From Anaerohalosphaeraceae bacterium (GTDB taxonomy: Bacteria; Planctomycetota; Phycisphaerae; Sedimentisphaerales; Anaerohalosphaeraceae): DNA of 64,000 nt. Both the position numbers and the translations under genes were made by a program. The DNA is taken from the NCBI GenBank assembly GCA_963675525.2, contig CAXXSL010000001.1:256001-320000 (forward strand), in the 5' to 3' direction. Below the pieces are notes generated by a model. It did not search any database. It had not been told where the DNA came from and worked only from the letters and a program-made list of their open reading frames with translations. Positions 1 to 64,000 of this stretch are shown here, piece by piece; the first letter of the stretch is position 1, and the number at the start of each line of letters is the position of its first letter.

Positions 1-652
1 CTCACAGAGGGAGGGGTTGTGATTTTGGTCCACGGGCTGGCACCCGTGGCTACAACATGGCGTCTGCTGCGCAGACTTTTGATGGTCGATGGACGAACAC
101 GGACGGTCATGGACCCATTCGGCTACGCTCAGGACAGGCTCCATGGACGGGGTGGACGTTTCGATTTTCTATGGACGAATGAGGATTGTTTTGTTCGACC
201 CCGTTGGGGTCGTGGGGGTTGGGGCGTGATTGTTTTCCCCGGGTTTCGCCCGGGGCTATTATTGTTCAAGCCCGTTGGGCTTATACATGCCCACGCAAGC
301 GTGGGCATGGCACCCGATGGTTACGGGTTCGACGCCTGGGGCTATTATTGTTTAAGCCCTGCGGGCTTATTGGAATTTTTCTGATATTTATGTCGCCCGC
401 TGTGCGGGCTCACAGAGGGAGGGGTTGTGATTTTGGTCCACGGGCTGGCACCCGTGGCTACAACATGGCGTCTGCTGCGCAGACTTTTGATGGTCGATGG
501 ACGAACACGGACGGTCATGGACCCATTCGGCTACGCTCAGGACAGGCTCCATGGACGGGGTGGACGTTTCGATTTTCTATGGACGAATGATGATTATTTT
601 GTTTGACCCCGTTGGGGTCGTGGGTTGTGTGATTGTTTACCCCGGGTTTCGC
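1..652. repeat. Direct repeat with 408-bp period, built from REP-like palindromic units
   Basis: 1-182 is identical to 409-590, and similarity continues with mismatches to about 250/652. Hairpin units include CCACGGGctggcaCCCGTGG, CCCCGGGtttcgCCCGGGG and ATGCCCACGCaaGCGTGGGCAT. Confidence 0.9.
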
Positions 653-734
653 TGGCGCTTACCCGCGGCTGTTATGAGGCCATCTTACAAGTCTTATATT
701 TTAAAACCAACAATTTTTTTGTTTTTTACTTCAT

Positions 735-900
735 ATCGATATTCCTTGTCTTTCAAGATTGATCGCTCAGTCTGTTATTCGTGCTCGAAGCACACGTTAA
801 TCGATTCGTTCTTCCTGAGGTGCCGCCAACAATCTACAATCGTGTTCAAGACACAAGCCTCGGGCCGTGGTCGGCACGTCGTGGTGAGCTTCAATCCATT
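735..900 (-). ncRNA. Putative bridge/seek RNA of the IS110 element
   Basis: 856-864 read on the minus strand is CCCGAGGCT, matching target cccgNggCT at 8/9. 834-839 is CTACAA (core plus right target). These flank a hairpin at 842-854 inside stem 820-828/868-877. 771-778 TCTGTTAT matches the predicted circle junction. Boundaries and strand are inferred. Confidence 0.75.
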
Positions 901-910
901 CGTATACTGT

Positions 911-1993
911 TTAAGCTTTTTCCGCCCGATAGGGTTCATTTTTTATCAACATGCGCCACAGATGCACGGTCAGTTTTCGAGCCACCGCAGTGATCGCTTT
1001 CTGTTTGATACCCCCATTGCTGTGACAAATCCGCCAAAAGTATTGTTTGGCCTTAACATCAACGGCAACCCACTGCCATGCGGCTTGAATGAGTGTGCAA
1101 CGAAGGGACGGCTTCCCGTCCCGATTGATGGGGCCGGATGTACTTTTTGAACCGCTTTGATGGATCGTCGGGGCCAATCCGACATATTTGACCACTTGGC
1201 AGGATGTCTCAAAATGGTCATAGTGGAACACTTCCGTAACAAACTGTCGTGCTGTCACCGGTCCGATGCCGGGATGTGTTTGAAGTAATGCAATCCGCTG
1301 GCCGGTTGGTGTTGACCCCATCCTTTCGTCCAGGAGACGCTCAAGCACCGTCAGTCTGTCAGAATGGTAGTCCAGGTCGCTGAGTAACGCGTCCAGTGAC
1401 AAACGTAATGGCTTTGGCAGCCGCAAGGCTCGGAGGGCGTCGATGCTTTTACCAGACCAATATTTGAGCCCTTCCGGTTCCGTCAGCCCGTGTTGTAATA
1501 AAAATGACTTGATTTGAGTTTTGACACAGGCTCCGTTTTTTCGTTGACGATGCCGCATCCGGCACAACTGTCGGTCCCCCTCCTGCTGGACCGAAGGAAT
1601 GGTCACCGGTTTGAGGAGCCCCTTGGCCAGATAACACGCCAGTTTTTTACTGTCCAGGCGATCTGTCTTGTCCTCTTTGGCGGCCGGCCGGGGCGTTTTA
1701 GAGGTGGCCGCAATAGTCACGGGCAGATGGTGTTTTTGTAAGGTGCGAGCCAATGAATAGCCCGTGGGCCCGGCTTCGTAAACAATCTCTTTGATGGCGT
1801 GCTGGACCGGTTTGAGCTGTTCAATAAGTTGATTGGGATTCGACGGCATGACAAAATCAAGAGCGGGGGTGTCGTTTAAGTGCAGCGCGACATGATACGT
1901 TTCCTTATGGGTGTCAATACCAATAAACAATGCATCGTTACGGGTTAAACGGATAGTGTTGAAAAATGTCTGTACCTTTGATAGACTACGCAT
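911..1993 (-). CDS. IS110 family transposase/recombinase (DEDD RuvC-like plus Tnp20 domain)
   Basis: Motifs FIGIDTHK, VYEAGPTG, KTDRLDS, PGIGPVTA, GLAPTIHQSG and AITAVARKL. ATG at 1993 chosen as start. Confidence 0.95.
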   Translation of the reverse strand: MRSLSKVQTFFNTIRLTRNDALFIGIDTHKETYHVALHLNDTPALDFVMPSNPNQLIEQLKPVQHAIKEIVYEAGPTGYSLARTLQKHHLPVTIAATSKTPRPAAKEDKTDRLDSKKLACYLAKGLLKPVTIPSVQQEGDRQLCRMRHRQRKNGACVKTQIKSFLLQHGLTEPEGLKYWSGKSIDALRALRLPKPLRLSLDALLSDLDYHSDRLTVLERLLDERMGSTPTGQRIALLQTHPGIGPVTARQFVTEVFHYDHFETSCQVVKYVGLAPTIHQSGSKSTSGPINRDGKPSLRCTLIQAAWQWVAVDVKAKQYFWRICHSNGGIKQKAITAVARKLTVHLWRMLIKNEPYRAEKA

Positions 1994-2249
1994 GGGCCAT
2001 CCTTTCGATAATGGTTCCGGTTTAGGGTTCAAAAACCATTATAAGAACTTTTGGATGGCCTACATATTATCTACAACATGACGTCTGCTGCGCAGACTTT
2101 GGATTATCGATTGACGAATGACGAATTATGATTGGGTGGGATTTTTCTGTTTAAATAGATTCTTCGCTTTGCTCGAAATGACAATTAAATGGTGGGCATG
2201 GCCCACCCTACAGACTACAGACTACAGACTACAGACAAGAGATTTCAAA

Positions 2250-2915
2250 TCATTCCATTTCAGTTTCGAGTTGGTGGGGCAGGTTTTCGAGGGGGCATCC
2301 TTTGCAGAGTGGTTTTCGTTTGCAGTGTTCTTTTCCGAGCTGGACGATGAGGGCGTGGTATTCGTTGAAGAGCCGGCTGTCATGTTCGAGGCCGGAATGA
2401 AACAGTTCCTGTATGTCCTGATAGCCGCAGCCGGGTTCGAGGAATCCGTGGCGGCCGAAGATGCGGGCGGTGTAGGCATCGACGACGAAGAGGGGCTTGT
2501 CGAAAGCGTACAGGCAGATCGAGTCGGCTGTTTCGGGGCCGATGCCTTTTAACGACAGCAATTGCTCGCGGAGTGTTGAAGTCGACAGGGCCGCAAGGCT
2601 TTCGATGGAACCATCATGTTTTTTAAACAGCCAGTCAATGAATCCTTTTAGACGCTGTGCCTTCTGGTTGAAATAACCGGCGGGACGTATCAGCCCGGCG
2701 AGGGTTTCAACATTGAGATTCCGGAGTTTTTCAGGAGTCAGGCAGTCGTTTTCGGCCAGATTGGCGAGTGCTTTTTCGACATTCTTCCAGTTGGTGTTCT
2801 GGGTCAGGATAGCCCCGATGATGGTTTCAAACGGTCCATCTCCCGGCCACCAGCCTTGCGGGCCGTAGCGGTCATACAATCGCTTGTAAATGTCCATTAG
2901 CTGCGGACGGCTCAT
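2250..2915 (-). CDS. Endonuclease III-related HhH-GPD DNA glycosylase
   Basis: YGPQGWWPG, GAILTQNTNW, GIGPETADSI, VVDAY and C-terminal CKRKPLCKGCPL. Confidence 0.9.
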   Translation of the reverse strand: MSRPQLMDIYKRLYDRYGPQGWWPGDGPFETIIGAILTQNTNWKNVEKALANLAENDCLTPEKLRNLNVETLAGLIRPAGYFNQKAQRLKGFIDWLFKKHDGSIESLAALSTSTLREQLLSLKGIGPETADSICLYAFDKPLFVVDAYTARIFGRHGFLEPGCGYQDIQELFHSGLEHDSRLFNEYHALIVQLGKEHCKRKPLCKGCPLENLPHQLETEME

Positions 2916-3023
2916 TTGTATTCGATCTCCCGGTAAATTTGATTTTAGTTTTTTCCTTTTACTTTTGACGCGTTTGATTATACTTTCTGGGTCTTTGAAA
3001 GCAACCCCTTTAGGGAAATCCTG

Positions 3024-3875
3024 TTGAGACGACGTTATGACCGACAATCCGTTTCAGGACAGTTGGTTCCGAGCCTTCCGAATTCGTATGCGGAACGGAC
3101 GAGCCGGCCGATCTATGCGCTGGCTTATCTGCTGGGTTTTCTGGCGCTGTACGAATTGGGCATTCTGTTTATCCAGTCTGAAGCGCTGACCCAGTCTCTG
3201 AACCAGCCGGAAGGACAGGTGGTGGCGTTCTACTGGGTCAGGACAGCACTGCATTATCTGGGTTTTTCGACACGCATGACATGGGTGGCTGCGCCCTTGG
3301 TGGTAATCGTGATTTTGCTGACGCTGCAGGCGACGAGCAAAAGTTCGTGGCACGTAAAAGCGGGTGATTTTATTTTGATGACCGTCGAGTGTGTACTGCT
3401 GGCGATCCCGCTGATCGTCCTGAGTCTGCTGCTGAACCGCTCGGGTTCATCGGAGCCGTCTGCCGCGACGGCGGCACTGAGCACAGCGGTTCAAAATCGC
3501 CTGTTGGTGGATATTGTGACCGGTATCGGGGCGGGGATTTACGAGGAACTCGTTTTCCGGCTGCTGCTGATCTGTTTCCTGATGCTGCTGTTTCAGGATG
3601 TCTGTGGACTTAAGAAAGGTACGGCGGTGTTTTGGTCGGTTGTTATTTCGGCGGTGACGTTCAGTGCACATCACCACTTTTTCTATGCGAATGGTCAGTT
3701 TTATCGGGGTGAGGCATTTACGGTCGGCAAGTTTATCTTTCGTGCCCTGGCGGGGGTTTACTTTGCGGCTCTTTATGCGATACGGGGGTTCGGTGTGACT
3801 GCGGGGACCCATGCATTTTACAATATTCTGGCGGCGTTTTTAAGAATGGTTGTTTTTACGATTCCCATAAAATAA
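3024..3875 (+). CDS. CPBP family intramembrane glutamic endopeptidase (CAAX protease-like)
   Basis: Several TM helices, YEELVFR, FSAHH and AGTHAFYN motifs. Start uncertain. Confidence 0.85.
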   Translation: MRRRYDRQSVSGQLVPSLPNSYAERTSRPIYALAYLLGFLALYELGILFIQSEALTQSLNQPEGQVVAFYWVRTALHYLGFSTRMTWVAAPLVVIVILLTLQATSKSSWHVKAGDFILMTVECVLLAIPLIVLSLLLNRSGSSEPSAATAALSTAVQNRLLVDIVTGIGAGIYEELVFRLLLICFLMLLFQDVCGLKKGTAVFWSVVISAVTFSAHHHFFYANGQFYRGEAFTVGKFIFRALAGVYFAALYAIRGFGVTAGTHAFYNILAAFLRMVVFTIPIK

Positions 3876-4052
3876 TTTCATTTTTTTTCGCGTTGTTAGT
3901 TCTTTATTTCATTCAACTTGTAAGATATTCGTCCGATAAAGGAGACTGGTCGCCGTATCAGTACTGATAAGGGGGTTGATTTTGGGTGCCTGTTTTGGTT
4001 ATAATGCACAGAGTTAAACAGAGACCAATGCCTAAGTTATAACGAGAGGACT

Positions 4053-4601
4053 ATGGATTCACCGAAAAGCCATCTAGCGGTCAGTGAGCTTAATTTCTCC
4101 CTCTTTCAGCGTCCGCTGCATCCGGAACTGTTTACGGTTTATGCGCGTCGGCATATCAAGACGGAGCAGTATGAGTCGACGATCTGGGCAACGGGCGGGG
4201 CGCATGTGATAAGTCTGTACACAGGTGATCTTTGTTTGACCGAACTGATCAGTGCACCGGGACAGTTGCTTCCGCGTCGCGGACTGATCGAACGATTCCA
4301 GTTCCGCGGTCAGCGCAATCATAAGTGCACACTGAGCCGGGGTCTGAGTTATATGACGGACTTCCAGGTTGAAAAGATGAGTTCCAATCTGTACCGGCAA
4401 AGTCACCATGATCTGGAACGTTTCGCCCGGAACCGGGGGATGTTTATCACATTCGCTAATTTGGCAGTGGGGGGGTTGGAACCGTTCAGTTATATTGATT
4501 TCGAGGCCCGCCGGGATGAATTACATGTTCATGCGTTCCATGCCTATCCGGAACAGGTAACCATCATTAAAACACAATCCCTGTTTGACCTGCATCAATA
4601 A
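4053..4601 (+). CDS. Conserved hypothetical protein, DUF2617-like
   Basis: RPLHPELF near the N-terminus and HAYPEQVTIIKTQSLF at the C-terminus. GAGGA RBS. Confidence 0.65.
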   Translation: MDSPKSHLAVSELNFSLFQRPLHPELFTVYARRHIKTEQYESTIWATGGAHVISLYTGDLCLTELISAPGQLLPRRGLIERFQFRGQRNHKCTLSRGLSYMTDFQVEKMSSNLYRQSHHDLERFARNRGMFITFANLAVGGLEPFSYIDFEARRDELHVHAFHAYPEQVTIIKTQSLFDLHQ

Positions 4602-4641
4602 GACACCAGCGAACGTCACATAGAGTCAAGCAGTGACAGGC

Positions 4642-5643
4642 CTACGTTGTTGCGTTGGATTGTTTTGAGCGTTCCACCAGAATATCCATCTTGCTTCTGA
4701 TTTCAGCGGCCATACGACTGTTGGGGAAGTTATGCATGATTTGTCTTCCCAGATACAGGGCTTTGTCCCAGTTTTTTTCTGTGACGGCAACCGAAAATTC
4801 AACGCCCACATTGTGAAGTTTTGTCTTGAATACGGTACTGGCTGATTCCCGCAATGCCAATGCTTCGGCAGGCGTCAGGTATAAATCCAGTTCTTTGAGG
4901 ATTTCCAGTCCGCGGTCTGTTTCTTTATTGCGCACTGCAATATCCCAATCCGCCAGCAACTGGCGTTTATGCCGATCTTTACGTTCCTGCAGGTGAACGG
5001 GCATCTTTTTAGCTTTGTCGGAATAAGGGAAAGTCCGATTGAGATTTTCGATCTGTGCGGCGGCCTGGATCCAGAGTTTCTGGTCAAACAGTTCCTCGAT
5101 ATACGCGATGATCTGGTTGACGCGTCCTTCTTCGGTGGCCGTTCGGTATTTGTCTGCTTTCTGTTGAAGGCGGATAGAAAGCTCCTGGTATTTGGGATGC
5201 CCGGCCATCCCGGCGATCATGGCGAAAGCGTCGTCGAAGTCATGCTGATGCAATTTGCTCAACACTGCTTCGCCGAGTTCCATCTGTTCGGAATCCCGAT
5301 AGACAATTTCCTTTGCGGTGTCGCTGAGCCTTGAGGCCTGTGAAACCTGGGCCATCAGGTTATTCCCGCGCGAGAGCATCTCGACGGCATTGTCCAGTAT
5401 TTCGCTGTTGGTTTTCAGCCTTGCGGCAATTTCACGCAGGAGCATAAGGTTGGCGAACAGCGCAAAGAGTCCACCCGCATACAACAGGACTTTGCCGATG
5501 ACCATGGCTTTGGATTGTCCGTCTTCTGAGCGTATAAAGAGATCGATCAGTAAAAAGACCGCAGCTGAAAGGACAATCAGGATGAACATTGACTCGCAAC
5601 CGAAATGGCGGGAATGCCGATGCTTGCGATTATGAAAATACAT
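4642..5643 (-). CDS. Hypothetical membrane-anchored helical protein
   Basis: 333-aa ORF with two N-terminal TM segments, a helical C-terminus and a GGAG RBS. Confidence 0.75.
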   Translation of the reverse strand: MYFHNRKHRHSRHFGCESMFILIVLSAAVFLLIDLFIRSEDGQSKAMVIGKVLLYAGGLFALFANLMLLREIAARLKTNSEILDNAVEMLSRGNNLMAQVSQASRLSDTAKEIVYRDSEQMELGEAVLSKLHQHDFDDAFAMIAGMAGHPKYQELSIRLQQKADKYRTATEEGRVNQIIAYIEELFDQKLWIQAAAQIENLNRTFPYSDKAKKMPVHLQERKDRHKRQLLADWDIAVRNKETDRGLEILKELDLYLTPAEALALRESASTVFKTKLHNVGVEFSVAVTEKNWDKALYLGRQIMHNFPNSRMAAEIRSKMDILVERSKQSNATT

Positions 5644-6092
5644 AGCTGGTGTCTCCTTACATCAGTGATTATTACATTTCATTTTGGAAATATAACAAAG
5701 CAAGCGTTTCACTATTTATCATATCAGATGTCGATAATCGTGTCAACGATTAAGATTATCCGGTAATTTTCCCGTGTCGTTTTAACCAATTAGTGTTTAA
5801 AAAAATAAACATTACATCTAAATCTAAAAAAAATCGGAGTTTAATCTATCAGGCAAAGAATCCGAGTGAACAGCAGTGTTGTTTCTGTTAAACATACCTG
5901 TTTTATTTGAAGAATCAGAACAGATATTATCGGGCCTTACAAAAGGCCGTTTTTGGGCTTATAAAGCACTATAAAAGCAGGTCATATTCAAGCCGGATAA
6001 TTTCCGTAATCACTTGGTATTTAAATTGCTCATCATTCGGTTGAAGGTTTGTAGCCCGACTAAGGTGTAATTGGCACAAAACAAAGGAGACG

Positions 6093-6356
6093 GTGATGGA
6101 TAAAGACATGACCTTTGAGCTGCTGGAAGAGTTGCTGGATAAAATTGGCACCTATCCGCATGTGTCTGCTGAAAATAGAGTAAAACTTTTGAAATTTGTT
6201 GGAAAACAAGGAAAAGAAGCTGAGGAACAACTTTCTTCGATTTTGAATTCTATCGATGATTTACGTCTATATATGAAATACTTGCTGTTTGATCTGGAGT
6301 CAACACGTCGTGAAAACAGCTATTTCAAAAAGCTTTTGGATGAAAAAGAATCATAA
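6093..6356 (+). CDS. Small conserved hypothetical protein
   Basis: AAGGAG RBS. The LRLYMKYLLFDLESTRREN motif resembles a small planctomycete protein family. Confidence 0.7.
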   Translation: MMDKDMTFELLEELLDKIGTYPHVSAENRVKLLKFVGKQGKEAEEQLSSILNSIDDLRLYMKYLLFDLESTRRENSYFKKLLDEKES

Positions 6357-6554
6357 TCGTTATGAATTGGATTTTAATTTCATTTTAAACTCACCAAAAT
6401 TACCCATTTCCATAAAAGTACCCCTGTGTTTTTGTCGATAGAATGAGTGCTTAATTATAGCATTAATAGCAAGTGAGGCCCTATATTGAACAAAGTTGTT
6501 CCGATAACGCTATAAGGTATTGTTGAAATTGCGGGTCTGTAGAGAGATGAGCAT

Positions 6555-6582
6555 TTGACAGTCTTTCGCTTCGTGATAGAAT
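6555..6582 (+). promoter_or_regulatory. Putative sigma70 promoter of clpC
   Basis: TTGACA (6555-6560), 16 bp, TAGAAT (6577-6582) with an upstream TG. Confidence 0.45.
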
Positions 6583-6632
6583 ATAAACCGGTTTAGGTAT
6601 TATAATGTTACTCCGAGATAAGAGGTAAACAG

Positions 6633-9165
6633 ATGTTTGAACGCTTTACAGATCGTGCCCCGCAAGGTAATGGCGCTGGCAAACCAGGAAGCTCAACGAT
6701 TTAATCATGAATATATCGGCACTGAACACATTCTGCTTGGACTGGTCAAAGAAGGCAGCGGTGTGGGGGCCAATGTTCTGAAGAATCTTGACGTGGATAT
6801 TAAAAAACTCCGGCTGGAAATTGAGAAACTTGTCAAAAGCGGGCCGGATATGGTGACAATGGGTAAACTGCCTCAGACGCCGCGGGCCAAAAAGGTCATT
6901 GAGTACGCAATCGAAGAAGCCCGGTCCCTGAACCACAATTATGTTGGTACCGAGCATATTCTGCTGGGACTTTTGAGAGAAACCGAAGGCATTGCCGCAC
7001 AGGTACTGATGAACCTGGGGTTGAAACTGGAAGATGTTCGCCAGGAAGTGTTGAACCTGTTGGGAGCCGGGGTAGAAGACAACGCCTATCAATCCATGGG
7101 TATGAAAATGAATCCCCAGGCTGCTCAGGCGGCCAAAGCCAAGAGCAAAACACCGGCTCTGGACAGCTTTGGGCGTGATTTGACGGAACTGGCCGCAAAA
7201 AATGAATTGGACCCGGTGATCGGCCGGGCCGATGAAATCGAGCGGTTGGTGCAGATCCTTTGCCGCCGGACAAAAAATAATCCGGTTCTTCTGGGTGAAG
7301 CCGGCGTCGGTAAGACGGCGATCGTGGAAGGATTGGCACAAAAGATCACCGGCCATGTGGTTCCGGAAATACTCAAAGACAGACGGCTGGTTGTGCTGGA
7401 TCTTGCGATGATGGTTGCGGGAACCAAATACCGCGGCCAGTTCGAAGAACGCATCAAGGCGGTCATTAACGAAGTTCGTCGAGCAGGGAATGTGATTTTG
7501 TTCGTGGATGAACTGCATACACTGGTCGGTGCCGGCGGCGCTGAGGGGGCGATTGATGCATCCAATGTACTCAAGCCTGCCTTGGCCCGAGGCGAGGTGC
7601 AGTGTATCGGGGCCACCACCTTTGATGAATATCGAAAATACATCGAAAAGGATGCGGCACTGGAACGCCGCTTCCAGACAATTGTGGTTGATCCGCCCAA
7701 CAAGGAGGAGACGGTAGAGATTCTGAAAGGGCTGCGTGACCGTTATGAGGCGCATCATCGAGTCCACTTTACGAATGAGGCATTGTACCAGGCGGTCGAG
7801 CTTTCATCCCGCTATATTTCGGGTCGCTGTCTGCCCGATAAGGCGATTGACGTGATCGACGAATCGGGAGCCCGTGTGCGATTGAAAAACATGACCCCGC
7901 CGCCGAATCTGGCGGAGTTTGAATCCCGCGTGGAAAAGCTGCAGGCGGAAAAGGATGAAGCCGTCCGGGCTGCTGACTACGAACGTGCCGCGGCGCTGCG
8001 TGACGACATTCAAAGCATTCTGGATGAAAAAGCGGACGTGCAGCGTCAGTGGCAGGAGAAAAATAATGAAGTGATCGGTGATGTGGATGCGGAAATTATC
8101 GCTGAAGTCGTCAGCAAGATGACCGGTGTCCCGCTGACCCGACTGGCCAAAGAAGACGCTGAAAAGCTGTTGGAACTGGAAGCGGAACTGCACAAAACCG
8201 TTGTTTCGCAGGACGAAGCGATCACGGCGATCTCTAAAGCGGTCCGCCGGAGCCGAAGCGGCCTGAAAGACCCCAACCGCCCGATGGGAAGCTTTATCTT
8301 TATTGGCCCCAGTGGTGTGGGAAAGACATTGCTGGCGCGTGCCCTGGCGGAATTTATGTTTGGCGATGCGGATTCCCTGATCCAGCTTGACATGAGTGAA
8401 TATATGGAAAAGCACAATGTCAGCCGCTTGGTGGGAGCACCTCCCGGCTATGTGGGCTACGAAGAGGGCGGCCAGTTAACCGAACGCATTCGCCGCCGGC
8501 CGTATTCCGTGCTGCTGCTGGATGAGATCGAAAAGGCTCACTCCGATGTGTACAACATGCTGCTGCAGATCATGGAAGAAGGCCGTCTGACCGATTCGTT
8601 CGGCCGTTATGTCGATTTCAAGAATGTCATCCTGATCATGACCAGCAATATCGGCGCTGACCTGATCAAGAATCAGTCCGGTTTCGGTTTTGGCAAACGT
8701 TCCGAACAGGCCAATTATGAGAAGATGAAAGAGCTGCTGGACAAAGAAATGGAACGTCATTTCCGTCCTGAGTTCCTGAACCGTCTGGATGCTCAAATTG
8801 TGTTCCGTCCCCTGACGCGAGAGGACCTGACAACCATTGTGGAATACGAACTGAACAAGGTATTCAAACGATTGCTTGAGCATAATCTGCATCTGGAACT
8901 GGAGTCATCGGCGAAGGAGTTCCTGATCGACAAGGGATATAATCCGGAATTCGGAGCCCGTCCGCTGCGTCGGGCGATCGAGCATTATATTGAAGATCCC
9001 CTGTCCGAATCGCTGCTTCGCGGCAGTTTTAAGGGCAAGACCCTGATTCGCATCTCGGTTCAGGATGAAGAGCATCTGCGGTTTGACGGGGTTGACGCAC
9101 CGAAAGAGATCAGTCCCGACAGCGTTGTTGTTCATGCGGCCGAAAAAGCCGAGTCGGCCCAGTAA
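6633..9165 (+). CDS. clpC: ATP-dependent Clp protease ATP-binding subunit ClpC (one extra C near the start)
   Basis: MFERFTDRA from ATG 6633 joins RKVMALAN if one C of 6658-6661 is removed. Two Clp-N repeats, two Walker A motifs (GEAGVGKT, GPSGVGKT) and a UVR-like middle domain. Confidence 0.95.
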
Positions 9166-9232
9166 GGGACTTACAGGTGTCATGTTAAGAGAATTATAAT
9201 TCAATACGTTCAATATGACAGGAGAAAGAAAC

Positions 9233-9730
9233 ATGAAAACGAATCAATGGGTAACATTAGGTCTTATTCTTTTCATTGGAGCGGTGGGGGTGTTATGGGC
9301 ACAGGCTCAAGAGGAAGGTAAAAAAGACACTCAAATAACGGAACAAAAAGCGTCGCAGTCCGAGAACGCTTCACCGCGTAGCCGTCGAATCGATCCGTCT
9401 GCTGCCCGCAGCAGGACCGTCAATCGCGAACAAGGACGCCAAGAGAGAGCGGCCAGGCAGAGCGAAATGCACAGAGCTTCTCTGAAAGAACTGCAAGACA
9501 TTAAGACGATCGCGGAAGAAGAGGGCGCAACGCGAACCGTCGAGGCGATCCAGAAACTGATCGATAAGAAAAATGCCGAGTTCCAGAAAGGCATCGAACA
9601 GGCCGAACGGGCTCGCAGGGAAAGAGCCGCTCAAGTACAGAAACGCATGAAACAAGCTGAAGCTCAAAAGGCAAAGCCGGCTACTGAGGGCGAAGAAGGC
9701 AAAACGGAAACGACCGGCGAAGGCGACTAA
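9233..9730 (+). CDS. Hypothetical secreted coiled-coil protein
   Basis: Signal peptide MKTNQWVTLGLILFIGAVGVLWAQA, charged helical body and AGGAG RBS. Confidence 0.7.
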   Translation: MKTNQWVTLGLILFIGAVGVLWAQAQEEGKKDTQITEQKASQSENASPRSRRIDPSAARSRTVNREQGRQERAARQSEMHRASLKELQDIKTIAEEEGATRTVEAIQKLIDKKNAEFQKGIEQAERARRERAAQVQKRMKQAEAQKAKPATEGEEGKTETTGEGD

Positions 9731-9768
9731 AAACGGTTTTTATTAAAATGTTAGTTTAGACGATCCCG

Positions 9769-9808
9769 GCGGGGCTCAAAGCGAGAAGTTTTGGGTCCCG
9801 CTTTTTTT
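9769..9808 (+). terminator. Rho-independent terminator
   Basis: Stem gcggggctcaaa/tttgggtcccgc followed by T7. Confidence 0.7.
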
Positions 9809-9879
9809 GATTTTTGGCTGTGAATTAATGACGATTTTAAATGGCTGAATTTTGCGAGAACCGTCAAACTTCCAATCAT

Positions 9880-10229
9880 CACGAGCAGAATGAATATAAA
9901 CACACACAGTTCGGACAGAAAAAATAATCCGGAATATCGATAACAATCAATCCATCCTTTTAACAAAATGACGGTCAGTCCCAACCCGATCAAAAAGCTG
10001 CCGAGATACATTGGATTTCTTACGAGTTCATATGGGCCGGTTGAGATCAGACAGTTGCCGAACGTATGACACTGCTTTTTATACCCGCGAGCGGAAATCC
10101 GCAGGTTTGGTCAAGCATCAGGAGGATAAGGCCTGCGGCGTCCAGCAGATGTTCGACTACCGGGCTGTATGTAATGGAATGCAAGTTCCTGCGCAAAAGA
10201 TAACATGCAAATCCAGCAAGAAAAATCAC
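9880..10229 (-). pseudogene. Frameshifted remnant of an isoprenylcysteine carboxyl methyltransferase/PEMT-like gene
   Basis: One frame gives DAAGLILLML. After a shift near 10105-10112 the next frame gives LRISARGYKK...LISTGPYELVRNPMYLGSFLIGLG, the TGPYxxVRNPMY signature. No normal C-terminus follows. Confidence 0.6.
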
Positions 10230-10271
10230 TTTACCGTTGATAAAAATACTTCGCTTATTATAAATCTTAAT

Positions 10272-10411
10272 GTCCTTCCTGAATTAGGTGTACGTTGCAT
10301 CATACTGGTCTGTTTCCAGAGACACACTGGTTTGGCATCCTTTCGAAACAGGAAATCCTACGATGCGTTCCCGTATATCCAACGGACCTTAAGGGAAACC
10401 TAAACAGGGGG
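10272..10411 (+). ncRNA. Candidate long-hairpin ncRNA (possibly 6S-like)
   Basis: Ends pair (cctg-aa-ttaggt 10278-10289 with acctaa-a-cagg 10398-10408), with inner cgttg/caacg and atac/gtat pairs. A TTGATA...TATAAA promoter-like sequence lies just upstream. Confidence 0.3.
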
Positions 10412-10644
10412 TTATTGGTCTTTTATTTTCAAGGCGTTTATTGTGGGCTTCTAAGAAGCAAATGATAAATTAAATTGTGCCACAAAAGAATAAAATGGAA
10501 ATTATTTTATGTAAATTTAAATTTTTGAAAATGGGCCGGCGTCGGCGAAAAGGCAGGAGGGTGTCTGTGTGTGTGGGGGGAGAGGGGGGATTCATGTATT
10601 GACAGCGGCGGGGTTTTGGGCATATACTATATTCAAGCTGGCCG

Positions 10645-11736
10645 GTGTTTCAACTTGAACGGTCAACTGTCAATTTTTCAAGGCCAAAATTAAGGACTGG
10701 AGCGATTTCTGCTTTGGGGAACAATGCTGTCGGGGGCGTCGATTCGGTGCGGACGAAGCCGGCGTGGTATTATGATACGGCGAAATACGCGGAACCGAGC
10801 CTGTCGAAGGCGATTTTACAACTTCTGGACACTTTAATTCCTTATTTTCTGCTGTGGGCGGTGATGCTCTATCTGGTCAAGGCGGGCTATCCGTATTGGG
10901 TGACACTGATGCTTGCGGTGGTTGCGGGGCTGTTTCTGGTGCGTGTCTTTATCCTTTTTCACGATTGCTGTCATCATTCTTTTTTTGCGTCCCGGAAAGC
11001 CAATAAAATTGTCGGGACCGTGTGCGGGATATTGACGTGCACGCCGTATGCGGACTGGCAATGGGCGCACGCGAAGCATCACGCGACGGCGGCGGACCTT
11101 GATAACCGCAGTTGCGGGGGTGTGTGGACGATGACGGCGGATGAATACCGTTCGTCGGGGTTATGGACGCGCATTAAGTACCGGGTGTACCGCAATCCGC
11201 TGGTGATGCTTGTGCCGGGGCCGTTGATCATGTTTCTGGGTGTCTTTCGGTTTCCGACGAAGGGGGCGGGTAAGCGGCAGCAAAACAGTGTACTGGTGAC
11301 GAATGTTGCGATCCTGGTGCTTTTGGTCATCGGGTCACGGACGCTGGGTCTGCGGGATATTTTCCGCATTGCGCTGCCGGTGGTGTTTGTTGCCACTGCG
11401 ATCGGGGTGTGGCTGTTCTATGTGCAGCACCAGTTTGAGGGGGTTGGCTGGTTTCGGCACGAGCAGTGGGATGTCATTACGGCTTCGCTGAAGGGGTGTT
11501 CGTACTATCGGCTGCCGGCGGTTCTGCGGTGGTTCACGGGGAATATCGGTATTCACCACGTTCACCATATCCGCACAGGCATCCCGAACTACAACCTGCA
11601 GCGATGCTTTGACGAGACGCCCCAACTGCAGGACATCCATGTACTGACGATGCGCGAAAGCCTGCGGTCGCTGTGGCTGAACCTGTGGGATGAAGAGCGG
11701 CAGCAACTTGTCGGGTTTCGTGCGATTGGGCGATAA
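10645..11736 (+). CDS. Membrane fatty acid desaturase (Des-like)
   Basis: Three His boxes HDCCH, HAKHH and HHVHH, plus LFYVQHQFE and IPNYNL. Start uncertain. Confidence 0.9.
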   Translation: MFQLERSTVNFSRPKLRTGAISALGNNAVGGVDSVRTKPAWYYDTAKYAEPSLSKAILQLLDTLIPYFLLWAVMLYLVKAGYPYWVTLMLAVVAGLFLVRVFILFHDCCHHSFFASRKANKIVGTVCGILTCTPYADWQWAHAKHHATAADLDNRSCGGVWTMTADEYRSSGLWTRIKYRVYRNPLVMLVPGPLIMFLGVFRFPTKGAGKRQQNSVLVTNVAILVLLVIGSRTLGLRDIFRIALPVVFVATAIGVWLFYVQHQFEGVGWFRHEQWDVITASLKGCSYYRLPAVLRWFTGNIGIHHVHHIRTGIPNYNLQRCFDETPQLQDIHVLTMRESLRSLWLNLWDEERQQLVGFRAIGR

Positions 11737-11844
11737 CACAAGCAGGGGGCGGTGCGGAATCGGGGGGGTTGTTTCTTGACTATCGGGGGGTGCTTCGCTA
11801 AGATAGGGTTTTGGTGATGGAATTTTAGATGATACGGAGAACGG

Positions 11845-14800
11845 ATGGCCGGTAAAGGATTTACGCATCTTCACTTACATACACAATACTCCCTTCTGGA
11901 CGGGGCGATCCCGGCCAAAAAGCTGTTTGCGCGGTGCAACGAGTTGGGAATGGATTCGGTGGCGATCACCGACCACGGAAACATGTTCGGGGTGGTGGAT
12001 TTCTATACGCAGGCCCGGGAGGCGGGGGTTAAGCCAATTCTCGGGATTGAGGCGTATATCGCACCCGAAAGCCGGTTCGAGAAGCAAAAGGGCGGCATTA
12101 AAGACAATACCTATCACTTGATCCTGCTGGCCGAAAATCTCACCGGGTATCACAATCTTTTGAAGCTGAGCAGTATCGGTTATACTGAGGGGTTTTACTA
12201 TCGCCCGCGTATCGATAAAGAGATTTTAGCCGAGCTGAACGAGGGGCTGATTTGCACCACTGCGTGTATCGGTGGTGAAGTGCCTGCGGCACTGGCACGG
12301 GATGACTTGGAGGCGGCGCAAAAGGCGGTCGAAAGTTACCTGGAAATCTTCGGGCCGGAGCGGTTTTTTATCGAGGTTCAGGAACATGATGCGACGGATA
12401 TGCCGGATGTGCGGGATAAGCTGATCGAGCTTGCGAAAAAGAACGGCGTCGGGCTGGTTGCGACCAATGACGTGCATTTTTTGAACGAAGCCGATTATGA
12501 GGCACACGATGCCCTGTGCTGTATCAATACGGGCAAAAAGGTGACCGAACCGGATCGCATGAAGTATCCGACGAGCGTGTATCTGAAAAGCTCCGACCAG
12601 ATGCGGCAGTTATTCGCCGATGTGCCCGAGGCGTGTGATAATACGCTGAAGATCGCCGAGCGGTGCAATGTGGATCTGGATTTGACCAGCCGGCATGCAC
12701 CGGTATATACACCCGCCGACGGCAGTACGCCGGAGGAATTCCTGACAAAGCTGGTGTATGAAGGGGCAAAAAAACGATACGGTAAGGTAACCGACGAGAT
12801 CAAACAGCGGATCGAGCGGGAACTGGGGGTTATCGAGGGCAAGGGGTTTTCCAGCTACTTTTTGATTTGCTGGGATTTTTGTGATTTTGCCAGCAAAAAC
12901 AATATTCCCGTCGGTGCCAGGGGCAGTGCGGTCGGTACGGTTGTGGGGTATTGCCTGGGTGTTTGCGATGTGGACCCGATTCACTATGACTTGCTGTTTG
13001 AGCGGTTTATGGACCCGGAACGTGATGAGATGCCGGATATCGATATCGATATTTGCCAGGCATCGCGTCCGGCGGCGCTGGAATATGTACGGAACAAATA
13101 CGGGCATATTGCGCAGATCATTACGTTTGGGACGATGAAAGCCCGAGCGGTGATTCGTGATGTGTGCCGGGTGATGGATGTGCCTTTGTCGGAGGCGGAC
13201 CGTCTGGCGAAGCTGGTGCCGGCAGAGTTGAAGATGACGCTGGATAAGGCATTGGATGTTGAGCCGGATTTAAAGAAGGCATACGATGACGATGAAATGA
13301 CCCGCAAGGTCATTGACATCGGGCGAACGCTGGAAGGGCTGGCACGTCACGCGTCGGTACATGCGTGCGGTGTGGTGATTGCCGATGAGCCGCTGACGAA
13401 TTTTCTCCCCGTTTATAAGCAGGCCGGCTCGGACGATTTGATTACGCAGTTTGAAGGGCCGACGGTTGAAAAAGTGGGCCTGCTGAAGATGGATTTTCTG
13501 GGTCTGAAGACGCTGAGCGTGATTCAGCGGGCGATTGACCTGATTAAAGAACTGCACGGCGAGACCATCGATATTGAGGCGATTGATAAGGCTGACCCGA
13601 AAATCTTTAAGGAGGTTTTCGGAGCGGGACGGACCAAGGGCGTGTTCCAGTTTGAATCCGGCGGGATGCAGGATTTGCTGATGAAGCTGCGGCCGGACCG
13701 GTTGGAAGACCTGATCGCGGCGAACGCCCTGTATCGTCCCGGCCCGATGGCGCTGATCCCCGATTACATTGACCGCAAACACGGAGCCAAGTGGGAGGTG
13801 CCGCACCCGATCATGCGGGAGGTACTGGAAGAGACCTTCGGCATTATGGTCTACCAGGAACAGGTGATGCGTATTTGCAACCGGCTGGGCGATATCCCGC
13901 TGCGTGAGGCGTATGCCCTGATTAAAGCGATTGGCAAGAAGAAGGAAAAAGTTATCAAGGCCGAGAAGAAGCGGTTTGTGAAAGGTTGCGTCGGCAAGGG
14001 GCTGGATAAATCGCAGGCCGAAGAAATCTTTGACCTGATCGAACGGTTTGCCGGATACGGTTTTAATAAGTCGCATGCGACACGGTATTCGTTTGTGGCT
14101 TACCAGACGGCGTGGTTAAAATGCTATTACCCGGTTGAATTCATGGCGGCACTGCTGACGTATGAAATGGGCAGCACGGACAAGGTCGTCGATTATATCG
14201 GCGAGTGCCGGGAGATGGGAATTGAAGTCCTACCGCCGGATATCAATGAGAGCTTTGTTGATTTTACGGTGGTGTATAATGAAGAACACGACCATCGCAA
14301 AGATTCCGGTGTGGTCCGGTTTGGACTGGCGGCGGTCAAGGGCGTCGGTGAAAAAGCGGTTGAGCAGATCATTACCTCGCGTGAAAACGTGGGGCGGTTC
14401 AAGAGTTTGTTTCATTTTTGCGAGAATGTTGATTTGCGTGCGGTCAATAAGCAGGTGATCGAGGCGCTGGTGAAGGCCGGGGCGTTTGATAATCTTGGCG
14501 GCAGCCGGGCGCAGATGATGGCGGGGATGGAAAAAGCGATGCAGGCGGGGTCGTCGATGCAGGCCGATAAGGCCAGCGGTCAGATGAACTTTTTCGGGGC
14601 CGGCGGGTTTGGGCAGGGTGAGCAGGGTCAGGACCAGCAGGCATTGCCCGATGTGCAGCCGTGGGGCGAACAGCAGATGCTGCTTTACGAAAAAGAAGTG
14701 CTGGGTTTTTATGTGACCAGTAACCCGTTGAGTAAATACGCGGACATGATCGATATTTATTCGTCGGCGAACACCGGTCAATTGAATTCGAAATGGCAGG

Positions 14801-15318
14801 GGCGTGATGTTGTTATTGGCGGCATGGTGACCAAGATTCGCAATATCGTCACCAAAAACGGCCGCAATGCCGGGGCCAAGATGGCGGTTTTTGAACTGGA
14901 GGATTTGCAGAGCAAATGCGAGGTGGTGGTGTTCCCGAAAAAGCTGGAGGCGTTTGCCGATCTGCTGCAGGTCGATAAAGTCCTGTTTGTGGAAGGGAAA
15001 GTGGATTGTCAGCGGGAAAATCCGAATATTCTCTGTGAAAAGTTGATCGCGATGGAGGACATCGCTGACCAGATGGCCGCCCGTGTGTGGATCGAGTTGC
15101 TGAGTCTGGATGTCAACGAGGAAAAAGCCGAACGCATTCGCACCCTCTGCAAGACCCATCGGGGCAAAAGCCCGGTGCATGTCAGCGTGCAGACCACCGG
15201 CGGCTATCGCATCGCCACGATTGCCGACAAAACCTACAGCGTGCGGGCGGATGTGGATTTCTGCAAGAAGATGGAAGCCGTGGTTGGCCGCGGGAATGTG
15301 AAATTGATGCGGAATTAA
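11845..15318 (+). CDS. dnaE: DNA polymerase III alpha subunit
   Basis: PHP domain (HLHLHTQYSLLDG), MPDIDID catalytic motif, FAGYGFNKSHA and an OB domain. Confidence 0.98.
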   Translation: MAGKGFTHLHLHTQYSLLDGAIPAKKLFARCNELGMDSVAITDHGNMFGVVDFYTQAREAGVKPILGIEAYIAPESRFEKQKGGIKDNTYHLILLAENLTGYHNLLKLSSIGYTEGFYYRPRIDKEILAELNEGLICTTACIGGEVPAALARDDLEAAQKAVESYLEIFGPERFFIEVQEHDATDMPDVRDKLIELAKKNGVGLVATNDVHFLNEADYEAHDALCCINTGKKVTEPDRMKYPTSVYLKSSDQMRQLFADVPEACDNTLKIAERCNVDLDLTSRHAPVYTPADGSTPEEFLTKLVYEGAKKRYGKVTDEIKQRIERELGVIEGKGFSSYFLICWDFCDFASKNNIPVGARGSAVGTVVGYCLGVCDVDPIHYDLLFERFMDPERDEMPDIDIDICQASRPAALEYVRNKYGHIAQIITFGTMKARAVIRDVCRVMDVPLSEADRLAKLVPAELKMTLDKALDVEPDLKKAYDDDEMTRKVIDIGRTLEGLARHASVHACGVVIADEPLTNFLPVYKQAGSDDLITQFEGPTVEKVGLLKMDFLGLKTLSVIQRAIDLIKELHGETIDIEAIDKADPKIFKEVFGAGRTKGVFQFESGGMQDLLMKLRPDRLEDLIAANALYRPGPMALIPDYIDRKHGAKWEVPHPIMREVLEETFGIMVYQEQVMRICNRLGDIPLREAYALIKAIGKKKEKVIKAEKKRFVKGCVGKGLDKSQAEEIFDLIERFAGYGFNKSHATRYSFVAYQTAWLKCYYPVEFMAALLTYEMGSTDKVVDYIGECREMGIEVLPPDINESFVDFTVVYNEEHDHRKDSGVVRFGLAAVKGVGEKAVEQIITSRENVGRFKSLFHFCENVDLRAVNKQVIEALVKAGAFDNLGGSRAQMMAGMEKAMQAGSSMQADKASGQMNFFGAGGFGQGEQGQDQQALPDVQPWGEQQMLLYEKEVLGFYVTSNPLSKYADMIDIYSSANTGQLNSKWQGRDVVIGGMVTKIRNIVTKNGRNAGAKMAVFELEDLQSKCEVVVFPKKLEAFADLLQVDKVLFVEGKVDCQRENPNILCEKLIAMEDIADQMAARVWIELLSLDVNEEKAERIRTLCKTHRGKSPVHVSVQTTGGYRIATIADKTYSVRADVDFCKKMEAVVGRGNVKLMRN

Positions 15319-15382
15319 ATAGATCAAAAAGTAAAATGTAAAATTAAGGAGGCGGCTTTGCCGCGGTTGTTTTATGGAGTCG

Positions 15383-15568
15383 GCCTGAAAGGCCGGTGTA
15401 ATTTAGCCCAGGGCGACGCCCTGGGATCTAGGGTATAAGAAGACAACGCCCTGAAAGGGCAGCATAGTGTGTTTCGATTATATATTGCCCTTTCAGGGCG
15501 ATTTTGTTGTAATGGTATATATTTCCCAGCCCGTTGGACTGGGCTAAAATATAATGCACCTTTGGTGC
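15383..15568. repeat. REP/BIME-like palindromic cluster
   Basis: cctgaaagg, cccagggcgacgccctggg, gccctgaaagggc with its inverse gccctttcagggc, and cccagcccgttggactggg. Confidence 0.75.
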
Positions 15569-15587
15569 GAATGGATAGAAAATATTA

Positions 15588-16364
15588 ATGATACAAAAAG
15601 CGATTGAAATAGTGAAAGCACGGTGGCCGGAGGTGATGCTGGTGGTTGTTTTGCAGGCGGCATTGATGCTCTTTTCAGACGAGTTGGTTCTGATGGCTGA
15701 TACGGCGGAGACCTCGAATGTTCAACTGCCGTTCTGGCCCAGCTTCCTTCTGGGAGTCGGTACCATGGTAGCGGCTACGATTTGGCAGATGCTGTATCTG
15801 GGATTCATGAAAACCTCCGCCGTCGAGGGCCCCCATCCTCAACAACCGCTCGACCTGCTCCGTTTTGGCCGTCCGTATTTCTGGAAGATCATGCTTTTTC
15901 AGCTTTTGTTTGTGTTTGTTCTGTTGCTGTTGAGTATGGTCATGGCGGCAACACTTGGCGGACTTATCTGGAAAACGGAGGATATCACAAAGATACCGGA
16001 ATGGTTCTCACAGATATGTGCGTTGGCGGCAGTTGCGTTGATGATCAAGCCGGCCCTGCTGGTTCCGGCACGAATCGTGGTGTGTGATAATTCTGTGGGC
16101 GAAGCAGTCATGGCCATGCGTCAGTATCGGATGGGTGAGATCAGTTCTCTTTTTAAGGTCTTGGCGGGCGGCGTAGGGGTCATTTTTGTGTTTATGCTGT
16201 TGGCGGAACTTGCGGGCAAAAAGACGGTGCTGTATTATATTTTTTCCGGCATGCATCACTTGAGCTTCAGCATGCTGTTTTTAGTGCTGGCATTAATGGC
16301 GGTGCTTTGGGTTCAGAAAAATCTTGATCTCCAGCAGGCTGCCGCGAAGGAGGAACAGGTATGA
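15588..16364 (+). CDS. Hypothetical multi-pass membrane protein
   Basis: About six hydrophobic segments. The stop overlaps the tmk start (ATGA). Confidence 0.8.
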   Translation: MIQKAIEIVKARWPEVMLVVVLQAALMLFSDELVLMADTAETSNVQLPFWPSFLLGVGTMVAATIWQMLYLGFMKTSAVEGPHPQQPLDLLRFGRPYFWKIMLFQLLFVFVLLLLSMVMAATLGGLIWKTEDITKIPEWFSQICALAAVALMIKPALLVPARIVVCDNSVGEAVMAMRQYRMGEISSLFKVLAGGVGVIFVFMLLAELAGKKTVLYYIFSGMHHLSFSMLFLVLALMAVLWVQKNLDLQQAAAKEEQV

Positions 16365-16993
16365 AACAAAAACTGGCGGGAAAATTTCTGGTCATGGATG
16401 GCCCGGACGGTTGCGGCAAGAGCACGCAGACACGATTGCTGAGCGAATGGGTCGCCGCCGAGGGTGTGGATGTCGTTTCGTATCGTGACCCGGGAACAAC
16501 GATCGTCGGCGAAAAGATCCGCGATATCCTGCTCGATCCGGCTCATGAAGGCATGGGTGACAATGTCGAAGTGCTTTTGTACATGGCGGCGCGGGCACAG
16601 TTGTGGAAAGAGCATATCGGCCCCGATTTACATGCCGGGAAATGCGTCCTGATGGACCGCTGGATATCCAGCACCTGTGCGTATCAGGGATGGGCCGGCG
16701 GTTTTGGGATTGAAAAAGTCTTGCAGATCGGAACCGATTCGCTTCAGCGGGTTTGGCCCGATTTGACCATCGTGCTGGATGTGGATATTGAGACGGCTAA
16801 AAAACGGATGCAGCGCGACCTTGACCGTATGGAACAAAAGGGTGATGTCTACCATGCCAAGGTGCGGGAAGGCTTTTTGAAATTGGCGGATTACGGTGAC
16901 GATGTGAAAGTGGTGGATGCGACGCAGTCGGTGGAGCAGGTGCATGAGTGCGTGTTGCGGATTGTTCAAGAACACAGGAATACAAGAATGTAG
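16361..16993 (+). CDS. tmk: Thymidylate kinase
   Basis: DGPDGCGKSTQ P-loop, RDPG, DRWISSTCAYQG and DRMEQ. Confidence 0.96.
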   Translation: MKQKLAGKFLVMDGPDGCGKSTQTRLLSEWVAAEGVDVVSYRDPGTTIVGEKIRDILLDPAHEGMGDNVEVLLYMAARAQLWKEHIGPDLHAGKCVLMDRWISSTCAYQGWAGGFGIEKVLQIGTDSLQRVWPDLTIVLDVDIETAKKRMQRDLDRMEQKGDVYHAKVREGFLKLADYGDDVKVVDATQSVEQVHECVLRIVQEHRNTRM

Positions 16994-17116
16994 GATTAGG
17001 CGGCATCGCTTCTGGCCGTAGGTCAAAGCGATGGATGTACCGTGCGAAACCATGTCTTTCGCCTCCGGCGAGAAGACATGCCACCCGGGAAAAGCATCTT
17101 TTAGGATTGAGAGAAA

Positions 17117-18241
17117 ATGTCGTTAAACGAAATTTTTTGTCAGGATAAAGCGATCGGAACCCTGCAGCGGGCATATGCGGCCGGGCGGATGGCCCATGCG
17201 TATTTGTTTGCCGGCGATGATGGTGTGGGCAAGGACGCGACGGCGCGGGCGTGGGCGAAGATGCTGTTGTGTGAAAACAAACAGACGACCGGTAAAGACC
17301 CGGTCTTTACGGACAGTTGCGGGGCCTGCCATTCTTGTCAAACGTTTGAAGCCGGGGGGCATCCGGATTTTCGGCCCATTTATAAAGAACTTGTGCAGTA
17401 CACCAAAGGCGGCAAAAATAAAAAGACCCCCGTGGAGATGCCGATCGATGTGATCCGTGAGTTTCTCATTGAGAAGGCCGCCAATCGCCCGACGATGGGG
17501 CAATTTGTAGTCTACGTTGTTGATGAAGCGGAGAAGGTCAACAGGAACAGTCAGAATGCGATGCTGAAGGTGCTGGAGGAACCGCCGGGGTATTGTGTGA
17601 TCATCCTGCTGTGTTCCCGGTTGGATGAGATGCTGCCGACGACGCTGTCACGCTGTCAATTGGTGCGGTTTGGTCCGGTTGAGCATGCTAAGATTGTTGA
17701 AGCGTTGATCGCCAAAGGATTCTCTAAATCCGAAGCGACGTATTGGGCGCGTTTTTCACAGGGCAGTCTCGGGCGTGCGATCTCGTGGGCAACGCTTGAA
17801 ATCAAGGATGACAGCACCTATGCCATCAAACAGCAGCTTTTGGAAAAGCTGGCTGTGCTGGAGTTGACGGATGCGGTGGACATGGCCGAGTGGATGGGTA
17901 AGAGCGCCCGGACAATCGCCGGAGTCTGGACCAGGCAGGACGACAATGTCAGTACAACCGATATTACCCGCCGGGCGCAAAAGGGGCTGATCCAGATGAT
18001 GATCGCGGCACTGAACGATGCGATGAAACTTCACGTCGGACAGGCGGACGCACTGGTCAATGAAGACCAAAAAACCTGCATCGAGGCGATTAGCCGTCGT
18101 TATGATGCCGAAACCGCCGCCCGGCAGATCGAAATGTGCTATCAAATTCACCGATGGGTCGATTCCAGCGTCAACGAAAAACTCATCTTCGAACAACTCT
18201 TGTTAAATCTGTCCAATTCGGATATACTAAGCGTTTCTTAA
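17117..18241 (+). CDS. holB: DNA polymerase III delta-prime subunit
   Basis: AHAYLFAG..GVGK, CGACHSC zinc motif, HPDF, NAMLKVLEEPP and SRCQ. Follows tmk. Confidence 0.92.
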   Translation: MSLNEIFCQDKAIGTLQRAYAAGRMAHAYLFAGDDGVGKDATARAWAKMLLCENKQTTGKDPVFTDSCGACHSCQTFEAGGHPDFRPIYKELVQYTKGGKNKKTPVEMPIDVIREFLIEKAANRPTMGQFVVYVVDEAEKVNRNSQNAMLKVLEEPPGYCVIILLCSRLDEMLPTTLSRCQLVRFGPVEHAKIVEALIAKGFSKSEATYWARFSQGSLGRAISWATLEIKDDSTYAIKQQLLEKLAVLELTDAVDMAEWMGKSARTIAGVWTRQDDNVSTTDITRRAQKGLIQMMIAALNDAMKLHVGQADALVNEDQKTCIEAISRRYDAETAARQIEMCYQIHRWVDSSVNEKLIFEQLLLNLSNSDILSVS

Positions 18242-18311
18242 ATGAGTCTGACAGCGGGACGGCCCGGTCGGCAGGAACGTATCTTCTTTTTCTAAAGGAG
18301 TTTATTAATAG

Positions 18312-19622
18312 ATGTCACAACCTGAAAATAAGCCGAAAGTGCAAAGAAATGCCAAACTGATGCTTGTCCGTTATGGCCGGATGGGGGGGCTTGGCTGGTT
18401 TGAGCATCATGAGGCGCATATTCCGAAGCTGAGTTCACATGTGGTTCTCAAGACCGAACGGGGTCTGGAATTGGGCCAGGTGATCGGAGTTCACAGCTAC
18501 CGCGGCGGTCAGTTTAAAAGCACGCCGGAGCAGGTGGAACAATATTACTGCAATCGCACCAAGGATTTTCCGTTGGGAGAAGGCGGTGTGTTCGTTCGTT
18601 TTGCGACCCACGAAGATATTCGGGAACAGGAGCATCTGGAAAAATCCGCGGTGGGCGAAGCCAAACAGGCGCAAAAAATCGCGGCCGAACTAAATCTGCC
18701 GATGAAGATCATCGAAGCGGAACATCTATTCGGTGGTGAGCGGATCATCTTCTATTTTACCAGCGAGGGCAGGGTGGATTTCCGCGAACTGGTTAAACGG
18801 CTTGCCAGGGAATACCAGACACGGATCGAACTGCGACAGATCGGTTCGCGTGATGAAGCCCGCCTGATCAGTGATTTTGAAACCTGCGGTCAGCAGTGCT
18901 GCTGCAGCCGCTATCTGAAAATTCTCGAACCGGTCAATATGCGGATGGCCAAATTGCAAAAGGCGACCCTGGATCCGTCAAAGATCAGCGGTCATTGCGG
19001 CAGGCTCAAGTGCTGTTTACGCTATGAAGATGAAACGTATATGCAGTTGAAGGATAATCTGCCCAGAAAGAATGCGACCGTTCAAACCCCGAAGGGCCCG
19101 GGCAAAGCGGTTGATATGCACATTTTGACCCAGTTGGTTGTGGTACAGGACGAATTGGGAGACCGTAAGGCTTGGCCGGTGGATGAGATAAGTTTTCCGG
19201 GCAAGCCGGCGGTTGTCAAAAAGACCCCTGTGGAACCCGATCGTGCCGAGGATATCATCGACGGCGCGATGGGGGAGTTGGATGTCAGCCGGGTTGATTC
19301 CGGGATTGTCGCCGAACTTGAGGAAATGGCTCAAGCGGAACAAGCACAGGTCTCGCCGTCGGAACCGGATTTGCAGAGCCCGGAAACCGGACCTAATAAC
19401 AATGCTCCAAAGCAAACGGACGGACCGGGTCAAAAGGACGATCAGGAACCGTCGCAAAATAAAAATCGACGCGGCGGAAGGAATCGACGGCGGCGCTCGA
19501 AGAATAAGAATCGAAACCCGAATAGTCCGCAAGGCGGAGGCAACCAGGAGAATAGGCCAAAGTCATCAGGCGGCAATCAGACTAATAAGCCCAAACCATC
19601 GGGCGGGAATCAATCACAGTAG
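18312..19622 (+). CDS. ricT: PSP1/RicT (YaaT) family protein with a long low-complexity tail
   Basis: RVDFRELVK, RIELRQIG, CGQQCCC and KISGHCGRLKCCLRYE. tmk-holB-yaaT synteny. Confidence 0.88.
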   Translation: MSQPENKPKVQRNAKLMLVRYGRMGGLGWFEHHEAHIPKLSSHVVLKTERGLELGQVIGVHSYRGGQFKSTPEQVEQYYCNRTKDFPLGEGGVFVRFATHEDIREQEHLEKSAVGEAKQAQKIAAELNLPMKIIEAEHLFGGERIIFYFTSEGRVDFRELVKRLAREYQTRIELRQIGSRDEARLISDFETCGQQCCCSRYLKILEPVNMRMAKLQKATLDPSKISGHCGRLKCCLRYEDETYMQLKDNLPRKNATVQTPKGPGKAVDMHILTQLVVVQDELGDRKAWPVDEISFPGKPAVVKKTPVEPDRAEDIIDGAMGELDVSRVDSGIVAELEEMAQAEQAQVSPSEPDLQSPETGPNNNAPKQTDGPGQKDDQEPSQNKNRRGGRNRRRRSKNKNRNPNSPQGGGNQENRPKSSGGNQTNKPKPSGGNQSQ

Positions 19623-19640
19623 CGCGGAGATAGGACATCT

Positions 19641-21650
19641 ATGCGAAAATTAGTTGTAACATCGGCCTTGTACTATGCCAATGCGCCAATCCACATCGGG
19701 CACCTGGTCGAATCCGTTCAGACGGATATCTGGGTGCGTTTTCAAAAGCTTATGGGTAATGAATGCCATTATTTCTGCGCCGATGATACACATGGAACAC
19801 CTGTTATGATCAGCGCTAAAAACGAAGGTGTCGAACCGGAAACGCTGATTGCGAGAATTCACGGGCAACATCTGAAGGATTTAAATGGTTTTCAGGTTGA
19901 GTTTGATAATTACTATACGACGCACTCGGAAGAAAACAGGCAACTGAGCGAAATGATTTTTAAAGGGGTTTCCGAAGCCGGGGCGATTGTCCAGAAGGAA
20001 ATCCAGCAGGCCTATGATGAGCAGGAAAAGATGTGGCTGCCGGACCGTTATATCAAGGGCACCTGCCCGCGATGCAAGGCACCGGACCAGTATGGCGATT
20101 CCTGTGACGCGTGCGGGGCGCACTATCAGCCGACGGAGATGATTGAACCGGTCAGCGCTGTTAGTGGCAATCCGCCGGTGTTGAAAAAGAGCACGCATTA
20201 TTTCTTCCGGCTGAGTCATTATGAATCACAGCTTAAACAGCTTTTTGCTAAAGGGTATGTGCAGGACTCTGTAAAAAACAAGCTTGACGAATGGTTTGAA
20301 GCGGGGCTAAAGGATTGGGATATCTCACGGGATGGGCCATATTTTGGTTTTAAGATTCCCGGCGAGGAGGATAAATATTTTTATGTTTGGCTGGATGCAC
20401 CGATCGGGTATATGGCCTCCTGCAAAAACTGGTGTGATAAGAGTGGGAAGGATTTTGAGCAGGTTTGGAATAGCGGCGAGTATGAGATTTGTCATTTCAT
20501 TGGCAAGGATATCATGTACTTTCATGCGTTGTTCTGGCCGGCGTTGTTGTTCGGTGCCAATCTGCGGACGCCGAATAAATTGTTTGTGCATGGATTTTTG
20601 ACGGTCAATGGCAAGAAGATGAGTAAGAGCAAAGGCACGTTTGTGATGGCGAGAACGTATCTGAATCACCTTGATCCCCAGTACCTGCGGTATTACTACG
20701 CCTCCAAGCTCAATGGCGATGTGAGTGATATCGAGTTGAACACTGAGGATTTTGTCAATCGCGTCAATTCCGACCTGGTGGGCAAACTGGCCAATCTGGC
20801 GAGTCGTTCCGGGCCGATGCTGACCAAAAAGCTGGACGGGATGCTTGGCTCACTGGATGAAAAGGGTAAGTTGCTGATCGACCAGTTGATCGCCGCAAAG
20901 GCCGAAGTGATCGATGCGTATGAAAGTCTCAATTACGCCGCGGCGATCCGTCGTATTGCGGCACTGGCCGACATCTGTAATCGCTATGTCGAAGAGCAGC
21001 AGCCGTGGGGGACCATTAAGACGGATGTTGAAGGCACGCGGACGACGCTGACAACCATCTTGAATGCTGTAAAGATTCTGGCAATCTATTTAAAGCCCGT
21101 ACTGCCCGAGTTTGCTCAGAAGATCGAGCAATTCCTGGCGGTCGATGCGCTGACGTTTGCCGATGTGGAAACGATTCTTGAAAACCGAAAGATCAATGAC
21201 TTTGTTCGTTTGATCGAACGCATAGAAAAGGAAAAGGTAGAAGCGATGATCGAAGAAAGTAAACAGGATGCTCCGCAGGCGGATGTGGCTGAACCGGAAA
21301 ATAAACTGGATGAGCCGCTGGCGGAAGAATGCACGATTGATGATTTCATGAAAGTGGACCTGCGGGTGGCCCGCATTGCCAGTGCCTCGGCTGTTGAAGG
21401 GGCCAATAAGCTTTTGCAGTTGGAACTGGATTTGGGTGAATTGAAGAAAAATGTGTTTGCCGGCATCTCCAAAGCTTACAAGCCGGAAGATTTGGTCGGG
21501 CGTTTGGTGGTTTGCGTGGCGAACTTGAAACCGCGTCAGATGAAGTTCGGCCTGTCGGAAGGCATGGTGTGTGCCGCCGGACCGGGCGGAGCGGAGGTCT
21601 TTTTACTCAGTCCCGACAGTGGTGCCAAGCCGGGACAGCGAATTCACTAA
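19641..21650 (+). CDS. metG: Methionine--tRNA ligase
   Basis: HIGH, KMSKS, zinc knuckle, [10 protein letters not shown] and a C-terminal tRNA-binding OB domain. Confidence 0.98.
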
Positions 21651-21691
21651 GGTAACGCCGGCATCTTGCCGGCAGTTTTGAAAAGAACTGT

Positions 21692-22087
21692 TTGGAATTT
21701 TCGATTGTGAAAAAGACGATAGAGGAAATAGCCAAAGAAGACGGTCGCTTTGATATGCGGGGCCTGAAGTTTGTTTTTGAGGGATTGGCGGCGACGATCG
21801 ATAAATTCCGTCAACAGGAAGACCTTGAAGCCATGCCGCGTCATATCACGGGCCAGGAACTGTCCTGGGGGCTGGCCGAAGTTGCGCAAAAGCGCTGGGG
21901 GCGACTGGCGGCGATGGTGCTGGGGCAGTGGGGCATTCATTCAACGCGAGATATGGGTGAGATCGTGTACCTGATGATCGACAACGGATGGATGAGTTCG
22001 CAGGATACGGACACGATTGAGGATTTCGAACATGTCTTTGATTTCACCGAAGTCTTCGAAAAGCAATACACGATCGAAATTCGATAG
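21692..22087 (+). CDS. Minf_1886-like PVC conserved hypothetical protein
   Basis: RHITGQEL, WGIHSTRDMGEIVY and DFEHVFDF motifs. Confidence 0.8.
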   Translation: MEFSIVKKTIEEIAKEDGRFDMRGLKFVFEGLAATIDKFRQQEDLEAMPRHITGQELSWGLAEVAQKRWGRLAAMVLGQWGIHSTRDMGEIVYLMIDNGWMSSQDTDTIEDFEHVFDFTEVFEKQYTIEIR

Positions 22088-22092
22088 GCCTC

Positions 22093-23214
22093 TTACGCCA
22101 ACACTCCGGCAATTAGTTTTTTATAATAGTCTTTCGCCTTTTCCATCTGTGCGATTTCGATGTATTCATTGGGTTTATGACAAAGGCTTCCGCTGCCGGG
22201 GCCGAAGATGATGACGGGGGCGTTCAGTTTTTTGAAGTAGGGGCCGTCCGTGGTGAATCCGGCGGCACTTGTTTCGTTGATCCCGGTGGCCGCACAGACC
22301 GCTTTTACGAATGGGTCGTCGGCGTCTGTTTCCAAAGCGTCGGCGGCACGGATAATTGAAATATCAGCTTTAAAGTCCGGGTCATTTCTATGCAATTCAT
22401 CACAGATAGTCCGCAGGCTGGTGATAATGTCATCCCGGCTTTGGCCGGGCAGCGTGCGGATATCCAGTTCGACCGAGCAGTTGTCGGGAACAATATTGGT
22501 TCCCGTGCCGCCGGCGATGCGGTTAGTGCTCATCGAGCAGTTGCCGAGCAGCGCATGGGGCGTGTGGGGAATTTTGTAGACTTTGAGCCGGTTCAGAAAC
22601 GCATTCATTTTTTCAATCGCATTAATGCCCAGATGCGGCATGGAACCATGTGCGGTCTTGCCTTCGGTTTCGACCTTCAGCCACAGGATTCCCCGGTGTG
22701 CCCGTAATATTTCCAGACCGGTCGGCTCCGGGATCAGAATACCGATTGGATTGGCGATTTTATCGCGATATGTCTCAATAAACTGCTTAACGCCGCAACT
22801 GTCCGTTTCTTCGCCTGCGGTGGCGGTGAAAATAACTCGGCGGTTCAGTTCAATGCCGGATTGGGCCATTTCGACGATGGCAGCGGCTGCCGCACAAATC
22901 CCCCCCTGCATATCACAGGAACCCCGGCCGTAAATGTTGCCGTCCATTTCAACCGCTTCAAACGGATCGCTGTTCCACTTGTCCGCCGAAGCCGGAACGA
23001 CGTCACTATGCACACCTATTACCAGAGTCGGCGTTTCGGGGGTGTCGGGGCCGATGGTCGCGACCAGATTGGCACGATTTTCATTCCAGCAGTCTAATTC
23101 CGCAGAAATACCATGATCGTGAAAATAATTCTCCAGAACCTGGGCCGTCTTAAGTTCCCCATTTTCACATGTCGGGGCCGTAGCAATCAGTTTTTTGAGC
23201 AGATTTTTCATCAT
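22093..23214 (-). CDS. M20 family metallopeptidase (ArgE/DapE-like)
   Basis: HSDVVP, YGRGSCDM, GEE, PEPT, AHGS and C-terminal H-x-PNEY. Confidence 0.92.
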   Translation of the reverse strand: MMKNLLKKLIATAPTCENGELKTAQVLENYFHDHGISAELDCWNENRANLVATIGPDTPETPTLVIGVHSDVVPASADKWNSDPFEAVEMDGNIYGRGSCDMQGGICAAAAAIVEMAQSGIELNRRVIFTATAGEETDSCGVKQFIETYRDKIANPIGILIPEPTGLEILRAHRGILWLKVETEGKTAHGSMPHLGINAIEKMNAFLNRLKVYKIPHTPHALLGNCSMSTNRIAGGTGTNIVPDNCSVELDIRTLPGQSRDDIITSLRTICDELHRNDPDFKADISIIRAADALETDADDPFVKAVCAATGINETSAAGFTTDGPYFKKLNAPVIIFGPGSGSLCHKPNEYIEIAQMEKAKDYYKKLIAGVLA

Positions 23215-23384
23215 TGAATCCGGAATTCCCACATTAAAGAATGGATTTTACCGTGCTGAGTGTGCCATAACGAGCAAAAATAGCAAAAATGCAAAAAAAT
23301 TTTGTTGCAGAACACTTTTTAAACAGGATAATAGTCTTTTCGTGCAGTTGCTGGGGGAATGTTAACAAGTTAAAAGGATATTGA

Positions 23385-24116
23385 ATGGGACCGGTTCTAC
23401 ATGGTTTGATAAAATTACAGCGTGTGGAAAATCGCCTCCGTGCGGTCAAGACAAAATTGACCCGAAGCCGACGGGGCGTCATCTTTCAGGAAAACCAACT
23501 CCGTACGCTGCAGAGCGGACTTGAAGCAAAGCTGGGAGAAATCAAACTGACCAAGATCCAGGTAGATCGCCTGGAACTGGAACTCAAGAGCCGGGATGAG
23601 CACATCGAAAAACTCCGCGGTCACTTAAATCTCGCACGTACCAACAAGGAATATTCCGCGCTCCTGACCGAACTGAATACCGCCAAGGCCGATGATTCCA
23701 AGCTTGAAACGCAGGTGTTGGAACTGATGAAGAATATCGAGACCGACGAAGCGGCCTGTGCCGAACTCAAAAAGCAGATCGAAGAACAAAAGATCAAAAT
23801 GGAAGAGATTCGTAGCGAGGCCGAGGCCAAAGCTTCGGCGTTCCAAAAAGAGATCGACGATATGCAGGCCGAGTGGGATGCGGCAGCCAAGGAAGTCACC
23901 AATAAAAACGCATTAGCCATTTTCGAGCGGGTGGCGGAAACCTATGACGGCGAAGCCATGGCCGAAGTGGGAGGAGTGGAAGAGAATTCAAGCTCTTTCA
24001 GTTGCGGCGGGTGTTTTATGGGAATCCCTGCTGAAGTGGTGAACGTCCTCAGCAGTCACGACGAGATTGTTCGCTGCTCAAACTGTACGCGAATTTTGTA
24101 TCTGAAAGAGGCATAA
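23385..24116 (+). CDS. C4-type zinc ribbon coiled-coil protein (DUF164-like)
   Basis: Long coiled coil, TNKEYSAL and CGGC...CSNCTRIL. Confidence 0.9.
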   Translation: MGPVLHGLIKLQRVENRLRAVKTKLTRSRRGVIFQENQLRTLQSGLEAKLGEIKLTKIQVDRLELELKSRDEHIEKLRGHLNLARTNKEYSALLTELNTAKADDSKLETQVLELMKNIETDEAACAELKKQIEEQKIKMEEIRSEAEAKASAFQKEIDDMQAEWDAAAKEVTNKNALAIFERVAETYDGEAMAEVGGVEENSSSFSCGGCFMGIPAEVVNVLSSHDEIVRCSNCTRILYLKEA

Positions 24117-24131
24117 AAACCGATTAACGAT

Positions 24132-24167
24132 AAAGCCGGCGAAACCCTAAGGGCGTCGGCTTTTTTT
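24132..24167 (+). terminator. Rho-independent terminator
   Basis: aaagccggcg...cgtcggc followed by T7. Confidence 0.65.
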
Positions 24168-24183
24168 ATGGATTAAGGGCGAT

Positions 24184-25245
24184 ATGAGCAAACAGGTAAT
24201 TATTCATACCGATGGCGGCAGCCGAGGCAACCCCGGCCCCGGGGGAGCGGGATTTACTCTGGAAGACGAAAAGGGCAATGCGCTGAAGTCCTGCGGGCTT
24301 TATCTGGGAAGAACCACGAATAATGTTGCCGAATACACCGCCATTAAAGAAGCACTGAAAGCCGCCGGAGAGCTCGGCGCCGAATCCGTTAAGTTATTCA
24401 GCGACAGCGAATTGCTGGTGCGGCAGTTGAACGGTCAATACAAAGTCAAAAGCCCGAATCTCAAACCGTTTTACGCCGACTGCATGGAACTGTTGGGTGA
24501 GTTTAAGGCATGGCAGGTGATGCATGTGTACCGTGAGCAAAACTCCCGCGCCGATGCACTGGCCAACGAGGCGATGGATAAAAAAGCGGACGTTCAGTAT
24601 GGCCCCGCGGCGGCTGCAGAGCCCAAGGGAAAAAAGCTTCGGCTGGGAATTCTGCTCAGCGGCGGCGGACGGACGATGGTGAATATTCAGGACGAAATTA
24701 ATGCGGGACGCCTGAATGCCGAGATCGTACTGGTCATTAGTTCCCGTTCGGAAGTCAAAGGCAACGAACGTGCCTGTAAAATAGGACTGGAGCCCGTTAT
24801 CATTCGTAAGAAGGATTATCCTGAGCTTGCCGATTTCAGTAAGCGTATTGAAAAGGAACTGGATAAAGCTAACGTCGATCTGGTTGTTCAGGCCGGTTGG
24901 CTGTGTCTGTGGCATATCCCGGCCGATTATAAGAACCGCGTGATGAATATTCACCCGGCACTGCTGCCCAGTTTCGGCGGGCAGGGCATGTGGGGCCATC
25001 ATGTCCATGAGGCGGTACTGAAAGCCGGCTGCAAGGTTTCCGGCTGCACGGTACATTTCTGCACGAACGAATACGACGCCGGACCGATCATCGTCCAGCG
25101 GACCTGTGAAGTTAAGGATGATGACGATGCGGACACATTGGCATCACGCGTATTTCAGCAGGAATGCCTGGCCTACCCGGAGGCGATTCAGCTATTCGCC
25201 GAGGATCGTCTGCAGGTTTCCGGCGGCATTGTTAAACGCATTTAA
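24184..25245 (+). CDS. purN: Fusion of ribonuclease HI and phosphoribosylglycinamide formyltransferase
   Basis: N-terminus: DGGSRGNPG, TNNVAEY, DSELL, REQNSRADALAN. C-terminus: LLSGGGR, NIHPALLPSFGG, SGCTVHF, YDAGPII. Confidence 0.92.
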   Translation: MSKQVIIHTDGGSRGNPGPGGAGFTLEDEKGNALKSCGLYLGRTTNNVAEYTAIKEALKAAGELGAESVKLFSDSELLVRQLNGQYKVKSPNLKPFYADCMELLGEFKAWQVMHVYREQNSRADALANEAMDKKADVQYGPAAAAEPKGKKLRLGILLSGGGRTMVNIQDEINAGRLNAEIVLVISSRSEVKGNERACKIGLEPVIIRKKDYPELADFSKRIEKELDKANVDLVVQAGWLCLWHIPADYKNRVMNIHPALLPSFGGQGMWGHHVHEAVLKAGCKVSGCTVHFCTNEYDAGPIIVQRTCEVKDDDDADTLASRVFQQECLAYPEAIQLFAEDRLQVSGGIVKRI

Positions 25246-25293
25246 CTGCCGGGACAGCATGCAGGGGCCAATTGCACGGAGCTATAACAGCGT

Positions 25294-26688
25294 ATGTTTG
25301 GACAATCCATTCAGCATCGTTTATTAAAATTGAGCCGACCGGACCATATAGAGCATCGCAGTGATCGTGCGTTATTGGTTTGGAAAGATATTCCGCACTG
25401 GATGGTGGTCGATGGGGAGATGAAGACATTTCTCTTTTTGTTCGAAGATACCCGGAATTTTTCTGAAATGATCCGCAAAAACCCCCATCTTCAGCCTCAT
25501 CAAAAAGAACTGCTTGGCGTTGTTAAAGATCTGCATAAAAAAGGCGTTTTGACCAGTGTTGATGTCGCAGAGCTTAAGAATAAATCATTGAATTCGCTTT
25601 TGCCGATTGAAAACATCGCATGGAATCTTACCCACACATGCAATCTGCGGTGCCGGTATTGCTATTATGCCGACAGCCTGAATCATTCAAACGGCAGCGA
25701 GCTTTCGGCGGATGAAGTCATCAGCTTTCTTAAAATCGTCAAGCCGTTTATTTCCAAACGCGCAACCCTGACGGTATTGGGTGGTGAGCCGCTGTTGTAT
25801 CCTGATAAGCTGATTGAAGTCTGCCGATTTGCACGCAAGATGCGAATGAATCCGCTGATCTCCACGAATGGGACGCTGATCGATGATGCCTTTGCCAAAG
25901 AAGCCAAGCGGATTGGGCTGGAGATTCAGGTTTCTCTTGACGGTCCCGATGCCGAAATGAATGACCCGTTACGGGGTGCGGGAACATTTGAGAAAATCCG
26001 AAAAGGCGTGGCGATTCTGAATAAGCATGATGTGCATACGATTCTCAGTATGGTGTGCTGTCGAAGTAATTTCGATTCGTTGAAAGATTTTCTGGATTTG
26101 GCAATTGAATGGGGCGTTGCCGAGGCCCGGTTTATCCCGCTTAAACAGATGGGCGGGGCCAAGTCCGAAGCGATGGAAATGGTTTCGCATTATGAAATTG
26201 TTACGAAGGCGTATCAACTGCTTAAAGCCTATCCAGCGTATCGGGATTTACTGGGGCGGGATTGCCTGTCGATTCTTGCCAATACCTGCCGGTATTCAGC
26301 CCGGCGGGATTCCTGCGGCACCGGTTTGCAGACGTTTTTGCTGGATGCCGACGGGGCGTTGTATCCGTGCCTGAATCTGAATCAACCGGCGTATGTGTTC
26401 GGTAACATCCGCGATAAATCGCTCGATTTTGCGAAAATTTGGAAAAAACACGAATCCCTGGGTAACATTCGCACCTGCACAAGCGTCCATAATACAGAGA
26501 GGCCTTGCAGCAACTGTTTGGTGAAGTATTGGTGCCTGGGCGGATGCCGGGGCGAGACTGTGGTCAATACGGGGGATTTAAAAGCTCAAAGTATCCATTG
26601 CGATGACTTAAAAAAGACGATCCTTGAAATATTCTGGATTCTTGCGGAAAATCCCGATATGATAAAAGCATACGAGCAAATGGGCTAA
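25294..26688 (+). CDS. Radical SAM/SPASM domain protein with putative N-terminal RRE
   Basis: CNLRCRYC, GGEPLL, ISTNGTL and QVSLDG. SPASM CGTG...DGALYPC and CSNC-x5-CLGGC...C. A roughly 100-aa N-terminal extension ends in DLHKKGVL. Confidence 0.93.
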   Translation: MFGQSIQHRLLKLSRPDHIEHRSDRALLVWKDIPHWMVVDGEMKTFLFLFEDTRNFSEMIRKNPHLQPHQKELLGVVKDLHKKGVLTSVDVAELKNKSLNSLLPIENIAWNLTHTCNLRCRYCYYADSLNHSNGSELSADEVISFLKIVKPFISKRATLTVLGGEPLLYPDKLIEVCRFARKMRMNPLISTNGTLIDDAFAKEAKRIGLEIQVSLDGPDAEMNDPLRGAGTFEKIRKGVAILNKHDVHTILSMVCCRSNFDSLKDFLDLAIEWGVAEARFIPLKQMGGAKSEAMEMVSHYEIVTKAYQLLKAYPAYRDLLGRDCLSILANTCRYSARRDSCGTGLQTFLLDADGALYPCLNLNQPAYVFGNIRDKSLDFAKIWKKHESLGNIRTCTSVHNTERPCSNCLVKYWCLGGCRGETVVNTGDLKAQSIHCDDLKKTILEIFWILAENPDMIKAYEQMG

Positions 26689-26699
26689 AGGAGCGTACA

Positions 26700-27008
26700 A
26701 TGCAGGTATTTGGGCAAAGTTCGACAGTGCTGGCCGAGTCGAAACCTCCCTATGTTCATCTGGGATACATGTCCGCCTGTCCAAGCACGGGATTCGGAGT
26801 ATTCGATTTTGAGTTATTTGGTCCCGGGGTAATTTTGTTTTTGGTGGGTTATCTGATCGCGATGAAGATCAATTACGGTTGGCTCATCGGCGGCATCGCG
26901 GGGTTGTTAAAGAAATTCGGGCTTCTCAAAATTCTGGCAGCGATTCTATCTATGCTGTTGCTTTTTGCGACCGTCTTTGTATGCTATTTCGCGTGGATGT
27001 TTGATTAA
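26700..27008 (+). CDS. Small membrane protein with GQS...PYVHLGY leader (putative rSAM substrate)
   Basis: AAGGAG RBS overlaps the rSAM stop. Leader shared with the next gene, followed by 2-3 hydrophobic segments. Confidence 0.8.
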   Translation: MQVFGQSSTVLAESKPPYVHLGYMSACPSTGFGVFDFELFGPGVILFLVGYLIAMKINYGWLIGGIAGLLKKFGLLKILAAILSMLLLFATVFVCYFAWMFD

Positions 27009-27056
27009 AGAAGACATGAATACAAGGACGCAAGTATACAAGGAAGGATAGCCGGC

Positions 27057-27827
27057 ATGGAAATCCTCGGACAAAGCACGAAAGCAACCACACAGCATCC
27101 TTATATGCATTTGGGATATCTGGCAGCAAGCAACCGGGATGTATTTATGATTCCTTTAATTCCCGGATTATTATTGCTTGTTTTTGGGAGCCTTCAATTA
27201 TATTTTCGCAAGAAACGTTATTTCAAAGCAAGTATTGCTTCAATTATTGGGGGACTTATATTCCTTACGATGGCGATTTCGTTTTTCTTTGATAAACCGA
27301 ATATACCTTCAAGGATTCTAACCAGTATAAATTATCACGCTTTACACATATCATTGTCAAGTTTCGCCAAAGAGAACGACAATAACCTGCCAGATTCAAA
27401 GCACTGGTGTGATTTGTTAATTTCCGGAACTTATGCAGAACCGAAATATTTCACTCTTTCGGGTGTTAAAGAAGGTGAAAGTGCATATGCTTTGAATGAG
27501 AATGTCCTTAATCTGACATTGTCTGAAATTCCGGCGGATATGGTGCTTTTATTTGAAACCAATCTGGGGATTGAAGAGGAGCGGACAGGCAGTTTTCTTT
27601 CAAGAGATTACGTAAAGTCTTTGGGGATCGAAAAAGATCATAAGATATTCCAGAATCGCTGGAACCAAGTTGGCGGTGCGGAGGATATTACGACTGAATA
27701 TCACAAGGGAGAGGGGGCTTGTGTTTTGTTTGCCGGTGGACATTGCGAATTTGTAAAGACAGGAGATATTGCGACATTAAAATGGCATCCCGGAGAATCC
27801 GAGATGCCATTGGAAATATCTCAATAG
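27057..27827 (+). CDS. Membrane-anchored pilin-head-like protein with GQS...PYMHLGY leader and H-X9-DG-like motif
   Basis: Leader, two TM segments, then LSSFAKENDNNLP...WCDLL, YALN, MVLLFE, NQVGG and HKGEGACVLFAGGH. Confidence 0.8.
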   Translation: MEILGQSTKATTQHPYMHLGYLAASNRDVFMIPLIPGLLLLVFGSLQLYFRKKRYFKASIASIIGGLIFLTMAISFFFDKPNIPSRILTSINYHALHISLSSFAKENDNNLPDSKHWCDLLISGTYAEPKYFTLSGVKEGESAYALNENVLNLTLSEIPADMVLLFETNLGIEEERTGSFLSRDYVKSLGIEKDHKIFQNRWNQVGGAEDITTEYHKGEGACVLFAGGHCEFVKTGDIATLKWHPGESEMPLEISQ

Positions 27828-27871
27828 TGCAGGAAGTCAGAACACGCTAAAGCTTGAACTCTAACCCTGTT

Positions 27872-28945
27872 TTATTCTTTCCCATCCCAGAGGTAGAGCA
27901 GCCGCGGGGCGGCGAGTTTGTCCAGCAGTTCGCTTTCGATATTGATCGTTCCTTTTTTGCTCTGTGCTCCCATTATTGACCAGACAGAGAATTTTTGATT
28001 GTACTCAACAATCCGCGCATTGGATAGATGCGCCATTTCTTCTATTTTCGTGACCGCGGCGTCAAAGTAGCCGACCTCGTCGATCAGGCCCTTATCCATG
28101 GCTTCGGGAGCGGTGAAAATGCTGCCGTCGGCCAGTTGACGCACCTCGTGTTCGGCCAGGTTTGGGCGGCCTTCATCGACCAGGTTCACAAACCGGTCAT
28201 ACGCCGGGGTGATGATCTTTTCGCTGAGATACGTCTTTTGTTCGTCTGTCGGTTCATGGAACATACTGGGCCAGTCTTTGCGTTTGCCGCTCTTGATCGT
28301 GACCGGATTGATGCCGAGCTTTTCTTCGAGCAGTTCCTTGACGACCATATAGTTCATGATGACGCCGATGGAGCCGGTGATAGTGGTCGGTTCGGCCATG
28401 ATCTCATCGCAGGCGACCGCCGAGTAATAGCCGCCGGACGCGGCGACCGATTGCATGAATCCAAGGACGGGCTTGTTCGTGGTTTCTTTAAACCGGCTGA
28501 TACAGTAGTGGATCTGATCGCTGGCTGAAACCCCGCCGCCGGGACTGTTGATGCGGAGGATCAGGGCTTTTACATTGGTGTCATTTTCCGCACGTTCGAC
28601 CTGCATGTTGACCCACTTGCTCATTTCGCCGTCAATGATGCCGACGAGGTTGATGACCGCGATCTTCTGACGATGTGAACCATCCATCAGGATTCGTTCT
28701 TCCAGACCGTCATCGTGATAGCCGCCCCCGCTTCCGCCGGAGAGAACAGCACCCATGGCGATGATACCAATAAACATAATGCCGTTGGCCAGAACCGACA
28801 GGGTGATCACAATGCCCCAGAATATCTTCCAGCCGGAGCCCTTTTTCTTTTTGGGGTATGGGTTATACATCGGGGCCGTGAAGTCCGGGATGTTTGTGGC
28901 CGGCGGGGTCTGGGGGGCATTAGGGTCCTGTGTAAAATCGTCCAT
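27872..28945 (-). CDS. sppA: Signal peptide peptidase SppA (S49)
   Basis: INSPGG, AASGGYY, TITGSIGV and KSGKRKD, with an N-terminal TM anchor. Confidence 0.95.
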   Translation of the reverse strand: MDDFTQDPNAPQTPPATNIPDFTAPMYNPYPKKKKGSGWKIFWGIVITLSVLANGIMFIGIIAMGAVLSGGSGGGYHDDGLEERILMDGSHRQKIAVINLVGIIDGEMSKWVNMQVERAENDTNVKALILRINSPGGGVSASDQIHYCISRFKETTNKPVLGFMQSVAASGGYYSAVACDEIMAEPTTITGSIGVIMNYMVVKELLEEKLGINPVTIKSGKRKDWPSMFHEPTDEQKTYLSEKIITPAYDRFVNLVDEGRPNLAEHEVRQLADGSIFTAPEAMDKGLIDEVGYFDAAVTKIEEMAHLSNARIVEYNQKFSVWSIMGAQSKKGTINIESELLDKLAAPRLLYLWDGKE

Positions 28946-28989
28946 GGCATATCCTTTCTATAAGATGATAGCTTATTATTATCCGATTC

Positions 28990-29018
28990 ATTATAGACGC
29001 TTGGCATCGGGCTGTCAA
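28990..29018 (-). promoter_or_regulatory. Consensus sigma70 promoter of sppA
   Basis: TTGACA (29018-29013), 17 bp, TATAAT (28995-28990). Confidence 0.75.
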
Positions 29019-29025
29019 CCAAAGC

Positions 29026-29053
29026 TTGACAATTGAGCCGTTCTGTCCATAAT
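29026..29053 (+). promoter_or_regulatory. Divergent sigma70 promoter of the acyltransferase gene
   Basis: TTGACA (29026-29031), 16 bp, CATAAT (29048-29053). Confidence 0.55.
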
Positions 29054-29097
29054 AAGGCTCGCTTTTGATCCATTTACATTATAGACGAGTTTTCTTG

Positions 29098-30060
29098 ATG
29101 GCAGTTACGAAAAAAGAAAAGAAAAAGAAGAAAAAACAGCGAAATATTGTCGCCGACTGGCTGGGTTATGCCGCCATGCGGGTGGGGTTGTTTATTTTGT
29201 ACCTGTTTCCGGTGCGGTGGAACCTGCGGTTTGCGTGCTTTTTGGGTACGCAGATGTGGAAACACTACGAACGCGGGCGGATTCGGGCGCTGGATAATCT
29301 GCGGGCCAGTTTTCCGGAAAAAGACCTGGCCTGGCTTGAGAAAACCGGCCTGCGCAGCTTTCAGCAGATCGTGATGCTGACGATCGATGTGTTTTTTACG
29401 CCCAAGCTGGTGGATAAACATAACTGGAGCCAATACATCAAGCCAATCAATATCGAACGTGCCAAATGGATGTCCAGGGAGAACAAGGGCCTGCTGATGC
29501 TGACGGGCCATTACGGAAACTTTGAGATCATGGGCTATATGCTGGGTTCATTCTTCTATAATGTTTACAGCATTGCCCGGCCGCTGGATAATCCGTTCAT
29601 TAACGATTATCTGTATGGGATTCGTGAGCGAAAGGGCCAGAAGATCATTAATAAGAAAGGCGCCACCGAGGACATGACCCGGCTGGTCGAGGAAGGGGCG
29701 ACGCTGTGCTTTATCGCCGACCAGGACGCCGGACGCAAGGGGGTGTTCGTGGACTTCTTCGGACGCAAGGCCAGTTCGTACAAAAGTATCGGGCTGTTGG
29801 CCATCCAGTACAATCTGCCGATTGCGGTAGGCGGGTGCCGGCGGGTCGGCAATGACTACAAGTTCGAGATTGAGGTCAGCCGGATTATCGAACCGGCCGA
29901 ATGGGCCGACAAGGACAAGCCGCTGGACTGGGTGACACAGGAATACACGACCGCACTGGAAGACTTCATTCGCAAAGACCCCAGCCAATACTGGTGGCTG
30001 CACCGCCGCTGGAAAACAAGACCCAAAGAAGAGAGGAAAAAGTCAGGCAATAGGCAGTAG
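29098..30060 (+). CDS. Lipid A biosynthesis-type lysophospholipid acyltransferase (LpxL/HtrB family)
   Basis: GHYGNFE, RPLDNP, ADQD, VFVDFFG and PSQYWWLHRRWK. Confidence 0.92.
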   Translation: MAVTKKEKKKKKKQRNIVADWLGYAAMRVGLFILYLFPVRWNLRFACFLGTQMWKHYERGRIRALDNLRASFPEKDLAWLEKTGLRSFQQIVMLTIDVFFTPKLVDKHNWSQYIKPINIERAKWMSRENKGLLMLTGHYGNFEIMGYMLGSFFYNVYSIARPLDNPFINDYLYGIRERKGQKIINKKGATEDMTRLVEEGATLCFIADQDAGRKGVFVDFFGRKASSYKSIGLLAIQYNLPIAVGGCRRVGNDYKFEIEVSRIIEPAEWADKDKPLDWVTQEYTTALEDFIRKDPSQYWWLHRRWKTRPKEERKKSGNRQ

Positions 30061-30601
30061 AAAAAGCGTATTTCTTTGTTTTTGTGGGTTTAATGCCGTT
30101 TTTCTTGGTTTTTATGGCGCAAACATAGTCCAAAAGTGCGCCAGCATGCGCCCAAACGGCGCCAAAGTGTGCCAAAAGTGCGCCAAAGTTTGCCAAAACG
30201 ACACCATTTTTAACCGCTAATGCACGCGAATAACGCTAATTTTGAATTATGAATTTTTAATGTTGAATTGTGGAATGCCTGCGGCATGACTTTTTAGCCA
30301 AGCGAGGCAGGGCGGACAGTCTGCGTCCCCTGCGCTGGCGCTTCGGGCTTCTGTTCGGCTCCTTCACTTAATTTTTAAATAGCATCTCAATTTTCCCGTC
30401 TTCGCCGAGGCTTCCTCCTTCGCCTCCGGCTACGGCGGGACAAGCCGACGCAACAGGCGGTATTATACCATAAGTTAGATAAATGTCAAATATATAATTT
30501 TAAATTGTATATTGTAAATTGTCCATTGTGGTGGGATTTTTTTCTTGTTTCATCACGGGCAAGCATAGCTTGACCGTGTCACTCGAGGGGTTATCTGAGA
30601 A

Positions 30602-31920
30602 CTAATCTTTCGGCAGTTTAAACTCGTATTCATGGATTTCATTGTCAAATGAAATGTTATCCGGTGGTTTAATGTCAAGTTTCTCGGTCTTTTTTTTGAT
30701 TTGACTCCGCGATAAATCCTCGCCCTGACATTTTAATTTAAAACCATCCTCTGTTTTGATGATTAGAAAGGGTTTATTGCTGAACAGATCTTTCGGGCTG
30801 TTGAAGGGTATTGTTTTTGGGATTTTCTTTGTTTTTGGATATTGAATTAGAAGTCTTATTCCGGCTTCCAAAGCATTCAGTTTTGTGCGGATTTTTGTGT
30901 CGATGGAAAACACTGTTGTGCTGTATGATCCATAAATACTTGTAAATAAAAAATCACAATTTTCGATATATTCGATGTCGACATCTTCAAATGCAGGAAT
31001 TTGTCTGCCAGAAATATCGAATTTTTTATCAAGGACATCTATATACTCTATGAAGTATTGTTTGAATTGGTTGCGAAGTTCATCTCCAAGTTCACTACAC
31101 TTTTGCACTGCCTGAGGGTAGGGCAGGTCAAGATAACTTTGACGTTTCAGCATGTAATCTCGGTAAAACTTCAGATTACGTATATAGAAATCTTCGCTTA
31201 ATTTTTGAACAGGAATTCCCAAGTGTCGGTCCAATATGTGTCTTTATAGATGTATTCCTTGGGGTGCGTGAGGATTCTTGTGGTGTATGCAATTTCGTGA
31301 TCTATCGTATCTTTGTATGATATTTTTTGACGTTTCGATTCATTTCTGATAAAAGTTTTTGCCATATAGAGGTCTGTGACTTGGCAGTTGGTGTGACGAT
31401 TTAGGTATTCACGGATATCATCATAGGTCATTGATCTGAGGCCCAGAGCAACTAAATGGTCAATTAAGACGCCTGAGTCTATGTGTGAAGCAAGTTGGAG
31501 GACTGGTTCGAATAAGGTGTTAATTCCTATATCCGGGTCTTTTCTTTCTTTATACTTGCCATCTGCGAGAAGTAATAATGTCGTCTTTTTGGCTTTGCTT
31601 AAATAGGGGTTAACCGAGTAGATGCCATCTGCCAATGGATCAAACTGCCAGTCACAATGTTCGATTTGTGCGGCTTTTTTTAGCAGGTCGATGACGGGCT
31701 GCTGGCGGATGAGGTATTGTTCTACCTGCGGAGTGATTTTGACATCTCCGGTTGTATAATCGGACAGGTCAAAACCGTTGGGTTCTTCGTAGAGGTCGAA
31801 GGCTTTCTGGTACCAGTAGGCGGCGTTGTCGGGGGTGAAGTTGTTTGGGTCGTATTTGGCGAATGCGGAGAGTGATAGTATCAAAATAGCCAACACGCAT
31901 AATTTTACCCTGTTTGGCAT
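30602..31920 (-). pseudogene. Secreted DNAA-motif protein split by a single-base frameshift (paralog of 35421-36581)
   Basis: The 5' ORF has a signal peptide, PDNAAYWY and CDW. The 3' ORF has PKDLFSNKPF...GFKLKC...EYEFK. Together they align to the intact paralog. The frames join if the T5 at 31202-31206 were T6. Confidence 0.8.
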
Positions 31921-31954
31921 TGTTCTATTCCTTCTCTTGAACCCTTTCAGGGTT

Positions 31955-32026
31955 ATCGGGCGACTCACGTCGCCGCGCTTTTGTTTATCTTCATCCATGC
32001 CCACGGTTGGCGTGGGCATGGCACCC
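31955..32026. repeat. Two adjacent dispersed REP-like units
   Basis: 31955-31982 is identical to 39265-39292. catgcccacg...gcgtgggcatggcaccc (31996-32026) recurs at 286-315. Confidence 0.8.
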
Positions 32027-32150
32027 ATTTACTTTGTACTCTATGGTATAAACGCCGGAAAGTCAAAGGTGTGGCGAAAAAATGGATTTTTGCGTTTTTT
32101 TGTGAACTTTTCGAGGGGGCCATGTTACTTTATGATGGTAAGACTCGAAG

Positions 32151-32660
32151 ATGATGAAACGGGAAACCGTACAATCCGGCCGGATCGCGATGCTTGAAGC
32201 CCTGTATGCTGAGCATGGTCCACATATTCTGCGATATTTGAATCGTATCGTCGGGCCTAAGAGCTCTGAAGATGTGCTTCAGGATACGTTTGTGCAGGCT
32301 CTTTGTTATATTGAAAGACTTAGCGATGTGAACATTCCAAGGGCATGGCTGTTTCGTGTGGCTCGCAATCTGGCGATGAATGTCCTGCGGAAAAAGAAAA
32401 TGGCCACCCATATCGACCTTGACGGCCTTGTTCACCCGGCTTCGCTTGAAGATCCCAGGTTGGCAACAATGCGGCGTGCGATTTACAAGCTGTCCGACAA
32501 TCATCGCGAAACCATTATGCTGCGATGGTACGATCAGCTTAGCTATAAAGAGATTTCTCAGGTTCAGGATATTTCAATCGGTACCGTCCGTTCGCGATTG
32601 CACAATTCACTGGGACAATTGCGAATGCAAATGGATATAGAACTGGCGGTCGATCCATAA
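32151..32660 (+). CDS. ECF RNA polymerase sigma factor
   Basis: SEDVLQDTF, AWLFRVARN and LSYKEIS...GTVRSRLH. Confidence 0.93.
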   Translation: MMKRETVQSGRIAMLEALYAEHGPHILRYLNRIVGPKSSEDVLQDTFVQALCYIERLSDVNIPRAWLFRVARNLAMNVLRKKKMATHIDLDGLVHPASLEDPRLATMRRAIYKLSDNHRETIMLRWYDQLSYKEISQVQDISIGTVRSRLHNSLGQLRMQMDIELAVDP

Positions 32661-32678
32661 CAAAGAAAGGAACGTAAC

Positions 32679-33206
32679 ATGAACAGAGACCTTTTAGAAC
32701 AATTACTGATGGATCAGGCATTGAACGAACTGTCGCCGGAATCGACAGCGCTGCTGGATGCATACCTGGGCGATCATCCGGAAATGCATTCTCTTGCCGA
32801 TTCGATTCGCGAAACGGTTGCGATTGGCGAAAGGGCTGTTCATGCCGAACTGCCGACACGTTTACCTCCGCTGCCGAAAGAGAAGCTGTTTTCGCACAAA
32901 CGAACGGCTCGGTGGTCGATGACGGCTCGATGGGGATCGGTCGCGGCCTCGTTGATAATCGGATTTGGTCTCGGGATATCCGCAACGCTTTTGCAGAATA
33001 AGCCCTCACAAACAGATTCCGACACGATCGCTTACCATGTTCAATCGCAGCCGGTATCGGGTGGGCTCGAGACTGCCCGGGCATTCTGGTCGAGTCAAAC
33101 ATACATGGATCGCTATCAAAAGAACCGCAAGGACCGGACCCAAAGAAATGAAAATACGGAATTACAAAAACAAATCCAACAATTCAAAAAGAGAGGTCTA
33201 TTATGA
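32679..33206 (+). CDS. Putative anti-sigma factor
   Basis: Directly follows the ECF sigma. N-terminal NELSPE..ALLDAYL helix bundle and a single TM (VAASLIIGFGLG). Confidence 0.75.
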   Translation: MNRDLLEQLLMDQALNELSPESTALLDAYLGDHPEMHSLADSIRETVAIGERAVHAELPTRLPPLPKEKLFSHKRTARWSMTARWGSVAASLIIGFGLGISATLLQNKPSQTDSDTIAYHVQSQPVSGGLETARAFWSSQTYMDRYQKNRKDRTQRNENTELQKQIQQFKKRGLL

Positions 33207-34594
33207 ATAAGAAATTTATCGTCATTTCCACAATCATAGCAGGCGTGTGCTTATTTCTGGTCGGCTGCCATCCGAAAACCATTACCTGGTCACCGGATGG
33301 ACAGTGGGCGGCATTTTGCAATGATTATGGATTGTACTTTACGGATGGGCAAGGTGAAATCTCTTCACGCATGGCCGAAAAGGCCTATCGAGCCGAGTGG
33401 TTTTCGGACGGCAAACGACTGGCGATCGAACAATTTGTCACGTTGACCAGTTGGCAGCAGGTACAAAACACGGTCTCTGAAGACTATCGCGATAAATTTA
33501 TTCAGTGTGCAGAGGGTTTGTTGGCAGTCAAAAATAAGCGAGATTGGGATGAGAAGACGAACATGCTGGAACATATGAATTTTCTTGATGAGGATGAGCT
33601 GGATGCGGTTCAGTTATATATCCGGGATATGGCTTCGGGCGGTTTTCCGAAGGACGTGATTGCGTCATGGGGAGACTCTATTGAATTTGACTACCATTTC
33701 CTGCGGATTGGAACGTGGGACGGTGCCACTTTTACGATGGGTGAGCCGTTATGGGGTTCGCCGGAGCGAATCTGGGATATGCGGATCTCCGCAAAGGGCC
33801 ATGTTGTTGCTTTTACCTCGGCCTTCCCCGGCGACTTTGACGAGGGGACCAGTTCTTCGCTTTGGGCCGCTGATGTCGAAACGAAAGAAGTTGTGCTGTT
33901 GGACAAGAATTCGTCGCTGTATCCGGATTGGGATGCTGCGGGCACCCGTTTGTTTTATGTGCGTTCGATTGGCAAAGAAAGCAGCGATAACCCGCTTGGC
34001 ACGCTGCTGAGCCGCCAGATTTGCGGCCAAGACGGCAACTTGTTAAGCGATTTGCCGGAACCGCAGTCATTAGCGGGTTTGGTGGCCGGTGAATTTACGA
34101 AGGTGCGGTGTTTGCCGGATGGGCGAATTGTGTTCTCTTCGATGGAGGTTACGCTGCCGGTTATCGGAAAGGATATTCCTGAGCAAAAGCAGTTGTTTGT
34201 ACTGGACCTGCAGCGGCAGTCCACGATTACCCGCCTGATTCCCCGGAGCGAACAGAGCAAAACAGAAGGCTATAGTCTTGATCACTTCGAGATCAGCCCG
34301 GACCAAAAGCAGATTTCAATCCCGGATGATGAAGGGCGTGTGATGGTCCTGACCATCGCAACGGGGGAGTTTGTTGTTTTGCAGGCACAGAAGGTCGGAG
34401 ACATCCGGACGGTTCCGGTGTGGCGCTATCCTGATGAGTTATGCTATATCGATGAGTTGAAGGGCGGGCTTTTGGGCGACAAGACAAGAAAAGAAATTAT
34501 GCTTCGGAAGGTTACCCCGGACGGCGAATGGAGCGACCCGCGCGCAATCAGCAAGGACTGGTCCAAAGAAGTTCGCCAGGTCGTATTGGATTAG
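33203..34594 (+). CDS. Lipoprotein with TolB/WD40-like beta-propeller repeats
   Basis: Lipobox LVGC. WSPDG, WFSDG, PDWD and ISPD repeats. Confidence 0.8.
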   Translation: MNKKFIVISTIIAGVCLFLVGCHPKTITWSPDGQWAAFCNDYGLYFTDGQGEISSRMAEKAYRAEWFSDGKRLAIEQFVTLTSWQQVQNTVSEDYRDKFIQCAEGLLAVKNKRDWDEKTNMLEHMNFLDEDELDAVQLYIRDMASGGFPKDVIASWGDSIEFDYHFLRIGTWDGATFTMGEPLWGSPERIWDMRISAKGHVVAFTSAFPGDFDEGTSSSLWAADVETKEVVLLDKNSSLYPDWDAAGTRLFYVRSIGKESSDNPLGTLLSRQICGQDGNLLSDLPEPQSLAGLVAGEFTKVRCLPDGRIVFSSMEVTLPVIGKDIPEQKQLFVLDLQRQSTITRLIPRSEQSKTEGYSLDHFEISPDQKQISIPDDEGRVMVLTIATGEFVVLQAQKVGDIRTVPVWRYPDELCYIDELKGGLLGDKTRKEIMLRKVTPDGEWSDPRAISKDWSKEVRQVVLD

Positions 34595-34634
34595 ATGTAA
34601 ACACATGTTTACTGTTTATGAAAGGGAATTGAAA

Positions 34635-35030
34635 ATGCGTGGATTAAAAATTTGCCTTTGGATATCCGGGATCATGTGCCTGTTGGAGGCGGTGGGTGTA
34701 TTCCTGCCTGTCTCGGCACTCGCACCTTTTTGCACGTTCATGGGAATTGAATCACTTCCGGATTCGGCATTATTTTTCTATGGACTGCGGGTTATGTCGG
34801 TCATGGCTGCGGGAATAGGAGTATTTTTCATCATCCTTGCTCTTGGTCCTATGGACTATGGAATCATGGTGCCTTTTTCCGGCGTTGGGGCGATTGTACT
34901 CGGTGTTATCTGCGGCATCGTGGGAATTTCAGTAAAAGTACCGGCACGATTGTATCTGAGTGATTTTTTGAGTTGTATTGTAATGGGCGCCCTGATCCTT
35001 ATGTTCTGGCGACAAAGCAGGCTCAGATAG
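34635..35030 (+). CDS. Hypothetical 4-TM membrane protein
   Basis: Four hydrophobic segments. Alternative start at 34605. Confidence 0.7.
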   Translation: MRGLKICLWISGIMCLLEAVGVFLPVSALAPFCTFMGIESLPDSALFFYGLRVMSVMAAGIGVFFIILALGPMDYGIMVPFSGVGAIVLGVICGIVGISVKVPARLYLSDFLSCIVMGALILMFWRQSRLR

Positions 35031-35104
35031 TATGCAAATGAGTAGCAGGTGCAGGCAGAACACCACCTGTCTTTGTTATATTCTTGAATGCATAAGGAGA
35101 TATC

Positions 35105-35356
35105 ATGGGAAAGATCGAAAAGATGTTGTTCTGGTGTGCCGTCATGGGATTTGTCGTGATGTTCATCTGGATGGGCATGATAATATTTGCAGGCGAAGCG
35201 ATATATTCATTCCATTCGGGACTTTGGCAAATGGATAGATTGATCTCAAAGGAATTGTTTTTGTCGGCCAATTTCATCGGGATGGGCATGTGGAAAATGG
35301 CCGTGATTCTTTGCTTTGCCATTCCCTGGCTGGCGATGAAAATTGTTGGGAAATAG
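35105..35356 (+). CDS. Small 2-TM membrane protein
   Basis: TAAGGAG RBS and two hydrophobic segments. Confidence 0.7.
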   Translation: MGKIEKMLFWCAVMGFVVMFIWMGMIIFAGEAIYSFHSGLWQMDRLISKELFLSANFIGMGMWKMAVILCFAIPWLAMKIVGK

Positions 35357-35420
35357 GGTTATGAAATGTTAAATAAAATGAGCGAGGCAGGTCGCAGCGA
35401 CCTGCCTCCTGTGAGAATGC

Positions 35421-36581
35421 TTATTTTGCGATTTTAAACGTGTATTCGTTGATTTTACCTTCGATTTCGGCTTGGCGGCAGCGGAGGGTAAAGCCCGTAT
35501 CGGTTTTTTCGTATTCAAACGGTTGTCCGCTGAAAAGGTCTTTGGGGAAAGCGGCGGGCAGTTCGTCCGGCAGGTTTCCTTTTTTAGCGTAGTAGCGATA
35601 GAGTTGAATGGCGGCTGACAGTGCGTTTTGGTGTGTTCTGCGGCGTATATCAATATCGCATACCTTTGTGGTTGCCGGAGCAAGAAGGACCGAGCCGAAA
35701 GCTTCCTTTTTGCCGGCTTCGTAATCCTTTTCGGGAACCTTCTCTAATTCCTGAAATGTTGTTATTGCCTGCTTATAAGGCTGGTCCAGGGCGGCGATAT
35801 ATTTATCAAAAAGTTGCTGATAGTACTCCGCAGAAGCCGCTAAGAATTCCTCAGAACCTTCGGTTAGCAAGGGCAGGTCCTTTTTCAGTTCTTCATTGGG
35901 GGCAACCTGTTCTTCTAAAAGCTTTTTTTTCTCCGGGGTCATTTGCATAATTGCATCTGCATAATATCGTCTTTCATTCAACATTGCCGGCTTGAGATCG
36001 AGCTTGTTATATTCGGGACGTTCGAGTTCTCGCTGAAGTTCTGTTAACAGTTTCTCATCCGATCCCATGACGTTGAGAACATCACCAATGGCATCATAGG
36101 TTAAAGCTGTCATCGCAGTTCCAACGAGATACGAGATAAATGTGTCATTGCCGACGTGCCCGGCCATTCGCAAAACGACCAGGCATTGATCCATGGCCTC
36201 CTGAGTTTGACCTTCCTGTTTTTTGAGCTGTGCATCCGCCAGCATGATGTATGTAAATTGCCGCATGGTTGCCAGGTAGGGTATCTTCAGTGCCAGGCCC
36301 TGGGAAAAGTCCAGTCCCCAGTCACAGTTCGGAATTTCCGACGCTGTTTGAAGAGCATCAATCAATAGCCGTTTTTCCCCCAGATACTGTTGAATCTCAT
36401 CGCTGACTTTGATTTTCCCTTTCGCGGCATCACGAAGCTGATCTCCTAGCGGAGCTTCGGGCCGCGAAAAATTGACCATGCATTTATAATAGACCAAGGC
36501 GGCGTTATCCGGGGGATAGGCTTGGGCGGTGTTTGCTGCAAACAGACAGAGCAGGAGTATCAGTATGGCTGTCTTTTTCAT
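35421..36581 (-). CDS. Secreted DNAA-motif helical protein with pseudopilin-like C-terminus
   Basis: Signal peptide ending AQA, YPPDNAALVY, CDWGLD and GNLPDEL...PKDLFSGQPFEY. Confidence 0.85.
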   Translation of the reverse strand: MKKTAILILLLCLFAANTAQAYPPDNAALVYYKCMVNFSRPEAPLGDQLRDAAKGKIKVSDEIQQYLGEKRLLIDALQTASEIPNCDWGLDFSQGLALKIPYLATMRQFTYIMLADAQLKKQEGQTQEAMDQCLVVLRMAGHVGNDTFISYLVGTAMTALTYDAIGDVLNVMGSDEKLLTELQRELERPEYNKLDLKPAMLNERRYYADAIMQMTPEKKKLLEEQVAPNEELKKDLPLLTEGSEEFLAASAEYYQQLFDKYIAALDQPYKQAITTFQELEKVPEKDYEAGKKEAFGSVLLAPATTKVCDIDIRRRTHQNALSAAIQLYRYYAKKGNLPDELPAAFPKDLFSGQPFEYEKTDTGFTLRCRQAEIEGKINEYTFKIAK

Positions 36582-36601
36582 TATTTGTTTTCCTTTCAAG
36601 T

Positions 36602-37003
36602 TTATAGTTCTTTCAAAATATCCTCTAAGGTGACACTGTCGGCCCGCGGTTGCCGATGTATTTGAGCTTTTTCAAAATATTCATCGAGCGCCGTTTGTCC
36701 GCCATTATTGAAGACGGCGTTTAAATGAGCCAGCGTCAATGTTGGTTCAGTCGGAATTTGCTGGACAATTTTCGGTGGTTGAATTATCTCTGTATGATAC
36801 AACAGGCTGATACCGATCAATAGAACGGCTGCTGAGGCAATAGCATAATAGAGAAAACCGTGTGTTTTGGTCGGCTTTTCAGCAACATCAGAAATGATGT
36901 TGCTGACATTTTGATTCATCCTCCGGAGGGAATCGCCGGAAGGCTCTATCGAAGCAAGCTGATTGAGTTTTTCTTCGATTTGTTGTTCTGTATATTTATT
37001 CAT
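36602..37003 (-). CDS. Putative anti-sigma factor
   Basis: Overlaps the sigma stop. Single TM (YAIASAAVLLIGISLL). Confidence 0.7.
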   Translation of the reverse strand: MNKYTEQQIEEKLNQLASIEPSGDSLRRMNQNVSNIISDVAEKPTKTHGFLYYAIASAAVLLIGISLLYHTEIIQPPKIVQQIPTEPTLTLAHLNAVFNNGGQTALDEYFEKAQIHRQPRADSVTLEDILKEL

Positions 37004-37520
37004 TGATCGCTTCCTTATAAAAAGATGCGTTTTGATCGTTCAAAATCTGACGGATGCGCTGAATGCCTTTGGAGCAAAGCGCCCGCACATGAGACGTCTT
37101 TTTTTGCATGCGTTCGGCAATTTGCTCATAGTCCATCTGCTCGATATACCGAAGTATGAAACATTCGCGTGTTTGCCCGGAAAGCTGTTCGATGGCGCCG
37201 AGAATCATATCCATTTCCTCATTTTGAATCAGCCGGAGGGCGACATGCGGTATTCGATGGTCGGGTCGGCCTTCCGGTATCTCTGAAAAAGAGCGGTGCT
37301 GTCGCCGCCGATCAAAGGCCAGGTTAATCGCAATCCGGCAGGCATACGCTTGCAGATTTTTGATTTTTTCCAGTTGTTTAATTTCAAAGAGCCGGATAAA
37401 CAGTTCCTGCATGAGTTCTACGGCGACTGTTTCATCCAGGGTCAGCCGGGTCAGCATCCCATGCAACCGGGGGCCGGACTGTTCCAGAAATTTTAATAGC
37501 TGAATCTGTTTTTTGTTCAA
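36996..37520 (-). CDS. ECF RNA polymerase sigma factor
   Basis: ELMQELF, AYACRIAINLAFD and MDYEQIAE. TTG start at 37520 after GGAG; the longer computed ORF is antisense to argH. Confidence 0.88.
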   Translation of the reverse strand: MNKKQIQLLKFLEQSGPRLHGMLTRLTLDETVAVELMQELFIRLFEIKQLEKIKNLQAYACRIAINLAFDRRRQHRSFSEIPEGRPDHRIPHVALRLIQNEEMDMILGAIEQLSGQTRECFILRYIEQMDYEQIAERMQKKTSHVRALCSKGIQRIRQILNDQNASFYKEAINE

Positions 37521-37782
37521 TGTTTCTCCGTTTTTCAAACTATCCACTATTATAGACGGTTTGGGGGGCATTGCGCAACCCAAAAAATTGTCAAGAAAAG
37601 GATTTAAAGAAATCTTGACGCAGAACCCCGTTAGGCGTAGTATTTTGATAAGTTTCCCCCTTAAAGGGGGATAAGTTCCCGCGAGTAAAAGTTTTACGTA
37701 CTGAATACGGATTTGGCCGCGCAGGGACTTAAGTTTGATTGTGAAAACCCTGTTGTTAATGACTTTGTGCGAGGGACATAAA

Positions 37783-39174
37783 ATGGCTAAGCAGGAAAAG
37801 AGCTGGGAAAAGCGGCTTTCGGGTTCGGTGGATGAACTGGCGGTGGATTTTGTCGAATCGCTGTCGGTAGACAGGCGGTTGTATAAGTATGACATCGCCG
37901 GGTCGATCGCGCATGCGGAGATGTTGGCGGCTGTGAAAATCATCACGAAGACCGAAGCGGCTGACATCAAGAAGGCTCTGCTGGAAATCGGCGAGGAGAT
38001 TACTGCGGGCAAATTTAAGTTCGATAAGTCGCAGGAAGACATCCACATGGCGATCGAGGCGGCGCTGGTTGCCAAGATCGGCGAGGCGGGTCAGAAACTG
38101 CATACGGGGCGCAGCCGGAATGACCAGGTGGCGACGGATATCCGGTTGTGGATGCGGGATGAGATCGAGATCCTGCTGACACGGACGACTCAACTGCAAA
38201 TCGCGTTCGTTCGGTTGGCCGATAAATACACCGATGACATCATGCCGACCTATACGCATCTTCAGCGGGCTCAGCCGGCGACGATCGCGTCGTATCTGCT
38301 GAGCTTTGTGGAAATGCTGGCGCGGGACTGGAGCCGGCTCAAGGACTGCCGGGACCGGCTGAATGTTTGCCCGCTGGGCAGCGGGGCGGTGGCGGGGTCA
38401 ACCTTGTCGCTGGACCGGGACATGACTGCGAAGAACCTGGGCTTTAAGGATATTACCTATAACAGCATCGACGCGGTGTCGGACCGGGATTTCTGCGCGG
38501 AGTTTATTTTCTGCTGTTCGCTGATCGCGTCGCACTTGTCCCGGCTGGCGGAGGACTGGATACTCTATACAACCGCCGAGTTTTCGTTTATTCGGACGGA
38601 TGATGCCTACTGTACCAGTTCGAGCATGATGCCGCAGAAGCGAAATCCGGATATGCTGGAGTTGATTCGGGGCAAGACGGGGACGGTGTACGGGGCGCTG
38701 GTGGCGATGCTGACGATTTTGAAGGCGCAGCCGTCGACGTATAACCGGGACCTGCAGGAGGATAAGATTCACGTGTTCGGTGCCGCCGATACAACGGATG
38801 CGTGTCTGCAGATGACAGCCGCGATTGTCAGCCATACGGTGTTTAACACCAAACGAATTGCCGACGGGCTGGATGAGGGTTTTCTGGATGCGACGGCACT
38901 GGCCGAGTACCTGGTTCGAAAGGGCGTTCCCTTCCGGCAGGCACACGGGATTGTCGGCGGATTGGTCGCGCTGTGCGAGACCGAAGGCAAAAAGAAGCTG
39001 GGCGAGTTGTCGATTGAGCAGTTCAAGGCCGCCTGTGATAAAATCGAGGAGGACGTTTTCGGGATACTCGACCCGGCGGGAGTCTGCCGGTCGTACCAGA
39101 CCAAAGGCGCCGCGGGGCCGGAGAATGCCAAGGCGCAGATTGCTTACTGGAAGGATAAGCTCAAGACACAATAA
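37783..39174 (+). CDS. argH: Argininosuccinate lyase
   Basis: EDIHM, LHTGRSRNDQV, YTHLQRAQP, SSMMPQKRNPD and YNRDLQEDK. Confidence 0.98.
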   Translation: MAKQEKSWEKRLSGSVDELAVDFVESLSVDRRLYKYDIAGSIAHAEMLAAVKIITKTEAADIKKALLEIGEEITAGKFKFDKSQEDIHMAIEAALVAKIGEAGQKLHTGRSRNDQVATDIRLWMRDEIEILLTRTTQLQIAFVRLADKYTDDIMPTYTHLQRAQPATIASYLLSFVEMLARDWSRLKDCRDRLNVCPLGSGAVAGSTLSLDRDMTAKNLGFKDITYNSIDAVSDRDFCAEFIFCCSLIASHLSRLAEDWILYTTAEFSFIRTDDAYCTSSSMMPQKRNPDMLELIRGKTGTVYGALVAMLTILKAQPSTYNRDLQEDKIHVFGAADTTDACLQMTAAIVSHTVFNTKRIADGLDEGFLDATALAEYLVRKGVPFRQAHGIVGGLVALCETEGKKKLGELSIEQFKAACDKIEEDVFGILDPAGVCRSYQTKGAAGPENAKAQIAYWKDKLKTQ

Positions 39175-39214
39175 ATTAAAAATCAAAGTGCAAAAAAAAT
39201 GACAGGTCAAAAAT

Positions 39215-39292
39215 AAAAGCCGAGCGACGTGAGTCGCCGGATGGGATACCCTGTGGCTGGCGTAATCGGGCGACTCACGTCGCCGCGCTTTT
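39215..39292. repeat. Inverted pair of REP-like units after argH
   Basis: gcgacgtgagtcgcc and ggcgactcacgtcgc are reverse complements. Confidence 0.8.
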
Positions 39293-39315
39293 ATTACCTA
39301 ATTTTGATATTTGAT

Positions 39316-40230
39316 ATGTCCAATGAAGATGACATAACATCCTGGTTTGCTGAACAGAGCAATGCTGATACACAGCGATTCCCCATCGGCATTGGCGATG
39401 ATATGGCGCAGGTGCGGGCGGGGGATGACGGGACGGTGCTCATCACGACGGATATGCTGCTGGACGGGGTGCATTTTGATTTATCGACGTGCACGCTGGA
39501 AGAGGCGTGTTATAAGGCGATGGCGGCCAGTTTGAGTGATTGTGCGGCGATGGCGACGATTCCGGTGTGTGCGGTCGTGGCGGTTGCGTTGCCGGTAGAG
39601 TTCGGGATCGAAGAACTCAAACGTATTCACGCCGGCGTTACGGAGGCGGGCGAGCGGTTTGACTGCATGCTGATCGGAGGCGATATTACCAAGTGGAAAG
39701 AGAAGTGCGAAAGTTTTGCGATTAACGTCGCGATGCTGAGCAAGCCCAGCGGCCATCATCCCCCAGTGCGGCGCAGTGGGGCGAAAGTCGGCGATTGTTT
39801 ATGTGTGACCGGTTCACTGGGCGGCTCGATGCACGGCAAGCACCTGCATTTTACACCGCGGGTTGCTGAGGCGCTGGCCATCACGAAAGCGGCCCGGATC
39901 CATGCGATGATGGATATCACCGATGGGCTCAGTGCCGACCTGAACCGTATTTGCACCCAAAGCCATGTCGGGGCGATCATTGAAATGGAGAAACTGCCCG
40001 TTTCCGATGCGGCCAAAAAAACGGACGATCCGTTTTATGCCGTGTTCAATGACGGAGAGGATTTTGAACTGCTGTTTACGCTTACGCCGGAGGAGTTTGA
40101 AAAGCTGCCCAGACTGGACGGCCTTCGGATCACGCAGATCGGTACGATTACGGAGACGATGAAAATGCAGTCACTCTGGCACAATGGGCGGATCGTCGAT
40201 ATTGAAGCCGGGGGATATGACCACCTTTAA
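39316..40230 (+). CDS. thiL: Thiamine-monophosphate kinase
   Basis: [43 protein letters not shown] and GYDH. Confidence 0.95.
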
Positions 40231-40304
40231 AATGATTATTGATTAATGACTTGTCATGCCGGGCTTGACCCGGCATCCAGAGCATTTATAGAGTAGGTTT
40301 AGAC

Positions 40305-40772
40305 ATGAGCCAAAAAGATATTGAAATCATTACGAATAGTGCGGCCGAGACGGTGGGGCTGGGCGTGCAGATCGGGGTTTCGCTGAAGGGGGGCGAGGTG
40401 TTTGCGCTGATCGGCAATCTTGGGACCGGCAAGACGCATTTGATCAAGGGCATCTCGCTCGGGCTGGGGGCCCAGAACAGCGACCAGATCAGCAGTCCGA
40501 CGTTTGTGCTGGTTAATGAATATTTCGGCCGGGCCGGATTGATCCACATCTATCACATTGACGCCTATCGCATCGATTCGGTGGCCCAGTTCGAGGCGCT
40601 GGGGTTCGAGGAGTATTGCCGGCCCGACTCAGTGGTACTGGTCGAATGGGCCGATAAAGTCCTCCCCGTGCTGGAGGGTTTTGAAACCATCCAATTGCAT
40701 TTGGAGCATGTCAGCGAGAATCAGCGGAAAATCTGCATTCAAAATGCACCCACTTACCTTGCGATAAGTTAA
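40305..40772 (+). CDS. tsaE: tRNA threonylcarbamoyladenosine biosynthesis ATPase
   Basis: GNLGTGKT, SSPTFVLVNEY, HIDAYR and VEWAD. Confidence 0.95.
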   Translation: MSQKDIEIITNSAAETVGLGVQIGVSLKGGEVFALIGNLGTGKTHLIKGISLGLGAQNSDQISSPTFVLVNEYFGRAGLIHIYHIDAYRIDSVAQFEALGFEEYCRPDSVVLVEWADKVLPVLEGFETIQLHLEHVSENQRKICIQNAPTYLAIS

Positions 40773-41219
40773 AATTTGACATTCGGCTTTCGAACATCTT
40801 CATAACCTTTCTCTTAATCCTTCTTGTTGCAACATGGCCTGCCTGTTTATCGGGTGTTCTTCATATCTTTTCCCGCGGTAAAAATTTGCTTAATATTTAA
40901 GTTTTTTTACCCCATCGATTTGGCTTTGCCCCGTTTGTTTCTTATGTTTTTAGTGGAAAGTTAATTCTGATCTTTGACAAGCTAATATCGACCTGGCAAC
41001 CTGATAAAGGATTATGAAATCGAAACTGATTTTAAAGATAGATTGCAGGTTCAAAATGATCGGCAGGACATATCATACGAGCGGCTCTCGAGCCGCAAAA
41101 TAGACTGTAACATATGTCAGTGGATCGCGAAGGATCTGCAAGTGTTTAGTAGTGTAAAAGAAACGTAAACGAAACCGATACCTTAAACAGGCATGCAAAA
41201 ATTTAGAAAGGGTAAGAAA

Positions 41220-41681
41220 ATGAGAAAGAACAAAGGTTTTACATTGGTGGAAATTCTGATCGTTGTAGTCATCCTTGGTATTTTGGCCGCGATCGTCATT
41301 CCTCAGTTCAGTGACGCAAGCACGCAGTCCAAGGTCAGTAACATGCAGTCCAGTCTGCAGACCATGCGTTCGCAGATCTCACTGTACAAGATTCAGCACA
41401 ATGATACGCCTCCTGCACTTGCAACATTTGAAGACCAGATGACACTCTTTACTGATATTGCTGGCGGAACAAATGCTACAAGAGATGCGACTCACATCTA
41501 TGGTCCTTACCTGCAGACTGTTCCCAACAATCCTTTCACCAACCTCAATACAGTAGTAGCTCCTGGTGCTGCTGCGGGTGCTGCCGGATGGGAATATGCA
41601 GTTGCTGCGGATCTTATAACCGCTACGATCAACGCTGCTGCTGATACCACTGCAGACAGTGCGGTACACATGGCTTACTAA
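41220..41681 (+). CDS. Major type IV pilin/GspG-like pseudopilin
   Basis: KG|FTLVEILIVVVILGILAAIVIP class III signal, GPYLQTVPNNPF and its own terminator. Confidence 0.92.
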   Translation: MRKNKGFTLVEILIVVVILGILAAIVIPQFSDASTQSKVSNMQSSLQTMRSQISLYKIQHNDTPPALATFEDQMTLFTDIAGGTNATRDATHIYGPYLQTVPNNPFTNLNTVVAPGAAAGAAGWEYAVAADLITATINAAADTTADSAVHMAY

Positions 41682-41710
41682 TCAGCAAGCCAAACAAAGT
41701 TGCGATTGAC

Positions 41711-41754
41711 AGCCGGTTGGCTTCCGTTTTCCGGGGGGCCGGCCGGCTTTTTTT
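41711..41754 (+). terminator. Rho-independent terminator after the major pilin
   Basis: agccggttggcttcc...ggggccggccggct followed by a T-run. Confidence 0.75.
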
Positions 41755-41830
41755 AGTGAATGAATCATGTGAATGAATAATAAATAATGCAAGAGAGTCA
41801 GCCCGGAGGGCTGTCGTTATAGCGAAAATT

Positions 41831-41899
41831 GTCATTCCCGCGAAAGCGGGAATCCAGGGGTTTAGCTTCACGCTGGATACCCGCCTGTGCGGGTATGAC
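41831..41899. repeat. Inverted REP-like pair (GTCATTCCCGCGAAAGCGGGAATCCAG type)
   Basis: 41831-41857 and the inverse ctggatacccgcctgtgcgggtatgac. A related unit lies at 40253-40280. Confidence 0.8.
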
Positions 41900-41980
41900 A
41901 GGGAGGGAAACAGGCAGGAGCCGGGACGGTTTTTAATAAGCAAATGATGTTTGTATTGTAATAAGACAAGAGGCAATGCA

Positions 41981-42448
41981 ATGGAAAAGAGCGAGAAAAA
42001 AACAAAACTGACGCTTTGTGACTGGTGCGTGTTGATCGCGATCATCGGTCTGATAGCGTCTGTTTCTCATCCGGCACTCTCCGGGGCCATGGAAGAGAAA
42101 AAACTTTCGGATATGGTGGATCGGCTTCAAATGATCCGTTCCCAGATACGGCTGTATCGGGTCGACCATGACGGCTTATATCCCGGGCAGAAAAATCGCG
42201 ACGATTTGTCGGTAACGCCCGATGAGTTCGTGGCCGCCTTAGAACAGCAGCGAGTTGATAATACTGAACCCTATGTGCGGCAGTTCCCCGGCAATCCTTA
42301 CGTGTCCGATCCTGTGGCCGGCGATGCGGTGACTTGTGTTAACGATCCCGCTGCCTTCCCCTTGGGAACCGAGGGCACCGGCTGGTGGTTTAACGCGGCG
42401 ACGGGTGAGTTTTACGCCTGCGACTCCGAATTTCATACAAATTATTAA
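41981..42448 (+). CDS. Pilin paralog with degenerate N-terminal cleavage motif
   Basis: LQMIRSQIRLY..DH, PYV...PGNPY and GTGW match the major pilin, but the N-terminus is KLTLCD. Confidence 0.8.
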   Translation: MEKSEKKTKLTLCDWCVLIAIIGLIASVSHPALSGAMEEKKLSDMVDRLQMIRSQIRLYRVDHDGLYPGQKNRDDLSVTPDEFVAALEQQRVDNTEPYVRQFPGNPYVSDPVAGDAVTCVNDPAAFPLGTEGTGWWFNAATGEFYACDSEFHTNY

Positions 42449-42547
42449 ATTAGACACTAAGGGTTTACCATAAAGAACATAAAGAACATGAAGTCTTTTA
42501 AATTAATTTCTCTTCATTTTCTTTATGTGCTTCAAGGTTAAAAATAG

Positions 42548-42967
42548 ATGTTGAGAAAACGACAACAATCCGGTTTTACGCTTTTAGAAGCGACGATGGC
42601 GATGGTGCTGTTGGCGATTGCGGCGGCGGGGATACTGCTGCCTTTTGCCAATGCTGCGTCCGTACAGGCCGAAGGGGCCAAACAGACGATGGCGGCTACC
42701 TTAGCATCGGAGCTGATGGAAAAGATATTGACAACGACTTACGCGGATATCATCACAACCTATAACGGCTACAGCGAATCAGAGACAAGCTTGCTGGATG
42801 CGGCCGGGGTGGCACACAGCGGCTCGGCCTATTCGGGTTTCAGCCGGACCGTAACATGCCAATCGGCGATGGTTGGGTCCGTAAATCTGGTTGTTGTCAC
42901 GGTGACGGTATATTATGACGGCAGTAAGGTCACAAGTGTGACGACCTTGATCGGCGACCACCAATAA
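42548..42967 (+). CDS. Minor pilin/pseudopilin (PilV/GspI-like)
   Basis: SG|FTLLEATMAMVLL. Confidence 0.85.
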   Translation: MLRKRQQSGFTLLEATMAMVLLAIAAAGILLPFANAASVQAEGAKQTMAATLASELMEKILTTTYADIITTYNGYSESETSLLDAAGVAHSGSAYSGFSRTVTCQSAMVGSVNLVVVTVTVYYDGSKVTSVTTLIGDHQ

Positions 42968-42998
42968 ATGTTAAATGTAGAATGGTGAGTGTAAAAGA

Positions 42999-43490
42999 AT
43001 GAAAAAACGACGACGACAATGTGCTGCGGGGTTTACGCTGGTGGAGTTGATGATCGCTTTGCTGGTATCTTCTGTCATCTTGTCGGCTGTTGCTACGCTG
43101 GCTTATGCAACCGGATCTGCCAAGGAAGCAACCGATGAAATGGGGCGTGAGCAGTCTGTTCTGCGGCATGTCAATGTGCGTTTGACCGATTTGATCAAGC
43201 GTGCCGATGGAGTCGTATCCGCCTCTGACAGTGGATTTGAACTTTGGCACGATATGAATTCTAATGGGGTTGTTGATGAGGGCGAATCGACACAGGTGAC
43301 CCGTGACAGTGAGGGTGACATGATCATTATTAACGGGACCGAAACCTATACGCAATGTGAGAATATAACATATCAGTATGACGATGTTGCTCCTAATACG
43401 CGATTTATAGCGATTTGGTTTGATTTGGATGAGAACGGCCAGACCCAGCGGCATACGATCAATGCGAAGCTGCGTGGTTCCGGCAATTAA
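42999..43490 (+). CDS. Minor pilin/pseudopilin (PilW/GspJ-like)
   Basis: AG|FTLVELMIALLV. Confidence 0.85.
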   Translation: MKKRRRQCAAGFTLVELMIALLVSSVILSAVATLAYATGSAKEATDEMGREQSVLRHVNVRLTDLIKRADGVVSASDSGFELWHDMNSNGVVDEGESTQVTRDSEGDMIIINGTETYTQCENITYQYDDVAPNTRFIAIWFDLDENGQTQRHTINAKLRGSGN

Positions 43491-43501
43491 AAAGTTCCAA
43501 C

Positions 43502-43966
43502 ATGAGACGAAAACGTACGACAATACGTTCACGCAAAGGCATGGCGATGCTGGTAGTCCTGTTCATCGTCATGGCCATCGCCATTATCTCATCGGGTTTC
43601 ATTGCCCGCTCGGATGTGGCGCTGGCCTGTGGCCGGAATTTTTCCATTCGCAATGAGGCGGACTATGCCGCATGGGGTGGTTTAGAGGTCGCATGGGCGC
43701 TGGTCCAGGACCCTAACTGTGTTCTTCCTTATAATAGCGGCGAACAGTCTGCCGACTGGGGAGCCGAAACCAACAATCTGAAGTATGACTTAACAATCGA
43801 TTCGCCTGTTGCCACAGCCGATCCCAATGTTGTTGTTCATTCGGTAATGTGTCAGGCTTACAAATCGGTTAACGGACAGCAGCGGGCCGCCAGCAGGTTG
43901 TATGGCGAATTGCTGTATGACAGTGGTTCCGACGTGAGGCGTTATATTTCGATTCGGCGGGAGTAA
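43502..43966 (+). CDS. Minor pilin (PilX/GspK-like)
   Basis: RKG|MAMLVVLFIV lacking Glu5, plus EADYAAWGG. Confidence 0.8.
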   Translation: MRRKRTTIRSRKGMAMLVVLFIVMAIAIISSGFIARSDVALACGRNFSIRNEADYAAWGGLEVAWALVQDPNCVLPYNSGEQSADWGAETNNLKYDLTIDSPVATADPNVVVHSVMCQAYKSVNGQQRAASRLYGELLYDSGSDVRRYISIRRE

Positions 43967-44326
43967 TGTCCGATAACTCAAATAAATTATGCTGACAGCA
44001 ACAATAATAAATTGTTTTCACATGTCACATCCAAGCCGATGGCTGTATTGGTCCTACAGAGATTATACGGATTTTAGGGGTTGTGAAGGCTGCGATGCTT
44101 CGCCGTCGCCCTTATCAGCCTTTATATTGCAGTTTAGTGTGATTCTGTTGAATTTCACTTTTTCGTTATTTGTCAGCCCTGCTGTGACAGGGGGCGCATC
44201 TCCAGAAAATTCCCCGTCTTTCTAATTTCCATGATTTCGTCGATTAAGCCCGAGGTGGTTGATGACGACAATTGAATCGGGATTTGTGTCGAATCCCTGT
44301 GATAAGTATATGAAAAGAGATGAATT

Positions 44327-44863
44327 ATGACGATTTTAAAGAAAAAAGCGAAGCTTTCTGGTGGTTTTACCATGATCGAGATCATCATTGTGGTTGTCAT
44401 CATTGGCATTGCCGCGATGATCGCGGTTCCCATGTTTTCCAGTGCGGCCGACATGCAGGTGCGCGCTGCAGCCAATCGTATGGCTGCCGACCTGGATTAT
44501 GCCAAGGGGATGGCGGTTACACATCAGAAAAACTACTCGGTGGTGTTTTATCCTAACAGCGAGTCGTATGACATCCGGGAAACTGCCACGAATACAATTA
44601 TCGACAATCCCGTGCGTCCCGGCACACAGTATGTTGTTGATTTTCCATCGGATAGTAATTTCAGCCGGGTAAATATTGCCACCGCTGCGTTCAATACGGC
44701 CATGACCCAAACGATTACGTTTGATTATCTGGGCAGTCCTTACAGCGGTGCAGGAACTTCGACCCCTTTGAACAGCGGCGTTGTTACACTGCAGGCAGAT
44801 GCATTTAACGTGACGGTAGATGTTGAACCCATGACGGGATATGTGACGATTTCAGGGCCCTAA
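44327..44863 (+). CDS. Minor pilin (FimT/GspH-like)
   Basis: GG|FTMIEIIIVVVII, ADLDYAK, ITFDYLGSP and VEPMTG. Confidence 0.85.
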   Translation: MTILKKKAKLSGGFTMIEIIIVVVIIGIAAMIAVPMFSSAADMQVRAAANRMAADLDYAKGMAVTHQKNYSVVFYPNSESYDIRETATNTIIDNPVRPGTQYVVDFPSDSNFSRVNIATAAFNTAMTQTITFDYLGSPYSGAGTSTPLNSGVVTLQADAFNVTVDVEPMTGYVTISGP

Positions 44864-44906
44864 CCGGAATTTTAACGAGACAGAGATTTAGCAAGGTTCA
44901 AGTGAT

Positions 44907-46037
44907 ATGTTTGAGTTCTTGTTTAAACAAAGACCACAACCGATCGGATTGGATGTCGGGCATTCGCTGATTAAGATGATACAGTTGAGCTGTTACAATC
45001 AGACCATTCGCGTGGAAGCGGCTGAGGAAGAAACAATCGACCGGAATCTGGAACCGGGCTCAGAGTCGTGGCGCCGCCAGGTATCTGAGTCGTTGCAGAA
45101 GATGTATCGCGAGGGAGGATTTACGGGCAATGAGGTGATTACCTGTTTACCGAGTGATTTTGTTAAAATCAAGAGTCTTCGCCTGGATACGAGCGATCCC
45201 GAACAGATCGAGGAGATGATTCAGACGGAGGTGGCCCAGCGGTTCGGAATGGATTCGCAGTGTGATGAAATTCGTTATATGGTTGCCGGAAACGTCTATC
45301 AGGGTGAAGAGATTAAAAATGAAGTGATCTTTTTCGGTATTGACCGTGAGCAGTTGGCAGCCCATATCCATTTGCTCGAAGAGGCGAATCTGATGCCGGT
45401 TTCGATTGATACGGTTCCCAATGCGTTGTTTCGCAGTTTTCAGGCAACGCTGCGTCGCCGCGAAGACCGCGAACTGGTCAGCGTTTTTGTGGATCTGGGA
45501 TCGAAATACAGCACGGTGATTATCGGTAAAGGCCAGGGAATTGTTTTTGTCAAGCAGATTCCGATAGCAGGCGACCAGTTGAATGAGCAGGTGGCTTCAA
45601 GCCTTGGCATCAGTATGGAAGAGGCTGCTCAACTTCGCATTCGTCTGCATACGCCGGACGGCAGCGGGATTGACAAGGATACATCGCGTGCGATTATCGA
45701 CGCCATGACCAGTTCGATTGAAGACCTTGCGCACGAAATATCGCTTTGCTTTAAGTATTACGCAGTGACCTTCCGCGGCCAGCGGCCTGCCGAAGCCGTG
45801 TTTGCCGGTGGTGAAGCCTATGAAGCGGTTTTGATGGATGCCATTCGCCGTCACCTGGGAATGGATATCCGAATTGCCGAACCCTTACGCGGATATGATT
45901 TATCAAAGGCAAACTTTAACCGGCGGCGAAATCCCCAGATGTGCGAGTGGGCGGTGGCTGTTGGACTGGCACTCAAAGGAATGGAATTAGAGCAGGAAAT
46001 GAACGAACAACCTGTCATAACGGCAAACGAGACATGA
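44907..46037 (+). CDS. pilM: Type IV pilus assembly protein PilM
   Basis: Actin-like motifs IGLDVG..IKMIQL, VDLG, FAGG and AVAVGLALK. Confidence 0.9.
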   Translation: MFEFLFKQRPQPIGLDVGHSLIKMIQLSCYNQTIRVEAAEEETIDRNLEPGSESWRRQVSESLQKMYREGGFTGNEVITCLPSDFVKIKSLRLDTSDPEQIEEMIQTEVAQRFGMDSQCDEIRYMVAGNVYQGEEIKNEVIFFGIDREQLAAHIHLLEEANLMPVSIDTVPNALFRSFQATLRRREDRELVSVFVDLGSKYSTVIIGKGQGIVFVKQIPIAGDQLNEQVASSLGISMEEAAQLRIRLHTPDGSGIDKDTSRAIIDAMTSSIEDLAHEISLCFKYYAVTFRGQRPAEAVFAGGEAYEAVLMDAIRRHLGMDIRIAEPLRGYDLSKANFNRRRNPQMCEWAVAVGLALKGMELEQEMNEQPVITANET

Positions 46038-46696
46038 AAGAAATAGATTTTATCCCTGAATGGTACAAGGCGAACCGGAATCGCATGAAGCGATACCATC
46101 GCCAGTATATTCTGCTGGCGTCTCTGCTGGCGATCATGATGACCTGGAGCTTTGTCATCGGCGGGTACATCGAAAAGGTTCGTGCGGACGTCGAAGGTGT
46201 TCAGGCGGTCTTTGAAAAAGGAAAAGCGAAAGTTGATGAAGGCATCCAGCTTGAGGTTGAAATCGCCTGGCTGAACCGTCAGAAAAAGATTCTTGAGGCG
46301 GTGACGCCTCGTACGAATCTTTCGTATGTGATCGGGGAACTGTCTTACTTGATTCGGGATGACATTATTCTCAGTAAAGTGTTGCTGCGGAATGAAGCGA
46401 TTCAAGTGTCGACATCGAAACAATCGACCGCAACGGGGTCGGTTGTGCAGATTGGCTCGACGGCAGGAATAAAAAAGGCCGGTTCGTTATCTCTTGAACC
46501 GATGCGGACGAAAGTGATTCTGACCGGGATCGCTGCCCGTCCGGCTGACGCGGCTATGCTGATTTCCCGGCTTGAACAGTCGGACTATTTTGAACAAGAG
46601 ACATTGATGTATTCAAAACCGAAGAAGATTAATGAACATGATGTTACCGAATTCGAGATTCAATTTTTTGTCGCGGACTACAAGGTCCAAAATTAG
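46034..46696 (+). CDS. pilN: Type IV pilus assembly protein PilN
   Basis: IDFIP N-terminal motif and single TM, positioned after pilM. Confidence 0.8.
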   Translation: MKEIDFIPEWYKANRNRMKRYHRQYILLASLLAIMMTWSFVIGGYIEKVRADVEGVQAVFEKGKAKVDEGIQLEVEIAWLNRQKKILEAVTPRTNLSYVIGELSYLIRDDIILSKVLLRNEAIQVSTSKQSTATGSVVQIGSTAGIKKAGSLSLEPMRTKVILTGIAARPADAAMLISRLEQSDYFEQETLMYSKPKKINEHDVTEFEIQFFVADYKVQN

Positions 46697-46705
46697 GAAT
46701 CAGCG

Positions 46706-47254
46706 ATGAAGCAGGTTGACAAACATCAAGCGATTATACTGGTACTCGCGGCCGTTGTTATGGTGGCTTTCGGAGTGTTCCGGTATATGCCGATTGTGAA
46801 TAAAAAAATAGCGATGAAAGAGCAGATGGCCCAGCAGAGCCTGCCGATGGAACAGATTCAGGAATACAGCCAGCGGTTGCCGGAATTAAAGCTGCAGAAA
46901 AAAGCCCTGGAGGAAAATCAGCGGGAATATTTGACGAAAATCCCCGAAGGAAAACAATTTGCACAATTGTGGCAGCATATTGCCGAGGCGATGAATGAAT
47001 GCAGACTCGAAGATCAGATGGTACAGCCCGGAATCGAAGAAAAGTCTGCGGATGTGTGCTGTATTCCTTTGAAAATTGAGTGCCGGGGAACGCTGGAACA
47101 AATGTTTACGTTCCTGCAGAAGCTGGAGAAACTTGATCGGCTGGTCTGTTTCGAAGAGATCCAGTTGGAAAACAGCAGCGATTTCAGTGCCGTTATCAAG
47201 TTGAATGCAAAAGCGAAAGTCTATTATCAACCCGAAAAGGCGGATAACAGTTAA
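46706..47254 (+). CDS. pilO: Type IV pilus assembly protein PilO
   Basis: TM, coiled coil and G...FLQKLEKLDRLV, positioned after pilN. Confidence 0.8.
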   Translation: MKQVDKHQAIILVLAAVVMVAFGVFRYMPIVNKKIAMKEQMAQQSLPMEQIQEYSQRLPELKLQKKALEENQREYLTKIPEGKQFAQLWQHIAEAMNECRLEDQMVQPGIEEKSADVCCIPLKIECRGTLEQMFTFLQKLEKLDRLVCFEEIQLENSSDFSAVIKLNAKAKVYYQPEKADNS

Positions 47255-47257
47255 GCG

Positions 47258-47884
47258 ATGAAGCGAAAAAAACAAAATAATCCGAAATCGGCTCCGGTTG
47301 CGGTCAGACTGCAAAATCTTAGCCGCAAAACCATTGCTGCGACAGTGCTGGTCAGCCTGATGGTCTTGCTTTGGGGACGGGTCCTGCTGAAAGGCAAAGG
47401 CAGTCCCGCCGAAGCCGTCGCTCAGGATGTCTCGCCATTACAGTCCCCAATAGCGAAGTCTGTGGCTTCTTCGGCCGGAATTGAGCCGGTTGTGCTCGAC
47501 GTCCTCAATGGCCGCCATGATGCATTGACCTGCGATATGTTCAGTACGGCTAACTGGAAAGCATTCAGTTTGACCAAACAAGAAAACGTGTCTTCCAATG
47601 CTCAGGTTTTATCGATCGAGGAGAATCTTGAAAAAAGGCACCAGTTAAATCTGGAGAAAATGGCCAAAACCCTGAAGCTGGAAGCAGTCATACACAATGC
47701 CGATGGGATACCTTATCAAGTTTTTGTCAATGATGCAATCTTGACCGTTGGGTCCGTACTGACGGTCAAAGAGGGACCTGACCAATATGAATTGTCGTTA
47801 AAGGAAATTAAAGAAAATGAGGCGTTGTTCGCGTGGAACAAATTCTCGATCACATTGAAAATGACCGAAACGGTTGAAAAGTAG
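47258..47884 (+). CDS. Hypothetical pilus assembly protein (PilP/GspC-like position)
   Basis: Single TM and a C-terminal beta domain (LKLEAVI...VFVND..LTVG), between pilO and the secretin. Confidence 0.6.
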   Translation: MKRKKQNNPKSAPVAVRLQNLSRKTIAATVLVSLMVLLWGRVLLKGKGSPAEAVAQDVSPLQSPIAKSVASSAGIEPVVLDVLNGRHDALTCDMFSTANWKAFSLTKQENVSSNAQVLSIEENLEKRHQLNLEKMAKTLKLEAVIHNADGIPYQVFVNDAILTVGSVLTVKEGPDQYELSLKEIKENEALFAWNKFSITLKMTETVEK

Positions 47885-47899
47885 AAAGGATGGTGTCAA

Positions 47900-49618
47900 A
47901 TGGATGGTAACAGAAAGACAAATGTTGAACACAAGCGTTTTGTAGTGCTTGGAACCTGGGCCGTGGTTTTGTCCATCGGTGCAATGGTGCTGATGGGGCA
48001 GGTTACAGTGGCCGGCGCCGAGCCGAGCGTGGCTGTGATTGCCGCCAGTACGATGGCGGAAACCGAAGCAGCCGAAGCCGAGGTGCAGCAGTCCCTGAAC
48101 GGCCAGTCGATCCAGACGATCAGCTTTAAGAAAGATATGCCGATCACGGATGCCCTGCGGATGCTGGCACAGATGTATCAGAAGAATATCGTACCTTCAG
48201 CGGCCGTGGACGGCATTGTAACCGTCACGAATCTGTACGATGTGACGTTCGAAGAAGCCATGCAGGCGATCCTCGGAACGCACAAGTATGAGGTCAAAGG
48301 CAACTTCATCAAGGTTTACACCAATGAAGAATTCATGCAGGACAAGAGCCGTTTTGAAAACGCGATAATTTCTCTGTATTACATCAATGCGGCTGAAGCA
48401 CAGAAACTGACAGAGCCCTTGCTGAGCGAATTTGGACGACTGGGTGTTACCAGTCCTGCCGAATTGGACACCGAACCCGGTCAAGGCGGCGATACGCTGG
48501 CCATTCGGGATCGACTGGTTGTCAATGATTATCCTGAAAACATTCGCAGTATCCGTGAAACCCTTGAAGAAGTGGATATTCAACCTCCTCAGGTGTTGAT
48601 CGAAGTAACATACCTGAAAGCTGTATTGGATGAAAAGACCGAATTTGGTATCGACTGGCAGAATCTCAGTGCGGCACACGGTCTTTCGCTTGGACTCGGC
48701 GTATCTGGTGAATCTGTCAGTGGGTTTGCCAGCGGTGTTGGCGCTGGCGGCTTGACTGTTGGTATCCTTGAAGATAATGTTGAAGTGCTGATCCGGGCAT
48801 TGGACACAATTACGGATACCACAGTTTTAGCGAATCCCAAGATTATGGCGCTCAATAAACAGGCCGGCAAAATCATTATTGGTGAACGAGACGGTTACCT
48901 GAGTTCACAGAGTGTTAGTGATGGTGGTACTTCCACACAGGAAGTTGCGTTTCTTGAAACAGGTACGGTGTTGGAATTTCGTCCCTTTATCTGTAAGGAT
49001 GGGATGATTCGCATGGAACTGTATCCTAAACAGAGTGATGGTGATGTTGTTTCAATTGGTGATTTTGTATTGCCTAATGAGACAACAACAGAAGTTATGA
49101 CCAATGTTATGGTTAAAGACGGCAAGACCATTGTTCTGGGTGGTTTATTCCAGGAAGAAACCACGTTGGGTCATACACAGGTTCCACTGCTGGGTGATTT
49201 GCCTATCATTGGCGATTTGTTTAGAGGTGTTGACGATCAGTCGGTTCGTACCGAACTGATCGTGCTGATCACGCCTCATATTATCAACGATCCTGAGGAA
49301 GCCGACGGCACCGAGCGAATGAATGATGTCATGCGTTTAGCTTATGATGCACGCAAGAACATCACCTGGATGAGCCGTGCACGCATTGAAGAAGATCGTT
49401 ACGCCCAGGCCGTCAAGCTTTACACCGAAGGCCAGCCCGAAGCGGCACTGTCTTTGCTGAATTGTGAATACAGCGATATGGACCGCGGTTATCTTGATGA
49501 GCTGCGTCTGAAAGAACGTATTATTCGTGAAACGCAGCCGGATCAAGCCGACAAGATCGAGCAGATCATGCTGCGTGCGATTGAAAAAGAAGAATCCGGA
49601 AAGTGGATTCGAAGGTAA
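47900..49618 (+). CDS. Secretin (PilQ/GspD family)
   Basis: PPQVLIEV, VLANPKIMALN, VMVKDGKTIVLGGL, VPLLGDLPIIGDLF and ELIVLITPHI. Confidence 0.95.
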   Translation: MDGNRKTNVEHKRFVVLGTWAVVLSIGAMVLMGQVTVAGAEPSVAVIAASTMAETEAAEAEVQQSLNGQSIQTISFKKDMPITDALRMLAQMYQKNIVPSAAVDGIVTVTNLYDVTFEEAMQAILGTHKYEVKGNFIKVYTNEEFMQDKSRFENAIISLYYINAAEAQKLTEPLLSEFGRLGVTSPAELDTEPGQGGDTLAIRDRLVVNDYPENIRSIRETLEEVDIQPPQVLIEVTYLKAVLDEKTEFGIDWQNLSAAHGLSLGLGVSGESVSGFASGVGAGGLTVGILEDNVEVLIRALDTITDTTVLANPKIMALNKQAGKIIIGERDGYLSSQSVSDGGTSTQEVAFLETGTVLEFRPFICKDGMIRMELYPKQSDGDVVSIGDFVLPNETTTEVMTNVMVKDGKTIVLGGLFQEETTLGHTQVPLLGDLPIIGDLFRGVDDQSVRTELIVLITPHIINDPEEADGTERMNDVMRLAYDARKNITWMSRARIEEDRYAQAVKLYTEGQPEAALSLLNCEYSDMDRGYLDELRLKERIIRETQPDQADKIEQIMLRAIEKEESGKWIRR

Positions 49619-49709
49619 CTGTTATTGAGAACTCCCGGGTTTCGGCAGTGTGATGGATGCTGCCGGAACCCGGAAAACCCTAACCCAAGGAAGAAGACAG
49701 GGGTCGATC

Positions 49710-50909
49710 ATGAACACATTAAAAAAAACAGCAGTTGTTCTGCTTGTATCCGCAGTGGTATGGAGTTTTTCCGGTTGTGATGAATATGCAACCAAAAAAC
49801 AGGAAATGGTGGCAGGCTGGGAACAATCCACGGCCACCGCAAAGATTCCGATGGTGGAAGATTTGATCGAACGAGGCGAGATTGAAGAAGCCAAGAAGAC
49901 GCTCGAAAAGTGTCTGCAAAGCGATCCTCAATCGGCTCAACTGTATCTGCTGGCCGGCCGGATCCATTTCATCGAGGGCCGGACCGAAGAGGCTCGCAGT
50001 TATTTCGAAAAAGCCGTCGAACTGGATTCCGAATTGGCCGAAGGCTGGCATCAACTGGGTTCATTAGCTGCGATGGAAAAGGATTATACCCTTGCCCTGC
50101 AGCATTACAGCAAAACGTTAGAACTGCAGCCCCTCAGGGCCGAATACCGTGCCAGTGTAGCCGATGTTCTCATCGAACTGGGACAGGCTGAACAGGCCAA
50201 AGAAACCCTCCAGGCCGGACTGCGTCAACAACCAAGAAATCTTGAATTGAAGTTGGCATTGGCCCGCCTGCATCATCAACTGGGCGATATTCAACAGGCG
50301 ATTCAGACGTATGAACAGGCCCAGCTTATGCATGGAAATCATCCGCGTGTTCTTGAGCCCTGCGGTTATGCCTATGTGGCATTAAAGAAATGGGACAAGG
50401 CTGCGGAAAAATTCACTGTACTTTTGGAAAAATGCCAACCGGAAACCGTTCATTATAATGTGGTGTTGCGATCGCTTGCCATGTGTTCATTTAACTCTGG
50501 AGACTACAGCAAGGCGCTGAATTGCTATGATGAGCTGTCGGTAGTGAATCGTGAAGACCCGGAAATATGGGTCGGTATGGCCCAGTCCGCATTGGGTTTG
50601 GATGATACCAAACGAGCGATTTTTTGTGCCGATAAAGCCCTTCGACTAAAGCCAGCCTGGCCCGAAGCCTATGCCGTTTTGGCTAGTGCGCAGTATATGC
50701 AGGGACAATACGAAAAATCACTGGATACGTTCCATGTGATCATCCATGACGATGAATTGTCAGGATTTGCGTGGTTTATGATCGGGCGATGCTATCGGCA
50801 GATGGGGCAAACCGCCGAGGCTCAATCAGCATTTGATCGGGCCGAACAATTGGATCCGGACAGTGACCTGGTGACGGCATTCTTAAAGAAAACGGTACAA
50901 TCTTTGTAA
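49710..50909 (+). CDS. TPR lipoprotein (possible pilotin)
   Basis: Lipobox FSGC and multiple TPR repeats, following the secretin. Confidence 0.85.
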   Translation: MNTLKKTAVVLLVSAVVWSFSGCDEYATKKQEMVAGWEQSTATAKIPMVEDLIERGEIEEAKKTLEKCLQSDPQSAQLYLLAGRIHFIEGRTEEARSYFEKAVELDSELAEGWHQLGSLAAMEKDYTLALQHYSKTLELQPLRAEYRASVADVLIELGQAEQAKETLQAGLRQQPRNLELKLALARLHHQLGDIQQAIQTYEQAQLMHGNHPRVLEPCGYAYVALKKWDKAAEKFTVLLEKCQPETVHYNVVLRSLAMCSFNSGDYSKALNCYDELSVVNREDPEIWVGMAQSALGLDDTKRAIFCADKALRLKPAWPEAYAVLASAQYMQGQYEKSLDTFHVIIHDDELSGFAWFMIGRCYRQMGQTAEAQSAFDRAEQLDPDSDLVTAFLKKTVQSL

Positions 50910-50927
50910 AGGAATGATGCGGCGGTT

Positions 50928-52352
50928 ATGAAGAAAGAAAGCTTGATCTGGATAATTCTTGGCGGCAGTTGCATGGCGTGTCTGATCACTGCGCTGTTGG
51001 CGGGATTGGGCCTTTTTCCGAAGGGCTTATTGGTTGTTTCCGTCGGCACAGCGATTGTCTGCGGCGGCCTGTGTGTGTTCTTCATTCGCGGGCATCTCAA
51101 GCAGCTTCATAAAATGTCCATGTCTCTTGACAGCCAGGTGCTGATTATTCCGGCGGACTTCAGGGAAACGGTGCTGGAAGAACTGACACTGGCGATCCGG
51201 AATTTTTTTGGGAAATCGCATGACCAGCTTGCATGTGTTCAGGAGGAAAACCAGAGTTTAAATTTGCAGATTCAGTTGATGCGCCGCCGCAAAAGCAATG
51301 TAGAGGAAATAATTCAAAGTATCCAGGATACGGTTTTGGTAACGGATGAAATGGATCGTGTTGTGTTAGCCAATGAATCGGCGGAGCGGCTTTTCGGGTT
51401 TATCTTTGACGGGAGCAATCCCCGGAAAATCAGCGAAATCGTTGAAGAAACAGAGTTGCTTTCGGTCATCACGAAAATCCGCCAAAGCAAAACGTCACAT
51501 GTTCGCCACGAACTGACATTTGAACGAAATGTCGGCCCGGTGACCTTTGATACGGTCCTGTCCTGTGTTGAGGATGAAACCGGGAAGGTTGTTCAGGTCG
51601 TTACCGTGCTGCATGATATTACTCGTGAGAAAGAAATTGCTCAAATGAAAAACGATTTCGTCAGCCATGTATCGCATGAGTTAAAGACACCGCTGGCCTC
51701 GATCAATGCGTATGCGGAAATGCTGGTGGACGGCGAAGCACAGGACGAAGAAACAATTCAGCAGTTTTGCTCGGTGATACAGAGTCAGGCGCAGCGACTG
51801 AGCCGATTGATCGAAGATATTCTTAATATTTCGCGGATTGAATCGGGATTGATAAAGGTTAATAAGGAAACACACAGCTTGGCGCTGGTGATTCGGGATG
51901 CAGTCGAGATGATCAAAAGCTATGCACAGGAAAAAAATATTGAGATCATTTCACAGGCGCCGATCCTTTATGATCAGGTTTATGTGGATCGTGATATGAT
52001 TTCTCAGGTGGTGATCAATCTGCTTAGCAATGCGGTCAAATACACGCCGGCCGGCGGTCAGATCACCGTTCAGTCTGATTTGGATGAAAGCGATGGACAG
52101 GTCAAGGTGACCATTACCGATACCGGTGTCGGCATTCCGCCTGAAGATGTGGATCATGTGTTTGACAAGTTCTTCCGTGTTGAAGCGAACAATAAATACG
52201 CCAAAGGAACGGGCCTGGGTCTGAATCTGGTTAAGCAGATCGTGGAATCCGTCCATGGCGGTGACGTCTTTGTGACCAGCACTGTCGGCCAGGGCAGCAC
52301 CTTTGGATTTGTCCTTCCGCTGGCGGCGGAAAAGGTGACGCAAACAGCCTAA
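50928..52352 (+). CDS. PAS-domain sensor histidine kinase
   Basis: Two TM segments, PAS domain, SHELKTPL, NLLSNAVKY, DTGVGI and GTGLGL. Confidence 0.95.
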   Translation: MKKESLIWIILGGSCMACLITALLAGLGLFPKGLLVVSVGTAIVCGGLCVFFIRGHLKQLHKMSMSLDSQVLIIPADFRETVLEELTLAIRNFFGKSHDQLACVQEENQSLNLQIQLMRRRKSNVEEIIQSIQDTVLVTDEMDRVVLANESAERLFGFIFDGSNPRKISEIVEETELLSVITKIRQSKTSHVRHELTFERNVGPVTFDTVLSCVEDETGKVVQVVTVLHDITREKEIAQMKNDFVSHVSHELKTPLASINAYAEMLVDGEAQDEETIQQFCSVIQSQAQRLSRLIEDILNISRIESGLIKVNKETHSLALVIRDAVEMIKSYAQEKNIEIISQAPILYDQVYVDRDMISQVVINLLSNAVKYTPAGGQITVQSDLDESDGQVKVTITDTGVGIPPEDVDHVFDKFFRVEANNKYAKGTGLGLNLVKQIVESVHGGDVFVTSTVGQGSTFGFVLPLAAEKVTQTA

Positions 52353-52398
52353 GGCCATGGAATTGTATTGATGTATCAGAAAAATGTTAAAGGAGAAA

Positions 52399-52785
52399 AT
52401 GATGTCAGATAAAAAAGCGTTGGTCGTGGACGATGAATTTCACATTGTTCAGGTTGTTTCAATTAAACTGAAAAATAACGGGTTCGATGTTGTCACGGCT
52501 GATAACGGTAGCCAGGCCTATGATCTGGCATGTGAAACGACGCCCGATATTATTGTGACGGACTATCAAATGCCCGTGATGAGCGGATTGGAATTGATCG
52601 AAAAACTTCGTCAGAATGATCAAACGGCGCATATCCCCGTAATCATGTTGACTGCGCGAGGATTCGCAATTGAAGATGATCAGCAGGAAAAGCTGCGTAT
52701 TTCGGCCTGTTTGAGCAAACCCTTCAGCCCGAGAGAAGTTTTGCAGACAATCGAAGAGGTTTTGAATCAGAGTGCTGCCGTATAG
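52399..52785 (+). CDS. Single-domain response regulator
   Basis: VVDD, TDYQMP, MLTA and KPF. Confidence 0.95.
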   Translation: MMSDKKALVVDDEFHIVQVVSIKLKNNGFDVVTADNGSQAYDLACETTPDIIVTDYQMPVMSGLELIEKLRQNDQTAHIPVIMLTARGFAIEDDQQEKLRISACLSKPFSPREVLQTIEEVLNQSAAV

Positions 52786-52820
52786 TCTCCGGGATTTTGT
52801 AGAGGGAAAAATAGAAAACC

Positions 52821-54398
52821 ATGGACAACATGACAACGCACATAATGACAGACTCTCAGATGCAGCAGTTTAATCAACTGGCTCATAAGGTAAACCGTCT
52901 CGGACTGAATCTGCTGGTTTTCGATGCGGGGTTCCAATGTGTACTCCGAATGCAGGCCGGTAAGTTTGAAAGTGATACTGGCCGGATTACCGAATGGCTT
53001 GCAGGAAATCCCGCTGATGATCGGGAATTCTATTGGCTCAAAGAACAGATTCTGGCCTGGCGGGTGCATTGCGAGGATGAGTCCTGCCTGACAGTGGTCG
53101 TCGATCCGGGCGATGTATCTGGAAATCAAACACAGAATGAGAGAAATTATCTAAGTTGTATTGTGGAAGATACACTCCAGCAGTTGTCTGATTCCAATAA
53201 GATTTTCCAGCAGACTGAGAAAATCAGTAACGAACTGTCTCAGGCGTATGAAGAGATTATTCTGCTGTACAACCTCAGCACGAATATGAAAGTCACACAG
53301 TCTAACGCCAATTACCTGCAAATGGCTTGCGATCAATTGACCCAATTGGTGCAGGTGGAGGGAATCGGCATTTTTATTAAGCGGAAAGCAGAAGGACAGA
53401 AAGAATTGTCGCTGATGGCAGGTTCCGGTTTTCTGACGGTTGATGCGGATTCAGCCGACATCCTCCAGATGCAGCTGATCGCAGAGATGGATCTGGGTCG
53501 GGAGGCGCTTCTGGACAGCCGGGTTGACGGTCCGTTCAAGTACACCTGGCCCGAGAGTGTGAATAATCTGATTGCGGTTCCACTGGGTGATGCGAATCGG
53601 ATGGTTGGCTTTCTGGTAGCGACCAATGTCCTTAACAAGCCTGACTTTGATACGACGGACATCAAATTGTTCAACTCCGTTGCCAATCAATGTATGGTCT
53701 TTATCGAAAATAATCATTTATTTGATGATTTGAAGGAATTATTTATCGGTTCCCTCAAGGCATTGACCAACAGTATTGATGCTAAAGACCAATACACACG
53801 CGGCCACTCTGAGCGGGTGGCGTTTATTTCTCGCTGGATCGCCGAACGTTTGGCGCAAAGTCAGCCCATCTCGGAAAAGCAGATTCATCATATTTATTTG
53901 GCGGGGTTGCTGCATGATATCGGTAAGATCGGTGTCAGCGAGTCCGTTCTGAGAAAGTCCGGCCGGCTGACCGATGAGGAGATGGGAACGATCCAGGCGC
54001 ATCCGCGAATCGGTGCATCCATTCTTTCGGAAATCCGTCAGATGGATGAGATTGTACCGGGTGTGCTGGGACATCATGAACGCATGGACGGAAAGGGGTA
54101 TCCCCAGGGATTGAAAGGGGAAGATATCCCGCTGGTCGCCAAAATCATCAGTCTGGCCGATTCGTTTGATGCCATGACGTCCAAACGTGTCTATCGTGAC
54201 GCAATGAGCATTCAGCATGCGATTGAGGAGATCGAAAAGGGTATTGGGACCCAATTTGACGAGGCGGTTGCCCGGGCCTTTTTGGGCAGTGATCTTGAGA
54301 AACTCTGGAGAATTATACAGGACGGATTTATTGAACGCTGGGATTACAGTAATTTTGAAGAGTACGGTGTTTCGGCTGTAGGAGCGTTGATCCGATGA
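52821..54398 (+). CDS. GAF plus HD-GYP cyclic dinucleotide phosphodiesterase
   Basis: HSERV, LLHDIGK, HHERMDGKGYP and ADSFDAM. Confidence 0.93.
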   Translation: MDNMTTHIMTDSQMQQFNQLAHKVNRLGLNLLVFDAGFQCVLRMQAGKFESDTGRITEWLAGNPADDREFYWLKEQILAWRVHCEDESCLTVVVDPGDVSGNQTQNERNYLSCIVEDTLQQLSDSNKIFQQTEKISNELSQAYEEIILLYNLSTNMKVTQSNANYLQMACDQLTQLVQVEGIGIFIKRKAEGQKELSLMAGSGFLTVDADSADILQMQLIAEMDLGREALLDSRVDGPFKYTWPESVNNLIAVPLGDANRMVGFLVATNVLNKPDFDTTDIKLFNSVANQCMVFIENNHLFDDLKELFIGSLKALTNSIDAKDQYTRGHSERVAFISRWIAERLAQSQPISEKQIHHIYLAGLLHDIGKIGVSESVLRKSGRLTDEEMGTIQAHPRIGASILSEIRQMDEIVPGVLGHHERMDGKGYPQGLKGEDIPLVAKIISLADSFDAMTSKRVYRDAMSIQHAIEEIEKGIGTQFDEAVARAFLGSDLEKLWRIIQDGFIERWDYSNFEEYGVSAVGALIR

Positions 54399-54730
54399 AG
54401 ATAGAATCTCAAAAATACAATGATATTATGGTTCTGCAGTTGCACGGTGAATTTACCAGCGAGTCGCTGAAATCCTTCGAAGAGCAGACCAGCAATGTGT
54501 TTGCTTCAAAAATCAGCGGAATCGTTCTGGATATGACCCGAGTCAGCATGATGGACAGTCAGGCCTTGGAGCGTCTTCTTGACTTCAGCGAGCAATGCCG
54601 AGAACAGACCCGGCAGTTTAAGATCGCCGGGCTTGATGAGACATGCACCAAGATACTTGAAATAACGCGGCTGTTGACAAAGTTTGACACGTACGCCGAA
54701 TTAACCGAAGCTGTAAAAAGTTTTGCATGA
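54395..54730 (+). CDS. STAS domain protein
   Basis: IVLDMTRVSMMDSQAL and ILEITRL. Confidence 0.9.
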   Translation: MKIESQKYNDIMVLQLHGEFTSESLKSFEEQTSNVFASKISGIVLDMTRVSMMDSQALERLLDFSEQCREQTRQFKIAGLDETCTKILEITRLLTKFDTYAELTEAVKSFA

Positions 54731-54748
54731 TATAAAGAGTTAAAGCCA

Positions 54749-56464
54749 ATGGCAGCAGCAACACAAATAAGATTGCCGCTGGGACAGCTTTTGCTGAGCC
54801 GCGGCGTGGTGACCCAGGAGCAGATTGATAAGGCGCTGGATCGGCAGCAGAACTCCGGCCATAGCAAACTGCTGGGGGAACTGCTGGTTGAGCTTGAATA
54901 CTGCACGGAAAACCAGATATGTTCGGCGCTGGCCGAAGCCTATGGTGTTCCCTATGCGGTTGTCTCGCCGAAACTCTGCGACCCCGCTGTGATTGAATTA
55001 CTGCCGCGGGAATTCCTTGAAGAACATATCGTACTGCCGTTGTTTAAGGTCTATGACACCCTGACCATTGCATTGAGCGAGCCATCGAATGTCTTTGTCA
55101 TTGAGGAAATTCAGCGTTTGAGCGATTGCAAGGTCCAGGTGGTCTGTGCGACGGCCAAAGATATCAAGGCGACGCTGCAAACCTATCTTCCCGCCGCCAA
55201 TGTATTTGTGATTGATGATATCATCGATGATGTCTCGCTTGAAGACTTCTCGATGATCGAGAATATGCCCGAAGATATTTCCGATCTGGAGGAAGTTGCC
55301 GGGCAGTCCCCGGTGGTGAAACTGGTAAACTATTTAATCTACACCGCCGTTCATGAAAACGCCAGTGATATTCACATTGAGCCGGATGAGAAAAAACTCC
55401 GGGTGCGTTACCGCGTCGACGGCCGTTTATATGAAAAGATTACACCGCCGCATCAGATGCATGCCGCAGTGGTTTCACGTATCAAGATCATGGCGGATTT
55501 GGATATTGCGCAGCGGCGTCTGCCGCAGGACGGCAGTATCCACGTGTTGGTCCAGTCCAAACCGGTGGATTTACGTGTTTCCGTGATGCCCGGAACATAT
55601 GGCGAAAAAGTCGTGATTCGTGTCATTGATTTCCGGAAAATGCTGACCAATCTTGAGTCGCTTGGTTTTGGCTATGAGAATCTGCAGATATTCAAGAAGG
55701 TCATCAACCATCCGAACGGGATAGTATTGGTTACCGGGCCGACTGGCTCCGGTAAGAATACGACATTGTATGCCGCATTGTCTGAACTCAATAATGAACA
55801 GGTGAATATCTGTACAGTTGAAGATCCGGTCGAATGTAAAATTCACGGTGTTAATCAGTTTGAGGTTCACGACTTGGCGGGATTCACCTTTGCCGGAGCG
55901 CTTCGGTCTCTGTTGCGGCAGGACCCGGATGTGATTATGGTGGGTGAAATTCGCGATCGGGATACGGCCAGCATCGCCGTTCAGGCGGCCTTGACGGGGC
56001 ATCTTGTTTTGTCCACACTGCATACAAACGATTCTCCGGGTGCGGTCATCCGGCTGATTGATCTGGGCGTGGCGCCCTATCTGGTCAGTGCGTCGTTGAT
56101 CGCGGTGCTGGCCCAGAGACTGGTACGAAAAATATGCCCGAATTGCAAAGACGAATACACACCTTCATCCAGCATTCGGAAAACCGTGAAGGAGTGGGCG
56201 GGCCAGGATTTGACGTTTTACCATGGAATGGGCTGTAAGAAATGTCGAAATACAGGATATATGGGTCGAATTGCGATCCATGAAATGTTTGTCCCCGACG
56301 ATAAGATACTAGATTTAATTACCGATGGGATTCCGCTGAAGGCATTACGCACCGCCGCGATCGAAAACGGTATGGTTCCGCTGCATTTGGACGGCATCGA
56401 AAAAATCAAAGCCGGAATCACCACGATTGATGAAGTGTTACGCGTCGCGAATGTTTCAGACTAA
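54749..56464 (+). CDS. pilB: PilB/GspE assembly ATPase with MshEN-like N-terminus
   Basis: ASDIHIEP, RLPQDG, GPTGSGKNTT, LRQDPDVIMVGEIRD, TGHLVLSTLH and a tetra-Cys motif. Confidence 0.93.
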   Translation: MAAATQIRLPLGQLLLSRGVVTQEQIDKALDRQQNSGHSKLLGELLVELEYCTENQICSALAEAYGVPYAVVSPKLCDPAVIELLPREFLEEHIVLPLFKVYDTLTIALSEPSNVFVIEEIQRLSDCKVQVVCATAKDIKATLQTYLPAANVFVIDDIIDDVSLEDFSMIENMPEDISDLEEVAGQSPVVKLVNYLIYTAVHENASDIHIEPDEKKLRVRYRVDGRLYEKITPPHQMHAAVVSRIKIMADLDIAQRRLPQDGSIHVLVQSKPVDLRVSVMPGTYGEKVVIRVIDFRKMLTNLESLGFGYENLQIFKKVINHPNGIVLVTGPTGSGKNTTLYAALSELNNEQVNICTVEDPVECKIHGVNQFEVHDLAGFTFAGALRSLLRQDPDVIMVGEIRDRDTASIAVQAALTGHLVLSTLHTNDSPGAVIRLIDLGVAPYLVSASLIAVLAQRLVRKICPNCKDEYTPSSSIRKTVKEWAGQDLTFYHGMGCKKCRNTGYMGRIAIHEMFVPDDKILDLITDGIPLKALRTAAIENGMVPLHLDGIEKIKAGITTIDEVLRVANVSD

Positions 56465-56480
56465 TTGAGAGCAGAGTTCA

Positions 56481-57665
56481 ATGGCGATACAGACGCTTGA
56501 AAAACCGAGAGTTGAAAGTGATCAGCAAAGCATGAACAATGCTTTAAATTCTTCATCTGTGTTGCGCGGAACAACTCAGGCGAACTCCGGCGGGTCTGTC
56601 ATCTCGAATGCCAGAGTTAAACAGGCCGAATTGATTCTGTTTACCACACAGTTATCCGTTATGTTGGACAGCGGTGTTGTACTCAGTGACGCGATCGAAG
56701 CTATTGCCAAGCAAATGCGTCCCGGCGTTTTTCAGCAGGTCATCTTGGATATTGCCTATCGAATCTCGAATGGTGACAGCTTTTCATCGGCCCTGCAGTT
56801 TTATCCTCGCATCTTCAACAACATGTTTGTGAGCATGGTGAAAGCTTCTGAAGCTTCCGGAAAGATGTCTCATATGCTGGATGTGCTGAGCGGTTACCTG
56901 AATGCCGATGCCGATACACGAAAACAAGTCAAAAGTGCAATGATCTACCCGCTTATAATGTTGCTGATGGCGGTTGCGGCTACAGGATCGCTGATGTTTT
57001 TCGTCTTGCCGCGGTTTACGAAAATATATGAGTCACGCGGTTCAGCGCTGCCCAAATTGACCCAAGTTCTCGTTGACTGCAGCAGTTTGGTCGGTAACCC
57101 CGTGTTTCTGGCTTTTGCCGCCACGGCCGGGATATTCGGATTCTGGGGTTTGTCGCTTTGGAAACGGACTGAAAACGGCAAAATCTCACTGGGGTGGATT
57201 AAAGTACATGTGCCGATTTTCGGAACGATGTTTGTTGATGCGGTAATGACGCGTAGCATGCGTATTCTGGCAACAATGGTCAACACCGGTGTCAGTTTGC
57301 TGGAGGCTCTGGAAGTCATGCGGATTTCCACCGATAATTATTTATTTCAGACGCTTTGGGAAAATGTGGACGCCAAAATTCGAGACGGCTATCAATTATC
57401 CGATGCGATTATGCTGTCGCCCTATAATAATTTGATCGCGCCGGGAATTATTCAGATGCTGCGAGCCGGAGAGAAATCAGGACAGATTGGCAGAGTGTGC
57501 GACAGAATATCAATTTTTCTTGAAAAGAAGCTTCAGAATTCAATCCGAACAGGTACTGCATTGATCGAGCCGCTGATGATTACGCTGATGGGCGGAATTA
57601 TCGGCACGATCGCGATTGCCTTGCTGTTACCAGTATTCCGAGTCTCCAGCGTCATGGCACACTAA
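56481..57665 (+). CDS. pilC: PilC/GspF platform protein
   Basis: FTTQLSVMLDSGV, AMIYP, VLPRF, AGEKSG and LIEP. Confidence 0.93.
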   Translation: MAIQTLEKPRVESDQQSMNNALNSSSVLRGTTQANSGGSVISNARVKQAELILFTTQLSVMLDSGVVLSDAIEAIAKQMRPGVFQQVILDIAYRISNGDSFSSALQFYPRIFNNMFVSMVKASEASGKMSHMLDVLSGYLNADADTRKQVKSAMIYPLIMLLMAVAATGSLMFFVLPRFTKIYESRGSALPKLTQVLVDCSSLVGNPVFLAFAATAGIFGFWGLSLWKRTENGKISLGWIKVHVPIFGTMFVDAVMTRSMRILATMVNTGVSLLEALEVMRISTDNYLFQTLWENVDAKIRDGYQLSDAIMLSPYNNLIAPGIIQMLRAGEKSGQIGRVCDRISIFLEKKLQNSIRTGTALIEPLMITLMGGIIGTIAIALLLPVFRVSSVMAH

Positions 57666-57823
57666 AAAAGGTAATGCTGTGTCCACTATTATCTGTGGTC
57701 GCGGGTTTTTAGTTACCGGCTTATCACCACTACATGTTTAAAATCTTAAATAAGTCTGTACTTTCTCATTTCCCCCCCCATTTTAAAGGTGTTTTTTAAT
57801 CCAAAATTAAGTGCAAAAAAAAT

Positions 57824-57851
57824 TTGCATTGGCCGGCCTTATCTGTATAAT
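57824..57851 (+). promoter_or_regulatory. Putative sigma70 promoter of rpsO-pnp
   Basis: TTGCAT, 16 bp, TATAAT. Confidence 0.55.
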
Positions 57852-57932
57852 GGCGATTTCGATAAAGTTGGTTAAAGAATGGTATGGGCAGTGAGCCCAT
57901 GTGGAAATGCTGTGAAAGGAAGATGTTAAGGT

Positions 57933-58199
57933 ATGCTGACAAAAGAACTAAAACAAAAGGTCATCACTGATTATAAGATGAATGACAATGATACAGGGTC
58001 GCCGGAAGTACAGATCGCGATCCTGACAACCCGTATCAATGAGTTGACTGAACACCTGAAAACACACAAAAAGGATCATTCCTCACGAAGAGGGCTGCTT
58101 AAAATGGTTGGAAATCGTTCTTCTTTGCTGAAATATGTAAAGAATAAGGATATCAACCGTTACCGCGAGATTATTTCCAGGCTAGGTCTGCGTAAGTAG
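57933..58199 (+). CDS. rpsO: 30S ribosomal protein S15
   Basis: [28 protein letters not shown] and LGLRK. Confidence 0.98.
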
Positions 58200-58299
58200 C
58201 TTTATTTTCAATATGTTACACCCCCAACTGCAAGGGCTGGATATTTTCCGCAATGAACGGTAGGGGATACTGATATTTAAATAGAAAAGAAAAGTGGAC

Positions 58300-60483
58300 A
58301 TGTTTAATATACAAAGAGTAGAAAAGACGATTTGCGGCAAGACGATCAGTCTTGAAACCGGCCGGATCGCACGACAGGCTCATGGTGCCGTGGTGGCACA
58401 AATGGGCGAAACGATGGTACTTGTAGCGGCTGTAACCGCACCGCCGCGATTCGAAGATATTGATTATTTCCCGTTGAGTGTCGATTACCGCGAGAAATAC
58501 AGTGCCGCGGGCAAGTTCCCCGGCGGCTTCATGAAACGTGAAGGACGACCGACCACCAAGGAAATTTTGACCGCCCGCATGATTGACCGTCCGATCCGGC
58601 CGCTGTTTCCGGATGGATATTTCAACGAAGTGCAGATCATGGCATCTGTCATCAGTGCGGACAAAGACAATGACCCCGATGTGCTGGCGATGATTGCCGC
58701 CAGTGCGGCGCTGTCGATCAGCAAGATACCGTTCCTCGGCCCGCTGGGTGCGGTTCGCCTGGCCCGCGTGGATGGGAAAAATATCATGTTCCCGACCTAT
58801 GCGGAACGCGACAAGAGCGAACTGAATGTGATCCTCGGCGGCCGCAAAGACGCGATCAATATGATCGAGGTTGATGCCAAAGAGGTTCCTGAAGACATTA
58901 CAGCTAATGCGATCAAAGAGGCCCATGGTGTTATCGGGCAGGTTTGTGAGATGATCGATGAACTGGTCGCCAAGTGCGACGTCCCGGAAAAAGAGATTCC
59001 GCTGAACGAGTTGGACCCGGCGTTGCTCAGTCAGCTTGAAAAAGAAACATTTGGCGGTTTATACGCCGCCTATCAGGTCAAGGTCAAAGCCGAACGCAAT
59101 GACGCGATCGGTCAGATCGTTGACGCTGCGAAGGCCAAGTACACCGCCGTCGCGTCCGCAGTTGCCAAGAGTACGGCTTCGGATGACGAAGGTGAAGAAC
59201 CCGCCTATGAGCCTGAACATGAAACGATTAGCTGCACGTCCACGCAATTGAAGCGGATGTTTGAGATCATTCAGAAGAAGGTCGTCAAAAAACTTCTACT
59301 GGAAGGTAAGCGTCCGGACGGCCGCGGTTTTGAAGATATTCGCCAGATCGATTGCCAGGTGGGAATCCTGCCGCGTTCGCATGGGTCGGCGTTGTTTACT
59401 CGCGGGGAGACGCAGGCGATGGTTTCCTGTACGCTGGGCACCGGCCGGGATGAGCAGATCGTTGACGGTCTGGCCGAGGAAAAGGGGCAAAGCTTTATGC
59501 TGCATTATAATTTCCCGCCGTATTCGGTCGGTGAAGCACGCATGATTCGCGGACCCGGACGTCGTGAGATCGGTCACGGAGCACTGGCGGAAAAGGCCCT
59601 GGAGCAGATCAAGCCCGAGGCTGATGTGTTTCCCTATACGATCAAGATCGTTTCGGATATTACCGAATCGAACGGTTCCAGTTCGATGGCCTCCGCTTGC
59701 GGCGGCATGCTGGCGATGATGGATGCGGGTGTTCCGGTTAAGAATATGGTGGCCGGTATTTCCGTCGGGTTGATTTCCGAAGGTGACCGTTATGAACTGT
59801 TGACGGATATCATCGGCGACGAAGACCATTTCGGTGAAATGGATTTCAAGGTGACCGGTTCAGAAAAAGGCATTACTGCCATTCAACTGGATATCAAGGC
59901 CGAAGGCCTGCCGCATCCGATCATGGTTGAAGCCTTGGAACGGGCACGCCAGGCGCGTCTGAAGATCATGGACATCATGCGGGCGACCATTGCGAAACCG
60001 CGTGAACAACTGAGCGAACATGCTCCGAAGATCGTTTCGATCAAGATCGATCCGGAATATATCGGCAAAGTTATTGGCCCATCCGGCAAGACCATTCGGG
60101 CGATCCAGGAACAGACCGGTTCGCTGATCGAAATTGAAGAAGACGGTACGGTTTGTATCAGTTGTGTTGGCGGAAACGGCCATTTGAAGGCTCGGGATAT
60201 GATCGAGTCCATGACAACCCCGCCGCAGGTAGGGCGTGTTTATCCCAATGCCAAAGTTGTTTCGGTTAAGGAGTTCGGAGCCTTTGTCGAGATTTCTCCC
60301 GGCATCGAAGGCCTGTGCCATATCAGCGAACTCAGCAATGAATACATCAAAAATGTTGATGATGTGTGTAAAGTTGGCGATATAATCGCCGTCAAGCTTA
60401 TATTGATTGACGAGCAGGGACGGTTTAAATTGAGCCGGAAAGCCGCTTTAGCGGAGATAGAAGAGCAGGAAAAAAAGGCGTAA
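58300..60483 (+). CDS. pnp: Polyribonucleotide nucleotidyltransferase
   Basis: Two RNase PH domains (FTRGETQ, RREIGHG, ESNGSSSMAS), KH and S1. Confidence 0.98.
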   Translation: MFNIQRVEKTICGKTISLETGRIARQAHGAVVAQMGETMVLVAAVTAPPRFEDIDYFPLSVDYREKYSAAGKFPGGFMKREGRPTTKEILTARMIDRPIRPLFPDGYFNEVQIMASVISADKDNDPDVLAMIAASAALSISKIPFLGPLGAVRLARVDGKNIMFPTYAERDKSELNVILGGRKDAINMIEVDAKEVPEDITANAIKEAHGVIGQVCEMIDELVAKCDVPEKEIPLNELDPALLSQLEKETFGGLYAAYQVKVKAERNDAIGQIVDAAKAKYTAVASAVAKSTASDDEGEEPAYEPEHETISCTSTQLKRMFEIIQKKVVKKLLLEGKRPDGRGFEDIRQIDCQVGILPRSHGSALFTRGETQAMVSCTLGTGRDEQIVDGLAEEKGQSFMLHYNFPPYSVGEARMIRGPGRREIGHGALAEKALEQIKPEADVFPYTIKIVSDITESNGSSSMASACGGMLAMMDAGVPVKNMVAGISVGLISEGDRYELLTDIIGDEDHFGEMDFKVTGSEKGITAIQLDIKAEGLPHPIMVEALERARQARLKIMDIMRATIAKPREQLSEHAPKIVSIKIDPEYIGKVIGPSGKTIRAIQEQTGSLIEIEEDGTVCISCVGGNGHLKARDMIESMTTPPQVGRVYPNAKVVSVKEFGAFVEISPGIEGLCHISELSNEYIKNVDDVCKVGDIIAVKLILIDEQGRFKLSRKAALAEIEEQEKKA

Positions 60484-60637
60484 CCACCAAACGTTCAACC
60501 GAAAGGTGAAGCCGGACGTTTTGGATTAAGTGGTTAATGACAGTTAAACGGTGACGAAACAGTTGTTTCGTAGTAGCAGTAAAAGGGTTTTGAAGCCTGG
60601 ATTAATCGTGAAAGGCTTTGAAAAAATGGAGGTAGTT

Positions 60638-60907
60638 ATGGCAATTGGGAAAGTGAAGTGGTTTGACCCAAATAAAGGATTTGGATTCATTGTTAACGAT
60701 GAAGGGGTCGATGTTTTTGTCCATTATACAAGCATTGAAGGGCAGGGCTTTCGGTGTTTAAAAAGCGGACAAAAAGTGACGTATCAGGAAATTGGTTCTG
60801 GCAAAGGTCTGCAGGGAAAACAGGTTTGTCTGTTTTCTGTTATGGATGAATCATGTGATGCGGCGGACAGGCAGGAACTGGAATCTTCGCAATTAGATGC
60901 AAATTAA
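60638..60907 (+). CDS. Cold shock domain protein
   Basis: GKVKWF, KGFGFI, DVFVHY and a GGAGG RBS. Confidence 0.93.
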   Translation: MAIGKVKWFDPNKGFGFIVNDEGVDVFVHYTSIEGQGFRCLKSGQKVTYQEIGSGKGLQGKQVCLFSVMDESCDAADRQELESSQLDAN

Positions 60908-60943
60908 AGACGCCGAAATATTTTTATTAATCACATCGCGAGG

Positions 60944-62299
60944 ATGAGAAAAGAAGCTGTCATCTTGATTGTGGATTCGGACGAATCTCTACTGGAAAAA
61001 CTGGCTTCGGCTTTTCAAAACAGAGGCGCCGTGGTTCATGTCGCCAGCTCGTTTCTGCAGTCCCAAAAAAAAATTGAGACTGATTCCCTTGAATTGGTCA
61101 TTTGCTCTACGCATCTCGAAAAAGGAAATGACGGCATTGCCGTTCTCGCGGCCGTTCGTGAAAAAAACCCATCCATTCCGGTTATATTGACCAGTGCTGT
61201 GGCTGACATTAATGCCTGCAAAGAAGCGATCAAGCTGGGGGCCTATGATTACCTCGTTAAGCCGCTGGATATGGATGAATTGATGCGTCTTGTCCAGCAC
61301 GCATTACCGGCTGTCCCTGTCGCACAGCGGTTTGAGGACTTCTTGTTCCGCGGTATTATCAGCCGAAGCTCGGTGATGCAGACGATGTACCGAAAACTGC
61401 GGCGGGTGGCGCCGACGGACCTGGCGGTTCTCATCGAGGGCGAATCCGGCACCGGCAAGGAACTGACCGCCAAAGCGATCCATGAGAATTCCAAACGCGC
61501 CGACAAGCCGTTTTACCCCATCAATTGTGCCGGCCTGACCGAAAGCCTCCTCGAAAGCGAACTGTTCGGTCATGTTAAGGGGGCTTTTACCGGCGCCATG
61601 TCCGACCGCAAGGGTCTGTTTCAGATGGCCGACAAAGGCACCCTGTTTCTGGATGAGATCGGTGATATGCCCCTGAATATGCAGGCCAAGCTGCTGCGGG
61701 TTCTGGAAGACGGCCTGGTGCTGCCGGTCGGGGCAAGTTCGGCTGTTCGTGTGGATGTCCGCGTCATCAGTGCGACCAATCATGATCTGGCAAAGCTGGT
61801 GGAGGAGAAAAAATTTCGTCAGGACCTCTATTTCCGCATCAAGGGGGTCAGTGTGACACTCCCCGCCCTGCGCAATCGGCCGCAGGATATCCCGGAACTG
61901 TTCGGTTATTTCCTGAAGGAAGCCTGTGAAGAAGTCAAATCCGATATTCATCTCATTACCGAACCGGCAATGCGGGCTTTGATGAGTTATGCCTGGCCGG
62001 GCAATATCCGTCAACTGCGAAACGTCATACGAACGATGGTGGTGATGTGTGAGGGCGACACGCTTGATCTGAAAGATCTGCCGCCGGAGATCGCACGCAT
62101 CAAACAGTTGACGGCCTCCATCCTGCCCGAAGGCGGGGTGGGTTTGGATAGCATGTTGGGAAAACCGCTGGAAGCGGTTGAAAAGGAACACATCCGCCAA
62201 ACGCTGGAAATGACCGACAACAACCGCGCCGAAGCCGCGAAAATCCTCCAAATTGGCGAACGAACCCTCTACCGCAAGATCAAAGAATATGGCTTGTAG
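60944..62299 (+). CDS. Sigma54-dependent NtrC-family activator with atypical receiver
   Basis: [38 protein letters not shown] and a Fis HTH. Confidence 0.95.
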
Positions 62300-62332
62300 T
62301 ATCCATTTTACTGAAAGAGTTCTATAATCTCC

Positions 62333-62483
62333 GGGCCAGTTCCGCGGGGGGTCAATTTACTCCGGTCGGGAATGTCCGTCCGTGCTCCTGTGTTCAGCAG
62401 CAATAGAATGACTTCTTTGTTCTCCTCATGGACGGCGACATGCAGGGAGGGGGCTGACCGTAATTGGCGCTGGTGATTGGCTC
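62333..62483 (+). ncRNA. Candidate long-hairpin ncRNA
   Basis: Nested stems 62333-62341/62475-62483, 62350-62354/62455-62459 and 62372-62384/62427-62441. TATAAT at 62323-62328. Confidence 0.35.
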
Positions 62484-62696
62484 TATCACAAATGGATACA
62501 TTTGGAAAAACAGAGCATATAAACTATGTATATGACAAACTATTGCAAAAATCAAGGAAGAAACTGCTAGATTCCTGTGCTATTCTGTTGATGTTCGAAA
62601 GAACCTTAATGTTCTGTTTAGGGAATAAAATGATTCTCGGCGTACGTTATGCTGAGATATGGAGTATAAAATCAAAAAAAATTGAAAGGGTATGAT

Positions 62697-64000
62697 ATGG
62701 ACAGTCTCAAACAGTTAAATCGTATCGTACTTGTAGTTCTTATGGTTTGTACAATTGCATGTCAACAAGCGCAAGCCACGCCGGCGGCTAACTTGTTTCA
62801 GAAACCGCGTGTTATCGTCACAAGCGACGGAGAAATTGATGACCAGTGTTCCATGATCCGGTTCCTGCTTTATGCCAATGAATGGGATATCGAAGGTATT
62901 ATCACATCAAGTTCACAATATCACTGGCAGGGACACAAATGGGCCGGAGATGACTGGATTGAACCCGATCTGGATGCGTATGCGCAGGTTTATCCAAATC
63001 TTTTGAAACATGATGCAGGGTATCCGACGCCGGAATATCTGCGGGAACGGACGCTCCTGGGGAACGTGAAGGCCGAAGGAGAGATGGAGGAAGTGACGGC
63101 GGGATCACAGCTTATCGTGAAGGTGCTGCTGGACAAGACGGACGAGCAGCCGATATGGCTGCAAGCGTGGGGCGGAACGAACACGATTGCGCGGGCGTTA
63201 AAGACGATCGAAGAGGAACACCCGGAGAGGATGGCGGAGGTGGCAAAGAAGATGCGGTTTTTTTTTATCTGGGAGCAGGATTCGACCTATCAGGATTACA
63301 TCCGGCCGCACTGGGGCAAGTTTGAGATTCCGACGATCATTTCTGATCAATTTATAGCGATCTTTTACCACTGGAAAAAGTATTTACCCCCAGAGCAACA
63401 GAAATACTTAGTCGGGGCGTGGATGAAACCAAACATTTTAGAGAACCACGGTCCCCTGTGTGCGTTATATAAAGCCCATGAGAACGGGGATTTCCGGTCC
63501 GAGGGCGACTCCCCTGCATTTATACATACCATCGAGACCGGATTGCGAAATATGGAGTCTCCTGGCTGGGGCGGTTGGGGTGGCCGCTACGTGAGAATTC
63601 GCGCAAACACCTGGCTCGATCCTGTTGCGGAGCCGGGCTATCAGTATCCCGAAGGGCGATGGTATACGAGATCGGCCTGGGGACGTGAACGCCTTCGTCA
63701 GGAAAAGCCGAATGACGAGGAACTTACAGCGTATCTCAAACCCATCTGGCGATGGATGGATGCCATGCAAAACGACTTTGCGTCACGGGCCGACTGGTGT
63801 GTGAAATCGTATGAGGAGGCAAATCATCCGCCGGTGGTTGTACTGGCCCATGCGGCGGACCTGAAAGTGGGGCCGGGGGCGACGGTGGAACTGAGTGTGC
63901 GGCCGACGAGCGATCCGGACGGAGATGATCTGGCGTATCGTTGGTGGCAATACGAAGAAGCGGACACCTACAAGGAAACCATTGAGATCCGGGACGCCGA
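62697..64000 (+). CDS. DUF1593 (nucleoside hydrolase-like) exported protein, truncated by the window end
   Basis: My translation from ATG 62697 gives a signal peptide, KPRVIVTSDGEIDDQCSMIRFLLYANEWDIEG, WGGTNT, EGDSPAF, GWGGRY and DFASRADWC. It is absent from the ORF track, consistent with having no stop in the window. Confidence 0.88.
   Translation, partial: MDSLKQLNRIVLVVLMVCTIACQQAQATPAANLFQKPRVIVTSDGEIDDQCSMIRFLLYANEWDIEGIITSSSQYHWQGHKWAGDDWIEPDLDAYAQVYPNLLKHDAGYPTPEYLRERTLLGNVKAEGEMEEVTAGSQLIVKVLLDKTDEQPIWLQAWGGTNTIARALKTIEEEHPERMAEVAKKMRFFFIWEQDSTYQDYIRPHWGKFEIPTIISDQFIAIFYHWKKYLPPEQQKYLVGAWMKPNILENHGPLCALYKAHENGDFRSEGDSPAFIHTIETGLRNMESPGWGGWGGRYVRIRANTWLDPVAEPGYQYPEGRWYTRSAWGRERLRQEKPNDEELTAYLKPIWRWMDAMQNDFASRADWCVKSYEEANHPPVVVLAHAADLKVGPGATVELSVRPTSDPDGDDLAYRWWQYEEADTYKETIEIRDA

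Follow-up and report, generated by a model that had tools for sequence, protein, structure and literature searches.

A putative radical SAM/SPASM maturase clade found with a portable N-terminal tag on membrane proteins

In the window, the whole stretch of 64,000 nucleotides analysed here, three consecutive genes on the forward (+) strand make up the locus under study. The first, delimited by its ORF, Pfam matches and an AF2 model, encodes a 464-aa RRE-radical SAM/SPASM enzyme, a putative maturase (25294-26688), and is followed by genes for two tagged membrane proteins of 102 aa (26700-27008) and 256 aa (27057-27827). The smaller protein consists of the tag and two hydrophobic helices with no soluble cargo; the larger carries the tag, a first transmembrane helix (TM1), a basic RKKR loop, a second helix (TM2) and a head domain. 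Purine-rich ribosome-binding sites, read from the sequence, precede both partner genes, at 26688-26693 (+), where the site overlaps the enzyme stop codon, and at 27040-27047 (+). The arrangement of one rSAM/SPASM gene and two tag genes described in an earlier note is confirmed, as are the N-termini it quoted. In the 256-aa protein, AF2 helices and charge statistics place a transmembrane hairpin with a basic loop at 27144-27290 (+; about aa 30-48 and 57-78), and the head (27306-27791, +) is assigned to the H-X9-DG (DUF1559-like) type by its sequence and by the JGI names of its relatives, reading H216-X9-AG at this locus versus H-X9-DG in the relatives. A promoter and terminator scan at the locus gave no excess over shuffled sequences, and SppA (27872-28945) was discarded as a partner protease: it lies on the opposite strand, is common only to two same-genus loci and was taken as backbone.

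Tag 1 (26700-26777, +) comprises the leader strand MQVFGQS and the core PYVHLGY (26748-26768; His20 and Tyr23), followed by MSA, and tag 2 (27057-27128, +) comprises MEILGQS and PYMHLGY (27099-27119; His18 and Tyr21), followed by LAA; the single-chain model of the 256-aa protein gives tag 2 a low-confidence pLDDT under 50. Both PYxHLGY motifs lie where they had been reported and are the only two found when all six frames of the 4.12-Mb genome are translated; residue frequencies alone predict 0.044. A third in-genome match, PYIHMGY (C1:132022), was rejected, being in another frame inside a larger gene and below 10 bits. Five of the nine motif residues shared by the two partner genes are written in different synonymous codons, in keeping with the earlier claim that conservation is at the protein level. 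On the strength of these differences, together with a median identity of 74% for the tag and 28% for the rest of the protein over 44 within-locus pairs, a DNA-level duplication of the tag was rejected.

The enzyme clears the Pfam cut-offs for both Radical_SAM and SPASM, and all 60 homologues examined match PF04055 and PF13186 (E ≤ 0.05). Within its CxxxCxxC SAM-cluster motif (25639-25662, +), C116 and C120 are invariant, as is C123 in 60 homologues; the SPASM region (26287-26601, +), defined by Pfam and alignment, contains C332, C341, C359, C405 (C/H), C408, C414, C418 and C436, and Q212, S214, R279, D323 and T347 are invariant in 40/40 enzymes. The AF2 model (pLDDT 93) superposes from the N-terminus onto the RRE-bearing enzymes CteB and TigE, and its residues 1-90 (25294-25563, +) form three strands and helices, with strand 3 at residues 35-40 (25396-25413). 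The PqqD-like RRE proposed earlier for this region agrees with the AF2 fold and with the alignment to CteB and TigE, but not with Pfam PqqD, which matches 0 of the 60 homologues; an Atlas lead points to a cluster with 16% PqqD. Judged from its sequence, and with a quick tree behind the grouping, the enzyme is a member of a discrete RRE-rSAM/SPASM clade that has no name.

Tag genes, one to five per locus, adjoin 39 of 45 enzyme loci in GTDB and none of 78 distant rSAM loci, the latter a negative control from a metagenome scan of mostly distant rSAMs. Across four surveys the genome sets of enzyme and tag are nearly identical: both occur in the same 3 of 70 genomes of the host family and in the same 3 of 201 genomes of the phylum of a Thorarchaeota genome, and in the phylum of an Armatimonadia genome the tag is found in 11 and the enzyme in 10 of 301, all 10 shared; since these same loci supplied the sequences for the tag profile, most of the positive genomes do not count as independent, the new ones being G654, G661, G930 and, with a variant tag, G326. 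Every strong tag match in the genome searches adjoins an enzyme gene or a contig start, and where the enzyme is a deleted pseudogene (L047) there is no tag. Several weak matches were rejected: one within an unrelated ORF (G027), two in which only positions 2-18 matched, near integrase-like sequence (G197 and G183), one in a 37-aa frame (G777) and one off-frame over the remnant of an enzyme 3' end (G796); those in G026, G033 and G068 and three in G458/G460 were left out of this inspection.

The pairing is found in several bacterial phyla (Planctomycetota, Armatimonadota, Lentisphaerota and others), one locus (L010) belonging to the complete genome of the Lentisphaerae strain WC36, and in some Thorarchaeota-related archaea, and no other gene apart from a CPBP protease is conserved across the loci. 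The co-occurrence of motif and enzyme that the earlier note had anticipated is thus seen beside most loci, but not throughout the clade: a nested subclade in three Planctomycetota genomes is tagless, and its enzymes differ at S252, R322, Q346 and N361, one of them aligning without the SAM-cluster motif. We conclude that enzyme and tag very probably form a coupled system. The view that the tag is a portable N-terminal element, travelling with one RRE-rSAM/SPASM clade on membrane proteins, is likewise supported.

Among genes adjoining clade enzymes, the tag has the consensus M-[KR]-I-x(9-12)-[YF]-x-H-[LV]-[GA]-Y-x-[AS]-A followed by a transmembrane hairpin, and at least 247 protein clusters carry it. 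In the 150 tagged proteins listed, a set biased toward the consensus, the tag starts at residue 1, 2 or 3 in 149 and at least one hydrophobic helix is present in all. Only the His and the Tyr three residues after it, Tyr(+3), are invariant. The first aromatic is Phe in 12/150 and Tyr(+3) never is; Ala or Ser occupies position +5 in 144/150, and His is followed by L, V, M or I, with G or A instead in archaeal and in variant tags. On reading the genes adjoining the enzyme, we found the variants YLHLAY, FFHGMY and YLHAAY, which keep H-x-x-Y, and at two loci LLHVGY and SAHMGY, which keep it with the first aromatic gone. Of the Tyr/His core put forward earlier, His and Tyr(+3) are invariant and the first aromatic is not. 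Nor do two other features seen at this locus extend to the family: GQS, formerly read as the recognition element, occurs within the first 12 residues in 13/150, the leader being a variable hydrophobic beta-strand (MKIVAQS, MRIEYEG or MKIVGQS, for example) that takes over this assignment, and PG, said to lead the transmembrane helix, stands ahead of TM1 in 13/150. The core is better conserved than the leader strand. No Pfam or NCBIfam family matches the tag, consistent with the earlier impression that the motif belongs to no described family.

The cargoes had been thought to diverge completely; instead, a single GspG-like linkage cluster takes in 114 of 125, and by sequence most of them resemble pseudopilin-like heads. 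The likeness to GspG pseudopilins and to DUF1559/H-X9-DG proteins is seen in matches over the cut-off to PF08334 in 7/150 and to PF07596 in 1/150 tagged proteins; unlike in GspG and pilins, the tag and TM1 occupy the class III signal position, and a prepilin G-x-x-x-x-E site at TM2 was found in 0 of 132 hairpins. Six paralogues in the same genome and 7 of 16 database relatives have the head of the 256-aa protein but no tag. Because this head also exists untagged, grafting of the tag is demonstrated for the 256-aa gene, and this, along with the co-occurrence with one clade, bears out the earlier proposal of a portable tag on membrane proteins. A fold search with the 256-aa protein, dominated by its own hairpin, returned generic helical hairpins only (Z up to 8.4), and its Atlas leads were unnamed clusters and weak GspG/DUF1559 names. 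The hairpin loop is more positive than the N-tail in 125 of 132 hairpins, as scored by a hydropathy and charge script that is the sole basis for topology; this implies an N-out hairpin with the tag and head on the outer face, and outward display of the tag is reasonably probable.

Several familiar readings were tried and rejected on the features of these proteins, namely thioether formation, splicease action on Xaa-Tyr-Gly, and lipoprotein, prepilin or sortase processing. A Cys anywhere in the core window is present in 9/150, with no conserved Cys, and the sacti- and ranthipeptide models StsB (144.9 vs 625 bits) and PapB (113.5 vs 340) stay below their cut-offs. Gly directly follows Tyr(+3) in 3/150, the motif being Gly/Ala-Tyr-[TLIV], and a lipobox at the TM ends was found in 0 of 132 hairpin proteins. 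PEP occurs in 2/150, PG in 13/150 and GP in 11/150, beside a TM and a basic cluster; no relevant NCBIfam match to an exosortase or archaeosortase of the PEP-CTERM type and no conserved signature before the TM were detected.

RRE domains bind the leader as a fourth strand. When enzyme and tag were modelled together, the complex scored 0.87 versus 0.12 for the best control; the score mark applied is reached by 116 of 157 solved pairs and by 2 of 215 mismatched pairs. The runs had at least 68% of contacts in common, with a partner pLDDT of at least 55. In the model, tag residues 3-7 lie antiparallel to enzyme residues 35-40, which are RRE strand 3, and tag residues 14-22 contact the barrel/SPASM surface. 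The tag is thus predicted to bind the enzyme RRE, an outcome in line with the enzyme-leader complex suggested earlier, although solved RRE-leader complexes, CteB among them, may have contributed to the score, and the listed contacts define the surface touched rather than the residue facing SAM.

CteB, of the CteB/CteA pair (a SCIFF ranthipeptide maturase; PDB 5WGG and 5WHY; TIGR03974), has the same RRE, radical SAM and SPASM architecture, holds its leader as an extra RRE strand, and is both the best structural match to the enzyme model (Z 29.7, 406 aligned at 5.6 Å) and the best PDB sequence match. The identity, however, is 19%, TIGR03974 gives 80.5 bits against a cut-off of 425, and the system described here has no conserved core Cys and a membrane protein as precursor. 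Close to the catalytic site, the enzyme has Y124, L162 (or V161), S190, S214, L360 and N361 where CteB has F, F, T, S, H and Q, according to passages of PMC10288494. RiPP-type modification of membrane-routed precursors, including protein-sized ones, is described in parts of PMC13056109 for DAG-RiPPs, or RiPP-lipoprotein hybrids; as presented there, these rely on MNIO enzymes, a C-terminal Cys motif and a lipoprotein signal, whereas here the tag is N-terminal, the enzyme an rSAM and the lipobox absent (0/132). The terms radical SAM, rSAM and SPASM have no occurrence in the main text of that paper. In the literature searched, with part of the rSAM-RiPP atlas literature outside reach, no paper names an HLGY-type motif with a radical SAM enzyme, and searches combining rSAM, leader, pilin, PTM and SPASM, or dynobactin and quinone methide, returned none; HLGY, HVGY, HLAY and HGMY are absent from the roughly 3,400 precursor rows of the spreadsheet supplement of PMC10288494, the supplement PDF being outside the scope. 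We thus found no Pfam or NCBIfam family, and no paper, that names the enzyme-tag system; both the enzyme clade and its 24-residue substrate tag are new to the libraries and papers searched.

These observations are best explained by a compact, RiPP-like system of maturation that acts on integral membrane proteins as its precursors. Going by the complex model and known RRE logic, the first ~10 tag residues would bind the RRE as its fourth strand and deliver the core, [YF]-x-H-[LV]-[GA]-Y, to the barrel. There a 5'-deoxyadenosyl radical would abstract a core hydrogen, and a cross-link of -2 Da would result. We consider it likely that the enzyme modifies the core of the tag; that the link joins His to Tyr(+3) is tentative, at somewhat under even chances. 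The likeliest bond would connect the beta-carbon of Tyr(+3) with a ring nitrogen of His, as a four-residue analogue of the His-Tyr bond of dynobactin. Passages of PMC10288494 and PMC11002830 describe DynA (NF041298) as an rSAM/SPASM enzyme that installs an N-Csp3 cross-link between His and Tyr of a ribosomal peptide; our enzyme gives 106.2 bits against the NF041298 cut-off of 450, and dynobactin is a small free peptide whose link covers three residues, whereas the present tag is N-terminal, leads into a transmembrane follower and has its His and Tyr spaced i,i+3. If true, the His-Tyr(+3) link would be a new ring size for radical SAM cross-linking, and the tag a short portable N-terminal element for cyclising protein termini. 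From the charges, the protein would then insert as an N-out hairpin with the modified tag outside, usually beside a pseudopilin-like head; with the modified tag on the outer face, modification would therefore precede membrane insertion. As an overall reading, RRE-guided core cross-linking that yields a surface-anchored, sometimes released modified peptide is slightly favoured. It would extend RiPP logic to integral membrane, pseudopilin-like proteins, which short-ORF mining likely overlooks, and would place such a system in Thorarchaeota-related archaea as well. The full picture of a membrane-anchored RiPP class in bacteria and these archaea, with a four-residue His-Tyr macrocycle, a 24-residue tag as transferable cassette, installation before insertion, surface display and CPBP release in some lineages, is doubtful as a whole.

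The spacing of the core (aromatic-x-H, two residues, Y-x-[AS]) would also suit two i,i+2 cyclophanes of the triceptide kind, one between the [YF](-2) ring and the His C-beta, the other between the Tyr(+3) ring and the Ala/Ser(+5) C-beta, for a total of -4 Da, and the prevalence of Ala or Ser at +5 (144/150) fits this. The enzymes that catalyse such reactions have a His at the position where ours reads LGGEP, which counts against it. Triceptide synthases (XncB, OscB, MscB, YxdB, HaaB and YhhB) are SPASM rSAMs acting on Tyr/His/Phe three-residue motifs, and the known link joins an aromatic residue i to the C-beta of i+2, including Tyr, His, Phe, Ala and Ser, as stated in parts of PMC11002830. 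In the present system, by contrast, the invariant pair is i,i+3, the precursors are membrane proteins, the -2 aromatic is gone at two loci (LLHVGY and SAHMGY), Tyr(+3) is never replaced by Phe, a residue that triceptide enzymes accept, and no XyeB, GrrM or FxsB model appears in the best 25 of 103 NCBIfam matches; we regard this chemistry as unlikely. The invariance of Tyr(+3) would also suit radical scission at that residue, whether tyramine excision or backbone or C-alpha-C-beta cleavage, by which the tag would be processed or removed. PlpX with its RRE partner excises tyramine from Xaa-Tyr-Gly (passages of PMC11002830), and most loci have no dedicated protease, yet the order here is Gly-Tyr rather than Tyr-Gly, with a small residue two places later, the invariant His is left unexplained and the CPBP protease of Armatimonadia would be partly redundant, making scission quite improbable.

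SPASM/twitch epimerases and Val/Ile cyclopropane synthases are known, and the change might then be mass-silent or confined to a side chain, as epimerisation or desaturation at L/V-G, His and Tyr having no role beyond binding. TigE, of the TigE/TvgB cyclopropylglycine synthases (PDB 8VPO), does give the best whole-chain superposition, RRE included (TMq 0.74; model 3-454 on 3-463, 408 residues at 3.5 Å). Its identity to the enzyme is only 18-19%, however, no repeated TVGG-type motif is present, and the aliphatic residue after His is the variable part of the core, so that we hold a change of this kind to be very improbable. An unmodified docking or targeting tag, acting as a membrane tether or export signal while the enzyme finds its substrate elsewhere, is highly improbable. 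RRE binding alone does not imply turnover, and a tagless enzyme subclade exists; yet that subclade has altered active-site residues, the model brings tag residues 14-22 into contact with the barrel/SPASM surface, conservation is higher in the core than in the leader strand, and the loci share no conserved gene save the CPBP protease.

Under core cross-linking, gene context suggests a further step in Armatimonadia. A CPBP gene stands directly upstream of the enzyme at 11 of 13 Armatimonadia-clade loci, with EExxxRG, FxxxH and HxxWN intact, its NCBIfam CPBP matches all being below the cut-off. Outside this clade there is one weak CPBP match among 45 loci, at an archaeal locus (L048); most enzyme loci have no dedicated protease, and the window shows no CPBP match over the 23 kb surrounding the enzyme. 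MroQ is placed in the CPBP family. MroQ, an integral membrane M79 protease, removes the leader from a cyclised peptide, AgrD, according to parts of PMC10885120; set against MroQ and the CPBP sorting proteases MrtJ/MrtS, the Armatimonadia loci encode the CPBP-matching protease beside the enzyme, and at the window locus a protease is no part of the system. Proteolytic release in at least some lineages has about even chances. In Armatimonadia, the protease would cut near Y-x-[AS]-A or trim the leader, and a cyclic peptide would be released or unmasked as a surface ligand or signal.

An ORF reading bore out the layout claimed in the earlier note: a radical SAM (rSAM)/SPASM gene (25294-26688, + strand; 464 aa) is followed on the same strand by window gene 1 (102 aa) and, downstream of it, window gene 2 (256 aa), each with its own ribosome-binding site. 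The motif PYxHLGY occurs twice in a six-frame translation of the 4.12-Mb genome, where 0.044 occurrences are expected, and both are in this locus. Synonymous codons differ at five of the nine motif residues shared by the two proteins, so that conservation is, as proposed, at the protein level.

To describe the tag more broadly, a profile of 62 rows was searched against 1.84 billion representatives and found 247 clusters at E<=0.001, of which 150 were listed, a sample skewed to the consensus. The match begins within the first three residues in 149 of these proteins, the His lies at position 17-18 in 143 (first script's count), and all 150 carry the core [YF]-x-H-[LVIM]-[GA]-Y, with Tyr (138) or Phe (12) as first aromatic; [TLIV]-[AS]-A comes straight after the core. 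Variants found by gene position, a less skewed sample, include YLHLAY in Lentisphaerae and Riflebacteria, FFHGMY in archaea and YLHAAY in the planctomycete genome G326, all of which keep H-x-x-Y; LLHVGY and SAHMGY also retain it, with the first aromatic absent. The leader portion differs among clades (MKIVAQS, MRIEYEG, MKIVGQS), and GQS, earlier taken for the recognition element, is present in only 13 of the 150, which speaks against that role. The view that the motif lies outside described families held: none of the 62 tags matches an NCBIfam model, and no family match overlaps the tag in full-length tagged proteins (sets of 29 and 150). The motif was not found in the literature searched, a scope outside which subscription atlases lie.

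The enzyme exceeds the Pfam cut-offs for Radical_SAM and SPASM. In NCBIfam it falls below every cut-off among the best 25 of 103 matches (top, StsB, 145/625), the DynA model giving 106 bits vs a cut-off of 450. A homologue search returned 348 matches at E<=1e-30, and the 120 listed are at least 41% identical over most of their length. In the AF2 model (pLDDT 93), residues 1-90 form three strands plus helices, and the superpositions on CteB (Z 29.7, 406 residues, 5.6 Å) and TigE (Z 26.7, 408 residues, 3.5 Å) start at the N-terminus; the predicted fold therefore supports the RRE proposed for this region, although its likeness to PqqD was not borne out by Pfam PqqD, which matches none of 60 members. 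In an alignment of 40 enzymes (38 tag-adjacent, two whose contigs stop inside the gene), Q212, S214, R279, D323, C341 and T347 are invariant. The SPASM region has eight conserved cysteines, with His at position C405 in six enzymes.

To see how closely tag and enzyme are linked, 45 GTDB loci were retrieved via the enzyme sequence alone and the neighbouring genes were then read. The tag adjoins the enzyme in 39 of them, with one to five tags per locus, chiefly downstream, with upstream and convergent placements too. Among the six tagless loci, three have a contig end inside the enzyme gene; in a fourth the contig stops 317 nt past it, and the other copy in the same genome is tagged; a fifth (L047:10001-10422) is a pseudogene whose large internal deletion has brought RRE strand and SPASM region together; and the sixth, from a Thermoplasmatales genome, matches only distantly and in part. 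Eighty metagenome loci were also read: no tag was found in any of 78 distant rSAM loci, and of the other two, one duplicates a tagged locus and one is tagless (35% identity, 2.2-kb contig). At L036:11343-11802 (- strand), two minimal tagged proteins of 70 and 75 aa are encoded convergently with the enzyme gene.

Whole genomes gave a similar pairing, with one exception. In the host family the enzyme occurs in 3 of 70 genomes and a strong tag in the same three, with four further weak tag matches (E 0.006-0.06). The phylum of a Thorarchaeota genome has the enzyme in 3 of 201 genomes and a strong tag in the same three, one of them new and with two tags. In the phylum of an Armatimonadia genome, 11 of 301 genomes have the tag and 10 the enzyme, all 10 being tagged; in the eleventh the tag is at the start of a contig, and 9 of the 11 are profile training genomes. 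In a Planctomycetota sample, 7 of 401 genomes have the enzyme and three a strong tag; two weak partial tag matches fall in other genomes. One further enzyme genome, G326, has its variant tag upstream of the enzyme. The remaining three (G092, G135, G152) have no tag nearby and none genome-wide at E<0.1, and are a real exception to the pairing. Their enzymes form a single clade nested within tagged enzymes in a quick tree and deviate at the active-site residues S252, R322, Q346 and N361; one copy aligns without CxxxCxxC. A conserved exported-protein gene lies upstream of the enzyme in this subclade (L153, L155, L156, L196, L197), as does an ExbD-like gene in two of the three genomes. The independent information in these counts comes chiefly from several hundred double-negative genomes and from G654, G661, G930 and G326; many surveyed genomes are incomplete, and related genomes are non-independent. 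In an archaeal genome (L210:1444-1690), a remnant of the enzyme 3' end is overlain by an out-of-frame, tag-like FLHIGY, probably a coincidence.

The tagged proteins fit the earlier description as membrane proteins: one or more hydrophobic helices follow the tag in all 150 listed, and two do so in 133; the median linker is 14 residues. A tagged 123-aa ORF at L008:12783-13151 differs from these 150 in having no such helix in its first 70 residues. Of the 132 hairpin proteins, 125 carry more positive charge in the inter-helix loop than in the N-tail. Since the positive-inside rule governs membrane protein orientation, tag and C-terminal head would be predicted from these charges to face outward. 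Archaeal carriers have a single helix, then a tail, basic in most. The 132 hairpin proteins yielded neither a prepilin site nor a lipobox; inter-helix basic-Gly-aromatic stretches at L014:3430-4056, L020:2225 and in the proteins P0187 and P0244 are reminiscent of degenerate prepilin sites, though the Glu at +5 is missing.

Beyond the tag, the partners had been described as diverging completely. Within loci, median identity in 44 paralogue pairs is 74% in the tag vs 28% in the rest. Not all cargoes diverge, however: of 125 with at least 50 residues, 114 fall in one single-linkage cluster. The PF08334 (GspG) cut-off is passed by 7 of the 150. Other heads are seen in a few carriers: H-X9-DG/DUF1559-like ones, a TPR or a methyltransferase-like domain. 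In 25 there is little or no cargo, and window protein 1 has none. The H-X9-DG-type head of window protein 2 also occurs without a tag, both in 7 of 16 database matches and in six paralogues elsewhere in the genome (C13:149189-153710, C9:4650 and C16:835580-837355), five of which lie in two clusters. The tag has thus been grafted onto an existing head family, in line with the earlier proposal.

When all ORFs from the 45 loci and the window were clustered, one additional recurring operon gene emerged, which encodes a CPBP intramembrane protease and directly precedes the enzyme gene; an oxidoreductase cluster in five loci has scattered positions. Of the 13 Armatimonadia-clade loci, 11 encode the protease (of the others, one is truncated and one lacks it), with EExxxRG, FxxxH and HxxWN motifs intact, and L022:7411-10004 carries three tandem copies immediately upstream of the enzyme. 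Beyond this clade, the loci gave only a weak match, in the archaeal L048. The five PF02517 genes elsewhere in the window's genome say little, since PF02517 also matches in 11 of 14 control genomes.

A complex was modelled in which the enzyme, with SAM and three clusters bound, meets the first 31 residues of window protein 2. It scored 0.87 vs 0.12 for the best control. Of solved pairs, 116 of 157 attain the scoring mark, as do 2 of 215 mismatched ones; these counts apply only roughly here, and the pass may reflect likeness to solved complexes, because similar ones already exist. At least 68% of contacts are common to the runs, and partner pLDDT is at least 55. In the model, tag residues 3-7 would lie antiparallel to enzyme residues 35-40, with contacts to 447-452 too; residue 7 would touch C332, which aligns with a CteB cysteine, and residues 14-22 fall within the confident interface, which takes in barrel and SPASM residues. 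The predicted strand pairing is the canonical RRE binding mode described in PMC11002830.

Linkage, conservation and fold are what the analysis shows, and leader binding is what it models; the chemistry, the topology and any processing are inferred. By its predicted mode of action the enzyme resembles RRE-dependent rSAM RiPP maturases, but membership tests failed for ranthi/sactipeptides, dynobactin, spliceotides and DAG-RiPPs; it may belong with the triceptides. As rival readings of the product, the tag could carry a double triceptide-type cyclophane, undergo Tyr-directed scission or a mass-silent change, or dock without being modified; a putative His-Tyr(+3) cross-link best explains both invariant residues and the tolerance of Phe at the first aromatic only. 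A quinone-methide route to a cross-link requires a phenol, and no support for this route was found in the literature searched. The enzyme would join His to Tyr(+3) of the core, for which the N-Csp3 His-Tyr bond of dynobactin, as given in PMC10288494, is a precedent. For the cross-linked tag we favour a putative function as a cyclic peptide, surface-displayed or shed, serving as recognition ligand or signal; the multiple tagged paralogues, whose heads vary while the tag stays constant, fit a surface role. A part for the putative His-Tyr unit in metal or redox binding is a weaker idea.

Elsewhere in the window, an ECF-sigma-like gene, an anti-sigma-like membrane protein and a beta-propeller lipoprotein-like gene (propeller repeat matched) run from 32151 to 34594 (+), outside the tag-enzyme system. 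Of two overlapping ORFs on the - strand, the one at 31198-32028 matches the N-terminal half, and the one at 30602-31234 the C-terminal half, of a 392-aa protein (35421-36599); the pair (30602-32028) is probably a single paralogue with a frameshift, from an exported family that has no annotation. A 353-aa ORF at 24184-25245 (+) fuses an RNase H domain to a formyltransferase (PurN-like) domain, a fusion also present in both same-genus loci.
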